Below, one piece after another: positions 1-64,000 of a stretch of DNA of 64,000 nucleotides. Position 1 is the first letter of the stretch. The number at the start of each line of letters is the position of its first letter. The notes below the pieces were generated by a model. The model searched no databases and was not told where the DNA came from. It was given only the letters and a program-made list of their open reading frames with translations. A program made the position numbers and the translations under genes. Source of the stretch: a virus (lineage: Duplodnaviria > Caudoviricetes); the IMG/VR virus record IMGVR_UViG_3300005440_000009, positions 1 to 64,000 of that record; one strand, given 5' to 3'.

Positions 1-323
1 CGCTGGCGAATAACAGCGCGCACGGGCGGCGGAGACTCTTCGGCGAACGGTAGCGCTCCCGAAAACTCCTCGCTGACGAGATTGACGTTTCGTCGCGGTC
101 GCGGAGGAACACGAGTCGGGATCGAAGTCTCGTCGAGACCGACCACGGTCTGGACAAACTCTTCTTCGGTAAAAGTTTGTAGGGTCCGCCGACGGCGGGC
201 CGGAATTACTATTGGGGGCGGCGCCTCTTCTTCTGTCAGAAAGAGGGTTTCGTCGGCCTTCGTCGGCGCCCAGTTGGTGAACGGCCCGAAGGTCGCGAAG
301 CCCGGCCGCTTGCCGGCGGGCAT
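1..323 (-). CDS. hypothetical protein, truncated at window edge
   Basis: ATG at 323 overlaps the upstream TAA (TAATG); frame MPAGKRPGFATFGPF... is open to base 1; repeated EE(E)..P..R segments. Confidence 0.5.
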   Translation of the reverse strand, partial: MPAGKRPGFATFGPFTNWAPTKADETLFLTEEEAPPPIVIPARRRRTLQTFTEEEFVQTVVGLDETSIPTRVPPRPRRNVNLVSEEFSGALPFAEESPPPVRAVIRQ

Positions 324-886
324 TAGTTACACGCGACGGCCGAGTACTGGTGGAGGGTCATCGATCCGGTCGCGACGGTCTGCGTGAAAAACATATCGAC
401 GATGTTAGTCACCGTAGAATCGAAGTTGCCGCCGACCGCGGGCGCCGCGTTCCAGGGGAGGATGGCCGTCAGGGAGCCCTTCGGGGCCGCGGCAGGCGTG
501 CCGAGAATGTCCTCGCAAGTCCACTTGCCCTGACCCATGAAGTTTGCCGCGGTACCGATCGCGCGGCAGGTCATGAGGATCTCCAGATACCAACCCACGG
601 TCGTGTGGGCGGCCACGGTGTCGAGCAAGATCGCGAGCGAGTCGAATACGACGGTGTTTCCCGCGGCGCCCATGCGGATGTCGAAGCGTGCTGTGCCCGG
701 CGTCGTGATGACGCTTGAAATCCTGCCGCTCGCGGTGATCTTGAGCTGGCGGCCAATGGTCCAGTAGTTGGCAGGGAGCGTGAAGCGCGCGGTTGCGGGG
801 ATGCAGGTTGCCGCGGCGGCGGCAGTAAGAGTGGTGCCGTCCGTGGAGGCGACGATCAGCGTCTCGCGCCAAGTCTGTAGGCTCAT
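323..886 (-). CDS. putative beta-rich virion protein
   Basis: 187 aa Thr/Ala-rich, beta-strand pattern (TLPANYWTIGRQLKITASGRIS); in late operon. Confidence 0.55.
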   Translation of the reverse strand: MSLQTWRETLIVASTDGTTLTAAAAATCIPATARFTLPANYWTIGRQLKITASGRISSVITTPGTARFDIRMGAAGNTVVFDSLAILLDTVAAHTTVGWYLEILMTCRAIGTAANFMGQGKWTCEDILGTPAAAPKGSLTAILPWNAAPAVGGNFDSTVTNIVDMFFTQTVATGSMTLHQYSAVACN

Positions 887-892
887 TTCGCT

Positions 893-1372
893 TTACTCGA
901 CTGTGCCGACGGACAACTCGAAGTTCATGGAGGCGGCTCCGGAGGCGTTGAAGATGTCGAGGCTCTGGTTGGCGGCCGCGGGCAACGCGTAGCACTGGTC
1001 GAGAACTAGACCCATCCAGTTTCCGGGGCTGGTCGCGCCGCTGCCGATCGAAAGCATCAGCGTGGGGCCGCCGGTGCCGGAGGTGACCGCGCCGACGGCG
1101 AAGCCGGCCGTGTGGGTCGCGGCTTGGTAGCCAGGATCGTTCGGGGAAGGGGTGATCGCGGTGCCGCCGGACGAGCTCGTCGTGAACCATTTCTCGAGTC
1201 GATAGCTGATGCCCGAGATCGACGTGAGCAGAGCCCCGCGACCGGTCGGGTAAATGGCGTTCACCCAAAGCGTGCGTGTCGCGCCGGGCTTGACAAAGAA
1301 GCAGTCGTTGGCGGTCAGCGGCGTCGCGTTCGAGGTCTGGATCGCGCCCGGGACGTCTGTGTAATAGAGCAT
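893..1372 (-). CDS. putative beta-rich virion protein
   Basis: 159 aa, Gly/Thr/Ser-rich, tightly packed with neighbours. Confidence 0.55.
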   Translation of the reverse strand: MLYYTDVPGAIQTSNATPLTANDCFFVKPGATRTLWVNAIYPTGRGALLTSISGISYRLEKWFTTSSSGGTAITPSPNDPGYQAATHTAGFAVGAVTSGTGGPTLMLSIGSGATSPGNWMGLVLDQCYALPAAANQSLDIFNASGAASMNFELSVGTVE

Positions 1373-1375
1373 TTT

Positions 1376-1589
1376 CTAGTTCCTCGATCGGTAGCGCTCG
1401 GTCGTCGCGAAGGTGCGAGCGTCGTCCGAGTGGGGCCAGTTGCTGTGGTGGTCGCAGACGTTTAGGTTGGGGATGGCCTTGCGACCGAGTCCTTGCACGT
1501 CTTTCTCGGTGCCGTCGGTGCTATGGGTCGCGAACTTGCCGCAACCGTAGACGTCGCAGGGAACGGGATCCGCTTTGGGGTTGGGGCAT
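1376..1589 (-). other. small Cys/His ORF needing a +1 shift right after ATG (frameshift or assembly indel)
   Basis: ATG-CCC-C at 1589 (TAATG overlap); 0 frame stops after 22 aa; +1 frame gives PNPKADPVPCDVYGCGKF...VCDHH... to TAG at 1376. Confidence 0.4.
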
Positions 1590-1948
1590 TAGAATTTCCT
1601 CACGTGCTTGTCCCACTCCGCTTTGAGCTTGGAGTAGACCGAGCTCGGGTCCTCGAGTTGCTTGGCTAATATCTCAGGGGTGAGCGGCACACCCTGCTCG
1701 CGCTGTTCGTTTGCGATGCGCTCCCAGAACACGGCGTCTGGCTCCTTATGGAGATGTGCGACGCCGCCATGTTTCCCCTCGCAGTCGTCACAGAGCGCGA
1801 AGGCAAACGTGACGTGATGCTCGGGGACCATGCCCCATTGTTTTCCGCAGTTGGCACAGAAGATCGGGATCAGGTTACCGAACTTGGCCGAGCGCACGAC
1901 TCCACGCACCTCGCGAGCTCGGCTTTCCGGGAGCACGTCCTCGGCCAT
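1589..1948 (-). CDS. hypothetical protein with two CxxC motifs
   Basis: 119 aa; CANC and CDDC. Confidence 0.6.
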   Translation of the reverse strand: MAEDVLPESRAREVRGVVRSAKFGNLIPIFCANCGKQWGMVPEHHVTFAFALCDDCEGKHGGVAHLHKEPDAVFWERIANEQREQGVPLTPEILAKQLEDPSSVYSKLKAEWDKHVRKF

Positions 1949-2006
1949 CGGCGATAAGCCTACTTTTTAGTCGCCTCGGGCACAAGTCCCGACCAATTGG
2001 CCGCGC

Positions 2007-2390
2007 TTAGCAGCGCTCGACTTTGAAGTCCATCACGATTCCGCCCGCAGTCGGCGCCGAGAATGCGACTTGAAATCCGCTCGGGGCCTTGGCCGGGATC
2101 GCGAACGGCTGCAAGGTGCCCCCGAGCATGGTGCCGATCACGATGTAGTTGGTGTCGGGTTGCACACACCCAGCCGGGAACGGCACGAACTGACTCACCT
2201 GTCCGTTGGCGATCGGAACGTGAAGGAGACAGCAGCCGCCCGCCGCCGCGGCCGCGTCATCGCCACCCAGATTGCCGCCACCTAGACCAGCGACCGCTTG
2301 AGCCAAACGCATGAGAGCTCGGCCGAGCGGCGATCCAAGCTGCACTTGGCTGCCCACATTTTTGACGATGTCTTCGATTGCTGTTGCCAT
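2007..2390 (-). CDS. small spike/vertex-type protein with QLxSPxG N-terminal domain
   Basis: N-terminus EDIVKNVGSQVQLGSPLG aligns with ORFs 2702, 4373 and 18635; short beta-rich C-terminus. Confidence 0.55.
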   Translation of the reverse strand: MATAIEDIVKNVGSQVQLGSPLGRALMRLAQAVAGLGGGNLGGDDAAAAAGGCCLLHVPIANGQVSQFVPFPAGCVQPDTNYIVIGTMLGGTLQPFAIPAKAPSGFQVAFSAPTAGGIVMDFKVERC

Positions 2391-2405
2391 GATTTGTCTC
2401 CCTTA

Positions 2406-2705
2406 CTACTTCACCGGCACCGCGACGACCAGCGCGAGAGCGCCGTCCGGATCGTCGTAGGCGAATTTAGGGGTGTCCGAAGGGTCTTCGGGATCTCGCG
2501 GCAACTCGCGGCGCGCGGCGTTCCAGCCGTCATCGGTGTAAGCACGGCACTCGCCGGTCGCGTCGATCAGATGCGTGTGAAGGCTTCCCCTGTAGCCGAG
2601 CTCGGCGGCCGCCGCGTGCAGGATGTCACTTACGTCGTCGCCATCGAAGATGTTCGGGGGGTACGTTTTTCCAACGACTGTGATCGCGTAGGCCATGGGT
2701 TTCAC
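2406..2705 (-). CDS. hypothetical protein
   Basis: 99 aa, ATGA overlap with upstream gene. Confidence 0.55.
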   Translation of the reverse strand: MKPMAYAITVVGKTYPPNIFDGDDVSDILHAAAAELGYRGSLHTHLIDATGECRAYTDDGWNAARRELPRDPEDPSDTPKFAYDDPDGALALVVAVPVK

Positions 2706-4369
2706 CAGTATCCGTACATGTGGATAAAATCCATTTGGTTATTGGTGGCGCCCTTCGAGCTCTGCACGCAGGTCGGACGAAGATTGGTGGTGTTGAGCGG
2801 CAGCGTCGCGGAAATGTCTGCGTCGTGCACGACGGTGTTGGTAGAGCGATTGATCAGCGTCGTGTGGATCTTGGTGTCGTTGGGGAGCGCCCACATTTGC
2901 ACCTCGAACACGCAGGGGCCGGCCGTGTTTGGGTCGCCGGTCACGAGCGAAGCTTTGGTGATGATGGCGGCCGACTTGGTGCTCCCACCGACGTTGTCAG
3001 TGCTGATGACGGTGATGTTGGCGTCACCGGTGTCGGCGCCATAGACGACGCGGTTACCGGTCGCGCTCGGATTTGCCCCGCCTGCGATCACGGCGTTGTT
3101 GATGCCGATGGAAATGATCGAATCGGTTTGGATGACCGCGACCGCGAAGCGGAAGCAAACGAAGAATCCACCCACTCCCGCGACGGCACCGCGGCACATG
3201 CCGGGGTCGGTGAAGTTTTGGCCGACGAGAATGTTGGCCGACGAGGTCGTGGTGTTGTTGCGCGGGCTCGAGGTGCGGAGGTCGGTGTTGGTCGGCGAAA
3301 CGGTCGTCACGCCGGTCAGGGCGTTCGTGGTGAGGCCGAGGCTGTCTTGCAGACCGCCGTTGCTGCGCGGAATCACGTAGCGGAAAGAACGCGACAGGAC
3401 CGCGGTCCCCACTAGGGCTTGGGGGATGCGAGCGAACGAGGCGGTGGAAGCTCCTGCCTGAAGCGCCGCCGACACCTGCACGTCGTCGGCGTTGACGACC
3501 ACGGATCCATCGGCGTTTTGGCCGACGTCAAAGGTCCGATTGGCGGAGAGGTCTCCTCCGCCTGTGAGTCCAGCGCCGGCTGTCAGCGTGCGCGCGGGTT
3601 GCACACTGGTCGCTCCGAGCGCGGCGCCCGACTGGATCGCGGCGGACACCTGCACGTCGTTGGCGTTTACGACTACCGAGCCATCAGCATTTTGGCCGAC
3701 GTTGAAGGTGCGATCGGCGGAGAGATCGCCGCCGCCCGTCAGGCCAGCGCCGGCCGTCAGCGTGCGCGTGTTCGGGACGGAGAAGGCTACGAGAGAGTCG
3801 AGTGCGGCCTTGTCGGCCGCGGACATGAAGCCCGCGACGAGGTTGGTGGCTACGGCGTGGAGGGCGCCGCCAGAAAGGTTTCCGTGGTTTGCGTCGGTGA
3901 TGACGCCCACTTTGATATCGTCGGCTCCAACGATGATCGTGCCGTCAGCGGCGACGATGTTGAAAGTGCGATCGGCGGAGAGGTCGCCGCCGCCGGTCAT
4001 GCCGGCGCCCGCGGTCAGCGTGCGCGTGACCGGAACGTACGGCCCACCCGCCACCAGCGCATCGAGCGCGGCTTTGTCGAGGGCGGACATGAATCCCGCG
4101 ACCAGGGGCGTAGCGAGCGCGTGGAGCGTGCCGCCGGGAAGGGTTCCGTGAGCGTGCACATGATCGGAGCGCGATGCGAAGAATGAACTGCCGCCGGAGC
4201 CGACCACGCCGACCGGCATGGCAGAATTACCGAATGGAGTTGATCCGCCCGCGGCAATGATGCCCGCGTCGGCCAGGCGAGAGACCAACTGCATCCATAC
4301 GCCGACTGGCGAGGACAGTTGCACCTGTCCCGTCGTGGCTTTGAGAACGTCTTCGACTAATCCGGACAT
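2702..4369 (-). CDS. fibre/spike protein with shaft repeats
   Basis: 555 aa; QLxSPxG N-terminus; 3x RTLTAGAG(L/M)TGGGDLSA(D/N)RTF; 2x VAGFMSA(L/A)DKAALD; beta-rich head. Confidence 0.7.
   Translation of the reverse strand: MSGLVEDVLKATTGQVQLSSPVGVWMQLVSRLADAGIIAAGGSTPFGNSAMPVGVVGSGGSSFFASRSDHVHAHGTLPGGTLHALATPLVAGFMSALDKAALDALVAGGPYVPVTRTLTAGAGMTGGGDLSADRTFNIVAADGTIIVGADDIKVGVITDANHGNLSGGALHAVATNLVAGFMSAADKAALDSLVAFSVPNTRTLTAGAGLTGGGDLSADRTFNVGQNADGSVVVNANDVQVSAAIQSGAALGATSVQPARTLTAGAGLTGGGDLSANRTFDVGQNADGSVVVNADDVQVSAALQAGASTASFARIPQALVGTAVLSRSFRYVIPRSNGGLQDSLGLTTNALTGVTTVSPTNTDLRTSSPRNNTTTSSANILVGQNFTDPGMCRGAVAGVGGFFVCFRFAVAVIQTDSIISIGINNAVIAGGANPSATGNRVVYGADTGDANITVISTDNVGGSTKSAAIITKASLVTGDPNTAGPCVFEVQMWALPNDTKIHTTLINRSTNTVVHDADISATLPLNTTNLRPTCVQSSKGATNNQMDFIHMYGYW
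3526..4024 (-). repeat. three shaft-repeat units (approximate limits)
   Basis: RTLTAGAG units start at 4024, 3766 and 3592; a fourth starts at 5746 in the next gene. Confidence 0.85.
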
Positions 4370-4372
4370 GGT

Positions 4373-6031
4373 TTATGCGAACGCTACAATCATCGCGCCG
4401 TTGCCAGTGCCGACGGTCACGCCGTCGTAGCCGTTCATGTACGGGATCTGCGCCCAGGTGCGCGCAGTTCCGCCGACGTTAGCATCGCTCGCTCCGGTGA
4501 CCGTCGGTTTGGTCGTATACATCGTCTTGCCGCCAGACCGCACACGCATGCCGACCCCAGTCGAACCCGTTCCCCAGATCAGATCGTTGCCACTAAAGAG
4601 CGCAGCGGCTCGTACGTTACCGTCTTCGATGAGGAGACCATCGGCGCCGGCATCGAACACCGCCATCGTTGCGACACGCAGCACGCCGTTGTAGCGAACG
4701 CGGATACCGTCATTGCCGCTCTGGCTAAATAGCGTGTCGTAGTCGACGAAGAGGGTTGCCCCCGATTGCACCGACGGCCGCCCGCGCACGAGGCACGCGA
4801 AGAACGAGGGCGAGCTCGGCGCCGCCGCAATCACGACGCCCGTGTCGATGAAGCACCCGCATAGATTTGCGTTGAAGGGCGGATGCATGCGGCAGCCGTA
4901 GGCGACGGGCGCATTCGTAACCGTGCCGATCGGCAGCATCGAGATCGGGATGTCGCTCTGGGTCAGGTAAACATTTTGGAGGACAATCTGCGTGCCGTTC
5001 ACGCTGGCGGCGCCGCCGTACTGCGCACTGATGTTATTGAGCGTGAGGTAGCCGATCGTGGTCAGGCTCTCGACTACGAACGTGTTTCCGGCGGCGACGT
5101 TGACGGGCGTCGGCGTGAAGGGCAGCGGGTTTGCCGCGAACGACATCGTCGTCCATGGGCTCGTGCGGTACACGCCGCCGCCGAAGTCGCGATCCAACCA
5201 CGCAATGGCTCCAGTGCTTGCGCCGCTCGTTGCGCGGATGCGCTGACCGGTGCGGCCGGCTCCGAGGCCAGCCTCGGTGATCGCGCTCGCGGTTTGGGTC
5301 GCACGGTTCAGGTTCGTGACCGCGGAGAAGCCTCCGCCTGGTGACGTGTAGGTCGTCGTCGCGACGCCGGTGATGCGGAGCACGCCCGCTGACCCGAGGA
5401 TGAAGTTGAAAATGCACGGGTCGGTCGCGGGGACGTTATTGAGATAGGTGACGGTGGTGTCGGCTACGATGTTCCAGATCGTTCCGACGCGACGCTGACG
5501 TTCAGCGTCGTGCTGGATTGCAGTGCCCGCAGTGAGCCCGTCGTTCGCATCACTTCCTGCGACCGGATCGATAAACCAAACCGTCTGGGCTCGCGAAGCT
5601 ACATTGCCTACGCCGAGTGCCGGGTTTATTTGCAGGTCGTTCGCGTTGACAAGGATCGTTCCGTCAGCATTTGCGACAACATCGAATGTTCGGTTGGCGG
5701 AGAGATCGCCACCGCCGGTTAGACCGGCGCCGGCTGTGAGCGTGCGCGTGGGCTGCACAGCGGTCGCGCCAGCCGCGGAACCCGCTTGGATGGTCGGGTT
5801 CACTCGAATGTTGTCGCCGTTGACGATGATCGAGTTGTCGGGGTTTTGGCCGACGGCTAGTTGCGTTCCATCGGGCACGAGGCCCGGACCGGCGAGCGCG
5901 TTTACCTCGCCTGCGGCGAACGAGATAATTTGATCAGCGGCTTGCGAGACGGCAAGGATCCAATGCCCATGGCGACTCGCAAGCTGGAGCTCGCTTGCGA
6001 GGGACTTCGCTAGGTCGAGAATCTTTCCCAT
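4373..6031 (-). CDS. spike protein with probable beta-helix (depolymerase-like) domain
   Basis: 552 aa; QLxS anchor, one shaft repeat, WFIDPVAGSDANDG motif typical of beta-helix domain starts, C-terminal G/V/I coil pattern. Confidence 0.6.
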   Translation of the reverse strand: MGKILDLAKSLASELQLASRHGHWILAVSQAADQIISFAAGEVNALAGPGLVPDGTQLAVGQNPDNSIIVNGDNIRVNPTIQAGSAAGATAVQPTRTLTAGAGLTGGGDLSANRTFDVVANADGTILVNANDLQINPALGVGNVASRAQTVWFIDPVAGSDANDGLTAGTAIQHDAERQRRVGTIWNIVADTTVTYLNNVPATDPCIFNFILGSAGVLRITGVATTTYTSPGGGFSAVTNLNRATQTASAITEAGLGAGRTGQRIRATSGASTGAIAWLDRDFGGGVYRTSPWTTMSFAANPLPFTPTPVNVAAGNTFVVESLTTIGYLTLNNISAQYGGAASVNGTQIVLQNVYLTQSDIPISMLPIGTVTNAPVAYGCRMHPPFNANLCGCFIDTGVVIAAAPSSPSFFACLVRGRPSVQSGATLFVDYDTLFSQSGNDGIRVRYNGVLRVATMAVFDAGADGLLIEDGNVRAAALFSGNDLIWGTGSTGVGMRVRSGGKTMYTTKPTVTGASDANVGGTARTWAQIPYMNGYDGVTVGTGNGAMIVAFA

Positions 6032-6035
6032 GGCT

Positions 6036-6662
6036 TTAGCCTTGGGAACTTTGCACGATCGCGCCGACCGCTAGCCCTCCGACTACGGCTCCGACCGGAC
6101 CTCCCACGAGCGCGCCGATTGCGGCGCCAGCGGCGGCTCCGATGAGCGTCGCCGTACTGAGACCACCCTTGCTCGAGGCGACCGGAGTAATCGCTCCACC
6201 GCCCGCTCCCGAACCAAGCCGGGGCTTCAAGACGGCCCACGCGGAGTTTTGCTGGGCGAGCGTTTGCGCCGCTGCGCGACTTCCGACGACGAGCAAGTGG
6301 TAGAGCTCGCCGGGCTGGCCCTGCATCAACTTCAACGTGTCGTTGATGTCTGCGAGTGCGATCTGATCGGCCGGCAACTCTTGGAGTTGCTGCGCGGCGG
6401 TCGGCAAGCCCTCGAGTTGGATGCCTTGCTGGTTCAGGGCTTGCGGCGTGACGGCGATGTAGCCGGTGGCTCCCGCGACGCCCGTGTTCTGGGGATCGAG
6501 AACCACGTAGCGATTTTGCAAAAACAACATGACGTTGTTTGCAGCGTCAGCGCCGAGCTCCTGGACACCATCACTCGCGATCGAGCCGATCGATGGCGCG
6601 GGCGCGTCTTGCGACAAGCGGCCTTGGCCGCGGGGTGCGGCCAGATTCTGATACAAGTGCAT
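6036..6662 (-). CDS. membrane protein with C-terminal glycine-zipper helix
   Basis: LIGAAAGAAIGALVGGPVGAVVGGLAVGAIV; AGAGG-type RBS upstream. Confidence 0.65.
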   Translation of the reverse strand: MHLYQNLAAPRGQGRLSQDAPAPSIGSIASDGVQELGADAANNVMLFLQNRYVVLDPQNTGVAGATGYIAVTPQALNQQGIQLEGLPTAAQQLQELPADQIALADINDTLKLMQGQPGELYHLLVVGSRAAAQTLAQQNSAWAVLKPRLGSGAGGGAITPVASSKGGLSTATLIGAAAGAAIGALVGGPVGAVVGGLAVGAIVQSSQG

Positions 6663-6674
6663 GGTTTGGTCCTC

Positions 6675-7088
6675 TTAGTTCGGGGGCGCGGGAGTCGCGG
6701 TCTCTGGCTTCGGACTTTCGATCGGCTCGTCGTTTTGGACGATGACGATCGAAGACGAGGCACGCTTTTGATATTCGGTCGATTCGAGAAAAGCTCGAAC
6801 CGCTGCGCGCATGAAGACGAGAGACACCACAACTCCCACGGTCGACACCAAACCGAGCGCGTAAACCGAGTGGACGACTGAAATCACCGAGACGAACACG
6901 AGCACGCTCACGAAGAAACCGATCAGGGCGGCCGACGTGAAGGCGATCGCAAGCTCGGTGCGTCGCTTCAATTGGCCGTGGCTGAAGGCAGCTCGGAGGC
7001 TTTGCCCCTGCTCATCACGAATCGACTGAAGCCAATTATCCGCTTGATCACCGGGGGCTGTTTTGGCTTGCAGACTGGCGCTTTTCAT
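6675..7088 (-). CDS. two-TM membrane protein (start uncertain)
   Basis: two adjacent hydrophobic stretches IAFTSAALIGFFVSVLVFV / VYALGLVSTVGVVVSLVF. Confidence 0.55.
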   Translation of the reverse strand: MKSASLQAKTAPGDQADNWLQSIRDEQGQSLRAAFSHGQLKRRTELAIAFTSAALIGFFVSVLVFVSVISVVHSVYALGLVSTVGVVVSLVFMRAAVRAFLESTEYQKRASSSIVIVQNDEPIESPKPETATPAPPN

Positions 7089-7119
7089 CGTCGTTCTCAG
7101 AGCTTATGATGCGAGCACC

Positions 7120-8115
7120 ATGTCGGGCAAGCCGCGCGCACTCATCACGGGGATCACTGGGCAAGACGGATTTTACCTCACCCGCCTTTTGCTCGAAAAA
7201 GGCTACGAGGTTCATGGGGTTGTGAGACGGGGGCAAAACCCGGATTTGCCCGTGGGCGTGGGCGTCCATCTTGGGGATCTCACGGACCCGGCTACCATTT
7301 ACCAGGCGATCACCGACTCTGACCCGAGCGAGATTTACAACCTCGGTGCCCAAAGTCACGTCGGCGCGAGCTTCAAAGAAGCGTCGTACACGTTTCGCGC
7401 GACGGCCGAGCCGATCCTTACGATCCTCGAATGCCTCCGCGCGAACGGCGGCGCTGCGCGGGGCGTCCGCGTCTACCAAGCGAGCTCGAGTGAGATGTTC
7501 GGGGATGCGCCGGCGCCGCAAAACGAAAACTCGCCCTTCCGTCCGCAAAGTCCGTATGCGGTCGCGAAGGTCGCCGCGCATCACACCGTCAGTCTCTATC
7601 GCAAGGCGTACGGCCTGTTTGTGGTGGGCGGGATCTTGTTCAATCACGAGGGGCCGCGGCGGCCCCCGAGTTTCGTCACGCGCAAGATCACGCGCGGGGT
7701 CGCGCGGATTTTCTCAGGGAACGACGACTCCCTTACCTTGGGCAATCTCGATGCCTGTCGGGACTGGGGCTTTGCGGGCGACTACGTCAAAGCCATGTGG
7801 CTCATGCTCCAGCAGGACGTGCCGAAGGACTACATCGTGGCCACGGGCAATACGCATTCGGTGCGCGACTTCGTGATCGCCGCCTTCGATCACGCCAACC
7901 GGCTCACCGGCAGAAATCTCCAGTGGGAGATGTTCGTGAAGACGAGCGCCGACCTCCAACGTCCCTCGGAGGTGCCGCATTTGCTCGGCAACGCCAGCCG
8001 CACATGCCAAGAGCTCGGCTGGGCGCCGGAGGTCAATTTCGACGGCTTGGTCCGGATGATGGTCGAAGCGGATCTCGAAGACCACGGCGTCGCGTTGATC
8101 CGCGCGACCGGTTGA
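7120..8115 (+). CDS. gmd: GDP-mannose 4,6-dehydratase
   Basis: ALITGITGQDGFYL, YNLGAQSHV, YQASSSEMFG, SPYAVAK, FNHEGPRR, FVTRKIT, LGNLDACRDWG; ATG at 7120. Confidence 0.95.
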   Translation: MSGKPRALITGITGQDGFYLTRLLLEKGYEVHGVVRRGQNPDLPVGVGVHLGDLTDPATIYQAITDSDPSEIYNLGAQSHVGASFKEASYTFRATAEPILTILECLRANGGAARGVRVYQASSSEMFGDAPAPQNENSPFRPQSPYAVAKVAAHHTVSLYRKAYGLFVVGGILFNHEGPRRPPSFVTRKITRGVARIFSGNDDSLTLGNLDACRDWGFAGDYVKAMWLMLQQDVPKDYIVATGNTHSVRDFVIAAFDHANRLTGRNLQWEMFVKTSADLQRPSEVPHLLGNASRTCQELGWAPEVNFDGLVRMMVEADLEDHGVALIRATG

Positions 8116-8147
8116 CATCTTGTAGCAAGATGTTACATCTTGCTACA
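8112..8147 (+). promoter_or_regulatory. promoter overlapped by palindromic operator
   Basis: TTGACA at 8112-8117; perfect inverted repeat TGTAGCAAGATGT-T-ACATCTTGCTACA at 8121-8147 ending on the A of ATG; third ACATCTTG at 8115-8122. Confidence 0.75.
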
Positions 8148-8818
8148 TGGTGAAACTCTCGCATTCTTGGACCCATCAAGACATTCAACGCGTCTCGGCG
8201 GAGAGCCTGGTCGATACGCGGACGATCGAGCGGGCGCTGCGCGGCGATCCAATTCGACCGGGAAGCCGCACGCGCATCGTTGCCGCGGCGCGCGTCCTTC
8301 GTCTCAAGCTTCCGGCCGTGCTTTTGGCCGCTCTCTTGGCGTTCGGGTGCTCGCTCGATTCCGAGAGCTCGCGGCTTTTCGGGAGCGGTGGCGCCGCGGG
8401 CGCGGCGGTCGATAGCGCGGCCGGCGGCGTGTCGCTCGGGGGCGGCGCGGGCGCGGGCGGGAGCGCCGGGAGCATCAATACGGGAGGCGTTAGTGGCAGT
8501 CCGCCCGTGGATTCCGGGACAACGACGTGCAGCGACGGAGAAAAGCGACCGTGCGCCTGCATCGGGATCGAGGGCTCGGAGCGTTGCACCGGCGGCACTT
8601 GGGAAGTGTGCAAGGAAGTGCTCGGCGGGCTCTGTTGCAGTCAGCCCGGGGAATGGCTCGGCTGCTGGGGAAGCGGGTGTCTGGTTTGCCAACAGGATAT
8701 CGCAGGCTTTCCCCATTACATGGAGCACCACCCCGCTTGCGCGATCACCGATTGCGCGCCATCGGCGCGCGGCGCGTGTAACTCGGCTTGCCCCATGCCG
8801 ACGGCGGCCGACCAGTGA
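8147..8818 (+). CDS. LacI-like HTH fused to a lipoprotein signal and a Gly/Cys-rich domain
   Basis: IQRVSAESLVDTRTIERALRG..PGSRTRIVAAA; VLLAALLAFG-C lipobox; GGAAG linker; many Cys in the C-terminal half. Confidence 0.65.
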   Translation: MVKLSHSWTHQDIQRVSAESLVDTRTIERALRGDPIRPGSRTRIVAAARVLRLKLPAVLLAALLAFGCSLDSESSRLFGSGGAAGAAVDSAAGGVSLGGGAGAGGSAGSINTGGVSGSPPVDSGTTTCSDGEKRPCACIGIEGSERCTGGTWEVCKEVLGGLCCSQPGEWLGCWGSGCLVCQQDIAGFPHYMEHHPACAITDCAPSARGACNSACPMPTAADQ

Positions 8819-9702
8819 TCTCGTCGATTCGCGTCACCCGCGATTATCCGGTATCGATTGCGGACAACGACGAATGGGCGCTCGGCGCGTGCCGCGGCGA
8901 TGCGGATAACGTCAATTGGGACATGCTCTTTTCCCAAATCTCGCGCGATTGTTTGGTGGTCGACGTTGGCGCGCATCTTGGCACGTTCGCGGTGCGGGCG
9001 GCGGCGCTCGGCGCCATCGTCATCGCGATCGAAGCGGGAAGCTCGAATGTGGAGCACCTTCGGAGGACGGCGCGTCTCAACCCGGATCTACGGCTCGATG
9101 TCATCCACGGCGCGGCCTGGTCGGAATCCGGCAAAGTGCGCTTTCGCGAAGATCGCGCGTACGGAATGATCTCTCGGGAGGGCGGCGAAGAGGTCGAAGC
9201 CGTCACGGTCGACGATGTCGTGGGTCTCTACGATCCGCGCGCGATCCGCAATCCCGACGTTTTCATCAAAATCGATGTCGAAGGCTCCGAGCCTCAGGTG
9301 CTCCGCGGCATGAAGCGCCTCCTTGGCGCCAACTCCAATCCTCCGGTGGTTTTTTACGAAAGCAATTCACATACGCTCGCGCTCCAGGGCTCGGACATTC
9401 GCGAACCCCGGCGGATTCTCGCGGAGAGCGGCTACGTCAGCTTCTTGATCCACGAGGGCTTGCTCTATCGCCTCGGTCCGGAAGACTCACAGCCGACGGT
9501 TTACACCGACGTGATTGCTCTCAGGCGGGAGTCAGACATGGGCGACATTGCCGGAATGCCGCTTGCGCTCTTTCAATCGGCAATGCTTGCCGGTCCGACG
9601 CGGCTACCGATTCCCGATGAAGGCAAGGCGCACGTCCGGCGGGAGCTTCTCCGGCGGCCGGATCTCGCTAGCCCCGAGCTTCTCCATTTGATCGGCGAAT
9701 GA
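8815..9702 (+). CDS. FkbM-family methyltransferase
   Basis: VVDVGAHLGTF, VIAIEA, FIKIDVEGSEPQVLRG; GTG at 8815 overlaps the upstream TGA. Confidence 0.85.
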   Translation: MISSIRVTRDYPVSIADNDEWALGACRGDADNVNWDMLFSQISRDCLVVDVGAHLGTFAVRAAALGAIVIAIEAGSSNVEHLRRTARLNPDLRLDVIHGAAWSESGKVRFREDRAYGMISREGGEEVEAVTVDDVVGLYDPRAIRNPDVFIKIDVEGSEPQVLRGMKRLLGANSNPPVVFYESNSHTLALQGSDIREPRRILAESGYVSFLIHEGLLYRLGPEDSQPTVYTDVIALRRESDMGDIAGMPLALFQSAMLAGPTRLPIPDEGKAHVRRELLRRPDLASPELLHLIGE

Positions 9703-10942
9703 CTCGAAACTCGGGCAGCGGCACAATGAACGCCCCACCGGCATCGAGGTAGGCCGCTTCGCGCTCGAGAAACTCGTCTAGGAAGTGCCACGGCAAAACC
9801 AAGAAGTAGTCCGGCTTTTTCGCGCGCGCCTCTTCCTCGGAGATGATTGGGATTAACGAGCCGACGGTTTTCTTTCCCCACTTGTCTGGGTTTCGCTCGG
9901 CGGCGGCTGCGATCATCGGGTGCTTCAAGCCGACGTATTGGAGAAGCGTGTTGCCCTTGGTCGAGGCGCCGTAGACGTAAATGGTTTTGCCGCTCGAGAA
10001 TTCCTTGGTGATGAAACTCGCGAGCTCGGTGGTTTCGGAAATCACGCGCTCGGCGAAGGACGTATAGGCGTCGAGGCTATCGAGTCCCATCCGGAGCTCC
10101 TCTTCGCGCATTCGGAGCACCGACGGGGACGGCGAGCGGCCGAGCGCGGTCTTTCGCACGAACACGCGGATGCTGCCGCCGTTGACGTCGTTGTGCTCCA
10201 CGAATTCGACCGAAAACCCATGCGCGTCCAAGAGCCGCTCGAGCGAAAGCAGCGAGTAATATTCCAGGTGCTCGTGACAGATGTTGTCCCACATCGTTCG
10301 GTCGAGCATCGATTTCAAGTCGGCCATTTGGATAATCCAAACGCCATCGGGCGCGAGCACGCTCGCAACATCGCGCACGAACGCGTTCGGGTCGTCGAGG
10401 TCGTAGAACATCGCGATAGACGTCACGATGTCGGCGGGCACGCTCATTTTTTCGTGGTAGGCCGCCGCGTTGAAAAAGTCGTTGATGATGAGGTTATTTC
10501 CCTCGCTCGCGGCGGCGATCAGATTCTTCGCGGGCTCGAATCCGACGCGGGTGACGAAGTCGTCAGGGCGGCCAAGAGCGGCGCGGTAGGCGCGGAGCAA
10601 AGTCCCGTCGTTGGCGCCAATGTCGAGCGCGACCAACTTTTCGGGCAAGCGATCGCGCTCTTCAGCGATCCAGGTCACCGCCAAGGCGGCGATGTCCTCG
10701 AGCTCTTTCGTCATGGAGCGGTTGGTGCTCGAGCGATACCAGTAATGCCGATACATTTCCTCGGGAGGCACGGTGTGACGGAGTTGCACCAAGGTGCAGC
10801 CTCGGCAAAGAACCAAGTCGAGCGGATAGGACGGCACGACCGTTTCGTCATCGACGAAGGCCGACAAGTAGAGATCGCCTAGACCCAAGACTTCGATCAG
10901 ATCGGCGGAGTGACAGGCCCGGCAAACTTCGATGGTGCGCAT
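9668..10942 (-). CDS. NDP-hexose C-methyltransferase
   Basis: CRAC...YPLDLVLCRGCTLVQL zinc site, DIGANDGTLL, ICHEHLEYYS, YGASTKGNTLL. Confidence 0.9.
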   Translation of the reverse strand: MRTIEVCRACHSADLIEVLGLGDLYLSAFVDDETVVPSYPLDLVLCRGCTLVQLRHTVPPEEMYRHYWYRSSTNRSMTKELEDIAALAVTWIAEERDRLPEKLVALDIGANDGTLLRAYRAALGRPDDFVTRVGFEPAKNLIAAASEGNNLIINDFFNAAAYHEKMSVPADIVTSIAMFYDLDDPNAFVRDVASVLAPDGVWIIQMADLKSMLDRTMWDNICHEHLEYYSLLSLERLLDAHGFSVEFVEHNDVNGGSIRVFVRKTALGRSPSPSVLRMREEELRMGLDSLDAYTSFAERVISETTELASFITKEFSSGKTIYVYGASTKGNTLLQYVGLKHPMIAAAAERNPDKWGKKTVGSLIPIISEEEARAKKPDYFLVLPWHFLDEFLEREAAYLDAGGAFIVPLPEFRVIRRSNGEARG

Positions 10943-10982
10943 CTCGACCCCGAGTGTCGTTCGAGAGGACCGGTTTGGTCAA

Positions 10983-11483
10983 CTAACCGCGGGCAACCAG
11001 CGCGAGATTCGTGTCTTCTTCGACGATCGATTCCACGGCCATCCCGAGACCGGTCATGAGATCGAGGAGGCGCTCGTGGTCGAAGCCCGCAAAGTGCGCG
11101 TTGAGTCGCCAATTCTCTCGACCTACCACTGCTTCATGGCCGCCGTAGATCCAGAGGCTCGCCTCGCGCGCGTCGAAGGTCCCATCGAGATAACGCTGGC
11201 AGAGCACGCGCAAGTTCGGGACGCGGAGGGTCAGGCTTCCGCCGGGCTCCAAGACGCGTTTCCATTCGAACAGAACGGACTCCGTGTGCATCCAGGACGT
11301 GTGCTCGAGAATGTCACCCGCCAGGATCTCGGAGAACGCGCCGTCCGGCCACGGCAGCGGACCGAAGACATCGACTGTTTCGTCGCAAGGCATCCCTTCG
11401 GCGATGTCGACGTTCCAGAAGTCGTCTCGCCAGTCGGGACCGCAACCGAGGTTTAGCTTCTTGAAGTCTTCTCGTTGTCGCAT
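10983..11483 (-). CDS. class I SAM-dependent methyltransferase
   Basis: LNLGCGPD, NVDI, LPWPDGAFSEI..DILEH, RVLEPGGSLTLRVPN. Confidence 0.85.
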   Translation of the reverse strand: MRQREDFKKLNLGCGPDWRDDFWNVDIAEGMPCDETVDVFGPLPWPDGAFSEILAGDILEHTSWMHTESVLFEWKRVLEPGGSLTLRVPNLRVLCQRYLDGTFDAREASLWIYGGHEAVVGRENWRLNAHFAGFDHERLLDLMTGLGMAVESIVEEDTNLALVARG

Positions 11484-14400
11484 CTATTCGATTCCCATCG
11501 CGCGGAGCATGTTCGGGAAAGAGTGGCGGGCGGCATAGGCGGACTGGCGCGCGATCGCAGCTGCGCGCTTGTCGTCGTCTTCCAAGAGTTCTCTCACGAC
11601 CGCGTCCACTTCTTCTTTGTTTTCGTAGACGACGACCGCGCCAACGTGGCCGTGCAAGTCGAAGTAGGATTTGCTCCGGTCGACAACAAGCGGGATCTTG
11701 GCGGCCATGCAAAAGCGTGCCGAGGCCGACGAATAGGCGCGGCTCGTCGCGACACGCGCGAGCAAGGCGACGCGGTGACGCGCGAGCTCGGCTGCGCACT
11801 CGGCTTCGTTCATGAAGGCTCGTCGGGGGCGAAAGCGGCGCCAGCCGCGGGTTTCGTACCATGACGAGATTTGGTCGAGCCGCGGGCCGTAGCCGTAGAT
11901 CGGGACGCCGAGGCGCTCGGCGACGCCGACCAAAAGGTCGATGCGACGACTCGGATCGGCAAATCCCATGAAGGCCAGGCCGCCGAGCGGCTCACGGAAG
12001 GGCATTTCGAAGGACGGGACCGGCAACGGACAGTAGATGCCGCCGGCCCATTCGAGCGCCTCGGGATGATGGAAGACCAAGAGATCGGAGTGGTCGCGAT
12101 AGGCGTGCATGTTGTGCAGCCACTCGGGCGAGGCTTCCGCGTGGTGATAGTTCACGAAGATTTTTGCGCCGCGATTCCGAAGGACATCCAGATTTCGGAT
12201 GTCATCAGGGCTGAGCGCTTCGCCTGTTGGTTGGCAGCCCCACTGCACTTGCAAGATCACGGATTTCACCGGGCGCTCGTCAGATACTTGTCGAGCTACG
12301 TCGATGGAAGGCACCCAGGACGCGCGTTGGTGGGCGTCCCGCAAAAACATGGCGTGACTCGCGACTCCGTGAGGGACGGAATTCGGCCGGTAGACGATTA
12401 GGAGCTCGGACTTTTCTCGGGCGATGACTTCGGCGGCTTGGAGTGGGCGCTCGGCGTCGATCAATTCACGCAATGTGAAGGTCCGGGCGAGCTCGGCGAC
12501 GCGCTCGACGGGAGCCTCCCCGGTCCATTTTTCGAGAAGGGAGGCCGCGACCTGTTTCGGGAAAGCGGTGTTTGCGTGGCCGCGGATTTCTACCGCGTGG
12601 ACCTCGAGCGGGTGATGCACCTCGGCTGCCGGATCGGCGTAGATGGAATATCCCGCGCGTCGCATGTTCTTGGAGAAACCCACTACATCGTCGGTCTCAC
12701 TGAATCGCACGCCGCCGTAAATCGGAGCCGCGCGACAGAAGAGGACACTGCCCACGGACTCGAGCTCGATGGGCGATTGCGCGAACCTCGCGACCTCGTC
12801 GCGTGTTGGCCCTTTGCCAAAGAGCGGATCGAGGTGGCCGGCGCTTCGGCGGAAGGCCCATGAATCGTAAAATTGATTTCCACGCCAAACCATCGGCGCC
12901 ACGAGGCCCGCGCGGTGGCGCTCGTCGAGCGTGCGCTGAAGCCGCTTCGCCAGATCGGGCGCGTACATCAAATCGGAGGTCAGAAAGAGCACGTATTCCA
13001 CTTCGAGATGCTCGGTGATGAAGTTCAGGCCGACGTTGGACACGTGGGCGAGCGTCTTTAGGCGGACCGGGTTTAGCGTGGAGCCGAAGAGCGGGTTACC
13101 GAGCGAGACGTGCAACACGGATACCCGATCGTTCTCGCGCGCCCACGCATCCAACAACTCCGGCGTCTCGTCGGTGCTGTCGCCCTCGACGCACACCACG
13201 AAGGGACGCTCGGGCCAGTCGAGCGATTCGACATGCGCGCGATAGCGACGCACGACCTCGGGGCATTGACGGAAGAGCGAGACAATCGCGAGTCGGTTCT
13301 TCTTCACGTCGCGCGGCGGTGGGCGCGGCGCGACGCTAGCGATCGTCGGGGACACCAGATCGTCGAGGAGCGTGCGCATGAGCGCGCCGACGTCGGCCGA
13401 GGTGAAGCCCGCCCACGAACGGCGCTCCCTTTTCGGTAACGGATGGGCAGCGGCCTCCTGCATCGCGGCGGCGGCATGGTCGAGATCAAAGTCCCACCAC
13501 TTCGCATCAGGTTCCCAGCCGTAGACCGGATCGCACGGCAGCATCGCGCTCGCTTTCACGCGAATGTCGCCCTCGGCTGCAAACTCTTCGGGTCCGCCCG
13601 ACTCGGAATAGATCATCCGGTTTCCCGATAAGAGCGCGTCGAACGACGGCATGTCCCATCCCTCTCCGTGGGAGAGCGACAGATAAACGTCGCCGTCGCG
13701 GTGAAGCGCCAAGAGATCAGCCTCCGACCACACCTCGACGGGCACCCGCACCCACTGTCGTATTGACTCAGTCGTCCAGCCGTTCGCGCGCACTTCCGGA
13801 TCGGCTAGCAGCGTCCAAAGATCGGCGAGGCTCCCGGCAACGTGGGTCGTCTTCAGTGTGAGGCGCGCCTCGCCCGGACGGAACGCGCGCAAAAACGCAT
13901 GCAGGCTTTTCTTTTGGTCCTTTCGCGTGTCGAGTACGCCGATTCGATAGAAGTGGATCGGACCCGGCGAGCGCTCGCGACCCAGCAAGCCTAGATGCGG
14001 ATCGTTCGGGAAGAAGGGGACATGGACTTTGTGCAAACGGAAGTCCTGCACCCCGGAATTGCGAAAGGCGTCGATGTTCTTTTGGTTCGGGAGCCACCAT
14101 TGCTTGACGCGATTGGCCTGAGCGACGCTTTGAGGACCGATGCGGTCGCGCTCGATCATCGTCGTCAGCGCTACGGGCAGCGGGCGCGCAACGAGGCGAT
14201 TTATTTCGGCCGCTTGCTCAGCATCGCCTCGGGTCGGGAAGCCACCCACGAAGGCGCTGACGGGGAGCGCGCGCAGCATGTCCATCACTTCCGCCGCGGC
14301 CTCGGGGCGCGCGTGGCCGTAGAAAGGATCGAGCGTGAGATACACCGGGAGCCGCGTGTCGCTGAGAGCTCGCGCCAATCGTCGCCATGCCGCGCAGATG

Positions 14401-14603
14401 CCCACACCCCAAAGCGCCCACGGGGCGTGAAACTCCGCGGCGCTGAGAGCGCCAGGGGCAACGGGCGGGGGCGGCGGAGCCGGCGGAGGCGGATACTTCG
14501 CTGTTACGCGCACGGTCGGCTGCGCGCGATTTTTTCCGAAGCGTTGCTGCTGAAGCGCGCGGAGTTTTGATTGCCACTGATTGCGCTGCGTTTTGCTGTA
14601 CAT
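11484..14603 (-). CDS. three-domain glycosyltransferase (GT4-like + GT-A-like + GT-B-like)
   Basis: GDVYLSLSHGEGWDMP; VEGDSTDET..VLFLTSDL..FYDSWAFR; LAFMGF..RRIDLL; ATG at 14603 from TGATG overlap (track start 14621). Confidence 0.8.
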   Translation of the reverse strand: MYSKTQRNQWQSKLRALQQQRFGKNRAQPTVRVTAKYPPPPAPPPPPVAPGALSAAEFHAPWALWGVGICAAWRRLARALSDTRLPVYLTLDPFYGHARPEAAAEVMDMLRALPVSAFVGGFPTRGDAEQAAEINRLVARPLPVALTTMIERDRIGPQSVAQANRVKQWWLPNQKNIDAFRNSGVQDFRLHKVHVPFFPNDPHLGLLGRERSPGPIHFYRIGVLDTRKDQKKSLHAFLRAFRPGEARLTLKTTHVAGSLADLWTLLADPEVRANGWTTESIRQWVRVPVEVWSEADLLALHRDGDVYLSLSHGEGWDMPSFDALLSGNRMIYSESGGPEEFAAEGDIRVKASAMLPCDPVYGWEPDAKWWDFDLDHAAAAMQEAAAHPLPKRERRSWAGFTSADVGALMRTLLDDLVSPTIASVAPRPPPRDVKKNRLAIVSLFRQCPEVVRRYRAHVESLDWPERPFVVCVEGDSTDETPELLDAWARENDRVSVLHVSLGNPLFGSTLNPVRLKTLAHVSNVGLNFITEHLEVEYVLFLTSDLMYAPDLAKRLQRTLDERHRAGLVAPMVWRGNQFYDSWAFRRSAGHLDPLFGKGPTRDEVARFAQSPIELESVGSVLFCRAAPIYGGVRFSETDDVVGFSKNMRRAGYSIYADPAAEVHHPLEVHAVEIRGHANTAFPKQVAASLLEKWTGEAPVERVAELARTFTLRELIDAERPLQAAEVIAREKSELLIVYRPNSVPHGVASHAMFLRDAHQRASWVPSIDVARQVSDERPVKSVILQVQWGCQPTGEALSPDDIRNLDVLRNRGAKIFVNYHHAEASPEWLHNMHAYRDHSDLLVFHHPEALEWAGGIYCPLPVPSFEMPFREPLGGLAFMGFADPSRRIDLLVGVAERLGVPIYGYGPRLDQISSWYETRGWRRFRPRRAFMNEAECAAELARHRVALLARVATSRAYSSASARFCMAAKIPLVVDRSKSYFDLHGHVGAVVVYENKEEVDAVVRELLEDDDKRAAAIARQSAYAARHSFPNMLRAMGIE

Positions 14604-15793
14604 CAGAGTGTTTTCATCCACGTAACTATTTCGTTGCCGATGTGCTGAGCTCGGAAGCGATCGCGCGGCCAGTCGAGAACTTGCACGGGGGGCTCGCTAC
14701 GAACGCGAGCCATCGCCTCGACGAGTTTTTCTAAGTCATAGTCGGCGTAGGTCGACGAGTGCTCCCAGCCGTGCGCCGTGTAATCGGGATGCACCGGCAC
14801 CTTTCCCGTCGAGGGGATGAGGATGTCCTCGGATCCCAAGAAGTCGCGTGGTCCGCCGGAGTCGGTGGTGATGACGCGCCGCTTGGCGAGCTTGGCCGCG
14901 TAGGCGGGCATATCGAATCCCTCGCCACGCGAAGCGGAAACGTAAACGTCGCCCGGGGCGTGGATCAGTCGAATCAGATCGGGTCCGGACAGGGTGCGGC
15001 TCTCGATGCGGATCGATTCCGACCAGTTTTCTTTCGTCCAGCCGTTCGTGCCGAAACTCTCTGCCGCGACCGTTTCGGGCGCGGGCATGCTCCGGTGCAC
15101 GTATTGACGCTTGATCGTGAGCGTCGCGTCACCAGGACAAAACGCGCGCATGAAGGCTCGAATGAGATTGTCGGGCGCCTTGTGCGGACTCCAGGAACCG
15201 ATCCAGTAGAAGGACTTTGCCTCCCGCGGCGGCTCGAGGCGCAACAGCTCGTCATCGTCAAAGTGCGGGACGCCGAAGTGCCGGACGTTTTTCAGACCGA
15301 GCGCCTCGAGCGCCTCACGATTCGCGCTACAGGGCACCCAAACACCGACCAAGCGCGCGAGCGATGACGCGATCGCCGGGTCGAAATCTTGGCGCTCGAA
15401 CATCGTATGAAAAATGGTCTTCGGCTTGGTGGGCAGCGCTCGGATCGCGCGGCCAAGCTTTTGCGCGGTTGCAAACGAGCCGGACCACACGCGGATATCG
15501 ATATCCAAGGCGTTACACGGTTTGCCCAAGTGTCCGGCTTCCCTCGCCACTTCGTCAGACCGAGTCGGAATGGGCGGAAGCCGCACGTCGGCGCCGGCTA
15601 AAGCGAGAGCGCGCGCCCAAGCGCGGGCTGCGATGTCCCAGCCCACCTCGAGCCGACTCCAAGGAATATCGAAGCGCACGTAGGGATCGCCCGCGCGGGG
15701 CGGGATCACGGGCTCTACGCCCGGGCGAAATCGCTCCTCTTGGAGTTTTTTCAGGCGCTCAATCCAAGTTATTTCAGGCATCGCTCGATCCAC
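14603..15793 (-). CDS. GT4-like glycosyltransferase
   Basis: WIGSWSPHKAPDNLIRAF, GDVYVSASRGEGFDMP; alternative ATG at 15781. Confidence 0.8.
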   Translation of the reverse strand: MDRAMPEITWIERLKKLQEERFRPGVEPVIPPRAGDPYVRFDIPWSRLEVGWDIAARAWARALALAGADVRLPPIPTRSDEVAREAGHLGKPCNALDIDIRVWSGSFATAQKLGRAIRALPTKPKTIFHTMFERQDFDPAIASSLARLVGVWVPCSANREALEALGLKNVRHFGVPHFDDDELLRLEPPREAKSFYWIGSWSPHKAPDNLIRAFMRAFCPGDATLTIKRQYVHRSMPAPETVAAESFGTNGWTKENWSESIRIESRTLSGPDLIRLIHAPGDVYVSASRGEGFDMPAYAAKLAKRRVITTDSGGPRDFLGSEDILIPSTGKVPVHPDYTAHGWEHSSTYADYDLEKLVEAMARVRSEPPVQVLDWPRDRFRAQHIGNEIVTWMKTL

Positions 15794-16884
15794 TCACTGA
15801 ATTTTTTGGCCACAGCTTCAGGCCGGTGAGCTTCGGGCAACGCGCGCTTTTTCGGCGGCCTCTCCTTGGCTTCGCGAAGCGCCCACATGAGATCCGAGAG
15901 CGGATAGTCGATCAGCGATTGGCCCTCTCCCCAAATTCCGCCGTACTCGGGGGCCGCAATGGTGCCCGTGGCGTGCACCAAGATGTCGTCTTCGTCCAAG
16001 AAGTCTTCGGGGCCGCCCGAGGCGGACGTCACGATGCGCCGGCCGGCAAGGCGAGCGCGGAAAGCGGGTAGGTCGATCCCCTCGCCGCGGCTCGCAGAAG
16101 CGTAGATGTCGGTGCGCGCCTCGAGCGCAAGCATTTCCTCCGCAGACAGCGTGCCGTCGATGATCTCGATCGCTTGGTGCCAATTGTCGACACGCCAGCC
16201 GTTGTCTCGCGTCTCTCCGCACTCAAGCTCGGAAGCAATCACGAGCTCGGGGCCGGCGTAGACCGATCGCGTCCATTGGACGGCTCCGATCTTCAGAATG
16301 AGCTCCGCCTCCCCGAACTTGAAGGCACGCATGAACGCGCGAAGCAGTCGATCGGGGGCTTTACGTGGCTCCCACCGGCCGTGCCATGCGAACACGCGAG
16401 GGCGGTCGCTCGGAGGCGGCAGCGACAAATGGGGATCGTCGTCAAAGAACGGCAGCGGGATCACGCCAACGTCGTCGAGACCCGCGGCCGAGAGACGCTC
16501 GCCGTTCTTTTCGCAGGGGACGAATACGCCTTCGAGCTCGGCGAGCTCGGCGACCACTTCCTTCTGCACCGCGATGCGCTCGAACATCGTGTAAAACATG
16601 CGCGGCCGGCGAGAGGCGCGGAGCGCCTCGAAAACATGACCCATGTTGTGGATGCCGCCGAGTGGGCACGAAAAAATGTAGGCGTCCCACGAGCTCACCG
16701 GGATCGTGAGCGGCAAGTACTTTTTGATTTCGTCGTTCGGGGCCGATTCGGTGAAAACCTGCACCGGCGATTTCAGACGGACGTCCCAGCCAGCAAGAAG
16801 CATCGCGCGCGTGTAGGCCCGGGCAGCGATCGCCCAGCCGTCGGCGGGATTGGCCCAGAGGGTCTCGAAGACGAGCGTTTTCAC
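15769..16884 (-). CDS. GT4-like glycosyltransferase
   Basis: WHGRWEPRKAPDRLLRAF, DIYASASRGEGIDLP; paralogue of its two neighbours. Confidence 0.8.
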   Translation of the reverse strand: MKTLVFETLWANPADGWAIAARAYTRAMLLAGWDVRLKSPVQVFTESAPNDEIKKYLPLTIPVSSWDAYIFSCPLGGIHNMGHVFEALRASRRPRMFYTMFERIAVQKEVVAELAELEGVFVPCEKNGERLSAAGLDDVGVIPLPFFDDDPHLSLPPPSDRPRVFAWHGRWEPRKAPDRLLRAFMRAFKFGEAELILKIGAVQWTRSVYAGPELVIASELECGETRDNGWRVDNWHQAIEIIDGTLSAEEMLALEARTDIYASASRGEGIDLPAFRARLAGRRIVTSASGGPEDFLDEDDILVHATGTIAAPEYGGIWGEGQSLIDYPLSDLMWALREAKERPPKKRALPEAHRPEAVAKKFSEWIERCLK

Positions 16885-17201
16885 TTGCCGAGGCTTCGCC
16901 GGGCGAAGCCCGCGAGGAGGGAGAGGGCCGCCTGGCTCGCAGCTGTGCGCGCTTCCTTCGGATGTTCCTTGATGAATTTCCGGGTCTCGGCCGCGAGCTC
17001 GGCGGCTTTGCTCATGCCGTTTAGGACCTTTTCGGGGTTTTCCTCAGCTTGGGCGAGTAGAGCCAAGAGCGCCTTCTTGGCCTGAATCTCGAGCTCGGAG
17101 GGCTTTCGCGGAGCAAAGCCGAGCTCGATGCGGATCGGCCGCGTGGTCTTTTTCTTCAGTCGCCTCGGGCGGCGACCATTTTTTCGATTTGTTCGTTTCA
17201 T
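16881..17201 (-). CDS. basic hypothetical protein
   Basis: MKRTNRKNGRR start at 17201; GTGA coupling to the downstream GT gene. Confidence 0.5.
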   Translation of the reverse strand: MKRTNRKNGRRPRRLKKKTTRPIRIELGFAPRKPSELEIQAKKALLALLAQAEENPEKVLNGMSKAAELAAETRKFIKEHPKEARTAASQAALSLLAGFARRSLGK

Positions 17202-17282
17202 ACGCGCTCGTAGCCTACAACGGCTGTGCACTTTTTCGCTACTGGTGGCGCAGACCCCGGGGACCGCGCTACGGTCCCGGCC

Positions 17283-17879
17283 ATGGATCGCGACCCTACC
17301 GCTATCGTTTTTTCCCTTGGAATCCTGATCTTGGCTGCCGTTGCCATCGCGTTCGTCGGCATGTTCCTGCACCGACGCCGCGAAACGGAAAGCCCGGCAC
17401 TTCGGCGCGAGCGCGAGATTTCGCGAAAGCGGAGCCTCGATGCCGGAACCCATGTGGCGCTTTCAGATGGCTCGATCGTTCCATCCTGCGAAGTGAACGC
17501 GTGCAAATCGGCCGCGAAGTGCCGCCCGCTGAAGTTCGCGCGCGAAGAGGGGCTCGGGGATTTCGTGCGGCGGCTCTTTGGAGCTCCGCCGCGGCTTCGC
17601 GTGATCGAAGACGTTTGGGGCGAGCCGGTCCGCTGCGAAAGCCATCAGTTTTTGGCTCGTGAGGAAATGCGCCTCAAGCTCGCCGACGTCGAACGGCGCC
17701 GGCAAGAACATCAGCGCGACTCCGAAGTCGAGCTCGGCCAATTCGAGCGCACGCTGAAAGACCGCGTCAGCCTGGTCGTCAGCAAACACGAACGACAGCT
17801 CGGCGGACGCAAGCGCAAGAGCGACGCTGGGAACGTGCTCCCTTTTTCGTCGTCGCGGCCGACCGGCACTCAGGGGTAA
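17283..17879 (+). CDS. N-terminally anchored membrane protein with coiled coil
   Basis: TM IVFSLGILILAAVAIAFVGMFL; charged helical C-terminus. Confidence 0.6.
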   Translation: MDRDPTAIVFSLGILILAAVAIAFVGMFLHRRRETESPALRREREISRKRSLDAGTHVALSDGSIVPSCEVNACKSAAKCRPLKFAREEGLGDFVRRLFGAPPRLRVIEDVWGEPVRCESHQFLAREEMRLKLADVERRRQEHQRDSEVELGQFERTLKDRVSLVVSKHERQLGGRKRKSDAGNVLPFSSSRPTGTQG

Positions 17880-18314
17880 ATGAAAACTGCGGCGGCGATG
17901 TTTCTCGCGCTTCACCCGTGGTGGGCGACGATCAAACATGAGGCCCGCCGCGAGCACGTCGATCCCTACGCGCTCGCTGGGATCGTTTGGCACGAGAGCC
18001 GCGGCAACCCGAATGGGTTCTTTCAGGAGCGCGGGGGGCACTGCTCGATCGGGCTCGGGGGCGTTTTCGTAAAGAACTGCGATCCCGCGCGCGTGGCGGC
18101 GCTTCGCAATGGTCCCTACAACCTCCGCGTTTCGGCCAAGATCCTTTCGGGCTCGATCCGCTACTGCAAGGCGCATCGGCTCGAGCGGCGCTGCGCCGCG
18201 GGCGAACGCGTTTTCCCGGGCGGCGGAGGCGCCAACCTCTACGCGGGCAACACCACGCGATTCGCGGCGGAATTGGCGAAACTCCGACGCGACGTCCGGC
18301 GCGCCTTTCGCTAG
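17880..18314 (+). CDS. lytic transglycosylase (SLT-like)
   Basis: VDPYALAGIVWHESRGNP (catalytic Glu), GLGGV, YNLRVSAKIL. Confidence 0.8.
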   Translation: MKTAAAMFLALHPWWATIKHEARREHVDPYALAGIVWHESRGNPNGFFQERGGHCSIGLGGVFVKNCDPARVAALRNGPYNLRVSAKILSGSIRYCKAHRLERRCAAGERVFPGGGGANLYAGNTTRFAAELAKLRRDVRRAFR

Positions 18315-18634
18315 AGGTTCGGGTTTCTCACGCGCCAGCGCTGGGCGCCCGACGTGGATCGCGCTTTCGGGGTTTGCGATGGCGGTCGAGCCTTGGTCGG
18401 CCGGTCGCGTCGTGAAAGCTTGAGCGCGCGCACGAGCTCGGCATGGCGGCGGCGACGCCGATCGAGGAGATCGAGGTACGCCTCGAGCTCGCGGCGGAGT
18501 TTCTCGCGACGGATTTCTTCGGGATTCGCACGCCGCCAGAGGACACGTGGCGTATCCAGCCACGTCGCATCGGTGCTTGTGATTGTGATCTGCGATTCCG
18601 CGATAACCACAAACTCTGTCTGACCTGCGTACAC
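18311..18634 (-). CDS. basic hypothetical protein
   Basis: 107 aa Arg-rich with RRANP and RNP; abuts the upstream stop. Confidence 0.45.
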   Translation of the reverse strand: MYAGQTEFVVIAESQITITSTDATWLDTPRVLWRRANPEEIRREKLRRELEAYLDLLDRRRRRHAELVRALKLSRRDRPTKARPPSQTPKARSTSGAQRWRVRNPNL

Positions 18635-19255
18635 TTACCGAAGTTGCTTCACGACCGCGCCGAAAAAGTCGGCGGGGATCGACGCGGTGCCGGTGGCGTT
18701 GGTGACGCGGAGTTTCACTTGCGCGTCCGTCGAGCTCGAGGGGATGAAGACCGCGCGGGTGCGACCGCCGTTGCTCGAGGCGTTGGTTTGGGTCGATGGC
18801 TTGTAGATACCGGTGATGTTTCCGAAGAGCGGCACGTTGGTGTTCGCGTCGACCCAGTCGATCGCGAGGAAGCCGGCGGCCGCGTCGCTGAAGGTGCCGA
18901 CTGCACCCCCAGCGTCGAGCTCGTAGACTTTTCCGGGGATGAGCGTGTAAACGCCGGTGTTGAAGTTGTAGGTCGCGGAGCCGCGAATGAAGATCGTGTT
19001 GTTCAGGATGACATCCGAGCCGGTCGTCAGAAGCGTCTGATCGAGACCGGCGCGCTTGGTCTCGAGGATGTCGAGATCGAGGCTCGCGCCTCCGCCGCTT
19101 CCTCCGCCGCCTCCGACGGGCGTCACGCCGAGCGCGATCAAGAGCAGGTCCACCTGATCGATCACCTCGCTGACTTTTTGCGCCCAGTTTCCAACCGGAC
19201 TCGTCAGTTGGAGCTGCGAAGAGGCTGCTTTGAGTGCGTCGCGGATGCGTCCCAT
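18635..19255 (-). CDS. spike protein: QLxSPxG anchor plus C1q/TNF-like head
   Basis: DALKAASSQLQLTSPVGNW; Gly linker; YNFNTGVYTLIPGKVYEL resembles the C1q FNxxTGxFT..PGxY motif. Confidence 0.6.
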   Translation of the reverse strand: MGRIRDALKAASSQLQLTSPVGNWAQKVSEVIDQVDLLLIALGVTPVGGGGGSGGGASLDLDILETKRAGLDQTLLTTGSDVILNNTIFIRGSATYNFNTGVYTLIPGKVYELDAGGAVGTFSDAAAGFLAIDWVDANTNVPLFGNITGIYKPSTQTNASSNGGRTRAVFIPSSSTDAQVKLRVTNATGTASIPADFFGAVVKQLR

Positions 19256-19267
19256 GGTCGTTTGCTC

Positions 19268-19489
19268 CTACCAGTTTTTTTCTTCGGCCGCTGGAACCCA
19301 TGATCCACCTGTGCCCCACGTGTTCGGGGACCAGCGCCACCAGCGCTCATACAAGTACGGCGGCGCGATCGAGCAGAAAGTCGGCCCTTCGAAGGTGCAA
19401 TTGGGCGCGAAGGTGCGGACGTAGCCCTCGACGACGTGCACCCATTTGCCGTCAATCCACTGCTCTACGAGGCGGTAAAATAGGCTCAT
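19268..19489 (-). CDS. hypothetical Trp-rich small protein
   Basis: 73 aa, fills the gap in the operon. Confidence 0.5.
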   Translation of the reverse strand: MSLFYRLVEQWIDGKWVHVVEGYVRTFAPNCTFEGPTFCSIAPPYLYERWWRWSPNTWGTGGSWVPAAEEKNW

Positions 19490-19493
19490 GTGC

Positions 19494-20309
19494 TCACCGG
19501 GTGAGGAAGATCGCCGCGGCGGCGACGGCTAGAACGGCCAGGACGATGGGAACCGCGCTCGAAGAGCCCTGACTCGAGCTCGGCGCGGGAGTCGGCGCCG
19601 GCGGCACCGGGAGGGTTTGCGCCGGGGGCGGCAAGGGCGCCGGGGTCACCGGGATCGGCGGCAGCGGCAGCGGCCATGGAAGCTCGGCTGGGTAGCCCGG
19701 TGGCCGCGCTGGGGGCCACGGAGAGCACGGCCAAGTGCCCGGGAGCAAAAGCGAGCATGCGGGGGGAGGAGTCGCCGGAAAAGCGCCGGTGGGCGGCCAA
19801 TCGAGGCCGGTCGCTTCCTTCCAGCCGGGCGGCTCCGGAACGCCCGTCCAATTTTGCGGCGGCGTGGTTTGCCCTAGATGCCCGCTTTTGAGCGTCGTGA
19901 CAGCGGCCCAGGACGCGCAGTCTTTCTGCCAAAATCCCGCATCAGTGACGAAGGAAAACGCCTTTTTCCAGTAGCCCTCACCCGCGTACCACGCCTCGAT
20001 CGTGGTCGACGTGCCTGCGGGCAAGTGGGCTTTGACCCACTCGCATGCGGCAACGCGCGGATCTTCGTTCGGTTCGAGCTCGAGGTTTCCCGAGCTCGAG
20101 AAGCCGTTGACGACGAATTGCCAGATCGGACGCCTCGGCATGAGGTCCGAGGTGCTCATCGAGAAGACTTGGGAGGGGTTCGGGAGCGAGGAGCGAACGA
20201 GCCGGGGGATGGTCGTCTGTACTTGGACGCGCGAGGCGCTCGGCGCGACGACCACGGCGGAACGCACCACTTGTGCGCTGAGAGCGCCGGACCATTTCAA
20301 GAGGGCCAT
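19494..20309 (-). CDS. Trp-motif membrane protein (Pro-rich stalk, C-terminal TM)
   Basis: MALLKWSGAL; GHLGQ; AVPIVLAVLAVAAAAIFLTR. Confidence 0.65.
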   Translation of the reverse strand: MALLKWSGALSAQVVRSAVVVAPSASRVQVQTTIPRLVRSSLPNPSQVFSMSTSDLMPRRPIWQFVVNGFSSSGNLELEPNEDPRVAACEWVKAHLPAGTSTTIEAWYAGEGYWKKAFSFVTDAGFWQKDCASWAAVTTLKSGHLGQTTPPQNWTGVPEPPGWKEATGLDWPPTGAFPATPPPACSLLLPGTWPCSPWPPARPPGYPAELPWPLPLPPIPVTPAPLPPPAQTLPVPPAPTPAPSSSQGSSSAVPIVLAVLAVAAAAIFLTR

Positions 20310-20833
20310 TAGCTTTTATCCTTGGCAGTCGCGAAGGTTTGCACGAAGAGCTCGACAGCGGCGCTCGCCGCAAGCGAGTACTTCATGAGGGTTTTCGGAT
20401 CGCGGACGCCGATGGCAGCGAGACCGATGCCGACCTCGATCGCACGGGAGACGAACGACACGAAAAGCCGGAGCCATGCGCCGGACTTTCCCGCTCGTAT
20501 TTCGTCGGCAATCTCGCCGGATGGAAGCGGCTTTTGGCCGCGGTTGATGTAGGCGAAGGTCAGGACCGAAGCTTCGATCGCGCCGCCGGCCGCGAGCGAG
20601 TATTTCACGAGGTCCGTGCCGCGCGCGCCGGCCGCTGCGAGGCCGGCTCCGATGATGAAGGACCGGCCGAAGTAGTGGAGCATCACGGCCCAGAAGGCGC
20701 CTGGCTCTTTCTCGACGAAGGCGTTGGCGCTTTCTTCTGACGGCAGCGTCACGCCCAAAAAGGCGAGATCGATCGCGCGATCGGCGACCGCGATCGCCGT
20801 CGTGTCGATTGGGGTGTTCCACCGGAGCGCCAT
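20309..20833 (-). CDS. Trp-motif polytopic membrane protein with internal duplication
   Basis: MALRW; two halves GAGLAAAG..LVKYSLAAGGAIE / GIGLAAIG..LMKYSLAASAAVE. Confidence 0.65.
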   Translation of the reverse strand: MALRWNTPIDTTAIAVADRAIDLAFLGVTLPSEESANAFVEKEPGAFWAVMLHYFGRSFIIGAGLAAAGARGTDLVKYSLAAGGAIEASVLTFAYINRGQKPLPSGEIADEIRAGKSGAWLRLFVSFVSRAIEVGIGLAAIGVRDPKTLMKYSLAASAAVELFVQTFATAKDKS

Positions 20834-20842
20834 GGCCTCATT

Positions 20843-21250
20843 CTACCTTGAATCCGGGTCCTTCCCGCTTGGGGTGCGGGATCGGTAGCCGGTTTCGGTG
20901 CGAGGGAGCCGCACAACGGGTTGCTCGCGGTCGCTCGAGGGTCGGAAGCCGCCGAGGCGCTTGATTCCGTCGATGATCGATCGGTGTTCTTCGGCGGCGC
21001 TCTCGCCGGTCTGCTCGATGGAAGCCGTCAGGCCCTGGACGGCATTGGTCAGTGCTTGCAGCGCCTTGGTGTTGTCGCCGATCTGATCGGAGAGCTCCTT
21101 CATGCGCTCGAGCGTGCCCTCGATCAGACGTTCCTGGTTTTTGGCGGAGGACTGCACGTAGATGATCGCGATTTTTCCCGCGAACCAAATCACGACGAGC
21201 AGGACACCGAGCGCGCCGAATTGCAGGAGCGTGGGATCGATCACGTTCAC
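20843..21250 (-). CDS. holin-like single-TM coiled-coil protein
   Basis: LLQFGALGVLLVVIWFAG then heptads; next to the endolysin; GTG at 21250 by overlap. Confidence 0.5.
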   Translation of the reverse strand: MNVIDPTLLQFGALGVLLVVIWFAGKIAIIYVQSSAKNQERLIEGTLERMKELSDQIGDNTKALQALTNAVQGLTASIEQTGESAAEEHRSIIDGIKRLGGFRPSSDREQPVVRLPRTETGYRSRTPSGKDPDSR

Positions 21251-21636
21251 GGAATCACTTCTCCGTTCGTAATGTGACCGTGCCAGCAAGACGGCGTACC
21301 GACGTCGATCGACGGGGAGATCGACAAGTCGTCCAAACCGTTTCCGCTCATCTCCCAGCGCGGGCGCTGCGATGAATCATTCTTCGAGTGCGGTCCATGC
21401 TCCGATGGTAGTTCCGGAGCATTTCTCGGATTTCGAAAAGGCACCAGCACTGCGTGCGGGCGCCCGCCGTCGAGGGGAAACTCCGGCTTGCCGTAGCCGC
21501 AAGGGCACCAGAGCTGGAGTCCCTGCGCGCCCTCGATCTGATCTCCTTGGCGAGTATGCGTCATGCGTCCTTGCTCGTCTGCGCGCACGTTCCCGTAGAA
21601 CTTCGCCTCGAACCAGGGCTCAGTTAAGCGTGGCAT
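21247..21636 (-). CDS. DUF6527-like protein
   Basis: WCPCG...W..SG....LSISPSI....CWHGHITNGE. Confidence 0.65.
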   Translation of the reverse strand: MPRLTEPWFEAKFYGNVRADEQGRMTHTRQGDQIEGAQGLQLWCPCGYGKPEFPLDGGRPHAVLVPFRNPRNAPELPSEHGPHSKNDSSQRPRWEMSGNGLDDLSISPSIDVGTPSCWHGHITNGEVIP

Positions 21637-21662
21637 TCAGCGACTCTCCCACCACGTATCAG

Positions 21663-22442
21663 TCATGCGGCCAGCTTTTGCTTCGCGATCGCGAGCTCGG
21701 CCTCTTGGATCGCGTGCCAGGTGTCCATGCCGACGACGCCGTCGGGCTGTAGACCGTGATAGGCGATCTGGAACGCCTTGACCTTGGCGGCAGTCTTACT
21801 CCCGTACCAGCCGTCGTCGTCGATGCCCACGATGCGCTGGACGCGCTTGACGTCCTCGCCGCGACTCGGGATCGGGACGAGCCACGACCACTTCAGCACG
21901 CGCGCGAGCGGATCGAAGCCGTCGGGCATCTTTTCGCTGAGTGCGACCGCGGCGCGATTGACCGCCGAGCGGAGAGCCGCGTAGTGATGCGCGACGCGCT
22001 GCGCCTTGGTGGCGCCGAAACCCCGATAGTAGTTGGTGTCGTAAAGGGCTTCGCTCACCGCATACAGATCGCCGGTTTTGGCAGCCTCGAGCACCGAGGG
22101 GCGCTTCACGTACATCACGCGCACGAGGTCGGCCCAGCCGAGCTCGGGGGTTGCGTAGCGTCGGAAGCACACCTGATAGGGCACGTTCGTGCCGGTGTTG
22201 GTCGGGTTGGTGTCCGTGTAGAGAAAACTCGTTGCCGGATTGCAAGGTGGATTGCCAGCCTGGATCGCGCCGATGTTGTTCGAGCCCGCGCCGTCGCCGT
22301 GCCAGCCGGCGCCGTAATCGGTCTCGAGCCAGCCGACGCCTTGGCAGGCTTGCAAAACAGCGCGCAGCGGCTCAGCCTGGACGCCGAAGTTTTTTTCGTA
22401 GCCGCGCGTGGTGTAGAGGCGCGCGTCTTTGTGCGTCGTCAT
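21663..22442 (-). CDS. endolysin: lysozyme-like domain plus peptidoglycan-binding domain
   Basis: GWLETDYG..NNIGAIQ..FRRYATPELG; C-terminal VKRVQRIVG..DDGWYGSKT..VKAFQ..LQPDGVVGMDTW. Confidence 0.8.
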   Translation of the reverse strand: MTTHKDARLYTTRGYEKNFGVQAEPLRAVLQACQGVGWLETDYGAGWHGDGAGSNNIGAIQAGNPPCNPATSFLYTDTNPTNTGTNVPYQVCFRRYATPELGWADLVRVMYVKRPSVLEAAKTGDLYAVSEALYDTNYYRGFGATKAQRVAHHYAALRSAVNRAAVALSEKMPDGFDPLARVLKWSWLVPIPSRGEDVKRVQRIVGIDDDGWYGSKTAAKVKAFQIAYHGLQPDGVVGMDTWHAIQEAELAIAKQKLAA

Positions 22443-22582
22443 CGAGCCCTCCTTGCCATTTGCCAAAACAGCGCGATGAAGCCCACGACCAAAACGGCAC
22501 CGATGAAGGTCAAGCGCTCAGAGCGCGGCAGCCGATCGAATGGCAAGCCCAGCGTCATCGGTTTTTCCCAGCGGAGTATCAT
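22439..22582 (-). CDS. 47-aa Trp-motif membrane microprotein (below track cutoff)
   Basis: hand-translated MILRWEKPMTLGLPFDRLPRSERLTFIGAVLVVGFIALFWQMARRAR; ATGA overlaps at both ends. Confidence 0.75.
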   Translation of the reverse strand: MILRWEKPMTLGLPFDRLPRSERLTFIGAVLVVGFIALFWQMARRAR

Positions 22583-22830
22583 CCTCCGATTGGCTTCATT
22601 TGCAGCCACTCACCCGCGGCTTTCTTGTTCGCTATCTCGAAAGAAGCCGCCTCGAAGGCGCGCACCCAAACGGCCGGATCAGTGACCTTGCCGCTGGTTA
22701 GCGCGAAGTCGAGCGCGCTTTGAAGGATCGGCATGATCGTGTCGGCGACCAGCGGCTCCTGCTCGGCGAGGATCAACAAGCGATTGACCAGGCCGAGGTA
22801 GTTTTCCGGAATAGGGACGGGGACGTTCAT
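22579..22830 (-). CDS. hypothetical protein
   Basis: MNVPVPIPEN, ATG at 22830 with ATGA overlap. Confidence 0.55.
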   Translation of the reverse strand: MNVPVPIPENYLGLVNRLLILAEQEPLVADTIMPILQSALDFALTSGKVTDPAVWVRAFEAASFEIANKKAAGEWLQMKPIGG

Positions 22831-23045
22831 TTTTGGCACCTCACCCACTGCTTGAGCCGGTCGTGAAACTCGGCGTCGATTTCCTTCTTGGCTTCGCAGC
22901 GGTCGTCTTGGCCTTGGCATTTCTCGGCGAGGCTCGCGTGATACCACGCGCCGATCGCGGCCATGTCTTCGACCGAGCACGCTTCGTTGTGGACCGAAGC
23001 GCACGCGGAGGCGGCCATCGCTAGGAGCCCGATGAGGGCATGCGC
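22827..23045 (-). CDS. probable small lipoprotein (spanin-like); start unresolved
   Basis: ALIGLLAMAASA-C lipobox and paired Cys; no convincing in-frame start just before the signal. Confidence 0.4.
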   Translation of the reverse strand, partial: AHALIGLLAMAASACASVHNEACSVEDMAAIGAWYHASLAEKCQGQDDRCEAKKEIDAEFHDRLKQWVRCQK

Positions 23046-23311
23046 ACGCGATCGGTTAGAATTTTTATCTTTACCTGGACAGCGACGAAGCCGATCCGGA
23101 GACCGACATGCGGATCGCCGATCAGATAGGTCACTTGGACGTAGCAGGTCGGCCCCGTGTACTCGCCCACGTTCGAGGACCACTCCCGGAGCTTCAGGAT
23201 GTCGCCGAGGGCAATCGGCGGGTCCGCTTCGCAGATCAGGAAGTGGAGACGCTTCTCCGCGATCGCCCGATAGGTCGGGACCTGGAGTTTGATTTCTCGA
23301 AATGCGCTCAT
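23021..23311 (-). CDS. DUF3850 / ASCH-like protein
   Basis: GDILKLREW....GEYTG...VQVTYL. Confidence 0.7.
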   Translation of the reverse strand: MSAFREIKLQVPTYRAIAEKRLHFLICEADPPIALGDILKLREWSSNVGEYTGPTCYVQVTYLIGDPHVGLRIGFVAVQVKIKILTDRVRMPSSGS

Positions 23312-24000
23312 GCGGCACGACTCACCACTTTCGTTAGCACGTAGACCGCGCCAGCCGCCAAGGCCACCAGGGCGATCGCTCCTCCGGCGCTCGCTCCTTG
23401 GGCAACACCCGAAGAGCCGCCGCCGCTCGGCATCGGCTCGTTTCGCGCTTTGGTGATCGCCTGAAGGTTCTTGGTCATGGCGGCGATGTGTTTGCTCAGC
23501 GCGAGCTCGAAGTAGTGCGACTCGCGCATCACTTTGGAGAAATTCGCGATGTCGCCCACGTTGGCTGCCGCGAGCACTTTCGGACGCTGCTTGTAGAGCA
23601 CCTGGATGAAGTGCGTGAAGCCCTCATCGGGCGAGCCGTACTTACGGAAGCAAGCCTGGTAGGCCGTGCTTCCGTGCTCGGGACCGCGATGATCGGTCGC
23701 CTCGAAGCAGTTGCTCGAGCAGGGCGGCAGACCGCACTGCACTGCGCCCATGTTCCAGGTGTTGCAAGTGGTCGTGCCAGCGGGGATGTTTTTGTAGCAG
23801 GCTTGTCCGTAGTAGGACTCGCCGCGCGAAACGGCTTGCGCGAATTGGGCCTCTAGTAACGTCGGCGCTCGGCCGAAAACGACCTTGAACGCGTTTTCGA
23901 TGAAGGTGCGTGCGGAAACGTCGCTTATTTGTGCCGCACCGAGGCCGACTTGGCTCGCGCCAAGCACTCTCACCTCACCGAGCCAAAGAAGCTTGGACAT
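23308..24000 (-). CDS. membrane-anchored muramidase-like protein (candidate entry lysin)
   Basis: catalytic region aligns with the endolysin (GESYYG, NMGAVQCG, FRKYGSPDEG); MSKLLWLG start; C-terminal TM. Confidence 0.7.
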   Translation of the reverse strand: MSKLLWLGEVRVLGASQVGLGAAQISDVSARTFIENAFKVVFGRAPTLLEAQFAQAVSRGESYYGQACYKNIPAGTTTCNTWNMGAVQCGLPPCSSNCFEATDHRGPEHGSTAYQACFRKYGSPDEGFTHFIQVLYKQRPKVLAAANVGDIANFSKVMRESHYFELALSKHIAAMTKNLQAITKARNEPMPSGGGSSGVAQGASAGGAIALVALAAGAVYVLTKVVSRAA

Positions 24001-25667
24001 CAGCGTCTCCGGGAACGTTTCTTGCGCTTCTGTGCAGAGCGTCCAATGGATGCGTACCGCACATGCACCTGATGCTCCTGTTTCACCGGTCCTTGACCTA
24101 GATCGCGCACGCCTTCGCCATTTCGCCGATGCAGTTTCCGCGCGATAAAGTTGAATGCCGCTTTCTGGGATGGCGCGTGCGACACGCGATAGACGGTTCC
24201 GTCATGCTTGTCGTAAACAAAGAAGACGCCAGTGTCGTGGAGGCGATCGATTTCTTCGATTGAGTAGACGTTTTGCTGACCTTCGGCGGCTGTGTCGATC
24301 GGACTCTTTTTGAACCAACCGGACCAGAAGGCGTTCTCGTTGCTCGGATTCGAACGTGCCGCTGGTCGCTTCGGCGTGGCCGCTGTAGCACCGCCACTTC
24401 CGCCACCGAATATCGCCGCGCCGAGACCGAGGAGCGCGAGCGCCCCGACCGCAATCAGGATGCCAGTGTTTCCGCCACCTTCCGAGCTCGGGGGCGTTCC
24501 CCCGCCCGGGATCGGAGTCGGAGGGATCGGCAGGGGCGTCACGACGCAGAGCTTGCTCACCGGATCCCAATGGAAGCCGGGATCGCACTGCGTGACGTCG
24601 CTCGGATTTCCCGGAACGGGAGTCGGCACGCGCGGAAGCGGCACTTGCGGAGTCGGCGCCGACGGAACTGGAGCGGATGGCGCGGGCGCGCTCGGAAAAC
24701 CGGGGTTCGGGAGCTGGCCCGGGACGATCGTGATGCCTTTGGCCTGCGCCCAGACTTTCAACGAGTAAAGGCCCTGCGTCGTCAGGTCTTGCCACGCGAT
24801 TTCGTTTTTCGTGGTCGGATTCGGGAGCGGCGGCGCCCAGCCGGATTTATTCCACCAGTTGTAAAAGTTCGCGAGGGTCCAGCCGTCGCGATCGCCCCAA
24901 ACGAGCGAGATGTCGGCCGGCTGAAGACCATAGCTGCCGATCGAGTTATTTCCGTCCGTTCCGTTCCATGCGGCGAGAATCGCCTTGGCCATCGCGACGT
25001 CGGCGTCCGGAAGGGCTCCTAGCGTGCCTGGCACACCCCGCACGAACGTGGGCGGGCGGTAGCCGCTCGGCACCGTCATGGGGGCCACGGTCGTCACCGG
25101 CTGGCGGTAGCCGCGCGGGGTCGTGGTCGAGAACGTCTTCGTCTGCCCAGAGAAGTCTGCCGGACCTGGAACGTACGGTGCGACGCACCCGAAGCTGCCG
25201 TCGGGGTGGACGATCTTTACGTAATTAGGAGGGCAGGTCGTCTTGATCTGCGTGCCGGTCTTGGTGATCTCGGTGACCGTGTTCCCGTCAAAGCACCAAT
25301 ACTTTTCCTTGAAAGGGCCATCTCCGACCACTTCAACAGCGCACACCTTGATTGGTTTTGAGATTTTTTTCGCCCACTCTTGGTACAGCATTTTTAGGTG
25401 CTGCATGCCGACCCAGCGAAGAGCTGTCAAAGTGAACCCACCGGGAGGTTCCCAAATCCCGTGTTGTGGAAAGGATTCTTGGTAATAGCGATTTAACGGA
25501 GACGGATCCCCAGATTGCTCCGGAAAAGCCGTGCTCTGATCCAGCACGCTGATAAACCAACGCCCGCTCGTGTTCCACCACTGCCACTCGGCTGGCGTCA
25601 TGCCGATTTGTCCCGGCGCGCCGAGCACTTGGACCTTCTCTTCTAGCCATCGCATCGACATGGACAT
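24000..25667 (-). CDS. Trp-motif multidomain membrane protein with basic tail
   Basis: ATG at 25667 (TGATG); MRWLEEKVQVLGA; Pro stalk, TM, RSNP, ends KRKKRSRRR. Confidence 0.65.
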   Translation of the reverse strand: MSMSMRWLEEKVQVLGAPGQIGMTPAEWQWWNTSGRWFISVLDQSTAFPEQSGDPSPLNRYYQESFPQHGIWEPPGGFTLTALRWVGMQHLKMLYQEWAKKISKPIKVCAVEVVGDGPFKEKYWCFDGNTVTEITKTGTQIKTTCPPNYVKIVHPDGSFGCVAPYVPGPADFSGQTKTFSTTTPRGYRQPVTTVAPMTVPSGYRPPTFVRGVPGTLGALPDADVAMAKAILAAWNGTDGNNSIGSYGLQPADISLVWGDRDGWTLANFYNWWNKSGWAPPLPNPTTKNEIAWQDLTTQGLYSLKVWAQAKGITIVPGQLPNPGFPSAPAPSAPVPSAPTPQVPLPRVPTPVPGNPSDVTQCDPGFHWDPVSKLCVVTPLPIPPTPIPGGGTPPSSEGGGNTGILIAVGALALLGLGAAIFGGGSGGATAATPKRPAARSNPSNENAFWSGWFKKSPIDTAAEGQQNVYSIEEIDRLHDTGVFFVYDKHDGTVYRVSHAPSQKAAFNFIARKLHRRNGEGVRDLGQGPVKQEHQVHVRYASIGRSAQKRKKRSRRR

Positions 25668-26374
25668 CACCTCAAGAGCAGGGCAGCAAGCCCGAGCACC
25701 GCGCCGACGATCGCAAGTACGCCGACCGCTCCAATGCCCTCCGAGCTCGACGGAACTGACTGGATCGGCGCGGGCGGACTCGGAAGCGGCGGGATCGGAA
25801 CGGGCAATTCTGCTTCGGGACTCGGTCCGCACTGCTTAACGCACGCGACCAACGCAGTGGGGTCCGTCGCGTGCGCGGACAAGCACGCGGACTGGCACGC
25901 GGCGTAGGTCGCTGAATATGACGGCTGCGGCTGCGTTCTGGGGCCGCACGCCGCGAGGCATGCGCCGAGACTTGGCAGATCGCCCGCGTACTTCTGCTGG
26001 CACGCGAGCGCGCAATTGAGCGGAGGCGCGGGGCTCTGACCGGGATTGATGACGCCCTTTTCCACGCCCCATTGCAGAAGCGCCTGGAGATGCTCGGGCT
26101 TTAGATCGATCCATGTATACGAGCCGGGCGCGGGGAAGACCGCGGGCTGCTTATTGTTGGCCTTCCACCAATTGGCGAAGCAGGCGAGCGCGTTTCCATC
26201 GCGCGTTTTCCACGTGGTCGGATCTACGTCGTCCGGCTCGAGGCCGTAGCCGTTCACGCAATTTTGGCCGTCGGTCGTGTTGAATGACGCGAGCAAAGCT
26301 TTGGCTTGCGCGTTCGAGGCGGGGTCGAGCGCGCCGAGGAAGTCCACTTTCTTTTCGAGCCAACGCATCGCCAT
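25667..26374 (-). CDS. Trp-motif membrane protein with CX3C modules
   Basis: MAMRWLEKKVDFLGA; domain paralogous to ORF 24000; C-terminal TM. Confidence 0.65.
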   Translation of the reverse strand: MAMRWLEKKVDFLGALDPASNAQAKALLASFNTTDGQNCVNGYGLEPDDVDPTTWKTRDGNALACFANWWKANNKQPAVFPAPGSYTWIDLKPEHLQALLQWGVEKGVINPGQSPAPPLNCALACQQKYAGDLPSLGACLAACGPRTQPQPSYSATYAACQSACLSAHATDPTALVACVKQCGPSPEAELPVPIPPLPSPPAPIQSVPSSSEGIGAVGVLAIVGAVLGLAALLLR

Positions 26375-26386
26375 TTCGCGAATCCT

Positions 26387-26761
26387 TTAGCAGTACAAAG
26401 CATTGTAGGTAGCGGGGACTAAATCACCGACGATGTAGGAATAGGCTTCCGCGTATCGCTTCCATCCGGTCTTCGACCAATACCAAATCAGTTCGTAACG
26501 CCACGGCGGATTCTTTGCGACGACGTCGGGCGCCTCTGGCCAACCACCGCCGAACGCGGCCATGATGCCGACGTAAGGCCCTTTATCGCGAACTTTGTAC
26601 CAGCCCTTTGATCCCAAATCCCACTGCCACAGTTGGGAATAAAACCAGGCGACGAACGTGACGCCTGGATAGGGCGACGGAGCAAAGACGACGTCGCTCG
26701 GTTCATTTCCGCAGGTTTTCCCAAGCCAGCGCGGGACGATGCTTTCGATGGGATGATTCAT
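26387..26761 (-). CDS. aromatic-rich hypothetical protein
   Basis: 124 aa, in operon. Confidence 0.55.
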   Translation of the reverse strand: MNHPIESIVPRWLGKTCGNEPSDVVFAPSPYPGVTFVAWFYSQLWQWDLGSKGWYKVRDKGPYVGIMAAFGGGWPEAPDVVAKNPPWRYELIWYWSKTGWKRYAEAYSYIVGDLVPATYNALYC

Positions 26762-26768
26762 GGGCTAA

Positions 26769-27356
26769 TCACCGTGAGAGAAACAGGGCGGCGAGACCAA
26801 CCGCCACCGCAACCACTACGAGAGCAACGCCGCCGCCGACGGCCGCGGGCGTGGTCGCCACGAGTGGAGTGGTCGACGGTTTTTTGGTCGCCGGAGGTGA
26901 GTTCTTGACTGTTGAGCTTGCCGTGACAGCGGCGACGATGCCGCACTTCTTCAAGCAATCTCGTGCCGCTATTTTGAGCGCCTCTTCATCGGTTCCGAAG
27001 GATTCTTGAGCGTACGCGTCCATGCACTTCTTGATGCACGGGCTCAGCAGGACCCCGGCTTTTTTCATTTCTTTCGTTGTCGTCAACGGATTGCAGGGCC
27101 AACCAGTTGGCGGGAACTTGCAGGGGGGCAGAATTCCTTGGTTGCACATTTCGATCATGCACTGATTTTGACAGGGCGTGATCAGGACTGCTCCGTAGCC
27201 CGTGATGCCTGCCGCATAGCAAAGCTGGTTACAAGCGTCTTGATTGTAGAGGTCCGCCAGGCACTCAGCGGACGTCGTCTCTTCGAACAACCCGAGACGA
27301 CCGCTCCACTTCACCGAGGAACGCGGGCCGACCTGGCCGCGCCAAGCTACGATCAC
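26769..27356 (-). CDS. Trp-motif Cys-rich membrane protein
   Basis: GTG at 27356 (GTGA overlap): VIVAWRGQV..GRLGL; CX3C pairs; C-terminal TM. Confidence 0.65.
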   Translation of the reverse strand: MIVAWRGQVGPRSSVKWSGRLGLFEETTSAECLADLYNQDACNQLCYAAGITGYGAVLITPCQNQCMIEMCNQGILPPCKFPPTGWPCNPLTTTKEMKKAGVLLSPCIKKCMDAYAQESFGTDEEALKIAARDCLKKCGIVAAVTASSTVKNSPPATKKPSTTPLVATTPAAVGGGVALVVVAVAVGLAALFLSR

Positions 27357-27724
27357 GGGTTTGCTCTCATGTGCCCGCGTCCGCCCGCGAACATGATCGC
27401 CGCGGCGACCGCGAGCGCACCGCCCAGCAACCAAACGATCACGGGCACGCCGGACGAGGCCGACGAGCTCGCGGGAGCCGGTGCCGGCGCGGGGGTCGGG
27501 GGCGGGGTCGGCACGGGGACCGGAATGCCGGCGTTGATGACTTCGCCGATTTTCGCGGGGAGCTCCGCCGGGGTGAGGCCGCACGCTTTCAGGCACGGCT
27601 CGATGCACGTGAGGAACGGGCGGGCGTTGGCGCACGATTGCGCGCACAGCGCCTCGCAGTTCGAGAGGGCGCCGAGGCGCCCGTTCGGGCGGAGGGCGAC
27701 TTGTCCGGACCAGGATTGGATCAC
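27353..27724 (-). CDS. Trp-motif Cys-rich membrane protein
   Basis: MIQSWSGQV..GRLGA; CEALCAQSC..CIEPCLKAC; TM; ends RANP. Confidence 0.65.
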   Translation of the reverse strand: MIQSWSGQVALRPNGRLGALSNCEALCAQSCANARPFLTCIEPCLKACGLTPAELPAKIGEVINAGIPVPVPTPPPTPAPAPAPASSSASSGVPVIVWLLGGALAVAAAIMFAGGRGHMRANP

Positions 27725-29061
27725 GCTGCCGCCCTTCTACGCTTCGGGGCCGAGCGCCGACGCTTTTGCGAACGAGCTCGCGCCGCGCGCGCGGGCTGCT
27801 TCGGGAGGTTCGGGGCGCGCATGCCCAAGAAGATCGCGCCGACGGCCGCGCCGATGCCGAGGAGCCAGCCGAGGCCCGCTCCACCGCCAATGCCGGCGGT
27901 GGTCGCCGCAGTCACGCACGAGCCGTCGTCGGCTCGCTTGTAGCCGGTCGGGCACTTGTCGACGCATTTCGTGCCGAAGCAGTCTTGCGTGGGTCCGCAG
28001 CTCGTGGGCGTGCAGGGCGGCGGGGGCGGAGGCGTGCCGCCCCCACCGGTCTTGCAATCGGGATCGAAGGCCGACGAAGACGAGTTCGCGAGGATCGCGC
28101 CGCACGAGGGCGGGACATTGACCGACGAGTCGATGTTTTGCTGGACGTAGGCCGCGGCCGTGCACGTGGTCGGTCCGAGCTTTCCGTCGACTCCGATCGG
28201 GCAGATGTTTTGCGTGCCGAGTGCGTTGTTGATCTGCGTTTGCAGACCAGACACGTCTTGACCACCGGGGCCGACGGCTCCTGACGCTTTCGCTTTGCAG
28301 TCGAGATCGGCGGCTTGCACGCACACGTTTTGCGCGACCCAAGCCGAATAGCCGGGGCTTCCCGGAGTCGCATCGGCGCCGGGGTTTAGCGACACGCATT
28401 GCTGCTGACGCTGATTCATGCAGGTCTTGTAGGCGACCGAATCGGTCACGTCGCCGAGTCGGCCCTCGCCCGGTCCAAAGAGGAACGGCACCGGCGGGCG
28501 CGTAATGCGCGTCGAGAATTGCGTGGTCGTGACGGTCGTTCCGCCGAACGGCTGAGCCCCGAACGGGCTCAGCGGGATGCTTCGACGAATGAACGCCGTG
28601 AACGGAAACGGGTAAACGAACGGGATGGGATTCGGATTGGGAGGCGGAGGAGCGTTTCCGATCTGCGTCTTGACGCCGTCGTAGGTGCAATACCAGACCG
28701 GCTGCATCAGGATGTTGACCTTGGTGTACGCTCCGCACACGGACTTGTACGGCGCGGCGACCTGCCACGAGTTGAACGCCTGCGTAATGCCCGCGTAGCC
28801 TTGGGCGTGCGTCCGCAAGTGTGGACCGCTCGTGCCGACGAGCTGGCCGTTGTTGTAAAAGTAATAGGTCCAGTACTCGAGCTCGTAAGGCGCACCGACG
28901 CCTTCCTTCGGTCCGAGCAACTGCTGAGGCCCGCCGGCTCCGCCGCGATCGTGCAAGAACACCGGCCGGAGATTCGGCGGCATCACGGCGCTGCCGAAGT
29001 ACGCTCGCGCGCTCGGTCCGGTTTGCGTCTTCACCGGGTCAATCCATTTCACGAGCGCCAT
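27721..29061 (-). CDS. Trp-motif membrane protein with peptidoglycan-binding-like motif
   Basis: MALVKW (ATG at 29061, TGATG); GEGRLGD; VSGLQTQIN..IGVDGKLGPTT; TM; Arg-rich tail. Confidence 0.65.
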   Translation of the reverse strand: MALVKWIDPVKTQTGPSARAYFGSAVMPPNLRPVFLHDRGGAGGPQQLLGPKEGVGAPYELEYWTYYFYNNGQLVGTSGPHLRTHAQGYAGITQAFNSWQVAAPYKSVCGAYTKVNILMQPVWYCTYDGVKTQIGNAPPPPNPNPIPFVYPFPFTAFIRRSIPLSPFGAQPFGGTTVTTTQFSTRITRPPVPFLFGPGEGRLGDVTDSVAYKTCMNQRQQQCVSLNPGADATPGSPGYSAWVAQNVCVQAADLDCKAKASGAVGPGGQDVSGLQTQINNALGTQNICPIGVDGKLGPTTCTAAAYVQQNIDSSVNVPPSCGAILANSSSSAFDPDCKTGGGGTPPPPPPCTPTSCGPTQDCFGTKCVDKCPTGYKRADDGSCVTAATTAGIGGGAGLGWLLGIGAAVGAIFLGMRAPNLPKQPARAARARSQKRRRSAPKRRRAAA

Positions 29062-29951
29062 CAGCGTGGTCCTTTCGGTAAATCTTCGCAGCACGGGAAA
29101 AGCTCAACGGCCAAGCCGCCCGCAACGCGTCCGTACACGACCGGCAAGGGCGTATCGAGCTCCTCGAAGGCAGAGACGAATTGATCCTCGGGACGACCGA
29201 CGCCCGCAGGAATGTTGAGCGCGCAGCGGGTGACCGCGTTGGTCTGATGCACCGAGGCGTAGAAGGTCACGCGCCCAGGGCCGAGCACCGGGATCGAGAG
29301 CTCGCGCGCCGTCGGATCGAGATAGCGCATGTCGCGCCAAGTCCCGAGCAAGTCGACGTCAGCGCCGGGCGGGATGCCGGCGCCCGGGGGTGTGTACGGC
29401 AGGAAGGGCGGCACGTAGAGCAGGGCCGCGTCTTGGCCGCTCATCGACGGGCTCGTGCCGTCCGGTTGCGCGGGATCGTTGACCGACTCGGGGGAGAAGC
29501 GGTGGGGCTCGTAGCGCAAATGCCAGGAGATGTTGCCGTCCTGGAAGTGCCAGCCGGGGGACGTGATCTCGAGCTCGACCGGGACCGGTCCGCACTCGGG
29601 GCTGCGCGATTGCGGCACCGTGCGGATCGTCGCGTACTGCCAAATGCCGCGGATCACGATCGCGCGCTTCTTGTCGATTTCGACCTGAAGCAACCGAATC
29701 AAGTAGCGCTCGGCTTGCGATCGCGTCGCGTTGTCAGGAACGCGCACGCCGAGCGCGCTCGTATCGCCGAGCCACGGCGTCGATCCGATGCCGAGCAAGT
29801 CGGGATCGTAGGACTGCGTGAAGAGCTCGATCACCGCGCGGCAGTCCCAACGCGGATCGGCGCTTCCCAAAAATGAGGGATGGCCCACGACGCCCGCGCG
29901 CTTGGCGCGTTCGGCAGAGAGAGAGATTACGGATTTGGCGTTTGCCGACAC
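29061..29951 (-). CDS. beta-rich capsid-associated candidate (penton/minor capsid?)
   Basis: 296 aa, alternating hydrophobic strands, no TM; third gene of the capsid-candidate trio. Confidence 0.4.
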   Translation of the reverse strand: MSANAKSVISLSAERAKRAGVVGHPSFLGSADPRWDCRAVIELFTQSYDPDLLGIGSTPWLGDTSALGVRVPDNATRSQAERYLIRLLQVEIDKKRAIVIRGIWQYATIRTVPQSRSPECGPVPVELEITSPGWHFQDGNISWHLRYEPHRFSPESVNDPAQPDGTSPSMSGQDAALLYVPPFLPYTPPGAGIPPGADVDLLGTWRDMRYLDPTARELSIPVLGPGRVTFYASVHQTNAVTRCALNIPAGVGRPEDQFVSAFEELDTPLPVVYGRVAGGLAVELFPCCEDLPKGPR

Positions 29952-29965
29952 GGGCTATTCCCCTT

Positions 29966-30679
29966 TCAGGGGCAGCCCGGCCCCAAATCCCTCGGAGCGA
30001 AAACGCCCTCTGCCTGGAGCTCGTCGATGATCTGCGTGAAGTCGCAGCCGTTGTAGAGACCGGTCGGAAGCCGCGTCCCGTGAAACGTGATGATCGCCTC
30101 GGTCGGCACTTCGTCGGCTTGGAGCGTGCGGAGGTTGGTGAAGATCGCGTCGAAGGTCGCGGAGCACTTCAAGACCAGGCCGGCGGGACAGACGCACTCG
30201 AAGACCGCTTCGATGTTTTCGAGGGGGGTCGGCTCGGTGTTGATGAGATAGTTGCAGAACGAGTGGATGATGAGCGAGTTCAGGTCGATGTTGGGGTTCA
30301 GGCGATTGAAGTAATCGGACTGAGCCTTCCAGATCGATCCTGCGGCGAAGTTCGGGCGACGCACCGTATAGGTGACGCGCCGGATCCAAATGTCGCTTTC
30401 GACCGTGCCGAGCATCTGACCCAGCACGGGCTTGTCCGCCGTGGTCGCATCCCAACGCGCTTTCACGCTGAGCATCACCCAGCCGTTGGTCTCGGTCACC
30501 AGCCAGCCGTCGCCAGCCATGCGGTAGCCGAGACCCTTTTTCGCGGCCTGCAAGAGCGTGTGCGCCAGCCGTGGCTCTTGGAGGGCGATCCCTCCGAGCC
30601 ATTGCGGCGCCGCCGCTCGGCGCGCCCGGGCGAGCGCGGCCGAAACCTCGTCGCCCGGAGCTGTGTTGGGTGCGTTCAC
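29966..30679 (-). CDS. candidate single jelly-roll capsid protein
   Basis: 237 aa, beta-strand pattern (IWIRRVTYTV, AIITFHG), directly after the MCP candidate. Confidence 0.4.
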   Translation of the reverse strand: MNAPNTAPGDEVSAALARARRAAAPQWLGGIALQEPRLAHTLLQAAKKGLGYRMAGDGWLVTETNGWVMLSVKARWDATTADKPVLGQMLGTVESDIWIRRVTYTVRRPNFAAGSIWKAQSDYFNRLNPNIDLNSLIIHSFCNYLINTEPTPLENIEAVFECVCPAGLVLKCSATFDAIFTNLRTLQADEVPTEAIITFHGTRLPTGLYNGCDFTQIIDELQAEGVFAPRDLGPGCP

Positions 30680-30702
30680 TTAAAAAGCGCCTTCTCTGGA
30701 CC

Positions 30703-31887
30703 TTACTTCGCCGAGGCGAGGAGGTTGTCGAACTGCTTTTTGACGTCTTCCGGCAGGCCGTTCAGGGCGCCGCGGTTCGCGATGAGCTTGCTCGTCAGGT
30801 AGCTGCCGATGCCCACCTGCTGGTAGAGCATTTCGAGCGCGCTTCCCGAGGTCACGCCTGCGAGGTACTCCACGCAAGCCGCCGGCACGAGGTCGTAGCC
30901 CGCGAGGACCGCGCCGATCGTGAAGCAGCCACCCGGAACCGTGTAGATCCCGGCGTTGCCCGAGCCGCACTCGAGCGTGTCCGTGAACTGGCTGCTCGGC
31001 AGAGTCGGGCTCGCGCAGTCGAGGACCGCGTCGCGCCGCATCGCCGGGAAGAAGCAGCAATCCCCTTCGACGCGCGTGAAACGGACGTCGATGGTCATGC
31101 CGGGCAACCAGAGGATCGGGAACGGCAGCGGATAGCAGCGGTTCGAGATGCCCTTGGTGTGCTGGCTTCCCCACATCGCTTCCGCAGTCGGCGCGGGCAT
31201 GCACTCGCTGCCGGCGGCGGTGTTCTGGGGGATGAATTGCTTGTTGCAACCCTTGGCCACGAGCACGTCGTTGACGTCGCGATTGAACGGAGTCGTGGAG
31301 ATCAGCGAGTTGCCGCTCCCGACGAATTCCATGGTCGCGCCGACGAGACCCATCACGTGGGCCGCTTCCTCGAAAATCTGGAAGTGGCGCCCAATGAACA
31401 TCGAGACGCGATACGCCTGGAAGAACTTCTCGATGATGTTCCAGGTCGGGTAACCCCAAGCGAGCACCGCGTTGTGCTCGTCGAGCGCGCCCGTGCAACC
31501 GGTCACGCAAGGGGTCGGTCCACCCGAGGCGACCACGTTCTTCATCACGCCCGTGAGCGCGAAGCCCTGGCCCTCGGCTGTCGCCAAGATGCCGAAGCCC
31601 ATCATGAGGAACGGAGTCTCGACGGTCGTCCCGCGCGAGAGGTTGGTTTGACGACCGGGGCAGGCTTGCGGCTGGTCGAGCGTGAAGAGGCGGATTTCCC
31701 CGGGGAATGCCGCGTCGAATTCCTCGGGCGTCATCGGCAGTTGGTACTGCGCGATGTCGTAGAGGCGCGCGGTCAAGCGCGAGAGCGGGCTCTTGCCCGC
31801 CATGATCTGGCCGAGCATGCCGCCCTTGTGGGTCGGCTCGATCTGCGAAAACTGCTTGTGGTCTGCCTTGATAACTTCGGTCGCCAT
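30703..31887 (-). CDS. candidate jelly-roll major capsid protein
   Basis: 394 aa; LYD..F..TNL..PF..GFGI, YPLPFPILWLPG..IDVRF, IGAVLAGY strand pattern; GGA-containing RBS region; fold is inference. Confidence 0.5.
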   Translation of the reverse strand: MATEVIKADHKQFSQIEPTHKGGMLGQIMAGKSPLSRLTARLYDIAQYQLPMTPEEFDAAFPGEIRLFTLDQPQACPGRQTNLSRGTTVETPFLMMGFGILATAEGQGFALTGVMKNVVASGGPTPCVTGCTGALDEHNAVLAWGYPTWNIIEKFFQAYRVSMFIGRHFQIFEEAAHVMGLVGATMEFVGSGNSLISTTPFNRDVNDVLVAKGCNKQFIPQNTAAGSECMPAPTAEAMWGSQHTKGISNRCYPLPFPILWLPGMTIDVRFTRVEGDCCFFPAMRRDAVLDCASPTLPSSQFTDTLECGSGNAGIYTVPGGCFTIGAVLAGYDLVPAACVEYLAGVTSGSALEMLYQQVGIGSYLTSKLIANRGALNGLPEDVKKQFDNLLASAK

Positions 31888-31989
31888 TTTCTTTATCGAT
31901 CCTTTTTCAGCGGGGCCGGCCGGTGTACGTGCGCGGGCGACCCCGATGAATAAACGTGTTGGAGCAAACTTTTTGGTGAATTTTCGCGA

Positions 31990-33831
31990 TCAGACTTCTT
32001 GCGGCGCTTCGTCCATGTTCCAGAAGGAAATGGTCCCGGAGGGTCGCTGACGAGCAACGACCTTCTCAGGCTGGCCGTTCGACGCCTTTTCAGGGGCGGC
32101 GCCGGCCATCGTTCCGGCGGCGGTCATGACCGTCGTCGTGGGGGGCGTGATCAACACACGCTCCGGGCCGCCAGGAATGGGAGCGATGGTCTCGGTGACG
32201 ACCGTGCCCGAGGGGACATACGGAGTCGACGGAACGAGCGGCACACTGGCGGGGACTCCACCCTTGCGTTGCTCGACCACCAAGCACATGCCGTACGGCA
32301 AGCGCACCGAGTTTCCGACCACCCAGAAGGTGTCCGGAGTGCCACCATTCATGGCGGAGACTGCGTCGATCGAGACACCCCCGGCGGCGGCGATTTCGGC
32401 GAGATCATCGCCGACTTCCACCTCGTAGGTGCACTCGGTGTACGGGCGGTAGCTGTCGCCACAGCCCGGACAGAGCGATTGGCAGTCGCTGTAGCAACCG
32501 TCTTTTCCACCGCACGATTGGCAGTTTCCAAGACGGTTCGTTTGGAGGAACGTCCGCGGATTTTGGCCGGAACCCACACTGCCCGCGGGGTCAGTTAGGG
32601 CTTGCGCTTTTCCCTGGGGGTTTGCTCCCAAGACCGCGAGGTTGGTCGTCTGGTCGCCGAGCGGCGAGTTGATTTGAGACGCTTCCCCTTGCTGGCCCGC
32701 CGAAAGCGAGGGCACCGTCGCCCAAGCCTTGAACGACGCATCGATCGCCTTCTGCACCGAGTCCTGCTCGAGTGCATACATGCGATTCGCGAAGGACATC
32801 GGTTTGGCGGGGTCCACCTTCAGGATGGCCGGCATCAGGTACCAGTTAGCGAGCTTGAGGAGCGCGTTCGAGCCGAAGCCGAGCGCGATACCCGAAGCGA
32901 GCCACGGGATGATGCCGCGACCGCGCGTCCAAGCTGCGAGGCCGAGGGCGACGACGCCGCCCACAACCTGCACGCCGAGGCGCGTGGCGTCCGGCCGGCG
33001 GTAGATCGCGGCAGCCGCGTCTGCGCCGTACCAGGCATTTTTGCCGTCCTTCGGCTTCATGGTCGCGACGACGCGATCCACGAAGTCGGCGACCAAGAGC
33101 CCGATCGCTACGCCGGCCGCAGCCGTACCGTACCGAACGAGGTTTTCTCGGGTGTAGGGGCTCGCGGGGTTCGAGAGGAGCCCGCTGATCCCGGGATTTT
33201 CGAGCATGGCCATTTCGCGGCGGGTCAAACCACCGGCGAATTTGCCGCTGCGCGTACGTTTGTACTTGCAGGGCGGGCAACGCCGACGCGAAGACCGGCG
33301 GCGCGAAGCCGCTCGAGTCGTCCGGCGACGCTTCCGGCCTCCGCCGTGGCGGCGCTTGCGCCACCCCTTCCGGGCCGCTCGAGCGTGCCGGCGGGGCTGA
33401 CCCGACCAGGCATTCTCGAGGTTGATGGTGGTCGGATTTTCGTTCTGGGCCGCGGCGGCCGCTCGGCGCCGCTTCGGGCGTCGGCGCGCCTTTCGGCGGC
33501 GGCGGTTCTCTTCGTACCGCCCACGATTGTCTGCGACGCGGCGACGCTTGGCGTAGCGACGCTTTCGCGGATTGGCCGAGGCGCTCGCAGCGGCGCGGCG
33601 GCGACGGCCACCACGCTTCTTGCGACGAGCGGCTTGCGCCTTTCGGATGTTCTTTCGAGCAGCAGCGATCTGAGCGCGAGTTGCCATCTTGTTCTCTTCG
33701 TGGGCCTTCAGCGCGTCAGCACGACGCGGCGATTTGATGCCAGGATTTTCGAGATAACGAGCGATCTGCGCTTTTACGCGCAAAGCGACTTTCGTCGGCT
33801 CCGCACACGCACACGCCACGTTTCTCTTCAT
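31990..33831 (-). CDS. protamine-like basic domain + TM helices + CxxC + LysM protein
   Basis: Arg/Lys-rich block; two hydrophobic helices; CQSC..CPGC; YEVEVGDDLAEIA..GVSIDAVSAMN..VGNSVRLP (LysM). Confidence 0.75.
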   Translation of the reverse strand: MKRNVACACAEPTKVALRVKAQIARYLENPGIKSPRRADALKAHEENKMATRAQIAAARKNIRKAQAARRKKRGGRRRRAAASASANPRKRRYAKRRRVADNRGRYEENRRRRKARRRPKRRRAAAAAQNENPTTINLENAWSGQPRRHARAARKGWRKRRHGGGRKRRRTTRAASRRRSSRRRCPPCKYKRTRSGKFAGGLTRREMAMLENPGISGLLSNPASPYTRENLVRYGTAAAGVAIGLLVADFVDRVVATMKPKDGKNAWYGADAAAAIYRRPDATRLGVQVVGGVVALGLAAWTRGRGIIPWLASGIALGFGSNALLKLANWYLMPAILKVDPAKPMSFANRMYALEQDSVQKAIDASFKAWATVPSLSAGQQGEASQINSPLGDQTTNLAVLGANPQGKAQALTDPAGSVGSGQNPRTFLQTNRLGNCQSCGGKDGCYSDCQSLCPGCGDSYRPYTECTYEVEVGDDLAEIAAAGGVSIDAVSAMNGGTPDTFWVVGNSVRLPYGMCLVVEQRKGGVPASVPLVPSTPYVPSGTVVTETIAPIPGGPERVLITPPTTTVMTAAGTMAGAAPEKASNGQPEKVVARQRPSGTISFWNMDEAPQEV

Positions 33832-33841
33832 GCACGAAAAG

Positions 33842-33871
33842 ATTATGGCCAGCGAAATCCGTGCTCGTCAA
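33842..33871 (-). promoter_or_regulatory. sigma70-like promoter for the core/capsid operon
   Basis: TTGACG (33871-33866), 18 nt, CATAAT (33847-33842), 10 nt, ATG at 33831. Confidence 0.65.
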
Positions 33872-34430
33872 CAATGCAGCCGTGCGGAAGCGGCAAACGC
33901 CACCCCAAAGTGCGCTTGCTATAACGCACCTCAACGGGCGGATCGTATTCGTGCTCGAACGGTTTGTCGAAGCCCGGACGCCGATAGCGAATGAGACGCA
34001 CGCGCGCTAAGCGCGCCCACGGTCCCTCGGGAATTTCCACCGATCCGTAAGTGAGAGGAAGTGGGCGATCGTTCTGGTCGATGAAGTACTTTTCTGCGTC
34101 ATCGAGCACGTCAGCAGGTGCGTTTTTCGCACCTCCTCCGCGAGCTCGAACAATATACAAATCGCACCGGTCCAAAAGTGCGCCGGTCGTGTCGTGCACG
34201 AGCACATACCCCCGCGGGAAGGTCACGTCGGCCGCCGGCATGCGCGGTTCCCAGAAGACTTCGCGCTCTCCGTTTGGTCCGGTCGCGCGCACGATGCGGC
34301 GCGCGCCGGAGTTTCGCACGCGTTCGACGGACACGAATTGGATGTTCGTGCCGCGCACGATCATGTGGTGCGTGTAACACGCACCGGTCGTGCAATCTTC
34401 GGCTTCGACGATGCGGCCGGAGTCCGTCAT
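33843..34430 (-). CDS. hypothetical protein
   Basis: 195 aa; TAATG coupling. Confidence 0.6.
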   Translation of the reverse strand: MTDSGRIVEAEDCTTGACYTHHMIVRGTNIQFVSVERVRNSGARRIVRATGPNGEREVFWEPRMPAADVTFPRGYVLVHDTTGALLDRCDLYIVRARGGGAKNAPADVLDDAEKYFIDQNDRPLPLTYGSVEIPEGPWARLARVRLIRYRRPGFDKPFEHEYDPPVEVRYSKRTLGWRLPLPHGCIVDEHGFRWP

Positions 34431-35296
34431 TAGGCCGCTCGCGCCAATTGACGACTCGGCGGAAGCGCGCGCGAGCTCGAGCGTGCACCCGCTGGCGGCA
34501 CCAAGCGCACGAGTGCGTAAAGCACACCGAGACCGAGCGCGACCAGCGCGACGGTCTTAATCGTGTTCGTGATGTCGGTCGTGGGCTGACTGCCGGCTTT
34601 GATTTGCTCGACCTTCTGCGCGCGCACGGCAGCGGCGCCGGTGTAGATCGATTGGTTTAGCTTGGCGGCTTGGTCGGGCGTGCATTTTCCGGTCGTCACG
34701 CACTCGTAGGATTTCTCCGCGATCGTGCGCATCGTCTTTTGCTCGGCAACGTCAGTGATGTTGTTGACTGCTTTCTCGACCGCCCAGTACGCCGGGAGCG
34801 CGAGCACCGTGACGCCCAAGGTGGTAGCCCACACGATCGCGGGCACTCCAACTTGCCCTTGCACGTGCGTTTGCTCACCCGCGGGATTCACGATGATCGG
34901 CACGTCGCCATTGAGCGCCAAGCGCACGACGTCCGACGAGAGCCCCTCGATTTCGAATTGATTCTTTTCCGTGTTCCAGGCGACTTTGCGCTTTCCGGCG
35001 ATCGCGTCGTTTAGGGCGTCGGTGATGATCTTCACCATCGCCATCGCGTCGACTGCGTTCTGGTCGAGATCCGAGGACCATGCCGACGCGCTCGACATGC
35101 CCGGGGCGGCTCCACCCTCGGGGCCAGCGCCATCGACCAAGAACGGAAGGCCGAGGTTTTGGCGGACCGTCTTTAGCCCGGTGTAGGCGGCGACGGCTCG
35201 CGTCCACGACGCGCTCAGATTGTCGCGGAGCGCCGTCAGGTACGCTTCCCAGGCTTTTTCGTCGGCGGGTTGGCCCAGCCATCGCAGCTTTTTCAT
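34430..35296 (-). CDS. Trp-motif membrane protein, two hydrophobic helices
   Basis: MKKLRWLGQ (ATG at 35296); IVWATTLGVTVLALPAYW and VALVALGLGVLYALV. Confidence 0.65.
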   Translation of the reverse strand: MKKLRWLGQPADEKAWEAYLTALRDNLSASWTRAVAAYTGLKTVRQNLGLPFLVDGAGPEGGAAPGMSSASAWSSDLDQNAVDAMAMVKIITDALNDAIAGKRKVAWNTEKNQFEIEGLSSDVVRLALNGDVPIIVNPAGEQTHVQGQVGVPAIVWATTLGVTVLALPAYWAVEKAVNNITDVAEQKTMRTIAEKSYECVTTGKCTPDQAAKLNQSIYTGAAAVRAQKVEQIKAGSQPTTDITNTIKTVALVALGLGVLYALVRLVPPAGARSSSRALPPSRQLARAA

Positions 35297-35454
35297 TTGA
35301 TGAGTCTCGCGCGGTAGAGGTTGATTACCAGGGAAGTCGCTGAAATCAGCAGGCCCGCGATCGCGAACCACTCAATTCTCGAGAGCTTGTGGCCGTCGCC
35401 CGGGATCTCTTCCGGGGCGGCGGAAACCTGACCGGACCAGCGCAAAATGGCCAT
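35293..35454 (-). CDS. 53-aa Trp-motif membrane microprotein (below track cutoff)
   Basis: hand-translated MAILRWSGQVSAAPEEIPGDGHKLSRIEWFAIAGLLISATSLVINLYRARLIK; ATGA overlap with the next gene. Confidence 0.75.
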   Translation of the reverse strand: MAILRWSGQVSAAPEEIPGDGHKLSRIEWFAIAGLLISATSLVINLYRARLIK

Positions 35455-35464
35455 CGCTCGCCCT

Positions 35465-36457
35465 TTAGAGTAGCGCCCAAATTACGAGCGCGACAATGCC
35501 GGCGCCGATCGCCAAGGGCGCGATGCTCGAGCCGCCGCCCCCGCCACCGCTCCCGGCCGCGGCGATGTTCTTGAAGTCGATCTGCGATTTGAGCTTTTCG
35601 ATGAGCGGCTCCATCGCTTTGCTCGGGAGCTCCGTCAAGCACTGCGGATCTTCACCGTGCATGTTGCTCGGCGTCTTCGGGTCGAAGACGTTGAAGAATC
35701 CCGCCGGACAGTCGCCCTTACTCTGAAACCAGCTCGAGGCGTTCTCCATGCGCCCGACCGCGAACCAATCGATCGGCTCGCCGGGCTTGGCGATGGGGCC
35801 GAAGTTCCCGTTGAAGTAGGTCAGCCAAACGTAGTCCTTACACGTCAGCTTTTCGTTGACGATGCCGAGCTTCTTGGCGACGGCGCACTCGTCGAGCGCC
35901 GTCTTGGTGAGCTCGAACTTTTCATACGCAAGCGCGGCCGCGTAGCGCTCGGCGCTCGGCGCAAACTTCGAGAACACCGGCGCCGGTGGCAAGCCCGCTT
36001 CAGTCAGCGCCACGTCGGAAGCGCCTTGGCTGATGGCCAGATCGCGGAGCGTCAAATAGGACTTGACGGCGAGGATGCCCTTGGCCGCGCGCTTGGCTCG
36101 CGGCGCCGTGAAGTCGTTCCAGGTTTCCGAAACCAAGTCCTCCATGGTCGATCCCTTGGCCACAGGGATCGATTTTCCGATGAAGCCGCCGATGATGCCG
36201 CCCAAGATCGCGCAGCCGCCCGCGACTGGAGCAGTCACTACGAAGGCCGAGCACGCCGCAGCGCCACCAATTGCGCCGCCCACCTCGCCGTAGGCTTTCA
36301 GATCCGCCGAGCTCGTGCCGCCCTTCCGCTCGATGATCTCTCTCGTGAGCGGATTGGTTGCCTTGTCCATTCCGGAATACGCACCGAGGCCGACGGGCCG
36401 CCTCGAGCTCGGCGAAAGCACGAGCGGGACGGACGCATTCCAGATGAGGGCGGACAT
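35465..36457 (-). CDS. Trp-motif membrane protein with glycine zipper and C-terminal TM
   Basis: MSALIW..PVGLGA; GGAIGGAAAC..AILGGIIGGFIG; APLAIGAGIVALVIWALL. Confidence 0.65.
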   Translation of the reverse strand: MSALIWNASVPLVLSPSSRRPVGLGAYSGMDKATNPLTREIIERKGGTSSADLKAYGEVGGAIGGAAACSAFVVTAPVAGGCAILGGIIGGFIGKSIPVAKGSTMEDLVSETWNDFTAPRAKRAAKGILAVKSYLTLRDLAISQGASDVALTEAGLPPAPVFSKFAPSAERYAAALAYEKFELTKTALDECAVAKKLGIVNEKLTCKDYVWLTYFNGNFGPIAKPGEPIDWFAVGRMENASSWFQSKGDCPAGFFNVFDPKTPSNMHGEDPQCLTELPSKAMEPLIEKLKSQIDFKNIAAAGSGGGGGGSSIAPLAIGAGIVALVIWALL

Positions 36458-36476
36458 CGCCTCACCAGTTTAAGAG

Positions 36477-37223
36477 CTAGCCGGGACAGCGAGCAAGCGT
36501 GAGCGCTCTTTCGAGCGTCCGATCACCCGGCTTCCACACGACGCGAGCTCGGAGGCCGCGCAAGCCGTCAACGCCAATGAAAACGCCCTTGTCGACGAAG
36601 TTTAGCCGGTCGGGATCGAAGGACCTTCCGCCGCCCGCGCCGATGCACACTTCGTCGTCGCAAATCACCTTCACGTTTGGGACGGAGAGGATCCGCTCGT
36701 AGGTGAAGGGGACGCATTTGCCGAGCTGGTAGTCGGTCGACGGATCGCCGTAGTGCCAGCGGCCGTCCAAGTGCGCGGCGCACAGCACGTGCTCGATGTT
36801 GTGCTCGTCGTCGTAAGCATGGCCCACCACCAAGGTGTGGATCCCGACGGACATCCAAGCGGCGCCGAGGAGCGTCGCCACGCCGTCGCAATCGTCGCCA
36901 CGAATGCAAACCTTGTTGGGGTTTGTCTTCGGATCGCACGCGAGCAAGGTCGCCGCCGGCATGTATTCGGCCCCGATTGGGTCGGGCACCCACAATTTCT
37001 TCTGCACGGCGGACAGAAGAATGCGCGCGCGATCGTTCGGGGTCTTGGCGCTCGAGAGGCCGCGTTCGCGGGCGACGTCCAGCATTTCGATCGCCCAGGT
37101 GCGCACGCCCGGGTCGATCGCGCCCTTCGAGACGCGCTTGGCCACTTCGTCGAGCGAGCTATTGACGCCCTGCTTGCCGAACGGGTGCTCACGTTGCGTA
37201 ACGGCGGTCCAAGGGGCGGGCAT
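36477..37223 (-). CDS. transglutaminase-like cysteine protease domain protein
   Basis: GDDCDGVATLLGA (Cys), EHVLCAA (His), WHYGDPS (Asp). Confidence 0.8.
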   Translation of the reverse strand: MPAPWTAVTQREHPFGKQGVNSSLDEVAKRVSKGAIDPGVRTWAIEMLDVARERGLSSAKTPNDRARILLSAVQKKLWVPDPIGAEYMPAATLLACDPKTNPNKVCIRGDDCDGVATLLGAAWMSVGIHTLVVGHAYDDEHNIEHVLCAAHLDGRWHYGDPSTDYQLGKCVPFTYERILSVPNVKVICDDEVCIGAGGGRSFDPDRLNFVDKGVFIGVDGLRGLRARVVWKPGDRTLERALTLARCPG

Positions 37224-37240
37224 CGATTCAGTGTAACCCG

Positions 37241-37555
37241 CTACTTGACGGGCGTCAGCAACGCGCGCGGAAGCGACCAGCCGCGGGTCAATCGGTCATG
37301 GACGGTCGACTTCTTGAACCCGAACGCGCGAGCCTTGGCGGCGACGCTGCCGCATTTCTCCCACGGCTTGAAACGCCGGAAGCCGAGCTTCAGCGCTCGC
37401 CGACGCCGAGATCGGCAGTCTTTGCACTCGCCGCGCCGGCCATCAGCGCAACGGCCATCGCGCTGGAATTCATCGATCGGGAGCCACAGGCGACAGCGCG
37501 GATTGTTGCACCGCTTCAGACGTCCAGACCGCGGCTCGACGCGCGGGATCTCCAT
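37241..37555 (-). CDS. zinc finger + HTH homing-endonuclease remnant lacking the nuclease core
   Basis: CNNPRC..LPIDEF....ECKDC; STVHDRLTRGWSLPRALLTP. Confidence 0.55.
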   Translation of the reverse strand: MEIPRVEPRSGRLKRCNNPRCRLWLPIDEFQRDGRCADGRRGECKDCRSRRRRALKLGFRRFKPWEKCGSVAAKARAFGFKKSTVHDRLTRGWSLPRALLTPVK

Positions 37556-37806
37556 CAGCCGGTTTTGCCGCTCGCCACGCTCGAGGCCGCCTCGGCGAGC
37601 TCCCGCGTGACGCCGTCCACAAACGCCATACGCCCCGGATCTTCCTCACCGGGCACCTCGGCGTTAATCGCTCGCACGGCTTCGACGAGCTGCGCGGCGT
37701 GCTCGGGGCGCATCATGATCGCGACTTGCATCTGCACGAAGCGGCCGGCGGAGGCCGGCTCGCAGGCGACGCGGATGGTGACGTCCTTGGTCTGGTAGGT
37801 GTTCAA
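37555..37806 (-). CDS. hypothetical protein
   Basis: TTG at 37806 overlapping the upstream TGA. Confidence 0.45.
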   Translation of the reverse strand: MNTYQTKDVTIRVACEPASAGRFVQMQVAIMMRPEHAAQLVEAVRAINAEVPGEEDPGRMAFVDGVTRELAEAASSVASGKTG

Positions 37807-38243
37807 TGGAGGTTCCTTTCGGGGTGGGCGAAGTCTATGTGTGCGGCGCACGCGGCCGAGCACACCGCTTCGTGGTCTTCGTTGACGTACCAGTCGTGCT
37901 GGAAGGACACCCACTTCTGATCTCCGAGCACGACGACTTCGGATTTCTCTCCGCAACAAGCGCACGTCACCGGCATCAGGACGATGCCCTTTTCGCGCGC
38001 CCGTTTGGTCCAGAAGTTTAGGAGGGGTTGGGCGAGGAGACCGTGCAGCGGCCAGATCATCAATTGCACCAACAAACCGATCATCGACCACAACAGCACC
38101 CAGGCGCGCGCGGTCGGCCAGCGGCGCATCTGATTTTTCACCACGCTCTTTACGCCGCGGCCCACGTCGGGGTTGACGAGAAAGAGGAGCGCCTGGCCCG
38201 CAATCCCGCCCAGCCACAACCAAAGAAGCACCGACACGATCAC
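37803..38243 (-). CDS. membrane protein with C-terminal Cys cluster
   Basis: two hydrophobic stretches; CACC..CSAAC. Confidence 0.55.
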   Translation of the reverse strand: MIVSVLLWLWLGGIAGQALLFLVNPDVGRGVKSVVKNQMRRWPTARAWVLLWSMIGLLVQLMIWPLHGLLAQPLLNFWTKRAREKGIVLMPVTCACCGEKSEVVVLGDQKWVSFQHDWYVNEDHEAVCSAACAAHIDFAHPERNLH

Positions 38244-40144
38244 GCTCCGTCAGAAGGCGTAACCGGTGCGATGAAATCGGGCGGCGGCGGAAGCGGCTCG
38301 GGCTTCTCGGGCTCGGGTGCGGGAGCCGGCGGCGGAGGCGGCGCGACGGGCGCGCTCACCATGACGTGGCCAGCAGGCGGCGCAACGGGAGCCGCGTATT
38401 GCGTCGCCGGAACGAACGGAGGCGCGGGCGGAGGAGGGGGCGCCACGTACGGCGGTGGCGGCGGAGGCTGCGCCACGAACGGTGCCGGCGGCGGCGGCGT
38501 CACGAGCGGCGCCGCGCCCGCCATGCGCGTCGCTTCCGCTTTGATGACTTCGGATCGCGCGATGCGCTCTTGAGCCGTGGCCACGCGCTCGAGCACTTCG
38601 GCGCTCTTGATTTGCGCTTCGGCTTTCAGATTCGCGGCTTCCGCTTCGCGTGTGATCAGATCCATCTGATCTTTCTTCCGCTTGTCCATCATCTCGACGA
38701 ATTCCTTGACGGCGGCTTTGCCGAGGTCTTGGAACTTGTCGAAGTTGGATGCGACGAACGGACCGAAGCCCGTGACCATTTCGCCGTCGATCGCGGTCAC
38801 GCGAAACGGCCCGACGTCGCGGACCTTGAGCGGGAAGTCATCGTCGGCGGCGGGATTTTCCCGGTGTTCCGGGGTTTCACTCTTTTCAGGGGCGAGCGCC
38901 TCGCGGGTCTTGCCCATCAGGTTCGAGAGCTCGAGGACCGATTGCACCGATTGGCGCGCGGCTTCCATCGGCGTCAGTTGCACCGGAGCCGGCGCCGGTT
39001 TTTCTACCGGCGCAGCGGCGGGCTGCTGGAGCGGCGACCACGCGGAGCCGTTCCAGACGATCCATTGGCCGTTCCAGAAGATCGGCTGACCGGGGGCGGG
39101 GCCGGCTTGCTGTTGCGCTTGCGGTTGCTCGCGGCGGGCGGCGGAGAGCTCGGCGACGAGGCGGTCGTTCATGGTGATGAGGGCGGCGATCGCGGCGTCG
39201 TTGGTCGGCGCGGCAGCGGGCGGCGGCGGGGGCGGCGGCTGGTGCTGCGGGTGCTGGTATTGCGGACCGGCTACGCCGTTGGGCGGAGGCGGATACTGCG
39301 GACCAGGCGCGCCTTGGGGATACGCTGGCGGCGGAGCGTGCTGGGGCGGGTAGCCCGGAGGCGGATACGGCGCGGGAGCGGATTGAGGAGGAACGGCCCC
39401 CGGGGGATATCGCGGATCGTACGCTTGCTGCGGCGGGTAGCCAGCGGGCGGGTAACCCGCCGGCGGATAGCCGCCTTGGGTCGGGTAACCTTGCTGCGGC
39501 GGATAGCCGGGAGGAGCGCCGTAGCCGCCTTGCGGCGGGTAGCCTTGTTGCGGCGGATAGCCGGGCGGAGGGTAGCCGTTTCCTCGCTGACTCATTTCTC
39601 GGTCCTCTTCCTGCCAACGCGGATCGTCGAGCATGTAGATCATGCCCGTTGCCCAACATGGCTCCGTCGAATCTCCGATGGTCCACTTGCAAGTGCATTT
39701 CTTGCCCTGCGTGTATTCCGCTACAAAGCGCTGGAGGTCCCGCCAGTCGCGCAGCGATTCCACCGGCACCACGGGCAAGTGCGCGCGCGTCGGCTCCGTC
39801 ATCATGATCGTGACGGACGAATTTGGATGAAGCATCACCGCTTGCTGGTAGCGGAGCGGAAAGTCGGCGTTGAGCTTGACGTTGCGATCGCCGCGATGCT
39901 TCTGCGCGACCTGGCCGCGATACTGCTGAGAGATGACGGCTGCGGTCCTGTCGAGCGGAATGTTGAGCGCGTCTTCGGGCGAGACTTCGACTTCGTCTCC
40001 GATCGGCATGCCGTGAGCGTCAACCGGGAAGCCGTTGACGACCGCCTTTGCCGAGTCTTGGAGATCCGGCGGCGGCGCGGGCGGGTGACGCACGCGCGCC
40101 TCGCCGTTGGTTCCGTTTTCGAGACGTTTTCGACGACTTGCCAT
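38240..40144 (-). CDS. large Pro/Gly/Tyr/Gln-rich low-complexity protein
   Basis: 634 aa; tandem GYPP(Q/A/P) units, charged helical segment, poly-Pro tail. Confidence 0.7.
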   Translation of the reverse strand: MASRRKRLENGTNGEARVRHPPAPPPDLQDSAKAVVNGFPVDAHGMPIGDEVEVSPEDALNIPLDRTAAVISQQYRGQVAQKHRGDRNVKLNADFPLRYQQAVMLHPNSSVTIMMTEPTRAHLPVVPVESLRDWRDLQRFVAEYTQGKKCTCKWTIGDSTEPCWATGMIYMLDDPRWQEEDREMSQRGNGYPPPGYPPQQGYPPQGGYGAPPGYPPQQGYPTQGGYPPAGYPPAGYPPQQAYDPRYPPGAVPPQSAPAPYPPPGYPPQHAPPPAYPQGAPGPQYPPPPNGVAGPQYQHPQHQPPPPPPPAAAPTNDAAIAALITMNDRLVAELSAARREQPQAQQQAGPAPGQPIFWNGQWIVWNGSAWSPLQQPAAAPVEKPAPAPVQLTPMEAARQSVQSVLELSNLMGKTREALAPEKSETPEHRENPAADDDFPLKVRDVGPFRVTAIDGEMVTGFGPFVASNFDKFQDLGKAAVKEFVEMMDKRKKDQMDLITREAEAANLKAEAQIKSAEVLERVATAQERIARSEVIKAEATRMAGAAPLVTPPPPAPFVAQPPPPPPYVAPPPPPAPPFVPATQYAAPVAPPAGHVMVSAPVAPPPPPAPAPEPEKPEPLPPPPDFIAPVTPSDGA

Positions 40145-40156
40145 TTTGGTGCGCTA

Positions 40157-40495
40157 TCAAGTAACCACGGGCTCGGACGCCGTCACGGCCGCCGGCATCA
40201 ACGCGGCGAAGATTCGACCGAAGAGATTGCGGGTCGCCTTCTTCAAGAGCTCGTCGGTCGGGAAGGCGTAGTTGCCTTGGGCTTCCACGTCGAAGATCAG
40301 GCGGCGGCGGATTTGCCCGGAGAGCGGCGAAGCTTCGGTGACGTCGCCTGCGAGGTTTAGGCCGATGAGGGCGGCGGTCTCGCCGTTGTGATCGAAGACG
40401 ATGTCGCTCGCGCGCTGGAAAAGTTTGGTGCCCGATGCCGAGGGCTGGTTTCCGACATTCAGGTCGTAGATGAGCTCGATTTGATTTGCCATCAC
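40157..40495 (-). CDS. hypothetical protein
   Basis: 112 aa, GTGA overlap. Confidence 0.55.
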   Translation of the reverse strand: MMANQIELIYDLNVGNQPSASGTKLFQRASDIVFDHNGETAALIGLNLAGDVTEASPLSGQIRRRLIFDVEAQGNYAFPTDELLKKATRNLFGRIFAALMPAAVTASEPVVT

Positions 40496-40707
40496 TCAGC
40501 TGCCTTTCCGTTTACCGGCTCTTTGACGAGTCGGCCCTGCTTCACTTCGGCACGATGAAGCCTTGCAAGCGCGAGCGCAATCACCGCGCTTCGGTTGATG
40601 TCGTTGGAGTCGGCTAGCGACTCCAGATGGCGGAAGGATTTTGTATTCAGGAACACCACTACTCGAACACGATCCACCTGCCTGCGTTTGGCGGGGCGGG
40701 CGGCCAC
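40492..40707 (-). CDS. ribbon-helix-helix (CopG/Arc-like) regulator
   Basis: VRVVVFL strand, SFRHLESLA helix, INRSAVIALALARL helix. Confidence 0.7.
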   Translation of the reverse strand: MAARPAKRRQVDRVRVVVFLNTKSFRHLESLADSNDINRSAVIALALARLHRAEVKQGRLVKEPVNGKAAE

Positions 40708-40719
40708 TCATTTTCTCCT

Positions 40720-41295
40720 TTAGGGCGTGTCCATAGGCACGTTTGCGTAAATCTCGCGCTCGCGTTTGCGAAGGAATTCTCGGTAGTTTTCGAGCGCCAC
40801 CCGCGGTCCTTGTTCCCAGCCTTCGGATGATTTTTTCCCGACCTGGAATTCCTCGGCTCCGCTCGCCCACATGAGCGCTTCCGCGAGCTCATGCATGATG
40901 TTGCAGAGCTCGTTGCGCTCGACGCGTGCGCGGTCGCGCTCCGTGCGCATCGCGTCCCAGTGTTTCGTGGAGTCGGGATCGAGCTGACGCTCGCGGGCTT
41001 CGATGGTGAGTTGCGCGTCGCGAAGCTGGCGCGCCATCACATGAAACTCATGCGAGCGCGTGAGATCGTCGAGTTGCGCGCTCGTCAAGTCCGGCATTCG
41101 TCCGCGGCGCCGGATACGCCGGCGGGCGCCCGTGAATTTCTCGAAGACCATGGCGTTGCCGACGCCGTGCATGAAGTCCCAGTCATCACGCACGAGCTCT
41201 TGTATTTCTTTTTCGGCGGACACGCCGTCTTGGATCGTCAGGACTTTGATGAGGCGCGTCGTCGCCTCTTCGCCGATGGACTGTGACTTTTCCAT
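40720..41295 (-). CDS. hypothetical helical protein
   Basis: 191 aa. Confidence 0.55.
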   Translation of the reverse strand: MEKSQSIGEEATTRLIKVLTIQDGVSAEKEIQELVRDDWDFMHGVGNAMVFEKFTGARRRIRRRGRMPDLTSAQLDDLTRSHEFHVMARQLRDAQLTIEARERQLDPDSTKHWDAMRTERDRARVERNELCNIMHELAEALMWASGAEEFQVGKKSSEGWEQGPRVALENYREFLRKREREIYANVPMDTP

Positions 41296-41319
41296 GTTCC
41301 GTCTTTCGCTTTGGGTGGG

Positions 41320-41952
41320 CTAAGCGCGAGGCGCTTCGGTGGATCCGTTGTTTGGTTTGGCGACGACGGGCTCTTCGTCGTCGTCATCGTCGTCATCGTC
41401 GGCGGTCTCTTCGGCCTGCACGACTTCGATGAGCTCGACGAGCTCCTTGGCGAGAATGCGATCGACCTCGCAGAATTGCTTCAAGCGGGGGAAGCGCTCG
41501 TCGACCCAAGAGTTGATCTGCTCGTCGAGATCCGGATCGGGGCCGGGCGGGATCAAATCTTGATTGAGCGTATTCATCATTTTCCCGAACATATCGATGG
41601 CGTCGTTGAAGCCTTGCGTGCGGCAAAGGCGCGCCACGTTGTCGGCGGGGATCTCGTGCACTTGCGTCTCTTCGGGACACGCGGGGCAGCCCGCGCGGTT
41701 GAGGGGCTGGCACTCGGGGCACATGCCGGGGTTTTTGATGCCGTGCATGCCGGCGGCGTCGCGCATCAGCACGTAGTAGCGCTCGGGGCGAATGGTCTTG
41801 GTGAGCCCATGGAAACTTTCGACGATTTCCGACTCGTAGCCGATGAGCCAGATGATGCCGCGGATGTTTTCCTTGCCCGTGTTGGGCCATTCTTCGTTGC
41901 AGGTGTAAACCGTGCCGTCCTTGCAAATCAGGCGGAAGTACTGTCGTTGCAT
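41320..41952 (-). CDS. hypothetical protein with Cys cluster and acidic tail
   Basis: CPEC..CPAC; DDDDDDDE. Confidence 0.55.
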   Translation of the reverse strand: MQRQYFRLICKDGTVYTCNEEWPNTGKENIRGIIWLIGYESEIVESFHGLTKTIRPERYYVLMRDAAGMHGIKNPGMCPECQPLNRAGCPACPEETQVHEIPADNVARLCRTQGFNDAIDMFGKMMNTLNQDLIPPGPDPDLDEQINSWVDERFPRLKQFCEVDRILAKELVELIEVVQAEETADDDDDDDDEEPVVAKPNNGSTEAPRA

Positions 41953-42161
41953 CGATTACCGGCTCGCTTTCCCAGTGCACAAAATAGACACAAGCTCAGC
42001 GGGAGCGCCATAGGCCACAAATAAATCACGGCCACCCTCATGCCCCCGTCGGGTGGTGTTGCTTCCGCTATTTGCAGATGCGCCGACGAGCTACACGAGA
42101 ATGGCCGGGACGAGAATCCGCGGTGAGCAGTCCTCGAAGGCGAGACTATGCACTCTCACGG

Positions 42162-43670
42162 TCAGGCGCAAGTGTTTGAAGGGATATCGAAAAGCGGCAA
42201 TCCGGGTGGGCCGCGCGCTAACCCGGGACTTTCTTTGGGTCTTTCGTGGGGGCGGAGGGAATCGATCGCGCCGCAAGCTTGGCACTCGCAGTGCTGTTTT
42301 ACCCAGAATTTTCGGCTAGCTGTGATGAGTCGCCCCCGGTCGAGCCCGCGGTAAACGGCTGAAAAAAGCGATGGGTGCATCAGCACCTTGCACTCGGGAT
42401 CCTCGAAGTCTTTCGTGAGGTACTTCACAAGCTCCATCGCGAGATCGATGCCGTCGACCTCGGCGCCTTTGCCTCGGGAAGTGACCCGCTTGTAGTCGAC
42501 CCTCGGGTAAGGAATTTTTTTCGAACAGTTTTTTAGCCAGCGAAGGGCGGTCTCGTCGTTGGCTTTTTGGAGCTCGATGCGGAGATCGGCTTTGTCTTTC
42601 CATGCGTGCTCAGGCCAGAGCTCAAGCGGAAATCCGGATTTGATGAGCGCGCGCCCCCAGAGAGCGCGGATCACCTGAACGCGTGCGAACGGAGAGAGGA
42701 GCCAGCAATGAATGTGCACGTGGCCCGCTTCGTCGCGTCCGGTCGTCGCCTCGAGCACACGCACGAATGAGATCAGATCGAACCCTGGGTGCTTCCAATA
42801 TTTTCCGCGCCAGCGGTTGCGGAGCGAATTCATGAAACGCCGCCAGGCGTTTCTTACAAGCCAAGCTTGTGCTTCGGGACCGTAGAGTTTTCTAAACTCG
42901 CCATCTTCGTCTTCGATCGTGATGAATTGCTCGAGCGCTATATGCGGACAGGTGAGCGTCAAGAACCTCTCGACCATCGGATCGTGAGGTACCTGACCCG
43001 GACCCAACCTGCGATAGCGGACCCGTTGTAGTGCTTCGAGACGTGAATGCAAAAACCTTTTCCGGTTTTTCTTGATGCGGATCTGCCGGCAGTCCCAGCA
43101 GAGCAGAGTTGCTCCGCACATTTTTTTCAGGACGAGCGGATTGCCGTGCTTGTCCTGCGTGACTGTCTTGCAGTGCACACACACCAAGACTCCGCGCTCT
43201 TCGGCGCCACAGGCGCGCACGCGCATGAAGCGCTCGATTTGTCCCTTGCTTCGATCACGGTGCCACTTGCTGTCGCCTCGCCGGTCGGCTTCCTCAAAGA
43301 CGCGATCGCGGAAACTGTTTGTTGGCTCGTGCTCGTCGCGGAGGAGCCGATGCCGTCCTCGGCTGGTTTGTTTCTTCTGCGTGTCCCAGCGACGTAGGAT
43401 CTTTTTTACCTCGGGGGTCGATCCTGGGAGCGCTCGGAACTTCGCCAAAGGACCGAAGCCGATTTCGTCGTTGGACGCTTGGCGGATTTCGTCACGCAAG
43501 AAAAGCGCTTCATCGCTGCGCTCGACGCCGCGCGCGGAAATGCGGTTGGCGCGCCTGATTCGGTGCTCTCTCGTTTCTCGCTCGACAGTGAGGAGCCACG
43601 GGGCTGGCTTGATTCGTAGGCTCTTTGCGCGCGGCTCGGGATTGGTGAGCGCAAAGACAGCTTCGGGCAT
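42162..43670 (-). CDS. rep: HUH rolling-circle replication initiator
   Basis: motif I FLTLT, motif II GHVHIH, motif III VKYLTK; upstream CVHC..CWDC zinc finger. Confidence 0.85.
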   Translation of the reverse strand: MPEAVFALTNPEPRAKSLRIKPAPWLLTVERETREHRIRRANRISARGVERSDEALFLRDEIRQASNDEIGFGPLAKFRALPGSTPEVKKILRRWDTQKKQTSRGRHRLLRDEHEPTNSFRDRVFEEADRRGDSKWHRDRSKGQIERFMRVRACGAEERGVLVCVHCKTVTQDKHGNPLVLKKMCGATLLCWDCRQIRIKKNRKRFLHSRLEALQRVRYRRLGPGQVPHDPMVERFLTLTCPHIALEQFITIEDEDGEFRKLYGPEAQAWLVRNAWRRFMNSLRNRWRGKYWKHPGFDLISFVRVLEATTGRDEAGHVHIHCWLLSPFARVQVIRALWGRALIKSGFPLELWPEHAWKDKADLRIELQKANDETALRWLKNCSKKIPYPRVDYKRVTSRGKGAEVDGIDLAMELVKYLTKDFEDPECKVLMHPSLFSAVYRGLDRGRLITASRKFWVKQHCECQACGAIDSLRPHERPKESPGLARGPPGLPLFDIPSNTCA

Positions 43671-43679
43671 GACGGCCGA

Positions 43680-43997
43680 TCAGCCGGCAGCGCGGGCGAG
43701 ACAGAGCTCGCGGAGCGCCAGGCGTACGTCAAGAGCTGCCTGATGCCTCACCTCGAAGGGAGAGGCCATGGGAGCGCGTAAGCGCGCGTCAAAACGCGCT
43801 TGGTCGAAGATGTCGCGCGCGCTCGCGCTATCGATGCGCAGAAGCGCGAAGCAGTAGCGGAGCTCCGCTTCGAGAGCTAACGCCGCGGTCTCGAGCGCGG
43901 CGTCGCGAATAGCATCGGAGATTAAATCTTCGTCCGGCTCTGTGATTCGGTCGGACGGAAACCAGCCGTGAAGAAGCAACACCATCGGAACGGCCAA
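43680..43997 (-). CDS. hypothetical protein
   Basis: 105 aa directly upstream of rep. Confidence 0.45.
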   Translation of the reverse strand: MAVPMVLLLHGWFPSDRITEPDEDLISDAIRDAALETAALALEAELRYCFALLRIDSASARDIFDQARFDARLRAPMASPFEVRHQAALDVRLALRELCLARAAG

Positions 43998-44038
43998 CGT
44001 AAGCGGGCTCGGTCCGAAGGGTCAAATAAAAACGCGCC

Positions 44039-44052
44039 GGTGAAATTTCACC
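44039..44052. promoter_or_regulatory. 14-bp perfect palindrome GGTGAAATTTCACC
   Basis: self-complementary, in an AT-rich patch upstream of the rep genes; function unknown. Confidence 0.4.
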
Positions 44053-44497
44053 ACGATTTCTGGCGCCAATTTTTATCGGTGGTGTCGAGAATCGCCACAG
44101 CAAGCAATGCAATGCAGCGACGAATACGTGCAGCGTTTGCTGAAGAAATCGGATCGATCTGTCCGATCATCAAAAGCAAAGATGCGCCGCGCATGAACGA
44201 CGCGGCGTTACCGATCGCGGCGCCGGTCGCGACGTTTTCTTTCGAAGACCAATCGGGGGCGTTGTCTGCGCGGAGCGCGATCGTGAGTGCTTGCAGTCGC
44301 CGCTCGTTCCAGAAACCCTTGAGCTCGCCGCGCGCGGCGGTGGAGAGAGCTGCCGCCGCGTCGCTGTAGCCGCGCGCCTCGAGCCAGCGGGCCGCTCGAA
44401 GAAAATCGGTCGAAGCACGAAAGTGCTTCTCTTGGCCTCGGCTCGCTTTCCTGAAGCGATCGACGTCCGGCCCTTCAGGATCCTTGAAGTTGGCCAT
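44048..44497 (-). CDS. hypothetical protein
   Basis: 149 aa. Confidence 0.45.
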   Translation of the reverse strand: MANFKDPEGPDVDRFRKASRGQEKHFRASTDFLRAARWLEARGYSDAAAALSTAARGELKGFWNERRLQALTIALRADNAPDWSSKENVATGAAIGNAASFMRGASLLLMIGQIDPISSANAARIRRCIALLAVAILDTTDKNWRQKSW

Positions 44498-44672
44498 TCT
44501 CTTCGATTTTTTTCGGAGTTGGCTGATCTGCCGGCGCCGGATCTGTTGGGCGCTCGCCCGGATCGGTCGGATTTGGCGGAATGATCAGCGGCGGCATCGC
44601 CGGTGGCGTCGGTTTGTAGGGTTTCGACGGGGTTTCCGGCTTGGTCGGAGGCTCTTCTTCGGGAAATCTCAT
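44475..44672 (-). CDS. Pro-rich small hypothetical protein
   Basis: 65 aa, ATGA overlap. Confidence 0.4.
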   Translation of the reverse strand: MRFPEEEPPTKPETPSKPYKPTPPAMPPLIIPPNPTDPGERPTDPAPADQPTPKKIEENGQLQGS

Positions 44673-44962
44673 TCGGGGATCTCCAAAGTGTGGACTCCAG
44701 ATCGCCTTTTCACTCCCAACCCGTGGAGTTGTTTATCTATTTCTTCGATTTCGTTCTGCAAAATCCATCGCATGAGCAAGAGCGCGCCGAACTTTTCGCT
44801 CGGAACGCGCTCCGCCGGCACGTTGTCTGCGATTTCCTCGAATACTTGCATGCCGAGTAGGCACGCTTCGAGGCGATCTTGCGAGGTCTTTGACTCTGTC
44901 CGCTCGAAAAGAGCCTCGGCCTCGTGTCGGATCTCGTCTTCGGTCCACTCCAGTTTTGGCAC
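44669..44962 (-). CDS. hypothetical protein
   Basis: 97 aa; GAAAGGA RBS. Confidence 0.55.
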   Translation of the reverse strand: MPKLEWTEDEIRHEAEALFERTESKTSQDRLEACLLGMQVFEEIADNVPAERVPSEKFGALLLMRWILQNEIEEIDKQLHGLGVKRRSGVHTLEIPE

Positions 44963-45048
44963 GCTTCTTTCCTTTCAATCATTCCGCAGTGTTGATTTAA
45001 GAGGGTTGGCTGGTTTGGACGTTATTCCTTTCTTATCGAGCAGAGAGA

Positions 45049-45252
45049 TCAGATCGGAGGCGTCGTTTCACGCTCGTAAGTCTGACCGCACTGGCAGCGC
45101 TCCGGCGGCAGTCCAGAGGTCCCGATCTGAAACCCCCACGCCTTGCACTTCCAGCCCGGCACGGATCGCTTGTACGGCTCCGAGCCCGGGAAATCCTGCT
45201 CGGTATATTCGACCATGACGCCTTCCCACGCTTCTTCGAGTGTCATTTTCAT
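45049..45252 (-). CDS. small Cys-containing hypothetical protein
   Basis: WKCKAWG..CQCG. Confidence 0.5.
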   Translation of the reverse strand: MKMTLEEAWEGVMVEYTEQDFPGSEPYKRSVPGWKCKAWGFQIGTSGLPPERCQCGQTYERETTPPI

Positions 45253-45282
45253 TGCCTTTTCTTCGTTGTTTCAGAGACACTG

Positions 45283-45561
45283 TTGGTCGTGCAACATAAA
45301 TACACCGCGGCGCTTCGTAAGGCCCTAGCTGAAGCTTGGTGTTCTTTTCATCGGGACTATCATCCGCTCGAGGCGTTCGATTCTTGCCGCGGGGTGCGGC
45401 AGCGATATTGCCGAGCGGGAAGGCTCGAATACATGCGCCAGCGGAGGCTCGTCACGGGCGAAGCCGCCAAACTCCGTGAGCGCTATCGGACCGACGAAGC
45501 CTACCGCGAGCGCTGCAAGGCCAGGGCGCGCGAGACGATGCGGGCCTTTCGGTCCCGATAG
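45283..45561 (+). CDS. degenerate zinc-finger protein (endonuclease VII-type N-terminus, no nuclease)
   Basis: C..HPLEAF..RYCRAG..Y.R pattern; opposite strand to neighbours; start uncertain. Confidence 0.35.
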   Translation: MVVQHKYTAALRKALAEAWCSFHRDYHPLEAFDSCRGVRQRYCRAGRLEYMRQRRLVTGEAAKLRERYRTDEAYRERCKARARETMRAFRSR

Positions 45562-45597
45562 CGTTACGAGGTTCCGCACCATTCGTTAGCCCATCTT

Positions 45598-47269
45598 TCA
45601 CTTCCACTGCGTCGACCTATCCACGCAAAACTCCTCTCCTTTGGCGCGCACCATCTGCTCGCGGACGCTCCGAGCGACCGCGGCGGCGAGCGCGGGCGGC
45701 ATGGCTTGGCCGATCTGCGACCATCGCGAAATCTTCGTTTTCCCCGCGAACACCCATCCTTCAGGAAACCCTTGAAGGATCGCCGCGGCGAGCTCGGAAA
45801 GGACAACCGCGTTCGGCTGCGAGAGGATAGAGCCCGATTCGGGGTGATGGCCCGGCGGCGGAATGCCGGCGCGCGTGGTGACGGTGGTCGACGGCCGGTC
45901 CCATGGCCATTCGACGACGCAGGCGCCTTGGGCTCCGCGGCCGTCGCCTTTGGTGGTGACGGTGTAGGAGGGTTCGTCGGGGCGGCTCATCGGGTGGCGG
46001 GCGTGCTCGAGGAGGACGCGCTCGCGACCGGTGCGCGACGCCGTCACGGTTTTGCCGGGCTGATTCGGGACGTGCTCGCGCGTCGAGCCGTCTTTGCCCC
46101 GAAGTCGCCCGCGGGTTTTGACGGTGCGACCGATTTTCGCAGCGGGCAAATGCGAAAGCGCTGCCTTTAACCGTGACCCACGGCTCGAGGCTCGTGACTC
46201 CGGGCAAGCCGAGGAGATGAGGCGCGCAGTGCGTCCGCTCCGGCCAGCGAATGCAAGGCCCCGCGAGGTGCCCGTACCAAAAGGGCCGGACGCGGTGTTG
46301 CGGTGTTGCGTGAGACTTACAACCAGCGCAAGCCGCGACCTCTCTTGCGGCCTTTGAAATGTTTTCGCATGTGCTCGGAATTGTCCGCGTAGAGTTCGAG
46401 GTTTTCTGGCGCGTTGTTTCCGCGATTTTCGTCGCGGTGATGTACAACTTCGCTAGCTTTAAGCTTTCGCCCGATAGCTTTTTCCATGTTGACTCGATGT
46501 TGTCGTTTGTACTTTCCGTCGACTCGGATTCGCACATATCCGCGCTCGTCGAAGCGCTTGCCTCCCTTCCAGTTTGCGTTCGCCGGCCCTTTGGCTCCGC
46601 CAAAAGCTCTTCCCACTTTTTTAGCGTTACATTGCCGACAATATCCGGTCGTATTGTCCTTGCCGAGTTGAACCCCGCAAGCAGCGCAGACTCCGTAGGC
46701 GTGCGCGCTCCTCTTCGGCGTATGCTTTCGGCAGTATCCCGAACGATTGTCGAAGCGGAGAGCGTGTCCACAAAGTGCGCATGATTTTCGCATAGTTCTA
46801 CCCAACCGAAATCCGCGGCATCGAGGCTCGCGTAGTCGAGCACGCAATACCCTTCTTTCGAAAGAAAGGTGCCGATCAATTCTTGGACGATCGGCCAGTT
46901 GTCGGCGGTGTCGAGTCCCGGAACGTTGCCGATGAGGTACGCGCGTGGCCGAAGGAGCGCGATCAATTCGCACGTCTGTCGGAGCATGTCGCGTTCGTCT
47001 TTGGGGCCGAGGCGTTTGCCGGCGAGCGAGTACGGCGTGCACGGCGGATCGGCGACGATCAAGTCGAGCTCCCCGTGCATTCCCCATCCGTCTTTCACCA
47101 TGCGCAGGAGATCGCGCACATCGATGCAGATGGGGCGGTGGCCGAGATTCTCTTCGTACGAGGCGACCGCATTCGGGTCCTTGTCGAACGCGAACGCGAA
47201 TTCGATGCCGGCGCGGCGGAAGCCCTCGGCCATCCCGCCGGAGCAACAAAATACTTCGATCGCTCTCAT
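45598..47269 (-). CDS. C5 cytosine DNA methyltransferase with a 166-codon insert and a +1 frameshift near 46167
   Basis: FCCSGG, DPPCTPYS, IGNV, DAADFG|insert|TPQHRVR; C-terminal LQGFP..QIGQAMPP lies in the +1 frame (45598-46149). Confidence 0.8.
46317..46793 (-). CDS. HNH homing endonuclease nested in the -1 frame of the methyltransferase
   Basis: own ATG at 46793 and TAA at 46317; CALC..YC, CAAC..YC; NWKGG..GYVRI..HRVNME..VVHHRDENRGNN..NL. Confidence 0.9.
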   Translation of the reverse strand: MRKSCALCGHALRFDNRSGYCRKHTPKRSAHAYGVCAACGVQLGKDNTTGYCRQCNAKKVGRAFGGAKGPANANWKGGKRFDERGYVRIRVDGKYKRQHRVNMEKAIGRKLKASEVVHHRDENRGNNAPENLELYADNSEHMRKHFKGRKRGRGLRWL

Positions 47270-48273
47270 TGCGGGTAACCGTCGAACGTACGCCCGTCGA
47301 GCCAGCGCCCTGCGAGTTTCTTCGTCGTCTTGCGCATGATGACGGCTTGCGCGAATGCCCACTCGCGCAGTGTCGTGTAGGGCTTGTCCGCAATCGAAGC
47401 GACGATCGGCGCATGGTTCGATGGGAGCCACGGCACGATCGTTCCGTCCGGGTAGACCCACAGATCGCCTTTCTTTGGAGGTCCCAAAACGGCTTGCCAT
47501 GCGCCCCACTGCTTGAAAAAGAATGGAAGGCGTCGCGAGGCGCATTGGTCCGCGAGGGAGAGCGGCCAAGCGGGATGCATCGGGCGGGCGCCGTGTCCGC
47601 TTTCGCCCCCGGCGATCACCCAATCGAGTGTCGACTCGAGGTGCTTTTCGATCGTCATCGGCCCGAGGAGCGGCTCGGCGCTCAAGAAGTGGATCGCGGC
47701 GGGCGTGTGCATCAAGTCGACGATCAATTCATCGAATGACTCCTGCCGCCCCGCCGAGCAGCCGAGCCAAACGTTTTGAAGCGGCCACTTGAAATCAGTG
47801 ACGTGCTTTTGCCACTCGACGCCCGCCATCTCGAACGCAGCTTTGCCGATCACGTCCCGCTCGCCATCCCGCGACTCGTCACGTTCCCAGTGAAACCAGT
47901 CTCGAGCTCGCTTCGTCCTCTTGGTCAGAATCTGAAACGTGTGCCGCGGGCAAGCGGCCATGACGCCGAAGACAGCTGCGATGTCTTCATTCGGGAGCGA
48001 CTCGTGGAAGAGATCGCTCATGGAGTCGACTAAGATCCGCCGCGGCGCTTTCCAGTGCAGGGGCGCGTCGAGCGCATCCGGCACGAGGCGCGCCATGCCG
48101 GCCCAGTCGACGCCGTGCTTTCCGATGCGTGTCAAGCCCGCATAGGCGCCGCCCGGCACGTCTTGCCGGCGGGCTTGGCGCATCGCATAGCAGTTATCGC
48201 AATCGGTGTTGACGCGGGAGCAGCCGCGCGTCGCGTTCCAAACTTCGTTCGTCCATTCGATTTTGGTGCTCAC
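47266..48273 (-). CDS. phage Gp37/Gp68 (DUF5131) protein
   Basis: MSTKIEWT..WN..RGC....CDNCYA, SMSDLFH, HTFQILTKR, SAEPLLG, DWVIAGGESG, PFFFKQWG. Confidence 0.9.
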   Translation of the reverse strand: MSTKIEWTNEVWNATRGCSRVNTDCDNCYAMRQARRQDVPGGAYAGLTRIGKHGVDWAGMARLVPDALDAPLHWKAPRRILVDSMSDLFHESLPNEDIAAVFGVMAACPRHTFQILTKRTKRARDWFHWERDESRDGERDVIGKAAFEMAGVEWQKHVTDFKWPLQNVWLGCSAGRQESFDELIVDLMHTPAAIHFLSAEPLLGPMTIEKHLESTLDWVIAGGESGHGARPMHPAWPLSLADQCASRRLPFFFKQWGAWQAVLGPPKKGDLWVYPDGTIVPWLPSNHAPIVASIADKPYTTLREWAFAQAVIMRKTTKKLAGRWLDGRTFDGYPQ

Positions 48274-48482
48274 CGCGTTCTCTCCTTCATGATTTCGCGT
48301 AAACGCGCCTCGGCTACTTCGCGCGTCAAGTACGCTTTGTCAGGTGGTATGGGCAGCAATTGTCCGACTCCCACGACGACTAGGACTTCGTCGTTGCTCT
48401 CGGACCACACCTCAGCCTCGAACACCTGCGGGTCTCCGCGGTCTTCACGACCGATCACGTAAACCCGGCGTCGGGTGTTCAT
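48270..48482 (-). CDS. hypothetical protein
   Basis: ATG at 48482 with ATGA overlap. Confidence 0.5.
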   Translation of the reverse strand: MNTRRRVYVIGREDRGDPQVFEAEVWSESNDEVLVVVGVGQLLPIPPDKAYLTREVAEARLREIMKERTR

Positions 48483-48856
48483 GCTTGGGCGCCTTCGTGG
48501 ATTTGCACCCGCACGCGCGCCCAGCCGCGTTGCGTGTCTCGACAGTAGCCCACCACGCAGCGAAGCATCCCCATGGCTTCGACGCTGTCGACCTGGCAGA
48601 GCCACGGCGCGATCTCCCCGAACATCTCCGGCACGTCGTCCCGGAGCTCGGCGATGAAGCTCGCGCGCTTTTCGAGCGGCATCACCATCAGGGAAATGTC
48701 CGTCTCGAGGCAAAAGATAAACCCGAACAAGTTCCCGAGATCGAGCTCGGTCTCCTCGACCTTGGCGCACAGCGTTTCGTGCGAGCTCTCGATGATGCTA
48801 TTGATCAGGCGCTCGTCGGCGTCGGCCGCGTTATCCGTCAAGCATTTAATCGCCAT
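48479..48856 (-). CDS. hypothetical protein
   Basis: 125 aa acidic, coupled. Confidence 0.55.
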   Translation of the reverse strand: MAIKCLTDNAADADERLINSIIESSHETLCAKVEETELDLGNLFGFIFCLETDISLMVMPLEKRASFIAELRDDVPEMFGEIAPWLCQVDSVEAMGMLRCVVGYCRDTQRGWARVRVQIHEGAQA

Positions 48857-49238
48857 CGGCGGGCTCCGCTTTTAGGTGGTGCAATTGCTTCACGCACTCG
48901 TGGAGTTTGCCATCGGCCGTTTCGATTTGCCGCACGCGCCGCTCGATCTCGTTTCGGCCGAGCGCGGGCAAATCGCGATTGAGCGCGCGCCTCGCTTCGC
49001 GGACTTCAGCGCGGGCGCGCTCCACGGTCTCGGTCCACTTGTTGATTTCACGTTGGCGCTCGCGAGCGCGGCTGGTCTTTTTGCAAGCGAGGCCGTAGTC
49101 GCGCGCCTCCCGGAAGGCATTGGCGTTGGCCACGCGGTAGGCCACGGCGGAGCGATTGAGCCCGGCACGATTGGCCGCCATCGTGATGTCGCCATCGACG
49201 CGGAGTGACTCGATCGCTTTCTTCCAGCGCTTTTTCAC
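48846..49238 (-). CDS. HTH + coiled-coil protein
   Basis: GDITMAANRAGLNRSAVAYR; GTG at 49238 by GTGA overlap. Confidence 0.55.
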   Translation of the reverse strand: MKKRWKKAIESLRVDGDITMAANRAGLNRSAVAYRVANANAFREARDYGLACKKTSRARERQREINKWTETVERARAEVREARRALNRDLPALGRNEIERRVRQIETADGKLHECVKQLHHLKAEPADGD

Positions 49239-49462
49239 GACCGCACCGGCACCCACAGCGGATACGAAATCTCTCCCTTGGTGGCGCGATGGATCTTGTC
49301 CGCGAATTCGACGCTGACGCGGCGCTCGGGATCTTTCAGCTGCATCAAGTGCCGGAAGTCGCGATCGGAAAGGCCCGCCGCTTTCGCGAACGCCGTGCGC
49401 GTTAGGCCGTGGTCGCTGATCCAGCGGTCTAGGATGTCGTAAGCCAGGATTTGGCAAGCCAT
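49235..49462 (-). CDS. Cro/XRE-type HTH regulator
   Basis: GLTRTAFAKAAGLS..F....RRVSVEFADKIHRATKGEI. Confidence 0.75.
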   Translation of the reverse strand: MACQILAYDILDRWISDHGLTRTAFAKAAGLSDRDFRHLMQLKDPERRVSVEFADKIHRATKGEISYPLWVPVRS

Positions 49463-49674
49463 GGGGCCTTCCCTCCGTGGGTACACCACTCACGCAGTCC
49501 GCGCACGGTCGCCTCGAGCTCGTGAATGCGCTCGAGCGGCGCTGCTTCGGCGTCGACTTGCGTGACGCTCACAACGGCACCCGGGTGCCAGCACGCGGCC
49601 TCGGCCCACCATGAGCCGCCGCGCATCGTGACGCAGAGCACGCCATATTCGTCGACTTCCGCTTCTATTTTCAT
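49429..49674 (-). CDS. hypothetical protein
   Basis: ATGA-coupled; 3' end overlaps the Cro gene start. Confidence 0.4.
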   Translation of the reverse strand: MKIEAEVDEYGVLCVTMRGGSWWAEAACWHPGAVVSVTQVDAEAAPLERIHELEATVRGLREWCTHGGKAPWLAKSWLTTS

Positions 49675-49889
49675 TTCTCACCCAACATGCGTTTGATTTC
49701 TTCCCAACCGAAGCCGGCGTTACTGCCGAGGTAGCCGAGCGCGTAGGCGGCGCGTTCGGTCAAGCTTCCATCGATGGATCTCGCGACTCGACACGCGCGC
49801 CGAAAGGTTTCGCGCTTTCGCACCTTCGGGTTTCGGTGCGGCCGCTCGTGGCGGCGGCGCGGCGGCCGGTGGCGATGCTTCCGAATCAT
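49671..49889 (-). CDS. basic hypothetical protein
   Basis: MIRKHRHR, ATG at 49889. Confidence 0.45.
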   Translation of the reverse strand: MIRKHRHRPPRRRHERPHRNPKVRKRETFRRACRVARSIDGSLTERAAYALGYLGSNAGFGWEEIKRMLGEK

Positions 49890-49932
49890 GGCCGAAGCCC
49901 GAGGAGCGCGCGAGCATCGAGGAGAAGCCGCG

Positions 49933-50124
49933 TCATTTCTTGTAGCTCCACCATCGAGCCTCGTCGCGCTCAGCACGAGCTTCGCGAAACCGCGCGACGT
50001 GGGGATGCCCGCGCACATAGCCCATCGGCGACATGCACGGGTGATCCGGGAACGCGTGGCAGTGGGGGCACCATGCGCGATTGGCCTCGGCCTCCGTTAC
50101 GCGCTCGGAATCCTTCCGTTCCAT
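49933..50124 (-). CDS. small zinc-finger protein
   Basis: WCPHC..HPC....HPHVAR. Confidence 0.5.
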   Translation of the reverse strand: MERKDSERVTEAEANRAWCPHCHAFPDHPCMSPMGYVRGHPHVARFREARAERDEARWWSYKK

Positions 50125-50384
50125 CAGTCATCCTCCAATCGCTCCACATGGATCCGGTAAACCGCGCTCCGCTTCGTTTCCACGAACACCGTCCGCTTGC
50201 CACGTTTCCGCGGCCGCGCGACAACGGCGCATCCCTGCTTCGGATCGAAGTCCGAATCCCAAAAGGCCCCTTCACCGAAGAGCTCGCGAAGGGCGGCCGT
50301 GCGGGCCTCGAGTTTGTCGTCGGCTTCCACCTTGCACTCGAGCGTGGAGCCGCGGCGTGTCAGTTGGACCATAAACTGGCTCAT
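50124..50384 (-). CDS. hypothetical protein
   Basis: 86 aa, coupled. Confidence 0.5.
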   Translation of the reverse strand: MSQFMVQLTRRGSTLECKVEADDKLEARTAALRELFGEGAFWDSDFDPKQGCAVVARPRKRGKRTVFVETKRSAVYRIHVERLEDD

Positions 50385-50614
50385 TGGGGGTTAGCCCATT
50401 TGTTTTCGGTTTCCATGATGCGCTTTGCGCAGTCTCGCTGGACGCGGAGCCGCTCGGCGCCGTTCGCGGGATAGCTTCCACGATTTCCAGCAGCCTCGTG
50501 CGAGGCGCGAAGATACTCCGGGATCCACTCAACGATAACCGTCTGTCCGCGAGGGCCGCTCCAAGAGCAGCGCTCGCCATAGACACGGCCACATTCGCAA
50601 TGCACTCGGCTCAT
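50381..50614 (-). CDS. hypothetical Cys-containing protein
   Basis: CECG....RCSW; coupled. Confidence 0.5.
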   Translation of the reverse strand: MSRVHCECGRVYGERCSWSGPRGQTVIVEWIPEYLRASHEAAGNRGSYPANGAERLRVQRDCAKRIMETENKWANPQ

Positions 50615-50931
50615 TCTTTCAACCCTTTCGCTTTCTCACCATCGCCGACCCCTTTCCGAATCTCGATCTCCCGAGCCGCGTCCTTCCCAAGCGCCCGCGC
50701 GTCCTGGTCGTAGCTAATCGTCGGCTTCCGAGCGGTACGCATATTCAAGCTTTTGGGGAGCGCCATGACTTGTTGGACCAAACTCCGCCGAAAACTCTCG
50801 GCAGCGTCGTCTCCCGCAACTTCTCGGATCGCCTCCAAAACGCGCTCGCCGAGATGTTTTCGCTTGGCGGGGTCACGAAGAATCGCGGTCGCTACAGCGG
50901 CGCCGACCAGGTCCCACTCCCAGCCGTTCAT
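50611..50931 (-). CDS. hypothetical protein
   Basis: 106 aa, coupled. Confidence 0.5.
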   Translation of the reverse strand: MNGWEWDLVGAAVATAILRDPAKRKHLGERVLEAIREVAGDDAAESFRRSLVQQVMALPKSLNMRTARKPTISYDQDARALGKDAAREIEIRKGVGDGEKAKGLKE

Positions 50932-51089
50932 GCGCCGCCCTCCAGCCTTTTGACTTTCCGCGACAACTCGCGGCCAAGCGCGAGAAAAGCGTCGGCCAAG
51001 AATTGGTGATGCTCGGCAGCGCGGAACGCCTTACGGGCATCGCGCCGGAGCTTGCGTAGCTCGGTCGGCCGCTTGCGGACGCCCATCAC
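50928..51089 (-). CDS. small basic helical protein
   Basis: GTGA overlap; MGVRKRPTELRK. Confidence 0.45.
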   Translation of the reverse strand: MMGVRKRPTELRKLRRDARKAFRAAEHHQFLADAFLALGRELSRKVKRLEGGA

Positions 51090-51916
51090 TCGCGCTCCGC
51101 GCGGATCCACTCATCGTCGACCAGTTCGCGGACCTCGAATCCGCAGAGCAGGTGACCGCGGTTGCGCTGATGGAGTTGTTCGTTCGCCAGGTCGACCGCT
51201 GCCTCGGCCTGGTCGCGGGTCGCGTAGCGCTCACGGGGGCCCGAATCGTCCAGCGAGGTCGACCAGTAAACACACCACGCGCCGTCCGAATCTTCTTCGC
51301 CAACGCGCTCTTGCTTCTGTCGGCGAAGATAATCCTCAGCGTCTTCGCCGTCATTGGCCTCATTGGCGGCCGTCGCGAATTCCTCGGCCGCCGCGATTGC
51401 CTCAGCCTCCGTCGAGTAGGACGTGTCGTCACATTCGTCGCTCCCGCCCGCGTCGTCGCGCGTTCGGAGATACCAGACGCCGGCCACCTCGCCGACCTGG
51501 ACCTCTACGTCACACGCTCCGTCCGAGCCGTAACAATCGCTGGCGTCCGGGTAAGTTTGCACGTAGGTCGCCTCGGTCGACCAGGACCGGACGCCGCTCT
51601 TGTCGGCGCCGAGATCCTCAGCCGACAGATCGTGCGTGAGGCGCGCGATCACCTGCCCATCCGCATCCCACACGAGCGCGTAGATCGTCTGTCCGACCTC
51701 GTACCCGTCGCTCGGGGACAGGCCGGCGGCCTCGACGTCCAGCTCCGCGGCTACGTCCGAGACCGCGTCTTCGGACGAGTCCGCCTCGATTTCGAGGTCC
51801 TCGTGTGAGGGCCACGCACTGGGGCCACTCACGGCGGGGTCGGCGTCAAATATGGTATATGTGTAACGCCGCGTGTCGCGATATTTGACGTCGCGGATTT
51901 CGATCGTGCGGCTCAT
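51086..51916 (-). CDS. highly acidic hypothetical protein
   Basis: 276 aa Asp/Glu-rich; ATGA overlap with the RadC gene. Confidence 0.6.
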   Translation of the reverse strand: MSRTIEIRDVKYRDTRRYTYTIFDADPAVSGPSAWPSHEDLEIEADSSEDAVSDVAAELDVEAAGLSPSDGYEVGQTIYALVWDADGQVIARLTHDLSAEDLGADKSGVRSWSTEATYVQTYPDASDCYGSDGACDVEVQVGEVAGVWYLRTRDDAGGSDECDDTSYSTEAEAIAAAEEFATAANEANDGEDAEDYLRRQKQERVGEEDSDGAWCVYWSTSLDDSGPRERYATRDQAEAAVDLANEQLHQRNRGHLLCGFEVRELVDDEWIRAERE

Positions 51917-52350
51917 GACAGCACCGAACGCGTGCGGCCCGAGACGACCGCCACCACGATATGGTCACAGAACGCGAGCCCGACCGCGTCACACCCCGCG
52001 CGCACGGCTTCCGTCATGAAGCGATCTTCCGGCGACGGCGTAGGATCCTCGCTTGGATGATTGTGAGAGAGAATGATCCGCGAAGCGTTCAAGGTGAGCG
52101 CCGCGCGAAGCACGTCTGCAACGGTCACCGCGCAACCATGCAAGCCGCCCCGCGCTACCTCGACAAGCCCGATCACATTGTTTCGGGCGTCGAGCCCGAG
52201 AAGTAGCAGGCACTCCCCCGCCGGTCGCATGACGCGGAACCACGCTAAAAGCGTGCGCGTGGCGTGATCGAAGTCCGGCGCGCTCGCTTCGGCGACGTTT
52301 AGAACGCGTTCACGCCGTAGCGTGAGCCGATACTGGATAACCTTGGACAC
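51913..52350 (-). CDS. radC: RadC-like JAB domain protein
   Basis: E..LLLGLDARN, IILSHNHPSEDPTPSPED, CDHIVV; GTG at 52350 after the start motif. Confidence 0.85.
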   Translation of the reverse strand: MSKVIQYRLTLRRERVLNVAEASAPDFDHATRTLLAWFRVMRPAGECLLLLGLDARNNVIGLVEVARGGLHGCAVTVADVLRAALTLNASRIILSHNHPSEDPTPSPEDRFMTEAVRAGCDAVGLAFCDHIVVAVVSGRTRSVLS

Positions 52351-52353
52351 TTT

Positions 52354-52384
52354 CTCACCGCTTTCTTTCGGGACAAGCCCCGAA
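52354..52384 (-). repeat. start-associated motif plus hairpin, copy 1
   Basis: AGAAAGCGGTGAG at 52366-52354; stem 52367-72 / 52379-84. Confidence 0.8.
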
Positions 52385-52529
52385 GCCTCGAACGCTGGCG
52401 CTAATCCTTTGGTCAGGCACCCGCCAAAGCGGTGAAACCAAAGCGGGCCGTTTCCCTTGGTGCTCGGCCCAGCGTTCGAGACTTCGAAGCGCGAGCCATG
52501 GTGGCTCGCGCCCGAAGCGCCGCGCCCGC

Positions 52530-53147
52530 TTAGATGCGCGCGGGCATCACTATGATCGTCGCTTCTCCCTGATAGTCCGCGTTTTCCCCCATGAACGAAG
52601 CATCCACGCGGGCCGGATCTAACTCTTGACCAAGTCGCAACTGGCACAGAGTCGTGCGACACCCATGGCTTTCTGCAATCTCGCCAAGCACACCGAGTGC
52701 CGCGAGATAGAAGGCGTTAAATCCGACGCATGCGGCCGGCTGAGGCATGTTCGCGATCGTCGGAATGACTTGATCCGCGGCCGGGAAAGTCGCGTCTACT
52801 TTCGGAAGCGCGGCTTGTACGTCACCCGACGCGATCGTAAAGCCCTTTTCCCCTGGGGTGACGCGCACCTTTGTGCGCTTGCTTCCCAAGCCCTTCAGCG
52901 CGGCTTGGAGCTTTTTGGCATTGACTAGGTGCTCCACGGCTTCCTTCGTATCGTTGTCGCGTGGCTCCGTCGACTTGGCCGCGTCGATCTTGATCAACCG
53001 GTGCCCGTCCGTTGCGACGACGCGCCCGCGACCCGTATCGAAACAGACACTGGCAATGTTGACGCGCGTGAAGTCCGAGCTTGCGTAGGACGTCACCGCG
53101 CGAAGCTCCGCGATCGTTGCCTCGAACGTTCCGTTTTCGTATTTCAT
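52530..53147 (-). CDS. DNA polymerase III beta-clamp-like protein (about 205 aa)
   Basis: RVVATDGHRL signature, FPAADQVIP, GFNAFYL; shorter than a full three-domain DnaN. Confidence 0.65.
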   Translation of the reverse strand: MKYENGTFEATIAELRAVTSYASSDFTRVNIASVCFDTGRGRVVATDGHRLIKIDAAKSTEPRDNDTKEAVEHLVNAKKLQAALKGLGSKRTKVRVTPGEKGFTIASGDVQAALPKVDATFPAADQVIPTIANMPQPAACVGFNAFYLAALGVLGEIAESHGCRTTLCQLRLGQELDPARVDASFMGENADYQGEATIIVMPARI

Positions 53148-53151
53148 TTGG

Positions 53152-53185
53152 CTCACCGCTTTCTATGTCGGGCTCGATTGCCCGA
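53152..53185 (-). repeat. start-associated motif plus hairpin, copy 2
   Basis: AGAAAGCGGTGAG at 53164-53152; stem 53168-73 / 53180-85. Confidence 0.8.
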
Positions 53186-53230
53186 TTCGACGCGCTAGCG
53201 TGGCTGGCGCGCCGAGTCGGTCTCGCGAGG

Positions 53231-53605
53231 CTACTTGGGGAAGTCCGGCAATCCGTGCGCCCGGAGCCAAGGGTAGACACGAAGCGCCGAACGGATTGAA
53301 ACGTTGGCCGCTTTCCGTGCGTCGCCGAACGTTCGGCGCCAGTAGTCGATCAACGCCTCGAAGTCCGCGCGGACTTCCACCGGCTTTTCGGCCGTTGTCT
53401 CGCGCTCGTTTCGGGCGCGGCATGTCTCGCAAAGCTCGGCGCCTTCGAAAGCGTTATCGCCTTCGAATTGTGCGCGCATGGCGGCTGCATCTTGCGTGCT
53501 CACGCGAGACCAGCGCTCCCAGACCCAAGAGTCGGATCCGCGCATGGGCGCGTGTTTTTCGCATGCGATCGCGCCCCTTTCGCTCCAAAACAATGTTTTT
53601 CCCAT
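53231..53605 (-). CDS. hypothetical protein
   Basis: ATG at 53605 after the motif; CEKH..CETC. Confidence 0.6.
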   Translation of the reverse strand: MGKTLFWSERGAIACEKHAPMRGSDSWVWERWSRVSTQDAAAMRAQFEGDNAFEGAELCETCRARNERETTAEKPVEVRADFEALIDYWRRTFGDARKAANVSIRSALRVYPWLRAHGLPDFPK

Positions 53606-53608
53606 TGG

Positions 53609-53641
53609 CTCACCGCTTTTTTCGCTCCACTTGTCGGAGCG
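53609..53641 (-). repeat. start-associated motif plus hairpin, copy 3
   Basis: AAAAAGCGGTGAG at 53621-53609; stem 53623-28 / 53636-41. Confidence 0.8.
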
Positions 53642-53692
53642 GACCGAATCGCGTACCGGTAAAACCCCGGTGCGCGGCCGGTGCCGCACCGG

Positions 53693-53926
53693 CTAGTAAA
53701 ACCCCCAACGATTGGCGAGACGGACGGGAGCGTCGACCGCTTCGACGCGGGCCGGTTTTCCGTAACAGGTTTTACCCCGCGCGAAGGCTTCGGCGTCTCG
53801 TTTCGAGTTATGGCGAGACACCATGTGGCCGTCGCCCATGGGTCCGCTCCCGCCATCGTCGCCCAAGTAGTGTAAAACCTCGTAAACTCGTATCGTTCTC
53901 TCGGCTCGCGCGCTTGACCTGGCCAT
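53693..53926 (-). CDS. hypothetical protein
   Basis: ATG at 53926 after the motif. Confidence 0.6.
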   Translation of the reverse strand: MARSSARAERTIRVYEVLHYLGDDGGSGPMGDGHMVSRHNSKRDAEAFARGKTCYGKPARVEAVDAPVRLANRWGFY

Positions 53927-53929
53927 GTT

Positions 53930-53959
53930 CTCACCGCTTTCTGTGCGCCCGACTCGGGC
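53930..53959 (-). repeat. start-associated motif plus hairpin, copy 4
   Basis: AGAAAGCGGTGAG at 53942-53930; stem 53947-51 / 53955-59. Confidence 0.8.
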
Positions 53960-54128
53960 TCGTACGGACATCTAGCACCGGACATGCCACACCGGACCGG
54001 TGCGCCAAGCGCCCGAAACTACTAGAACACCGTTGTTTTACCGCGTAGGCCGGTGCGCACTTGGCGCCCGACGGTTCGCACTCGGAGCGAACTACGGTTC
54101 GCCTGTCTTTTTGACCTGGGTCCAACGG

Positions 54129-54374
54129 TCAAAACGACCGTTTTTTCCAGGTACGGCCGGAGAGGATCGCCTTGATCGTTTCGTGCGACACGCCGAAAAG
54201 AGCGCCGATGGCTTTCCGCTTGGCTCCTAGCTTGGCGAGCCTGCGGATGAATCGGACGTCCCTCTCGGTCAGTTTTCGCTTTCCAGTGCCGCTCGCCTTG
54301 GCGGTAGCGGCCTTTTCTGGCCAGATCAGGCATGAGTCCGATTGCTTCGTTTTCGACCAGAACCACTCATCCAC
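54129..54374 (-). CDS. HNH-derived HTH protein with the nuclease core missing
   Basis: FWSKTKQSDSCLIW joined almost directly to KLTERDVRFIR..IGALFGVSHETIKAILSGRTWK; start (GTG at 54374) uncertain. Confidence 0.6.
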   Translation of the reverse strand: MDEWFWSKTKQSDSCLIWPEKAATAKASGTGKRKLTERDVRFIRRLAKLGAKRKAIGALFGVSHETIKAILSGRTWKKRSF

Positions 54375-54529
54375 GGCGCTTAGCGGCGATTGTAGCGCTC
54401 TAACACAGAATTTTTCGCGCCTTTTGGTCAGTCGTTTTTTGGTGATTTCGTTACGGGGTTCCGCAACTTTCGGGATCCGCGGCCGCTTATCCGCCGCGGC
54501 ACCGCCGCGGAGCCGCCGCAAGCCGGCCA

Positions 54530-54558
54530 TTGCGCGGCCGCTACGGCGATGTTATACC
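54530..54558 (+). promoter_or_regulatory. sigma70-like promoter of the right arm
   Basis: TTGCGC, 17 nt, extended TG-T-TATACC; ATG 8 nt downstream at 54567. Confidence 0.5.
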
Positions 54559-54566
54559 CGGCGCTT

Positions 54567-54809
54567 ATGAGCAATGAGACGGTGAGCAGCGGCCCCGATT
54601 TCGACTTCGATCCCGATCGCACCGATTGCAAGAAGTGTGGGCGGCAGAATTGCCCAGACTTCCGCCGGCGCCCTGACGGCGGCGTGACCATCGGAGAGCA
54701 CGTGGACGCGCTCGAGGGGCTCGAGGAGCCGCGGGTGGGCATCAATTTCAATGACGAGCAGGCGCGCGACCTGTGCGCTTGGCTCCGAAAACACGGCTAC
54801 GGCGACTGA
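54567..54809 (+). CDS. small zinc-finger protein
   Basis: CKKCG..CPD; first gene of the right arm. Confidence 0.55.
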   Translation: MSNETVSSGPDFDFDPDRTDCKKCGRQNCPDFRRRPDGGVTIGEHVDALEGLEEPRVGINFNDEQARDLCAWLRKHGYGD

Positions 54810-54816
54810 GGCGCCC

Positions 54817-55176
54817 GTGGACCTCTGGCTTTTGGCCTTCCAGGCCGCGGCGATGACGTTCGTGGTGACGCGAAGCGGGCTTTTTGCTCCGCTCCGAGAG
54901 CACGGCCCCGCGGGGTGGCGCTCCTTTATAGGGTGCTCGCTTTGCGTCGGGGTGTGGGTGGGGATGCTACTCACCGCGGCGCAGCTCGCGGCGGCGGGCT
55001 ATCGGCCGGCGAGCTCCGCGGTCTTCTGCTCTTGGGCGCTGATGGCGCTCGGCACCGGCGCTCTTTCGGGCGTGGTCGCCCTCGGCTTCACCGTGGCGAT
55101 CGACTTTGCCGACGGCGTCGCGAGCTCAGTGGAAAAGCTCGCAACGCGTCCGATCGCCGAACGCAAAAACGAATAG
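54817..55176 (+). CDS. DUF1360-like membrane protein
   Basis: APLRE..FIGCSLCVGVWVG plus TM helices. Confidence 0.55.
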   Translation: MDLWLLAFQAAAMTFVVTRSGLFAPLREHGPAGWRSFIGCSLCVGVWVGMLLTAAQLAAAGYRPASSAVFCSWALMALGTGALSGVVALGFTVAIDFADGVASSVEKLATRPIAERKNE

Positions 55177-55188
55177 CGAGACGGATCG

Positions 55189-55440
55189 ATGGTGCACACG
55201 AAAATCCGCGGTGAACTAACGAGCTTTACTCTGAGCTCGAAAGGCGAGGCTCTCCCCGGCGAATACGCCGAGGCGAGGAGCGCGCGGCGCGCGCTGCAAT
55301 TCTGCAAGCACACGCTTCAAATGCTCGAGGACACGATCAACGTCGGCGAGCATCGCTTGATCACGAGCGTGGACCTCCGCTGCTATTCGCGGCTCTGCCA
55401 CGACTGCTCCATGGCCAAGGCGCGGGAGGCGTTCAAGTGA
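55189..55440 (+). CDS. hypothetical protein
   Basis: 83 aa with Cys cluster. Confidence 0.5.
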   Translation: MVHTKIRGELTSFTLSSKGEALPGEYAEARSARRALQFCKHTLQMLEDTINVGEHRLITSVDLRCYSRLCHDCSMAKAREAFK

Positions 55441-55544
55441 TCGACTGGGCGTGGATCGTGATCGACCTGCTCATTCTCTACGTAGCGGCGGGCGTCGGCT
55501 ATCAGATCGGCGTCGTGGTTGGCCGGCGGGAGCATCGCAAGTGA
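55437..55544 (+). CDS. 35-aa TM microprotein
   Basis: hand-translated MIDWAWIVIDLLILYVAAGVGYQIGVVVGRREHRK; GTGA overlaps at both ends. Confidence 0.55.
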   Translation: MIDWAWIVIDLLILYVAAGVGYQIGVVVGRREHRK

Positions 55545-55762
55545 CGCCGCCGCTCGTGACGGTGCATTGGTCGGAGTGGCTGCTCGTCCCGACGACCGTG
55601 AAGATCGGCTGCGACGAGTCGAGCTCGAGCATTGCGATGATGACCGCAGACGGGCAAAGCGGGCTCGATGACTCGAGCCGCCGCTTCGACTTCGACACGA
55701 CGCGCGTCACTTGCGCCGACTGCAAAGCGCTAATCGCCGAAGCGCTCCAGGTGCGGCCGTGA
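55541..55762 (+). CDS. hypothetical protein
   Basis: VTCADC; GTGA-coupled. Confidence 0.5.
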   Translation: MTPPLVTVHWSEWLLVPTTVKIGCDESSSSIAMMTADGQSGLDDSSRRFDFDTTRVTCADCKALIAEALQVRP

Positions 55763-55887
55763 AACGCGCTTGTCCGTTCTGTGGGCGGACGCTCCGCTAT
55801 CGGAGTCGGCATGCTTGTTACAAGTGCTTGCCGCAACTCGTGTCGGCGTTGATTGCTCTCAGCAAGTTCGCGCGGAGTCTCCGGTGA
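55759..55887 (+). CDS. 42-aa zinc-finger microprotein
   Basis: hand-translated MKRACPFCG..ACYKC; GTGA overlaps at both ends. Confidence 0.55.
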   Translation: MKRACPFCGRTLRYRSRHACYKCLPQLVSALIALSKFARSLR

Positions 55888-56081
55888 GCTACGACAAGAC
55901 CCCAATTCCGGTGACCTGGACGCACGCTTGCGGCTTTCGCGAAGTGGTGTGCGGCAAGCGCACGGCGGACACGACGCTTTACTGTCCGCGGCACCGCATT
56001 TGGACTGCGGAGCTCTGCCATGCGTGCAGGCGCTGCGCAGAGTGCAAAGCCGCCCGCCGTGGCCTGGAGTTTTCGCGGTGA
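55884..56081 (+). CDS. Cys-rich microprotein
   Basis: CHACRRCAEC; GTGA-coupled. Confidence 0.5.
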   Translation: MSYDKTPIPVTWTHACGFREVVCGKRTADTTLYCPRHRIWTAELCHACRRCAECKAARRGLEFSR

Positions 56082-56296
56082 AATGCGAGGCGCAATGGTT
56101 TTGCATCAACAACAACGGCAAGCGCCCGACGCCGTGCAAACAGCCGGCGTCGATCGAGATCGACGGGCGTCGACTCTGCTACGTGCACCATTCGGTCGTG
56201 AAGGCGGGTTACGCGACCCTCGCGCAAGTGCTCGCGGGAGAGCGACCGCGGCGCGCCACCGATCACTCTTCACCGCCTGGGGACGTGGTCTCGTGA
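56078..56296 (+). CDS. Cys/His microprotein
   Basis: CEA..C..PCKQPA..LCYVH. Confidence 0.5.
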   Translation: MKCEAQWFCINNNGKRPTPCKQPASIEIDGRRLCYVHHSVVKAGYATLAQVLAGERPRRATDHSSPPGDVVS

Positions 56297-56511
56297 CCGA
56301 CAAGCAACGCCCGTCGGTCGTTTCGCTAAACGGCATCTGCTCGAGTTGCTCTCGGATGGAGCCGCTCTTCCGGAACCCGCTCGGCCCCTTGGCGCTTTGC
56401 TACGAGTGCTTACGAGACCGCGAGCCGCTCGCGAGCGAGAGCCAGTGCATGTGTCCGCAGTGGGTGATTCGGGGCGATTGCCCGACTCATGGTTTTCCGA
56501 TTCCGAGGTAG
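56293..56511 (+). CDS. Cys-rich microprotein
   Basis: CSSC..LCYEC..CMC..DCPTHG. Confidence 0.5.
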   Translation: MTDKQRPSVVSLNGICSSCSRMEPLFRNPLGPLALCYECLRDREPLASESQCMCPQWVIRGDCPTHGFPIPR

Positions 56512-56529
56512 CGACGAGAGGAGAATGCG

Positions 56530-56712
56530 GTGAGCGACGACAAACGGTGTAACCACGGATTTCTGCGCGGTCTCTGCGTCATGAATAACCGCGCCCACTT
56601 CGATGGCGCGAGCGATTGGAAAGCGCGGCTCAAGACGCGCTTCAGCCACGCCAAGGGTGACGGGCGCGTAATTCGGGTCAAGAGCGTCACGCAAAAGGAG
56701 CGGGTGCGATGA
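56530..56712 (+). CDS. hypothetical protein
   Basis: GAGGAG RBS; CNHG..LC. Confidence 0.5.
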   Translation: MSDDKRCNHGFLRGLCVMNNRAHFDGASDWKARLKTRFSHAKGDGRVIRVKSVTQKERVR

Positions 56713-57485
56713 GCGACGAAGCACGCGCAGCGGTCGCTTACATCGAGCGCGATTCCGATCACCGCATCCTATGCGTCTGGAACAAACGTTACGGCGGATG
56801 GGGGATGCCGGGCGGAAAGGTCGAAGACAATGAGACCGTGGTGCAGGCGCTTGCTCGCGAGCTCGGCGAGGAAACCGGTCTATCGATCGCGGGGCAGCCC
56901 GAGGCGATTTACGATGCGCCGCACAGGACCAAGCCGATTCCCGGAGTCAGCGGCCGCGGCTCGCGGGTGCTCGTGTTTCGCGTTTGGGCACGCGGGGAGC
57001 CCAAGGAAATGGAACCGGGGTGTCCGGTTACTTGGCTCACGCGCGAGGAATTCCTTCGGTGGTCGCCGTTCCGGGATTTTTATGAGCTGATGTTCGAGAC
57101 GATTTTTCCTCCGGAGTGCAGCTGTGCGGAAATTCAGCGGCAAGATCCGAAGCGGCATTTCAAGGGGTGCGCTCTCCGCGTCGAGATCGCTGAAGCGCGC
57201 TGCTGTTGCGCGAAGATTCACTTCCCGTCGGGCGAGGTTTTCGGAAATCCCTGCCCCGCCTGTCCGCTCCACGGCGACAACGCTGTGCATGCAGCCCAAC
57301 TTGGCCAGCGGCTGACCGGCGGCGGCCCGCTCACTTATCCCGACGGGAGTCTCGTCGAGGGGCCTCGGTGCACTTGCCCCCAGCTCGCCGATGGCTCCGA
57401 TCGAATCACCAACTCAGGCTGTCCAGTCCACGCATCGACCGTTGCGGTGACGGAAGGCTTTCAGGAGCGAAAACCAAATGGCTAA
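56709..57485 (+). CDS. NUDIX hydrolase with Cys-rich C-terminal extension
   Basis: Nudix box GGKVEDNETVVQALARELGEETG; three CxC..C(P)xH units. Confidence 0.85.
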   Translation: MSDEARAAVAYIERDSDHRILCVWNKRYGGWGMPGGKVEDNETVVQALARELGEETGLSIAGQPEAIYDAPHRTKPIPGVSGRGSRVLVFRVWARGEPKEMEPGCPVTWLTREEFLRWSPFRDFYELMFETIFPPECSCAEIQRQDPKRHFKGCALRVEIAEARCCCAKIHFPSGEVFGNPCPACPLHGDNAVHAAQLGQRLTGGGPLTYPDGSLVEGPRCTCPQLADGSDRITNSGCPVHASTVAVTEGFQERKPNG

Positions 57486-57747
57486 ACCCATCGAATACGA
57501 AAACGTCGCGGGTGGGGAACGCTTCCCTGATGGCGTTAAGAAACCCGAAGCGCCGACTCTCCTTCCGATCCCGATGCTCATCTGGTGTCCGATGTGCTCG
57601 GCGCGGCATATCGACGTCGGGGAATTCGCGACGAAGCACCATCACACGCACTCGTGTCAAAAATGCGGCCTCACTTGGCGGCCGGCGATCGTGCCCACGG
57701 TCGGCGTCGCGTTTCTGCCGGGGTTTAAGGACGTGGAGGAGCCATGA
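57478..57747 (+). CDS. zinc-ribbon protein
   Basis: WCPMC..HID..HSCQKCG. Confidence 0.55.
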   Translation: MAKPIEYENVAGGERFPDGVKKPEAPTLLPIPMLIWCPMCSARHIDVGEFATKHHHTHSCQKCGLTWRPAIVPTVGVAFLPGFKDVEEP

Positions 57748-57911
57748 TCGGCGACCACCAACCCGGCTGTCCGCTCGGCTCGGCGCTCGGTCCGGTTGCG
57801 ATCGAGTGCAAGCACGGCTTCGACGTTTGCCCACAATGCGATCCGTGTCTCTGCGAAGAGATTGAGACGGATCTACTCGCTCGCGAAAGCAATGCAGCCG
57901 AGGAGACATGA
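57744..57911 (+). CDS. 55-aa Cys-rich microprotein
   Basis: hand-translated MIGDHQPGC..ECKHGFDVCPQCDPCLC; ATGA overlaps at both ends. Confidence 0.55.
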   Translation: MIGDHQPGCPLGSALGPVAIECKHGFDVCPQCDPCLCEEIETDLLARESNAAEET

Positions 57912-58282
57912 TGCGCCTAACGATCAGAAAGAGTGATTGGACCGACGATTGGTGGCTGATCGAACGCGCCGAACACGACGGCCGCGTATGGATGGAGCCA
58001 GTCGCCCCGCACGTGATGGCGCTCCGCACGAGCTCCCGGTTTTCGGATGCGGACGTAGAAGGCTACGGCTCGGAGATGCTCGCGATCGCGGCGGCGATCA
58101 CCGCGCGCTCGAGCTTTCGAGCGAAGCGGTGCGCCGTCGAGGTCATGGGCGACGTTGTCGCATTCCGGTCGCCACGCAATAGCCAAGAGGACGGCATCGT
58201 CACGCTCGCGGAGGCGGACGAGATCGCGGCGGAGATTGTCGCGACCGTTCCCCAAAGCAATGAAACCACGGAGCGCAAATGA
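57908..58282 (+). CDS. hypothetical protein
   Basis: 124 aa, coupled. Confidence 0.55.
   Translation: MMRLTIRKSDWTDDWWLIERAEHDGRVWMEPVAPHVMALRTSSRFSDADVEGYGSEMLAIAAAITARSSFRAKRCAVEVMGDVVAFRSPRNSQEDGIVTLAEADEIAAEIVATVPQSNETTERK
58250..58282 (+). repeat. gene-junction repeat (further copies at 59058, 60114, 61255, 61661)
   Basis: CCCCAAAGCAATGAAACCACGGAGCGCAAATGA; 28/33 identical to 59058-59090. Confidence 0.75.
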
Positions 58283-58737
58283 AAGTCGGAGTCCGCTACG
58301 AACCCGTGCTCGACGCTAATGGCCAACCGTTGCTCAACGAGGACGCGCAGCCGCTCACGCGAGAGGTATTGGCCGATCCGATGACCAGCGTGCTGCTGAA
58401 CGCGGACAAGATCGCTGCTTTCGCTCAAGAGTATCTTGCTCGCTTCGAAGCGTTGATTGAGGCGCGCACGCTTTGGCACACGAGCATCGCTCGCGCGAGT
58501 CAACGCTTGCGCACGTTTTGCAAAGACAATGAGATCCTGAGCTTTGAAGCGCTAGCCGCTACCAGCGTCCGAGCGATGCTGCGCACGCCAAACGTCGGCC
58601 GGAAGACAGTGAAGGAAGCTCATTGTCTTTGCGCCGATCAGGGTCTCGACCTTGTCGATTACGCCGAGTGGCGCGAAGCCGGATACCCGCAAGGGTGGGG
58701 CGCCCCCGAAGACAACACAACCAAGGAGCCAAGGTGA
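58279..58737 (+). CDS. RNA polymerase alpha-subunit CTD homologue
   Basis: ASQRLRTFCKDNEILSFEAL..RAMLRTPNVGRKTVKE..GLDL matches the alpha-CTD HhH pattern. Confidence 0.75.
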   Translation: MKVGVRYEPVLDANGQPLLNEDAQPLTREVLADPMTSVLLNADKIAAFAQEYLARFEALIEARTLWHTSIARASQRLRTFCKDNEILSFEALAATSVRAMLRTPNVGRKTVKEAHCLCADQGLDLVDYAEWREAGYPQGWGAPEDNTTKEPR

Positions 58738-59090
58738 TGGCGCGCTGTTCGTCGAAAAGCGGGCGACACCAATGCGAGGCACGGAAGGGCCATCGGGGGT
58801 TCCACTACTCTGGAAACCCGCGGGGCGGCTCGCAGATTGTTTGGAAGAACATTGCACGCCGCCGCGCTCGTCGCCCAAAAGACACCACCAGCCGCACTGA
58901 ACTTGCTGCGGCTCACGTGCTTTTCGGAATGCTCGAGCTTGGGAGCATCTACCTCGGGGAACACGTCACCGAAAACCTGATGCTGATGGCGTTCGGGCTT
59001 CCACCGAAGCTTCCAGGCGAGACACATGCAGCGTGGACGGCACGCAACAAGATCGCCCCCCAAAGCACCCAAACCCCGGAGCCCAAATGA
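58737..59090 (+). CDS. hypothetical protein
   Basis: TGATG coupling. Confidence 0.5.
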   Translation: MARCSSKSGRHQCEARKGHRGFHYSGNPRGGSQIVWKNIARRRARRPKDTTSRTELAAAHVLFGMLELGSIYLGEHVTENLMLMAFGLPPKLPGETHAAWTARNKIAPQSTQTPEPK

Positions 59091-59494
59091 AAAAGATGCA
59101 GTTCGATTATTACGAAGTTCCGGAAACGGGCTTCGAGGTCACCTCTTGGTGTCCAGCTCCGGAGCCAGTCGTGCCATGCACGCAAGTGCACTTGGCGATT
59201 CCGGCTCCGGGTGGAAAGGCGCTGATTCGCTTCAAGTCGCCGAAGACGCTCGACCGCTTGATCGAAGCGCTCATCGACAATCGCGTGCACGTCTGGGGCG
59301 AGCCCACCGACGCAGACTTCAAGCGTGCTCGCGCTGGACTGATTGATCTCGGTCCGGGCGAACCCGGGCCGAGCGGTCCGGGGTGCACGTGCGGGGTCAT
59401 GATTGCAACCGCGATGACGACCGACGGAAGCGTGATCCCGCACGCGCCAGGATGTCCGGCTGGCAAAGTGACCGGGCTCGCTCCGGTGAAGTGA
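59087..59494 (+). CDS. hypothetical protein
   Basis: ATGA coupling. Confidence 0.5.
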   Translation: MKKMQFDYYEVPETGFEVTSWCPAPEPVVPCTQVHLAIPAPGGKALIRFKSPKTLDRLIEALIDNRVHVWGEPTDADFKRARAGLIDLGPGEPGPSGPGCTCGVMIATAMTTDGSVIPHAPGCPAGKVTGLAPVK

Positions 59495-59760
59495 TGGCGA
59501 CCACCGAGGTTTGCATGAGTCTTTTGGATGCCGACGGTTTCGTCGGCCGGGGTACAGGATCTTCCGAACACCTCGGCGTGCAGCTCGAATCGGCTGGGGC
59601 GGCATTGCGCCTCGCAAAGCTCCTACGCGAGTGGGCGGATTTCGTTGAAGAGCAAACTCAGAACCCGTGCTCGCTCGACACCTGGGCGCGCCTGGGCACC
59701 GCCGCTGAACCCGAGACGATTGCGGAGTACGGAATGCCACCGGCGGAGTCGAAGAAATGA
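59494..59760 (+). CDS. hypothetical protein
   Basis: TGATG coupling. Confidence 0.5.
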   Translation: MATTEVCMSLLDADGFVGRGTGSSEHLGVQLESAGAALRLAKLLREWADFVEEQTQNPCSLDTWARLGTAAEPETIAEYGMPPAESKK

Positions 59761-60152
59761 GCGAGGGCTGGTCGTGGCTCGCGCTCGCGTCTGCGATGGG
59801 CCACGAGGGCGCGACGCAAGTACTCGAGGAGCACGCCCGCGAATGCTTCAAAGACTGGAAACCCGCGGACACCCTAAAAGCGGAGAACCCAATGGACGAA
59901 CCCATCCCCGATCTTCTGCTCAAAGTCGCCGACGTGCTGCATTTCCTCGGCCGCTACCGCGAAGCTAACGTCCTGACTCTTCTCTCGCGCTGGCTCCGAG
60001 CTCGCGGCATAGAGACCGACGAAGCGCTCGAGGCCGCCGTGCGCACCGCGGAGCGGGACGCTGAAGATATCGCCGCCCGCCGAGAGCGCGTGGAGAGGCT
60101 GTGCGCAGCCGCAGAACCCGAAAGTACGGAAACCCCGGAGCCCTCCAAATGA
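59757..60152 (+). CDS. hypothetical helical protein
   Basis: 131 aa, coupled. Confidence 0.5.
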   Translation: MSEGWSWLALASAMGHEGATQVLEEHARECFKDWKPADTLKAENPMDEPIPDLLLKVADVLHFLGRYREANVLTLLSRWLRARGIETDEALEAAVRTAERDAEDIAARRERVERLCAAAEPESTETPEPSK

Positions 60153-60168
60153 TGCGCCGGGTCCGCAC

Positions 60169-60378
60169 GTGAAGCAGATCGAGCGGCTCGACGTCCGGAC
60201 GATCATCACGATTTGCAACGGGTGCGGCCGCGAGCTCACGCACAAGCCCGATGGGGTGCTGGAAGGGGCGGAGGCGCTGATCGGGTGGATGCAGACTCAC
60301 CTTCGTCCGTGCATCTGCGGGGCTAAAACCTGCGACGTGAAGATCCCGATCGTATCCACAACCGCGGAGCAAGAGTGA
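60169..60378 (+). CDS. zinc-finger microprotein
   Basis: CNGCG..CICG..TC. Confidence 0.5.
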   Translation: MKQIERLDVRTIITICNGCGRELTHKPDGVLEGAEALIGWMQTHLRPCICGAKTCDVKIPIVSTTAEQE

Positions 60379-60827
60379 TGGTGGACATGAAGCGAGTGCA
60401 AGCGCTGGTGCCGAGTGGAACGGGCATCACCGCGCGACTCTGGCCCTTCGATCGCTCGAACCCCGTGCTCGTGGTGGGGCTCATGCTGATGCCGAAAGCG
60501 TTTTTGGAATTGCCCGAGGGGGTAAGTCGCTGGGACGAGTACGCCTCCTTTGGCGAGTACACCCGCTTCCATGGGCTCAATGGATGCACCGGTGGCGAAG
60601 CGGCGCGCGTCCGGTTTTCGATCGACGGTGAGCTTTGCATCGACGAAGAAGTCGACATGGTGGTTGGCAATCGGCTCATGCATTGCTTGCCGCGCCCGGT
60701 GCTCTTGTCGCGGTTCTCGGAGGTGGTTTGCGAGTTTTCCCACAAGGAGCTCGACGAGATTCTTTGCCCGATCATCTTCTGTGTCTCAGCGCTTCAGGCC
60801 GTCGCATCCACGGAGTCCCCGCGATGA
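60375..60827 (+). CDS. hypothetical protein
   Basis: 150 aa, coupled. Confidence 0.5.
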   Translation: MMVDMKRVQALVPSGTGITARLWPFDRSNPVLVVGLMLMPKAFLELPEGVSRWDEYASFGEYTRFHGLNGCTGGEAARVRFSIDGELCIDEEVDMVVGNRLMHCLPRPVLLSRFSEVVCEFSHKELDEILCPIIFCVSALQAVASTESPR

Positions 60828-61039
60828 AATACGAAGTTATCGCAGGCGTTGAAATGGCGCCGGCCAACGCTTGCATCGTGTGCGCCAAGACACGCCCAGC
60901 CGCCGTCAACGACTGGGGGATTTACCTCGCGGGCGCCGTTCCGCTCGGCGCTATCGTTTGCTCGGCGAAGTGCGCTCTCGTTGCTGCTCAGCGCATGGTA
61001 ACGACGGGCCGAGTCGACGCGGGGGAGCCGAAGCGATGA
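60824..61039 (+). CDS. zinc-finger microprotein
   Basis: CIVC..VCSAKC; ATGA. Confidence 0.5.
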   Translation: MKYEVIAGVEMAPANACIVCAKTRPAAVNDWGIYLAGAVPLGAIVCSAKCALVAAQRMVTTGRVDAGEPKR

Positions 61040-61290
61040 AGATCGAAGTGCGCCGAACGCATCCCCACGGGATCTTCCCAGACACCACGCTGGCGACAAC
61101 TTCGCTTGCAAAATTCGCCATCGAGGATGACGTCGGCGTGATCATCGACTTCGATGCGGGAACGGATTTTTATGTCCACTGCAATCACAAGGACCGCGAT
61201 GAGCTAGCGGCATGGTTTGCCTCCGTCGCCCTGTCTTTGTCAGTGCGTCAGACCGAACCCGAAAGTCCTGCAACCACGGAGGGCAAGTGA
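61036..61290 (+). CDS. hypothetical protein
   Basis: ATGA coupling. Confidence 0.5.
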   Translation: MKIEVRRTHPHGIFPDTTLATTSLAKFAIEDDVGVIIDFDAGTDFYVHCNHKDRDELAAWFASVALSLSVRQTEPESPATTEGK

Positions 61291-61490
61291 TGCCTGTTAT
61301 TTACGAATTTCGCAAAGCCGAATTGCTCAAGCGTGTAGCGGCGTGGGTGGACAACTGCGCGGCGCGTGCCGAGTCGTGCTCCGAGCTCGGCGAGCTTCGC
61401 CTGCAAGCCTTCGGTGCACAGCATGACGACGAAGTCACCTACGAGGTCGATATCGTGGTGACCGAGACTCTACCCGTGGAGCGCATGTGA
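61290..61490 (+). CDS. hypothetical protein
   Basis: TGATG coupling. Confidence 0.5.
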   Translation: MPVIYEFRKAELLKRVAAWVDNCAARAESCSELGELRLQAFGAQHDDEVTYEVDIVVTETLPVERM

Positions 61491-61696
61491 TGGCCGGCTG
61501 TCCAAACTGCTCGGACCTGGCGATTCAGCCCATTGCCTTTGGTGAATTCCGCGAACCGGCGTGGACCGCCGTCGGTTGGAAGAACGAAGAGGACTACGCC
61601 CACGATCAGGAAATTGATTTTTGCCCCTTTTGCGGTTTTGCGTTGCTGCCGAGCACCGCAGCCGAAAGTCTTGAATCCTCGGAGCGCAGCAAGTGA
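61487..61696 (+). CDS. zinc-finger microprotein
   Basis: CPNC..IDFCPFCG. Confidence 0.55.
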   Translation: MMAGCPNCSDLAIQPIAFGEFREPAWTAVGWKNEEDYAHDQEIDFCPFCGFALLPSTAAESLESSERSK

Positions 61697-61986
61697 GCCA
61701 GCGTAACCGCTTTGCGCGCGGCGGCAGACGTCTGGCAGTCGAGGAGCGACTGCAAGAGTGGTTACGCGCGCCGCTCGGACCTCCCTCGGCGGGTGTCGCG
61801 TTGATTTTGGCGGACGCGGGGATCGGGGCGGGCGACGTCCACAACTACATTGCAGAGCTTCCGATGAGACTCAGCCCGAACGATCTTCGCTCGTGCGCGA
61901 TCGAACACGTCTACAACACTGCAAGCAAGGCTCAGATCGGTCGATATTGGCGCTTGCTCAATCTCGAATCCCCGGAGCACAAATGA
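61693..61986 (+). CDS. hypothetical protein
   Basis: GTGA coupling. Confidence 0.5.
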   Translation: MSQRNRFARGGRRLAVEERLQEWLRAPLGPPSAGVALILADAGIGAGDVHNYIAELPMRLSPNDLRSCAIEHVYNTASKAQIGRYWRLLNLESPEHK

Positions 61987-62165
61987 AAGCGGACCTTCCG
62001 GCCGACGTGCATGCGGAGTGCCCATGGTGCGAGCTAACTCTGTGCGACAATGAGGTCCGCGCGGGGCGCTGCTACCTCTGCGGGTGGCGCGGCAACCCGC
62101 GACTCGTGAGCCACATTTCAGAGGATGTGCTGAAAGCTCTCGCAAGCCCGGAGCGGAAGCCATGA
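61983..62165 (+). CDS. zinc-finger microprotein
   Basis: CPWC..RCYLCG. Confidence 0.55.
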   Translation: MKADLPADVHAECPWCELTLCDNEVRAGRCYLCGWRGNPRLVSHISEDVLKALASPERKP

Positions 62166-62362
62166 GGGTATCTTGCTCGATCAGCGAGGTGACGCTCGAG
62201 GGCGATTACGGCGAGGTCGACGGAGTTTCTGCCGAATGCTCACGCTGCGGTCACGAGACGGAATCCTTCGGCACCAGCGAAGCGAGCATCAAGCGCTGTC
62301 TCGTGCTGCTTCGCGAGGAGTGCCCGAACGGCGAGAACAACTTTTACACGGACGAGCAATGA
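62162..62362 (+). CDS. zinc-finger microprotein
   Basis: CSRCG..ECPNG. Confidence 0.55.
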   Translation: MRVSCSISEVTLEGDYGEVDGVSAECSRCGHETESFGTSEASIKRCLVLLREECPNGENNFYTDEQ

Positions 62363-62484
62363 ACTTCTGGCAGTGGCTCGATCACAACGGCTGCGGAGCG
62401 CTGATTGCGCTCATCGCGGTCCTGATGACGCTCACCGAGATCGCCTACGCCATCGCAGGCAAAGGACGGCGCTCCGATGAGTGA
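62359..62484 (+). CDS. 41-aa TM microprotein
   Basis: MNFWQWL..ALIALIAVLMTL; ATGA. Confidence 0.5.
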   Translation: MNFWQWLDHNGCGALIALIAVLMTLTEIAYAIAGKGRRSDE

Positions 62485-62493
62485 AAAGATTCT

Positions 62494-62631
62494 GGCAGAC
62501 GCGGGCATGCGGGTTCGATTCCCGTTGGAAGGGGAATCTTCGCTCCCCCTCTGGACTCCCCCGCGAAGGGCACGAAGCCGCGTGCCCTCGAATCCCGAGC
62601 GGTCTTTGCGCCCGCCGGTTCTTTCGCTGCC
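62494..62631 (+). ncRNA. candidate multibranch structured RNA with a tRNA-like T-arm
   Basis: GGCAG/CTGCC and GCGGG/CCCGC outer stems enclose GCGGG-TTCGATT-CCCGT, GGGGA/TCCCC and AGGGCACG/CGTGCCCT hairpins. Confidence 0.4.
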
Positions 62632-62682
62632 GAGCGCGCAATTTTCGTTACTGGTAACCCAACTTTTGAGGAGCGGTGAGCC

Positions 62683-62778
62683 ATGTACCCCTTGACCTGT
62701 CAGAAGTGCGGCACCGTCGACTGCAAGCGGCATCCGCTGCACATGATTTGGCTCCGGCTCCGGTGGCTTTTTTCTTGA
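62683..62778 (+). CDS. 31-aa microprotein
   Basis: GAGGAGCGGTGAGCC-ATG; MYPLTCQKCGTVDCKRHPLHMIWLRLRWLFS; TGA overlaps the HNH TTG. Confidence 0.45.
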   Translation: MYPLTCQKCGTVDCKRHPLHMIWLRLRWLFS

Positions 62779-63383
62779 AGCAGATCACCCAAAGACGTTT
62801 TGGACGACTTCTGATCGTTCGCCGGCTGCCGCCAAGCGCAAGCGGATGTGTCCGCGTTGTAGTGCGTTGCGACTGCGGCATCAGCAAAACAGTGGCTCTC
62901 GGGAAGCTGTGCTCCGGGAACACGCGCTCATGCGGATGTCTGCGCCGAGAACTACAAACGATTCATGGACACGGCAGGAGCGGCGCGCAAAGCCCGGAGT
63001 ATTTGGCGTGGGCAAATATGCTCAAGCGTTGTCTCCGCCCCAACTACGCCATTTTCGCAAGTTACGGCGGCCGCGGAATTAGCGTCACCAAGAGGTGGCT
63101 GAGCTTCCCTAACTTCTTGGCTGATATGGGGTTGCGACCGAGTCCCAAACACTCATTAGATCGTCGCAACAACGACAAGGGCTATTCCAAGCGCAACTGC
63201 CGATGGGCGACCCGCACTCAGCAGATGCGCAACACGCGCAGTAGCGTATGCGTTCGATACCGCGGTCAGGTCCGCTCGTTACCTGAGTGCGCAGAACTCA
63301 GCGGAATCCGTGTGTCTACTCTGCGGACCCGCCTGCGGCGAGGCTGGGAACTTCATCGTTTGTTTACAAGGGAGACGAGATGA
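62775..63383 (+). CDS. HNH homing endonuclease
   Basis: RFGRL..CDCG..TRSCGC..EYLAWANMLKRC..YGGRGI..SLDRRNNDKGYSKRNCRWAT..RGW. Confidence 0.9.
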   Translation: MKQITQRRFGRLLIVRRLPPSASGCVRVVVRCDCGISKTVALGKLCSGNTRSCGCLRRELQTIHGHGRSGAQSPEYLAWANMLKRCLRPNYAIFASYGGRGISVTKRWLSFPNFLADMGLRPSPKHSLDRRNNDKGYSKRNCRWATRTQQMRNTRSSVCVRYRGQVRSLPECAELSGIRVSTLRTRLRRGWELHRLFTRETR

Positions 63384-63760
63384 AACCAAGTGAAGTGCTT
63401 CTAGACGGCGGCGGCATGCCGTTCCCCGACACGTTCGGGCGGACGGACTTCGAAATGGCCGCGGCAATGATCGTGACCGCATGCGCGCTCTACGACGACA
63501 AATGGCAGCCCGTGAGCGGGCCGCAGATCGCTTTTGCGCTGACGCAAAACATCAAAGCAGCGCGGCAGCCATGGGCGGCGCTTCGCCTAAACCCCGCTCG
63601 GCCTACGCCGTCGTTTATGGCGCTGGCGGACAAGGGCTATGCGCGTTTCACCGAGTCGGATCGCGAGCGGAGCCCGATCGAGCTCACCGACAAGGCGCTC
63701 GATATCATCCGCGCCAAGTGGTTTCGGCCGGGTGGCGCCGCTGCCGCGGTGAAGTCGTGA
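63380..63760 (+). CDS. hypothetical protein
   Basis: ATGA coupling, GGGAG RBS. Confidence 0.55.
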   Translation: MKPSEVLLDGGGMPFPDTFGRTDFEMAAAMIVTACALYDDKWQPVSGPQIAFALTQNIKAARQPWAALRLNPARPTPSFMALADKGYARFTESDRERSPIELTDKALDIIRAKWFRPGGAAAAVKS

Positions 63761-64000
63761 ACAAGCCCACACCGGAGCAAGTGGACGCGGCCGGGCCGCG
63801 CACGGTGGAACTCCTCGCGAGACTCGAGGCGGCCGTGGACGAGCACATGGCCGCTCATGCCGCACTGCCGCTGTCGGATCGACGCTGCGATGTATTCACA
63901 GCGATCGTCCGCATGCTCGTCGCCCGCGTCGAGGGCCACGGCCTCGATCGTCTTAGGATTCTTCAGGTGCTAGCCGACGAGCTCGGCGTGGAAACGATCA
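63757..64000 (+). CDS. hypothetical protein, truncated at window edge
   Basis: GTGA overlap; frame open to the window end. Confidence 0.5.
   Translation, partial: MNKPTPEQVDAAGPRTVELLARLEAAVDEHMAAHAALPLSDRRCDVFTAIVRMLVARVEGHGLDRLRILQVLADELGVETI

Follow-up and report, generated by a model that had tools for sequence, protein, structure and literature searches.

A gene for an HNH homing-type endonuclease is hidden, out of frame and probably unspliced, in motif VIII of a phage C5 cytosine methyltransferase (MTase), and the MTase would be translated straight through it, carrying the cassette as a loop. The MTase gene lies in the window, a stretch of 64,000 nt that is part of a 77.6-kb IMG/VR phage record. 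The arrangement as such is already published as the ShiLan domain, a hidden out-of-frame HNH gene that mycobacteriophages carry in their gp65-type DNA methylase (Gosselin et al. 2023, PMC9957025; Arsenault, Gosselin & Gogarten 2025, PMC11855218). The family described here is new in its host enzyme (C5), in its site (motif VIII) and in its Cys/His bracket.

The MTase starts at an ATG at position 47269 on the minus strand, and its residues 1–155 correspond to positions 1–148 of the Pfam model PF00145. Its motifs of this family read FCCSGGMAEG (I), DPPCTP (IV), PQHRVR (VIII) and QIGQAMPP (X), the last of them in a shifted frame. The start of the gene overlaps the gene upstream (ATGA). In a related phage contig (L003), we found a 388-aa orthologue without interruption that reads DFGVPQHRVR, whereas in the window an insert lies between DFG and xPQHRVR, after which the host frame resumes with TPQHRVR. 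A sequence-only reading of the window had described a 498-nt (166-codon) insert splitting the conserved DFG-x-PQxRxR motif, with a complete HNH gene at 46793–46317 in another frame and an MTase frame that stays open and regains TPQHRVR in register. The DNA alignment with L003 confirmed the insert, the host frame contains 0 stops in 166 codons, and the HNH ORF, in frame +2 relative to the MTase, passes the gathering threshold of HNH_3 (PF13392; 33.7 bits vs 24.8). The nested protein has two Cys4-type ribbons and an HH...N...N...H...H core that is invariant across 5 homologues. As also noticed in that reading, the third frame of the insert has a stop near 46460, which is one of 5. The GC content of the insert is ~0.54, compared with 0.65 for the flanks and the rest of the MTase gene.

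The HNH ORF fills 477 of the 498 nt, and the 11 + 10 nt outside it agree with the roughly 20 nt given earlier. The first codon of the insert, TGG (W), follows the host codon GGT, and the host-frame peptide of the insert ends in H-A, its last base being A. Intein termini had been reported as missing, and indeed the host-frame translation of the insert begins with neither Cys nor Ser, does not end in His-Asn, contains no Hint domain and matched no Pfam family. Group I and group II intron models of Rfam, including RF00028, gave no match at E ≤ 10. Further copies of the insert were not found within the same phage record, and a word-index search with the HNH protein yielded, apart from the 99-aa gene call of the window itself, a single weak match.

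Table 1. Features of the interrupted MTase gene, in the order in which the gene is read (positions in the window).
Feature	Position	Strand	Evidence
C5-MTase N-terminal part, motifs I–VI, ending DFG	46805..47269	-	PF00145 positions 1–148, E 6e-24; 82% identity to the uninterrupted L003 orthologue
Mobile insert, 498 nt = 166 host-frame codons without a stop	46307..46804	-	Exact gap in the DNA alignment with L003; lower GC than the flanks
Leader from the 5′ junction to the HNH start codon, 11 nt	46794..46804	-	Same offset in L077, L078, L079, L080 and L083
HNH homing-type endonuclease gene, 158 aa + TAA, frame +2 relative to the MTase	46317..46793	-	HNH_3, 33.7 bits
C-E-N-H in the host frame (proposed zinc clasp, 5′ half)	46781..46792	-	G-x4-C-x2-H in 9/9 carriers
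C-A-G-C in the host frame, with x4 between it and the junction (proposed zinc clasp, 3′ half)	46319..46330	-	C-x2-C-x4-[TV]PQ in 9/9 carriers
MTase motif VIII segment (TPQHRVR...PWVTVK), in the frame of the N-terminal part	46166..46306	-	83% identity to L003 residues 155–202; dN/dS 0.10
Extra base in a homopolymer run, shifting the MTase frame by +1	46166..46168	.	Single-base gap vs L003; X1, X4 and X5 contigs have the extra base, the X8 contig is one base shorter here
MTase C-terminal part (target-recognition domain, motifs IX–X), shifted frame	45598..46164	-	PF00145 positions 270–322; 80% identity to L003 residues 201–377; dN/dS 0.24

Motif VI of the window MTase reads GNV in place of ENV, on account of which the activity of the enzyme had been called uncertain. 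The replacement is there, but it is no sign of decay. L003 likewise has GNV, and among 42 members of the clade the residue is G in 24, A in 13 and E in 4. Since it is common to the uninterrupted orthologue and to the majority of the clade, GNV is not evidence of decay in the window MTase; judged across these members, it is a clade-wide trait. The clade with GNV evolves under purifying selection.

To find other carriers, we searched 1.8 billion representatives with the read-through translation, without profiles, and obtained seven MTases whose match extends over the full insert (P0004, P0005, P0013, P0021, P0051, P0101 and P0127). An eighth, L083, was the best match of a search with the HNH alone, in which an alignment of HNH proteins was run against IMG/VR; it comes from a 40%-GC phage and is an ENV-type C5-MTase. 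All 8 other carriers have a homologous insert at the same site and an ORF that runs complete through motifs I–X, and in some cases their MTases are mutually only ~30% identical. All of the seven but P0021, P0051 and P0127 are available as DNA, and in these four the insert spans 164–176 codons, with a full HNH homologue in frame +2 and a third frame broken by 2–8 stops. Throughout the six DNA copies (window, L077, L078, L079, L080 and L083), GC is lower in the insert than in the host gene and the HNH start lies exactly 11 nt past the 5′ junction. A Shine-Dalgarno-like GGAGG, made up of the host Gly codon and the first insert codons, stands ahead of the HNH gene in L078 and L083 and is weak in the window.

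Frequent host-frame stops in homologous inserts had been named as an observation that would speak against the dual-coded interpretation; the 8 other carriers have none. As seven of these 8 were found through read-through proteins, they carry an ascertainment bias, from which L083 and the close-relative subset are free. In L083 we counted 0 stops in the host frame vs 14 in the third frame, and shuffling synonymous codons gave P=0.003. The same shuffle within the HNH gene of the window, which had been suggested as a check, left 0 host-frame stops in 16% of trials (P=0.16) and is not significant alone. Among the distinct free-standing HNH relatives from the HNH-only search, none (0/68) is free of stops in the equivalent frame; they have 2.6–6.7 stops per 100 codons, varying with GC. 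That all carriers are open and 0/68 free-standing relatives are indicates that the open host frame is not due to chance, and that the nested HNH genes are shaped, in amino-acid as well as codon choice, to keep it open. An open frame arising by chance, which had been considered on the strength of the window shuffle (P=0.16) together with the downstream frameshift, was dropped after these comparative data.

The two frames of the insert are not conserved to the same extent. Among the copies, identity is 36–60% in the HNH frame vs 20–39% in the host frame, and pN/pS of the insert is 0.49–0.67 in the HNH frame and 0.72–0.89 in the host frame. This better conservation marks the HNH as the primary coding frame, of which the central part of the host-frame peptide is a shadow. 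In the flanks of the carriers pN/pS is 0.25–0.5, with no relaxed constraint; dN/dS between carriers is near saturation (pS 0.5–0.8) and thus weakly informative. In L077, L078 and L080, the stop of the MTase overlaps the start of the next gene.

The ends of the host-frame peptide are conserved in all nine carriers as a CxxH near the 5′ junction and a CxxC near the 3′ junction (Table 1). The codon of the 5′ His is kept as CAY while the overlapping HNH residues vary (S/A/T, then C/R/Y), and the first Cys of the bracket is partly forced by the HNH start codon (ATG+C). At the other end, the second Cys of the CxxC overlaps the HNH stop codon in the window, and the CxxC lies partly past this stop in L077 and wholly past it in L083. 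As these codons are kept partly outside HNH coding, they are selected in the host frame, and the CxxH...CxxC pair may be a zinc clasp. An AlphaFold2 model of P0005, and that of the window read-through protein, which resembles it, are of interest in this respect. The C5-MTase core of P0005 was predicted with pLDDT 85–98, and Foldseek matched the model to M.HaeIII/M.HhaI with a target-normalised TM of ~0.7. The ends of the insert are ordered in this model (residues 153–175 with pLDDT ~80, residues 297–316 at 53–82), and its middle is disordered (residues 176–296, pLDDT ~30). It is a tentative proposal, to which we give slightly less than an even chance, that a dedicated host-frame CxxH...CxxC zinc clasp ties together the ends of a disordered read-through loop and so lets the HNH gene live in a catalytic core motif without splicing of RNA or protein. 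If true, such a device would rank with introns and inteins as a third general solution, and it would be a structural adaptation encoded by the parasite that benefits the host protein.

The distribution of the insert is that of a mobile element. It is absent from L003 and from ~45 related MTases spanning the site, and similarity of the inserts is incongruent with that of their hosts: window and P0051 share 44% identity in the insert and 35% in the N-terminal part, against 37–38% in the insert and 64–65% in the N-terminal part between the window and P0004 and P0005. The residue at +1 is T in the window and in type A carriers, and V in 31/34 insert-free relatives as well as in 5/9 carriers. Loss of the cassette does happen, as L163/L164 are a deletion remnant that retains only the N-terminal part of the MTase and the first third of the cassette. 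Similar HNH genes stand free next to an MTase in L036 and L050. The carriers come from uncultured soil, rhizosphere and other phages of 40–65% GC. Among cultured phages, tblastn with the L080 HNH and with P0013 gave no carrier; a scan of genome contigs with a single HNH returned only distant free-standing relatives, and a viral scan with the L079 HNH one distant match only. In four runs searched for the empty allele, no contig joins across the insert; X4 has no cover over 46268–46715 and is uninformative there. No RNA run was among those matching this stretch.

Taken at face value, these observations suggest the following course of events. An HNH cassette would have invaded the DNA encoding motif VIII of a phage C5-MTase, between DFG and VPQxRxR. 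With a length that is a multiple of three and a host frame kept free of stops, it would permit read-through translation, and the product would carry a loop of ~165 residues at the hairpin turn that precedes the QxRxR strand. Centrally, this loop would be under little constraint and probably disordered, a shadow of the HNH gene, whereas the x4-CxxH and CxxC-x4 motifs at its ends probably bind zinc and hold the two ends together, letting the MTase fold close. The HNH protein itself may come from a separate initiation event, at the ATG that lies 11 nt into the insert. As its distribution suggests, it presumably cuts insert-free alleles at the conserved site, and repair would then copy the cassette in. 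For the MTase, we infer both read-through and the absence of splicing.

The allele in the window has a further lesion, of which the sequence-only reading made no mention. About 140 nt downstream of the insert, a T-run contains one extra base, which we also found in Logan contigs from three 2017 rhizosphere runs. The extra base puts the C-terminal domain out of frame, so that the window allele probably makes no complete, functional MTase. A 2025 soil run (X8) has a contig without the extra base (one contig, depth 3), and both insert junctions are present in that run, so an in-frame MTase allele seems to exist in another soil sample. Because dN/dS relative to L003 is equal before and after the shift (0.21 and 0.24), the frameshift is, by this measure, a recent polymorphism. 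A programmed +1 frameshift at 46166 was rejected: no signal for one is known there, and the contig of run X8 represents an allele that lacks the extra base.

For the window allele only, one could also imagine a two-subunit enzyme instead of a pseudogene, with an N-terminal polypeptide carrying motifs I–VIII and a separately started C-terminal polypeptide carrying the target-recognition domain and motifs IX–X. M.AquI is a naturally split MTase, the shift falls just between motif VIII and the variable region, a TTG start is available at 46149, and the dN/dS of the C-terminal part is still 0.24. We nevertheless regard such an enzyme as quite improbable: the upstream frame has no stop near the shift and continues through ~134 junk codons to 45761, the L003 orthologue and all carriers are single ORFs, and, again, the allele without the extra base exists.

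The frameshift bears as well on the most obvious alternative to a read-through MTase, namely plain disruption, in which a dispensable MTase was inactivated by the arrival of a free-standing HNH gene, an open frame and a length divisible by three being coincidences of composition and the frameshift ordinary decay. The window copy taken by itself fits this, with its shuffle value of P=0.16 and its frameshifted allele; the truncated remnant in L163/L164 shows that carriers decay and would also fit an insert that harms the enzyme, and phage MTases are often dispensable (PMC11855218). Such a history is unlikely once the family is considered, as coincidence does not account for 0/68 free-standing relatives having the equivalent frame open, for 8 other carriers that keep motifs I to X in one complete ORF (the 40%-GC one with P=0.003 among them), for a host-frame CxxC kept outside HNH coding, or for carrier flanks without relaxed constraint. 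Of similarly low probability is a reading in which something other than MTase activity maintains the open host frame, such as ribosome passage for downstream coupling or melting of the mRNA for HNH initiation, the read-through protein being inactive. The gene overlaps would suit it, both those at the MTase stop in three carriers (L077, L078 and L080) and the ATGA at the MTase start in the window. It would leave unexplained, however, the invariant CxxH/CxxC bracket at fixed spacing, the maintenance of motif VIII–X sequences in all carriers and the carrier flank pN/pS of 0.25–0.5.

Two further alternatives would remove the insert from the product altogether. HNH genes are common passengers of group I introns in phages, the insert is preceded by an exon T (GGT), like the 5′ splice sites of group I introns, and Rfam models can miss introns laden with ORFs; an unrecognised splicing event, self- or host-assisted, with a core overlapping the HNH ORF, would make the open frame irrelevant. 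Yet no Intron_gpI or group II model matched at E ≤ 10, the ORF leaves just 21 nt of the insert uncovered, the last base is A and not G, and splicing would select neither a stop-free host frame nor host-frame Cys/His codons. The published analysis of the ShiLan domain is likewise without an intron (PMC11855218), and we rate splicing a little more doubtful than disruption. The sequence-only reading had offered two outcomes, a splicing-free, dual-coded loop or removal by ribosomal bypass. The former is supported by the 8 open carriers, the 0/68 null and the Cys/His codons, and the latter finds no matched take-off and landing codons. In T4 gene 60, the bypassed gap is 50 nt. Ribosomes hopping over 498 nt in that style would have to cross a gap ten times as long, with neither a stop at the take-off site (GGT followed by TGG) nor a second GGT at the 3′ junction on which to land, and the conserved ends of the host-frame peptide imply translation through the insert; bypass is thus extremely improbable, and a translated loop remains our preferred reading.

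The closest known system is the ShiLan domain. As in the window, its insert separates two codons for conserved residues in a phage DNA methylase, leaves the host frame without a stop, is nearly filled by a zinc-ribbon HNH gene in the third frame of the same strand and has no signs of an intron or intein; it is also patchy among close relatives, is predicted by AlphaFold to form a loop away from the enzyme and has T at the +1 residue of invaded alleles. The nested HNH of one example, Mantra gp64, is 43% identical to the window HNH over 91 aa by tblastn. The two families differ in that the ShiLan host is a DPPY-type methylase invaded at another site, whereas here it is a C5 MTase (PF00145) invaded at motif VIII. 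In ShiLan the HNH starts with GTG at +18 (here, ATG at +11) and the insert has 202 codons (here, 164–178). Mantra lacks the Cys/His bracket and has a duplicated EPxVVARKP host motif, in contrast to the CxxH...CxxC bracket of the present family, and ShiLan occurs in actinophages, unlike our carriers, which are uncultured phages of 40–65% GC. Selection on the open frame is shown here against a null, a comparison that the ShiLan papers lack.

A second hidden-HNH insertion, Pacc40 gp60, has been described (PMC11855218). It resembles the window in having an alternative-frame ORF of ~160 aa with an HNH-like product inside a phage methylase, and relatives of Pacc40 have a similar HNH standing free beside the methylase, as do L036 and L050. 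Its host is a helicase-methylase fusion of another family, invaded at another site, and tblastn with the HNH or MTase of the present family did not retrieve it.

Outside this group, HNH endonucleases of group I introns (I-HmuI of SPO1; I-PfoP3I, PMC3428280) are also encoded at highly conserved phage coding sites and likewise probably spread by cleavage of the empty allele and repair. Here, by contrast, the insert has neither a ribozyme core nor space for one, matches no Rfam intron model and leaves the host frame open. Inteins with homing endonuclease domains are similar in being translated in frame with the host protein at a conserved site, but the endonuclease in our family is in another frame, with no Hint domain, no N-terminal Cys/Ser or terminal His-Asn, and Val at +1 in half of the family. 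Finally, in Aeh1 nrdA/mobE and T4 gp39/gp60, a free-standing endonuclease gene splits the host gene into two ORFs that give two polypeptides. These cases share with the window an endonuclease gene without intron or intein in a host gene whose function is retained; the difference is that here the host stays one ORF.

Homing endonuclease genes were previously thought to require an intron, an intein or an intergenic site for their persistence. To these the ShiLan papers added a fourth way, out-of-frame nesting with read-through, in actinophage methylases only and with selection untested (PMC9957025, PMC11855218). The present family indicates that the same strategy arose in, or spread to, C5 cytosine MTases of uncultured phages of widely different GC, with the host frame kept open against a measured null. 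The conserved Cys/His bracket adds a concrete, mutable feature that bears on how a 165-residue insert in a catalytic motif is tolerated. In terms of annotation, gene callers give one long MTase for such loci and hide the nuclease gene.

The C5 cytosine methyltransferase gene of the window carries YLIGNVPG as its motif VI (46925-46933 region). In an alignment of 42 members of the phage methyltransferase clade, the catalytic glutamate of this motif (ENV) was mostly replaced by glycine (24 members) or alanine (13), with glutamate kept in four and cysteine found in one. Despite this prevalence of glycine or alanine, the genes of the clade are under purifying selection.

In the window copy, a homopolymer run (46166-46168) contains a single additional base that places the C-terminal domain out of frame. 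This extra base was found in three rhizosphere assemblies from 2017 and is missing from one soil contig from 2025. Broken alleles of the methyltransferase are not rare in the assemblies. Two near-identical relatives on contigs L034 and L035 differ by a frame change within the variable region (in L034), and the relative on contig L057 has approximately 100 extra nucleotides and a frame change past residue 64.

The surroundings of the gene vary as well (see table). The stop and start codons of the DUF5131 gene and the methyltransferase overlap as ATGA. The DUF5131 gene is absent between the same two neighbours in L003, the related phage contig with an uninterrupted methyltransferase orthologue, and therefore represents a second indel separating the window phage from L003. 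On the other side, the C-terminal end of the 143-aa L003 protein has an HNH-like H-G-H-H...C-A-K-C-H segment, which the 92-aa window copy lacks; neither protein had a match in Pfam.

Genes and loci at or related to the methyltransferase site
Feature	Location	Strand	Remark
DUF5131 (PF07505) gene, 335 aa	window 47266-48273	minus	directly upstream of methyltransferase
92-aa ORF	window 45283-45561	plus	downstream of methyltransferase; shortened relative of 143-aa L003 protein
143-aa protein	L003:4218-4649	minus	relative of window 92-aa ORF
Free-standing HNH gene	L036:1641-1808		immediately downstream of insert-free methyltransferase relative
Free-standing HNH gene	L050:4364-4522		immediately downstream of insert-free methyltransferase relative
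Remnant of methyltransferase and cassette	L163:1824-2591; L164:1540-2307
Mycobacterium phage Mantra gene 64	L082:1350-3674		published ShiLan-type carrier

The free-standing HNH genes beside insert-free methyltransferases recall the Tiff81/Sashimi arrangement (PMC11855218). P0057, a close methyltransferase relative of 289 aa from the representative library, leaves the family right after D-Y-G and continues with unrelated sequence, starting CPVAVRPALFMCREHW; it may carry some other insertion at the site that the HNH insert occupies elsewhere, or may be a fusion. The remnant locus, present on six contigs, consists of the N-terminal part of the methyltransferase followed by the first ~70 HNH codons of the insert (zinc ribbons only), the remainder of both cassette and methyltransferase being deleted. 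Finally, Mantra gene 64 also holds an in-frame LAGLIDADG segment, and its host motif EPxVVARKP is duplicated, flanking the HNH insert on both sides.
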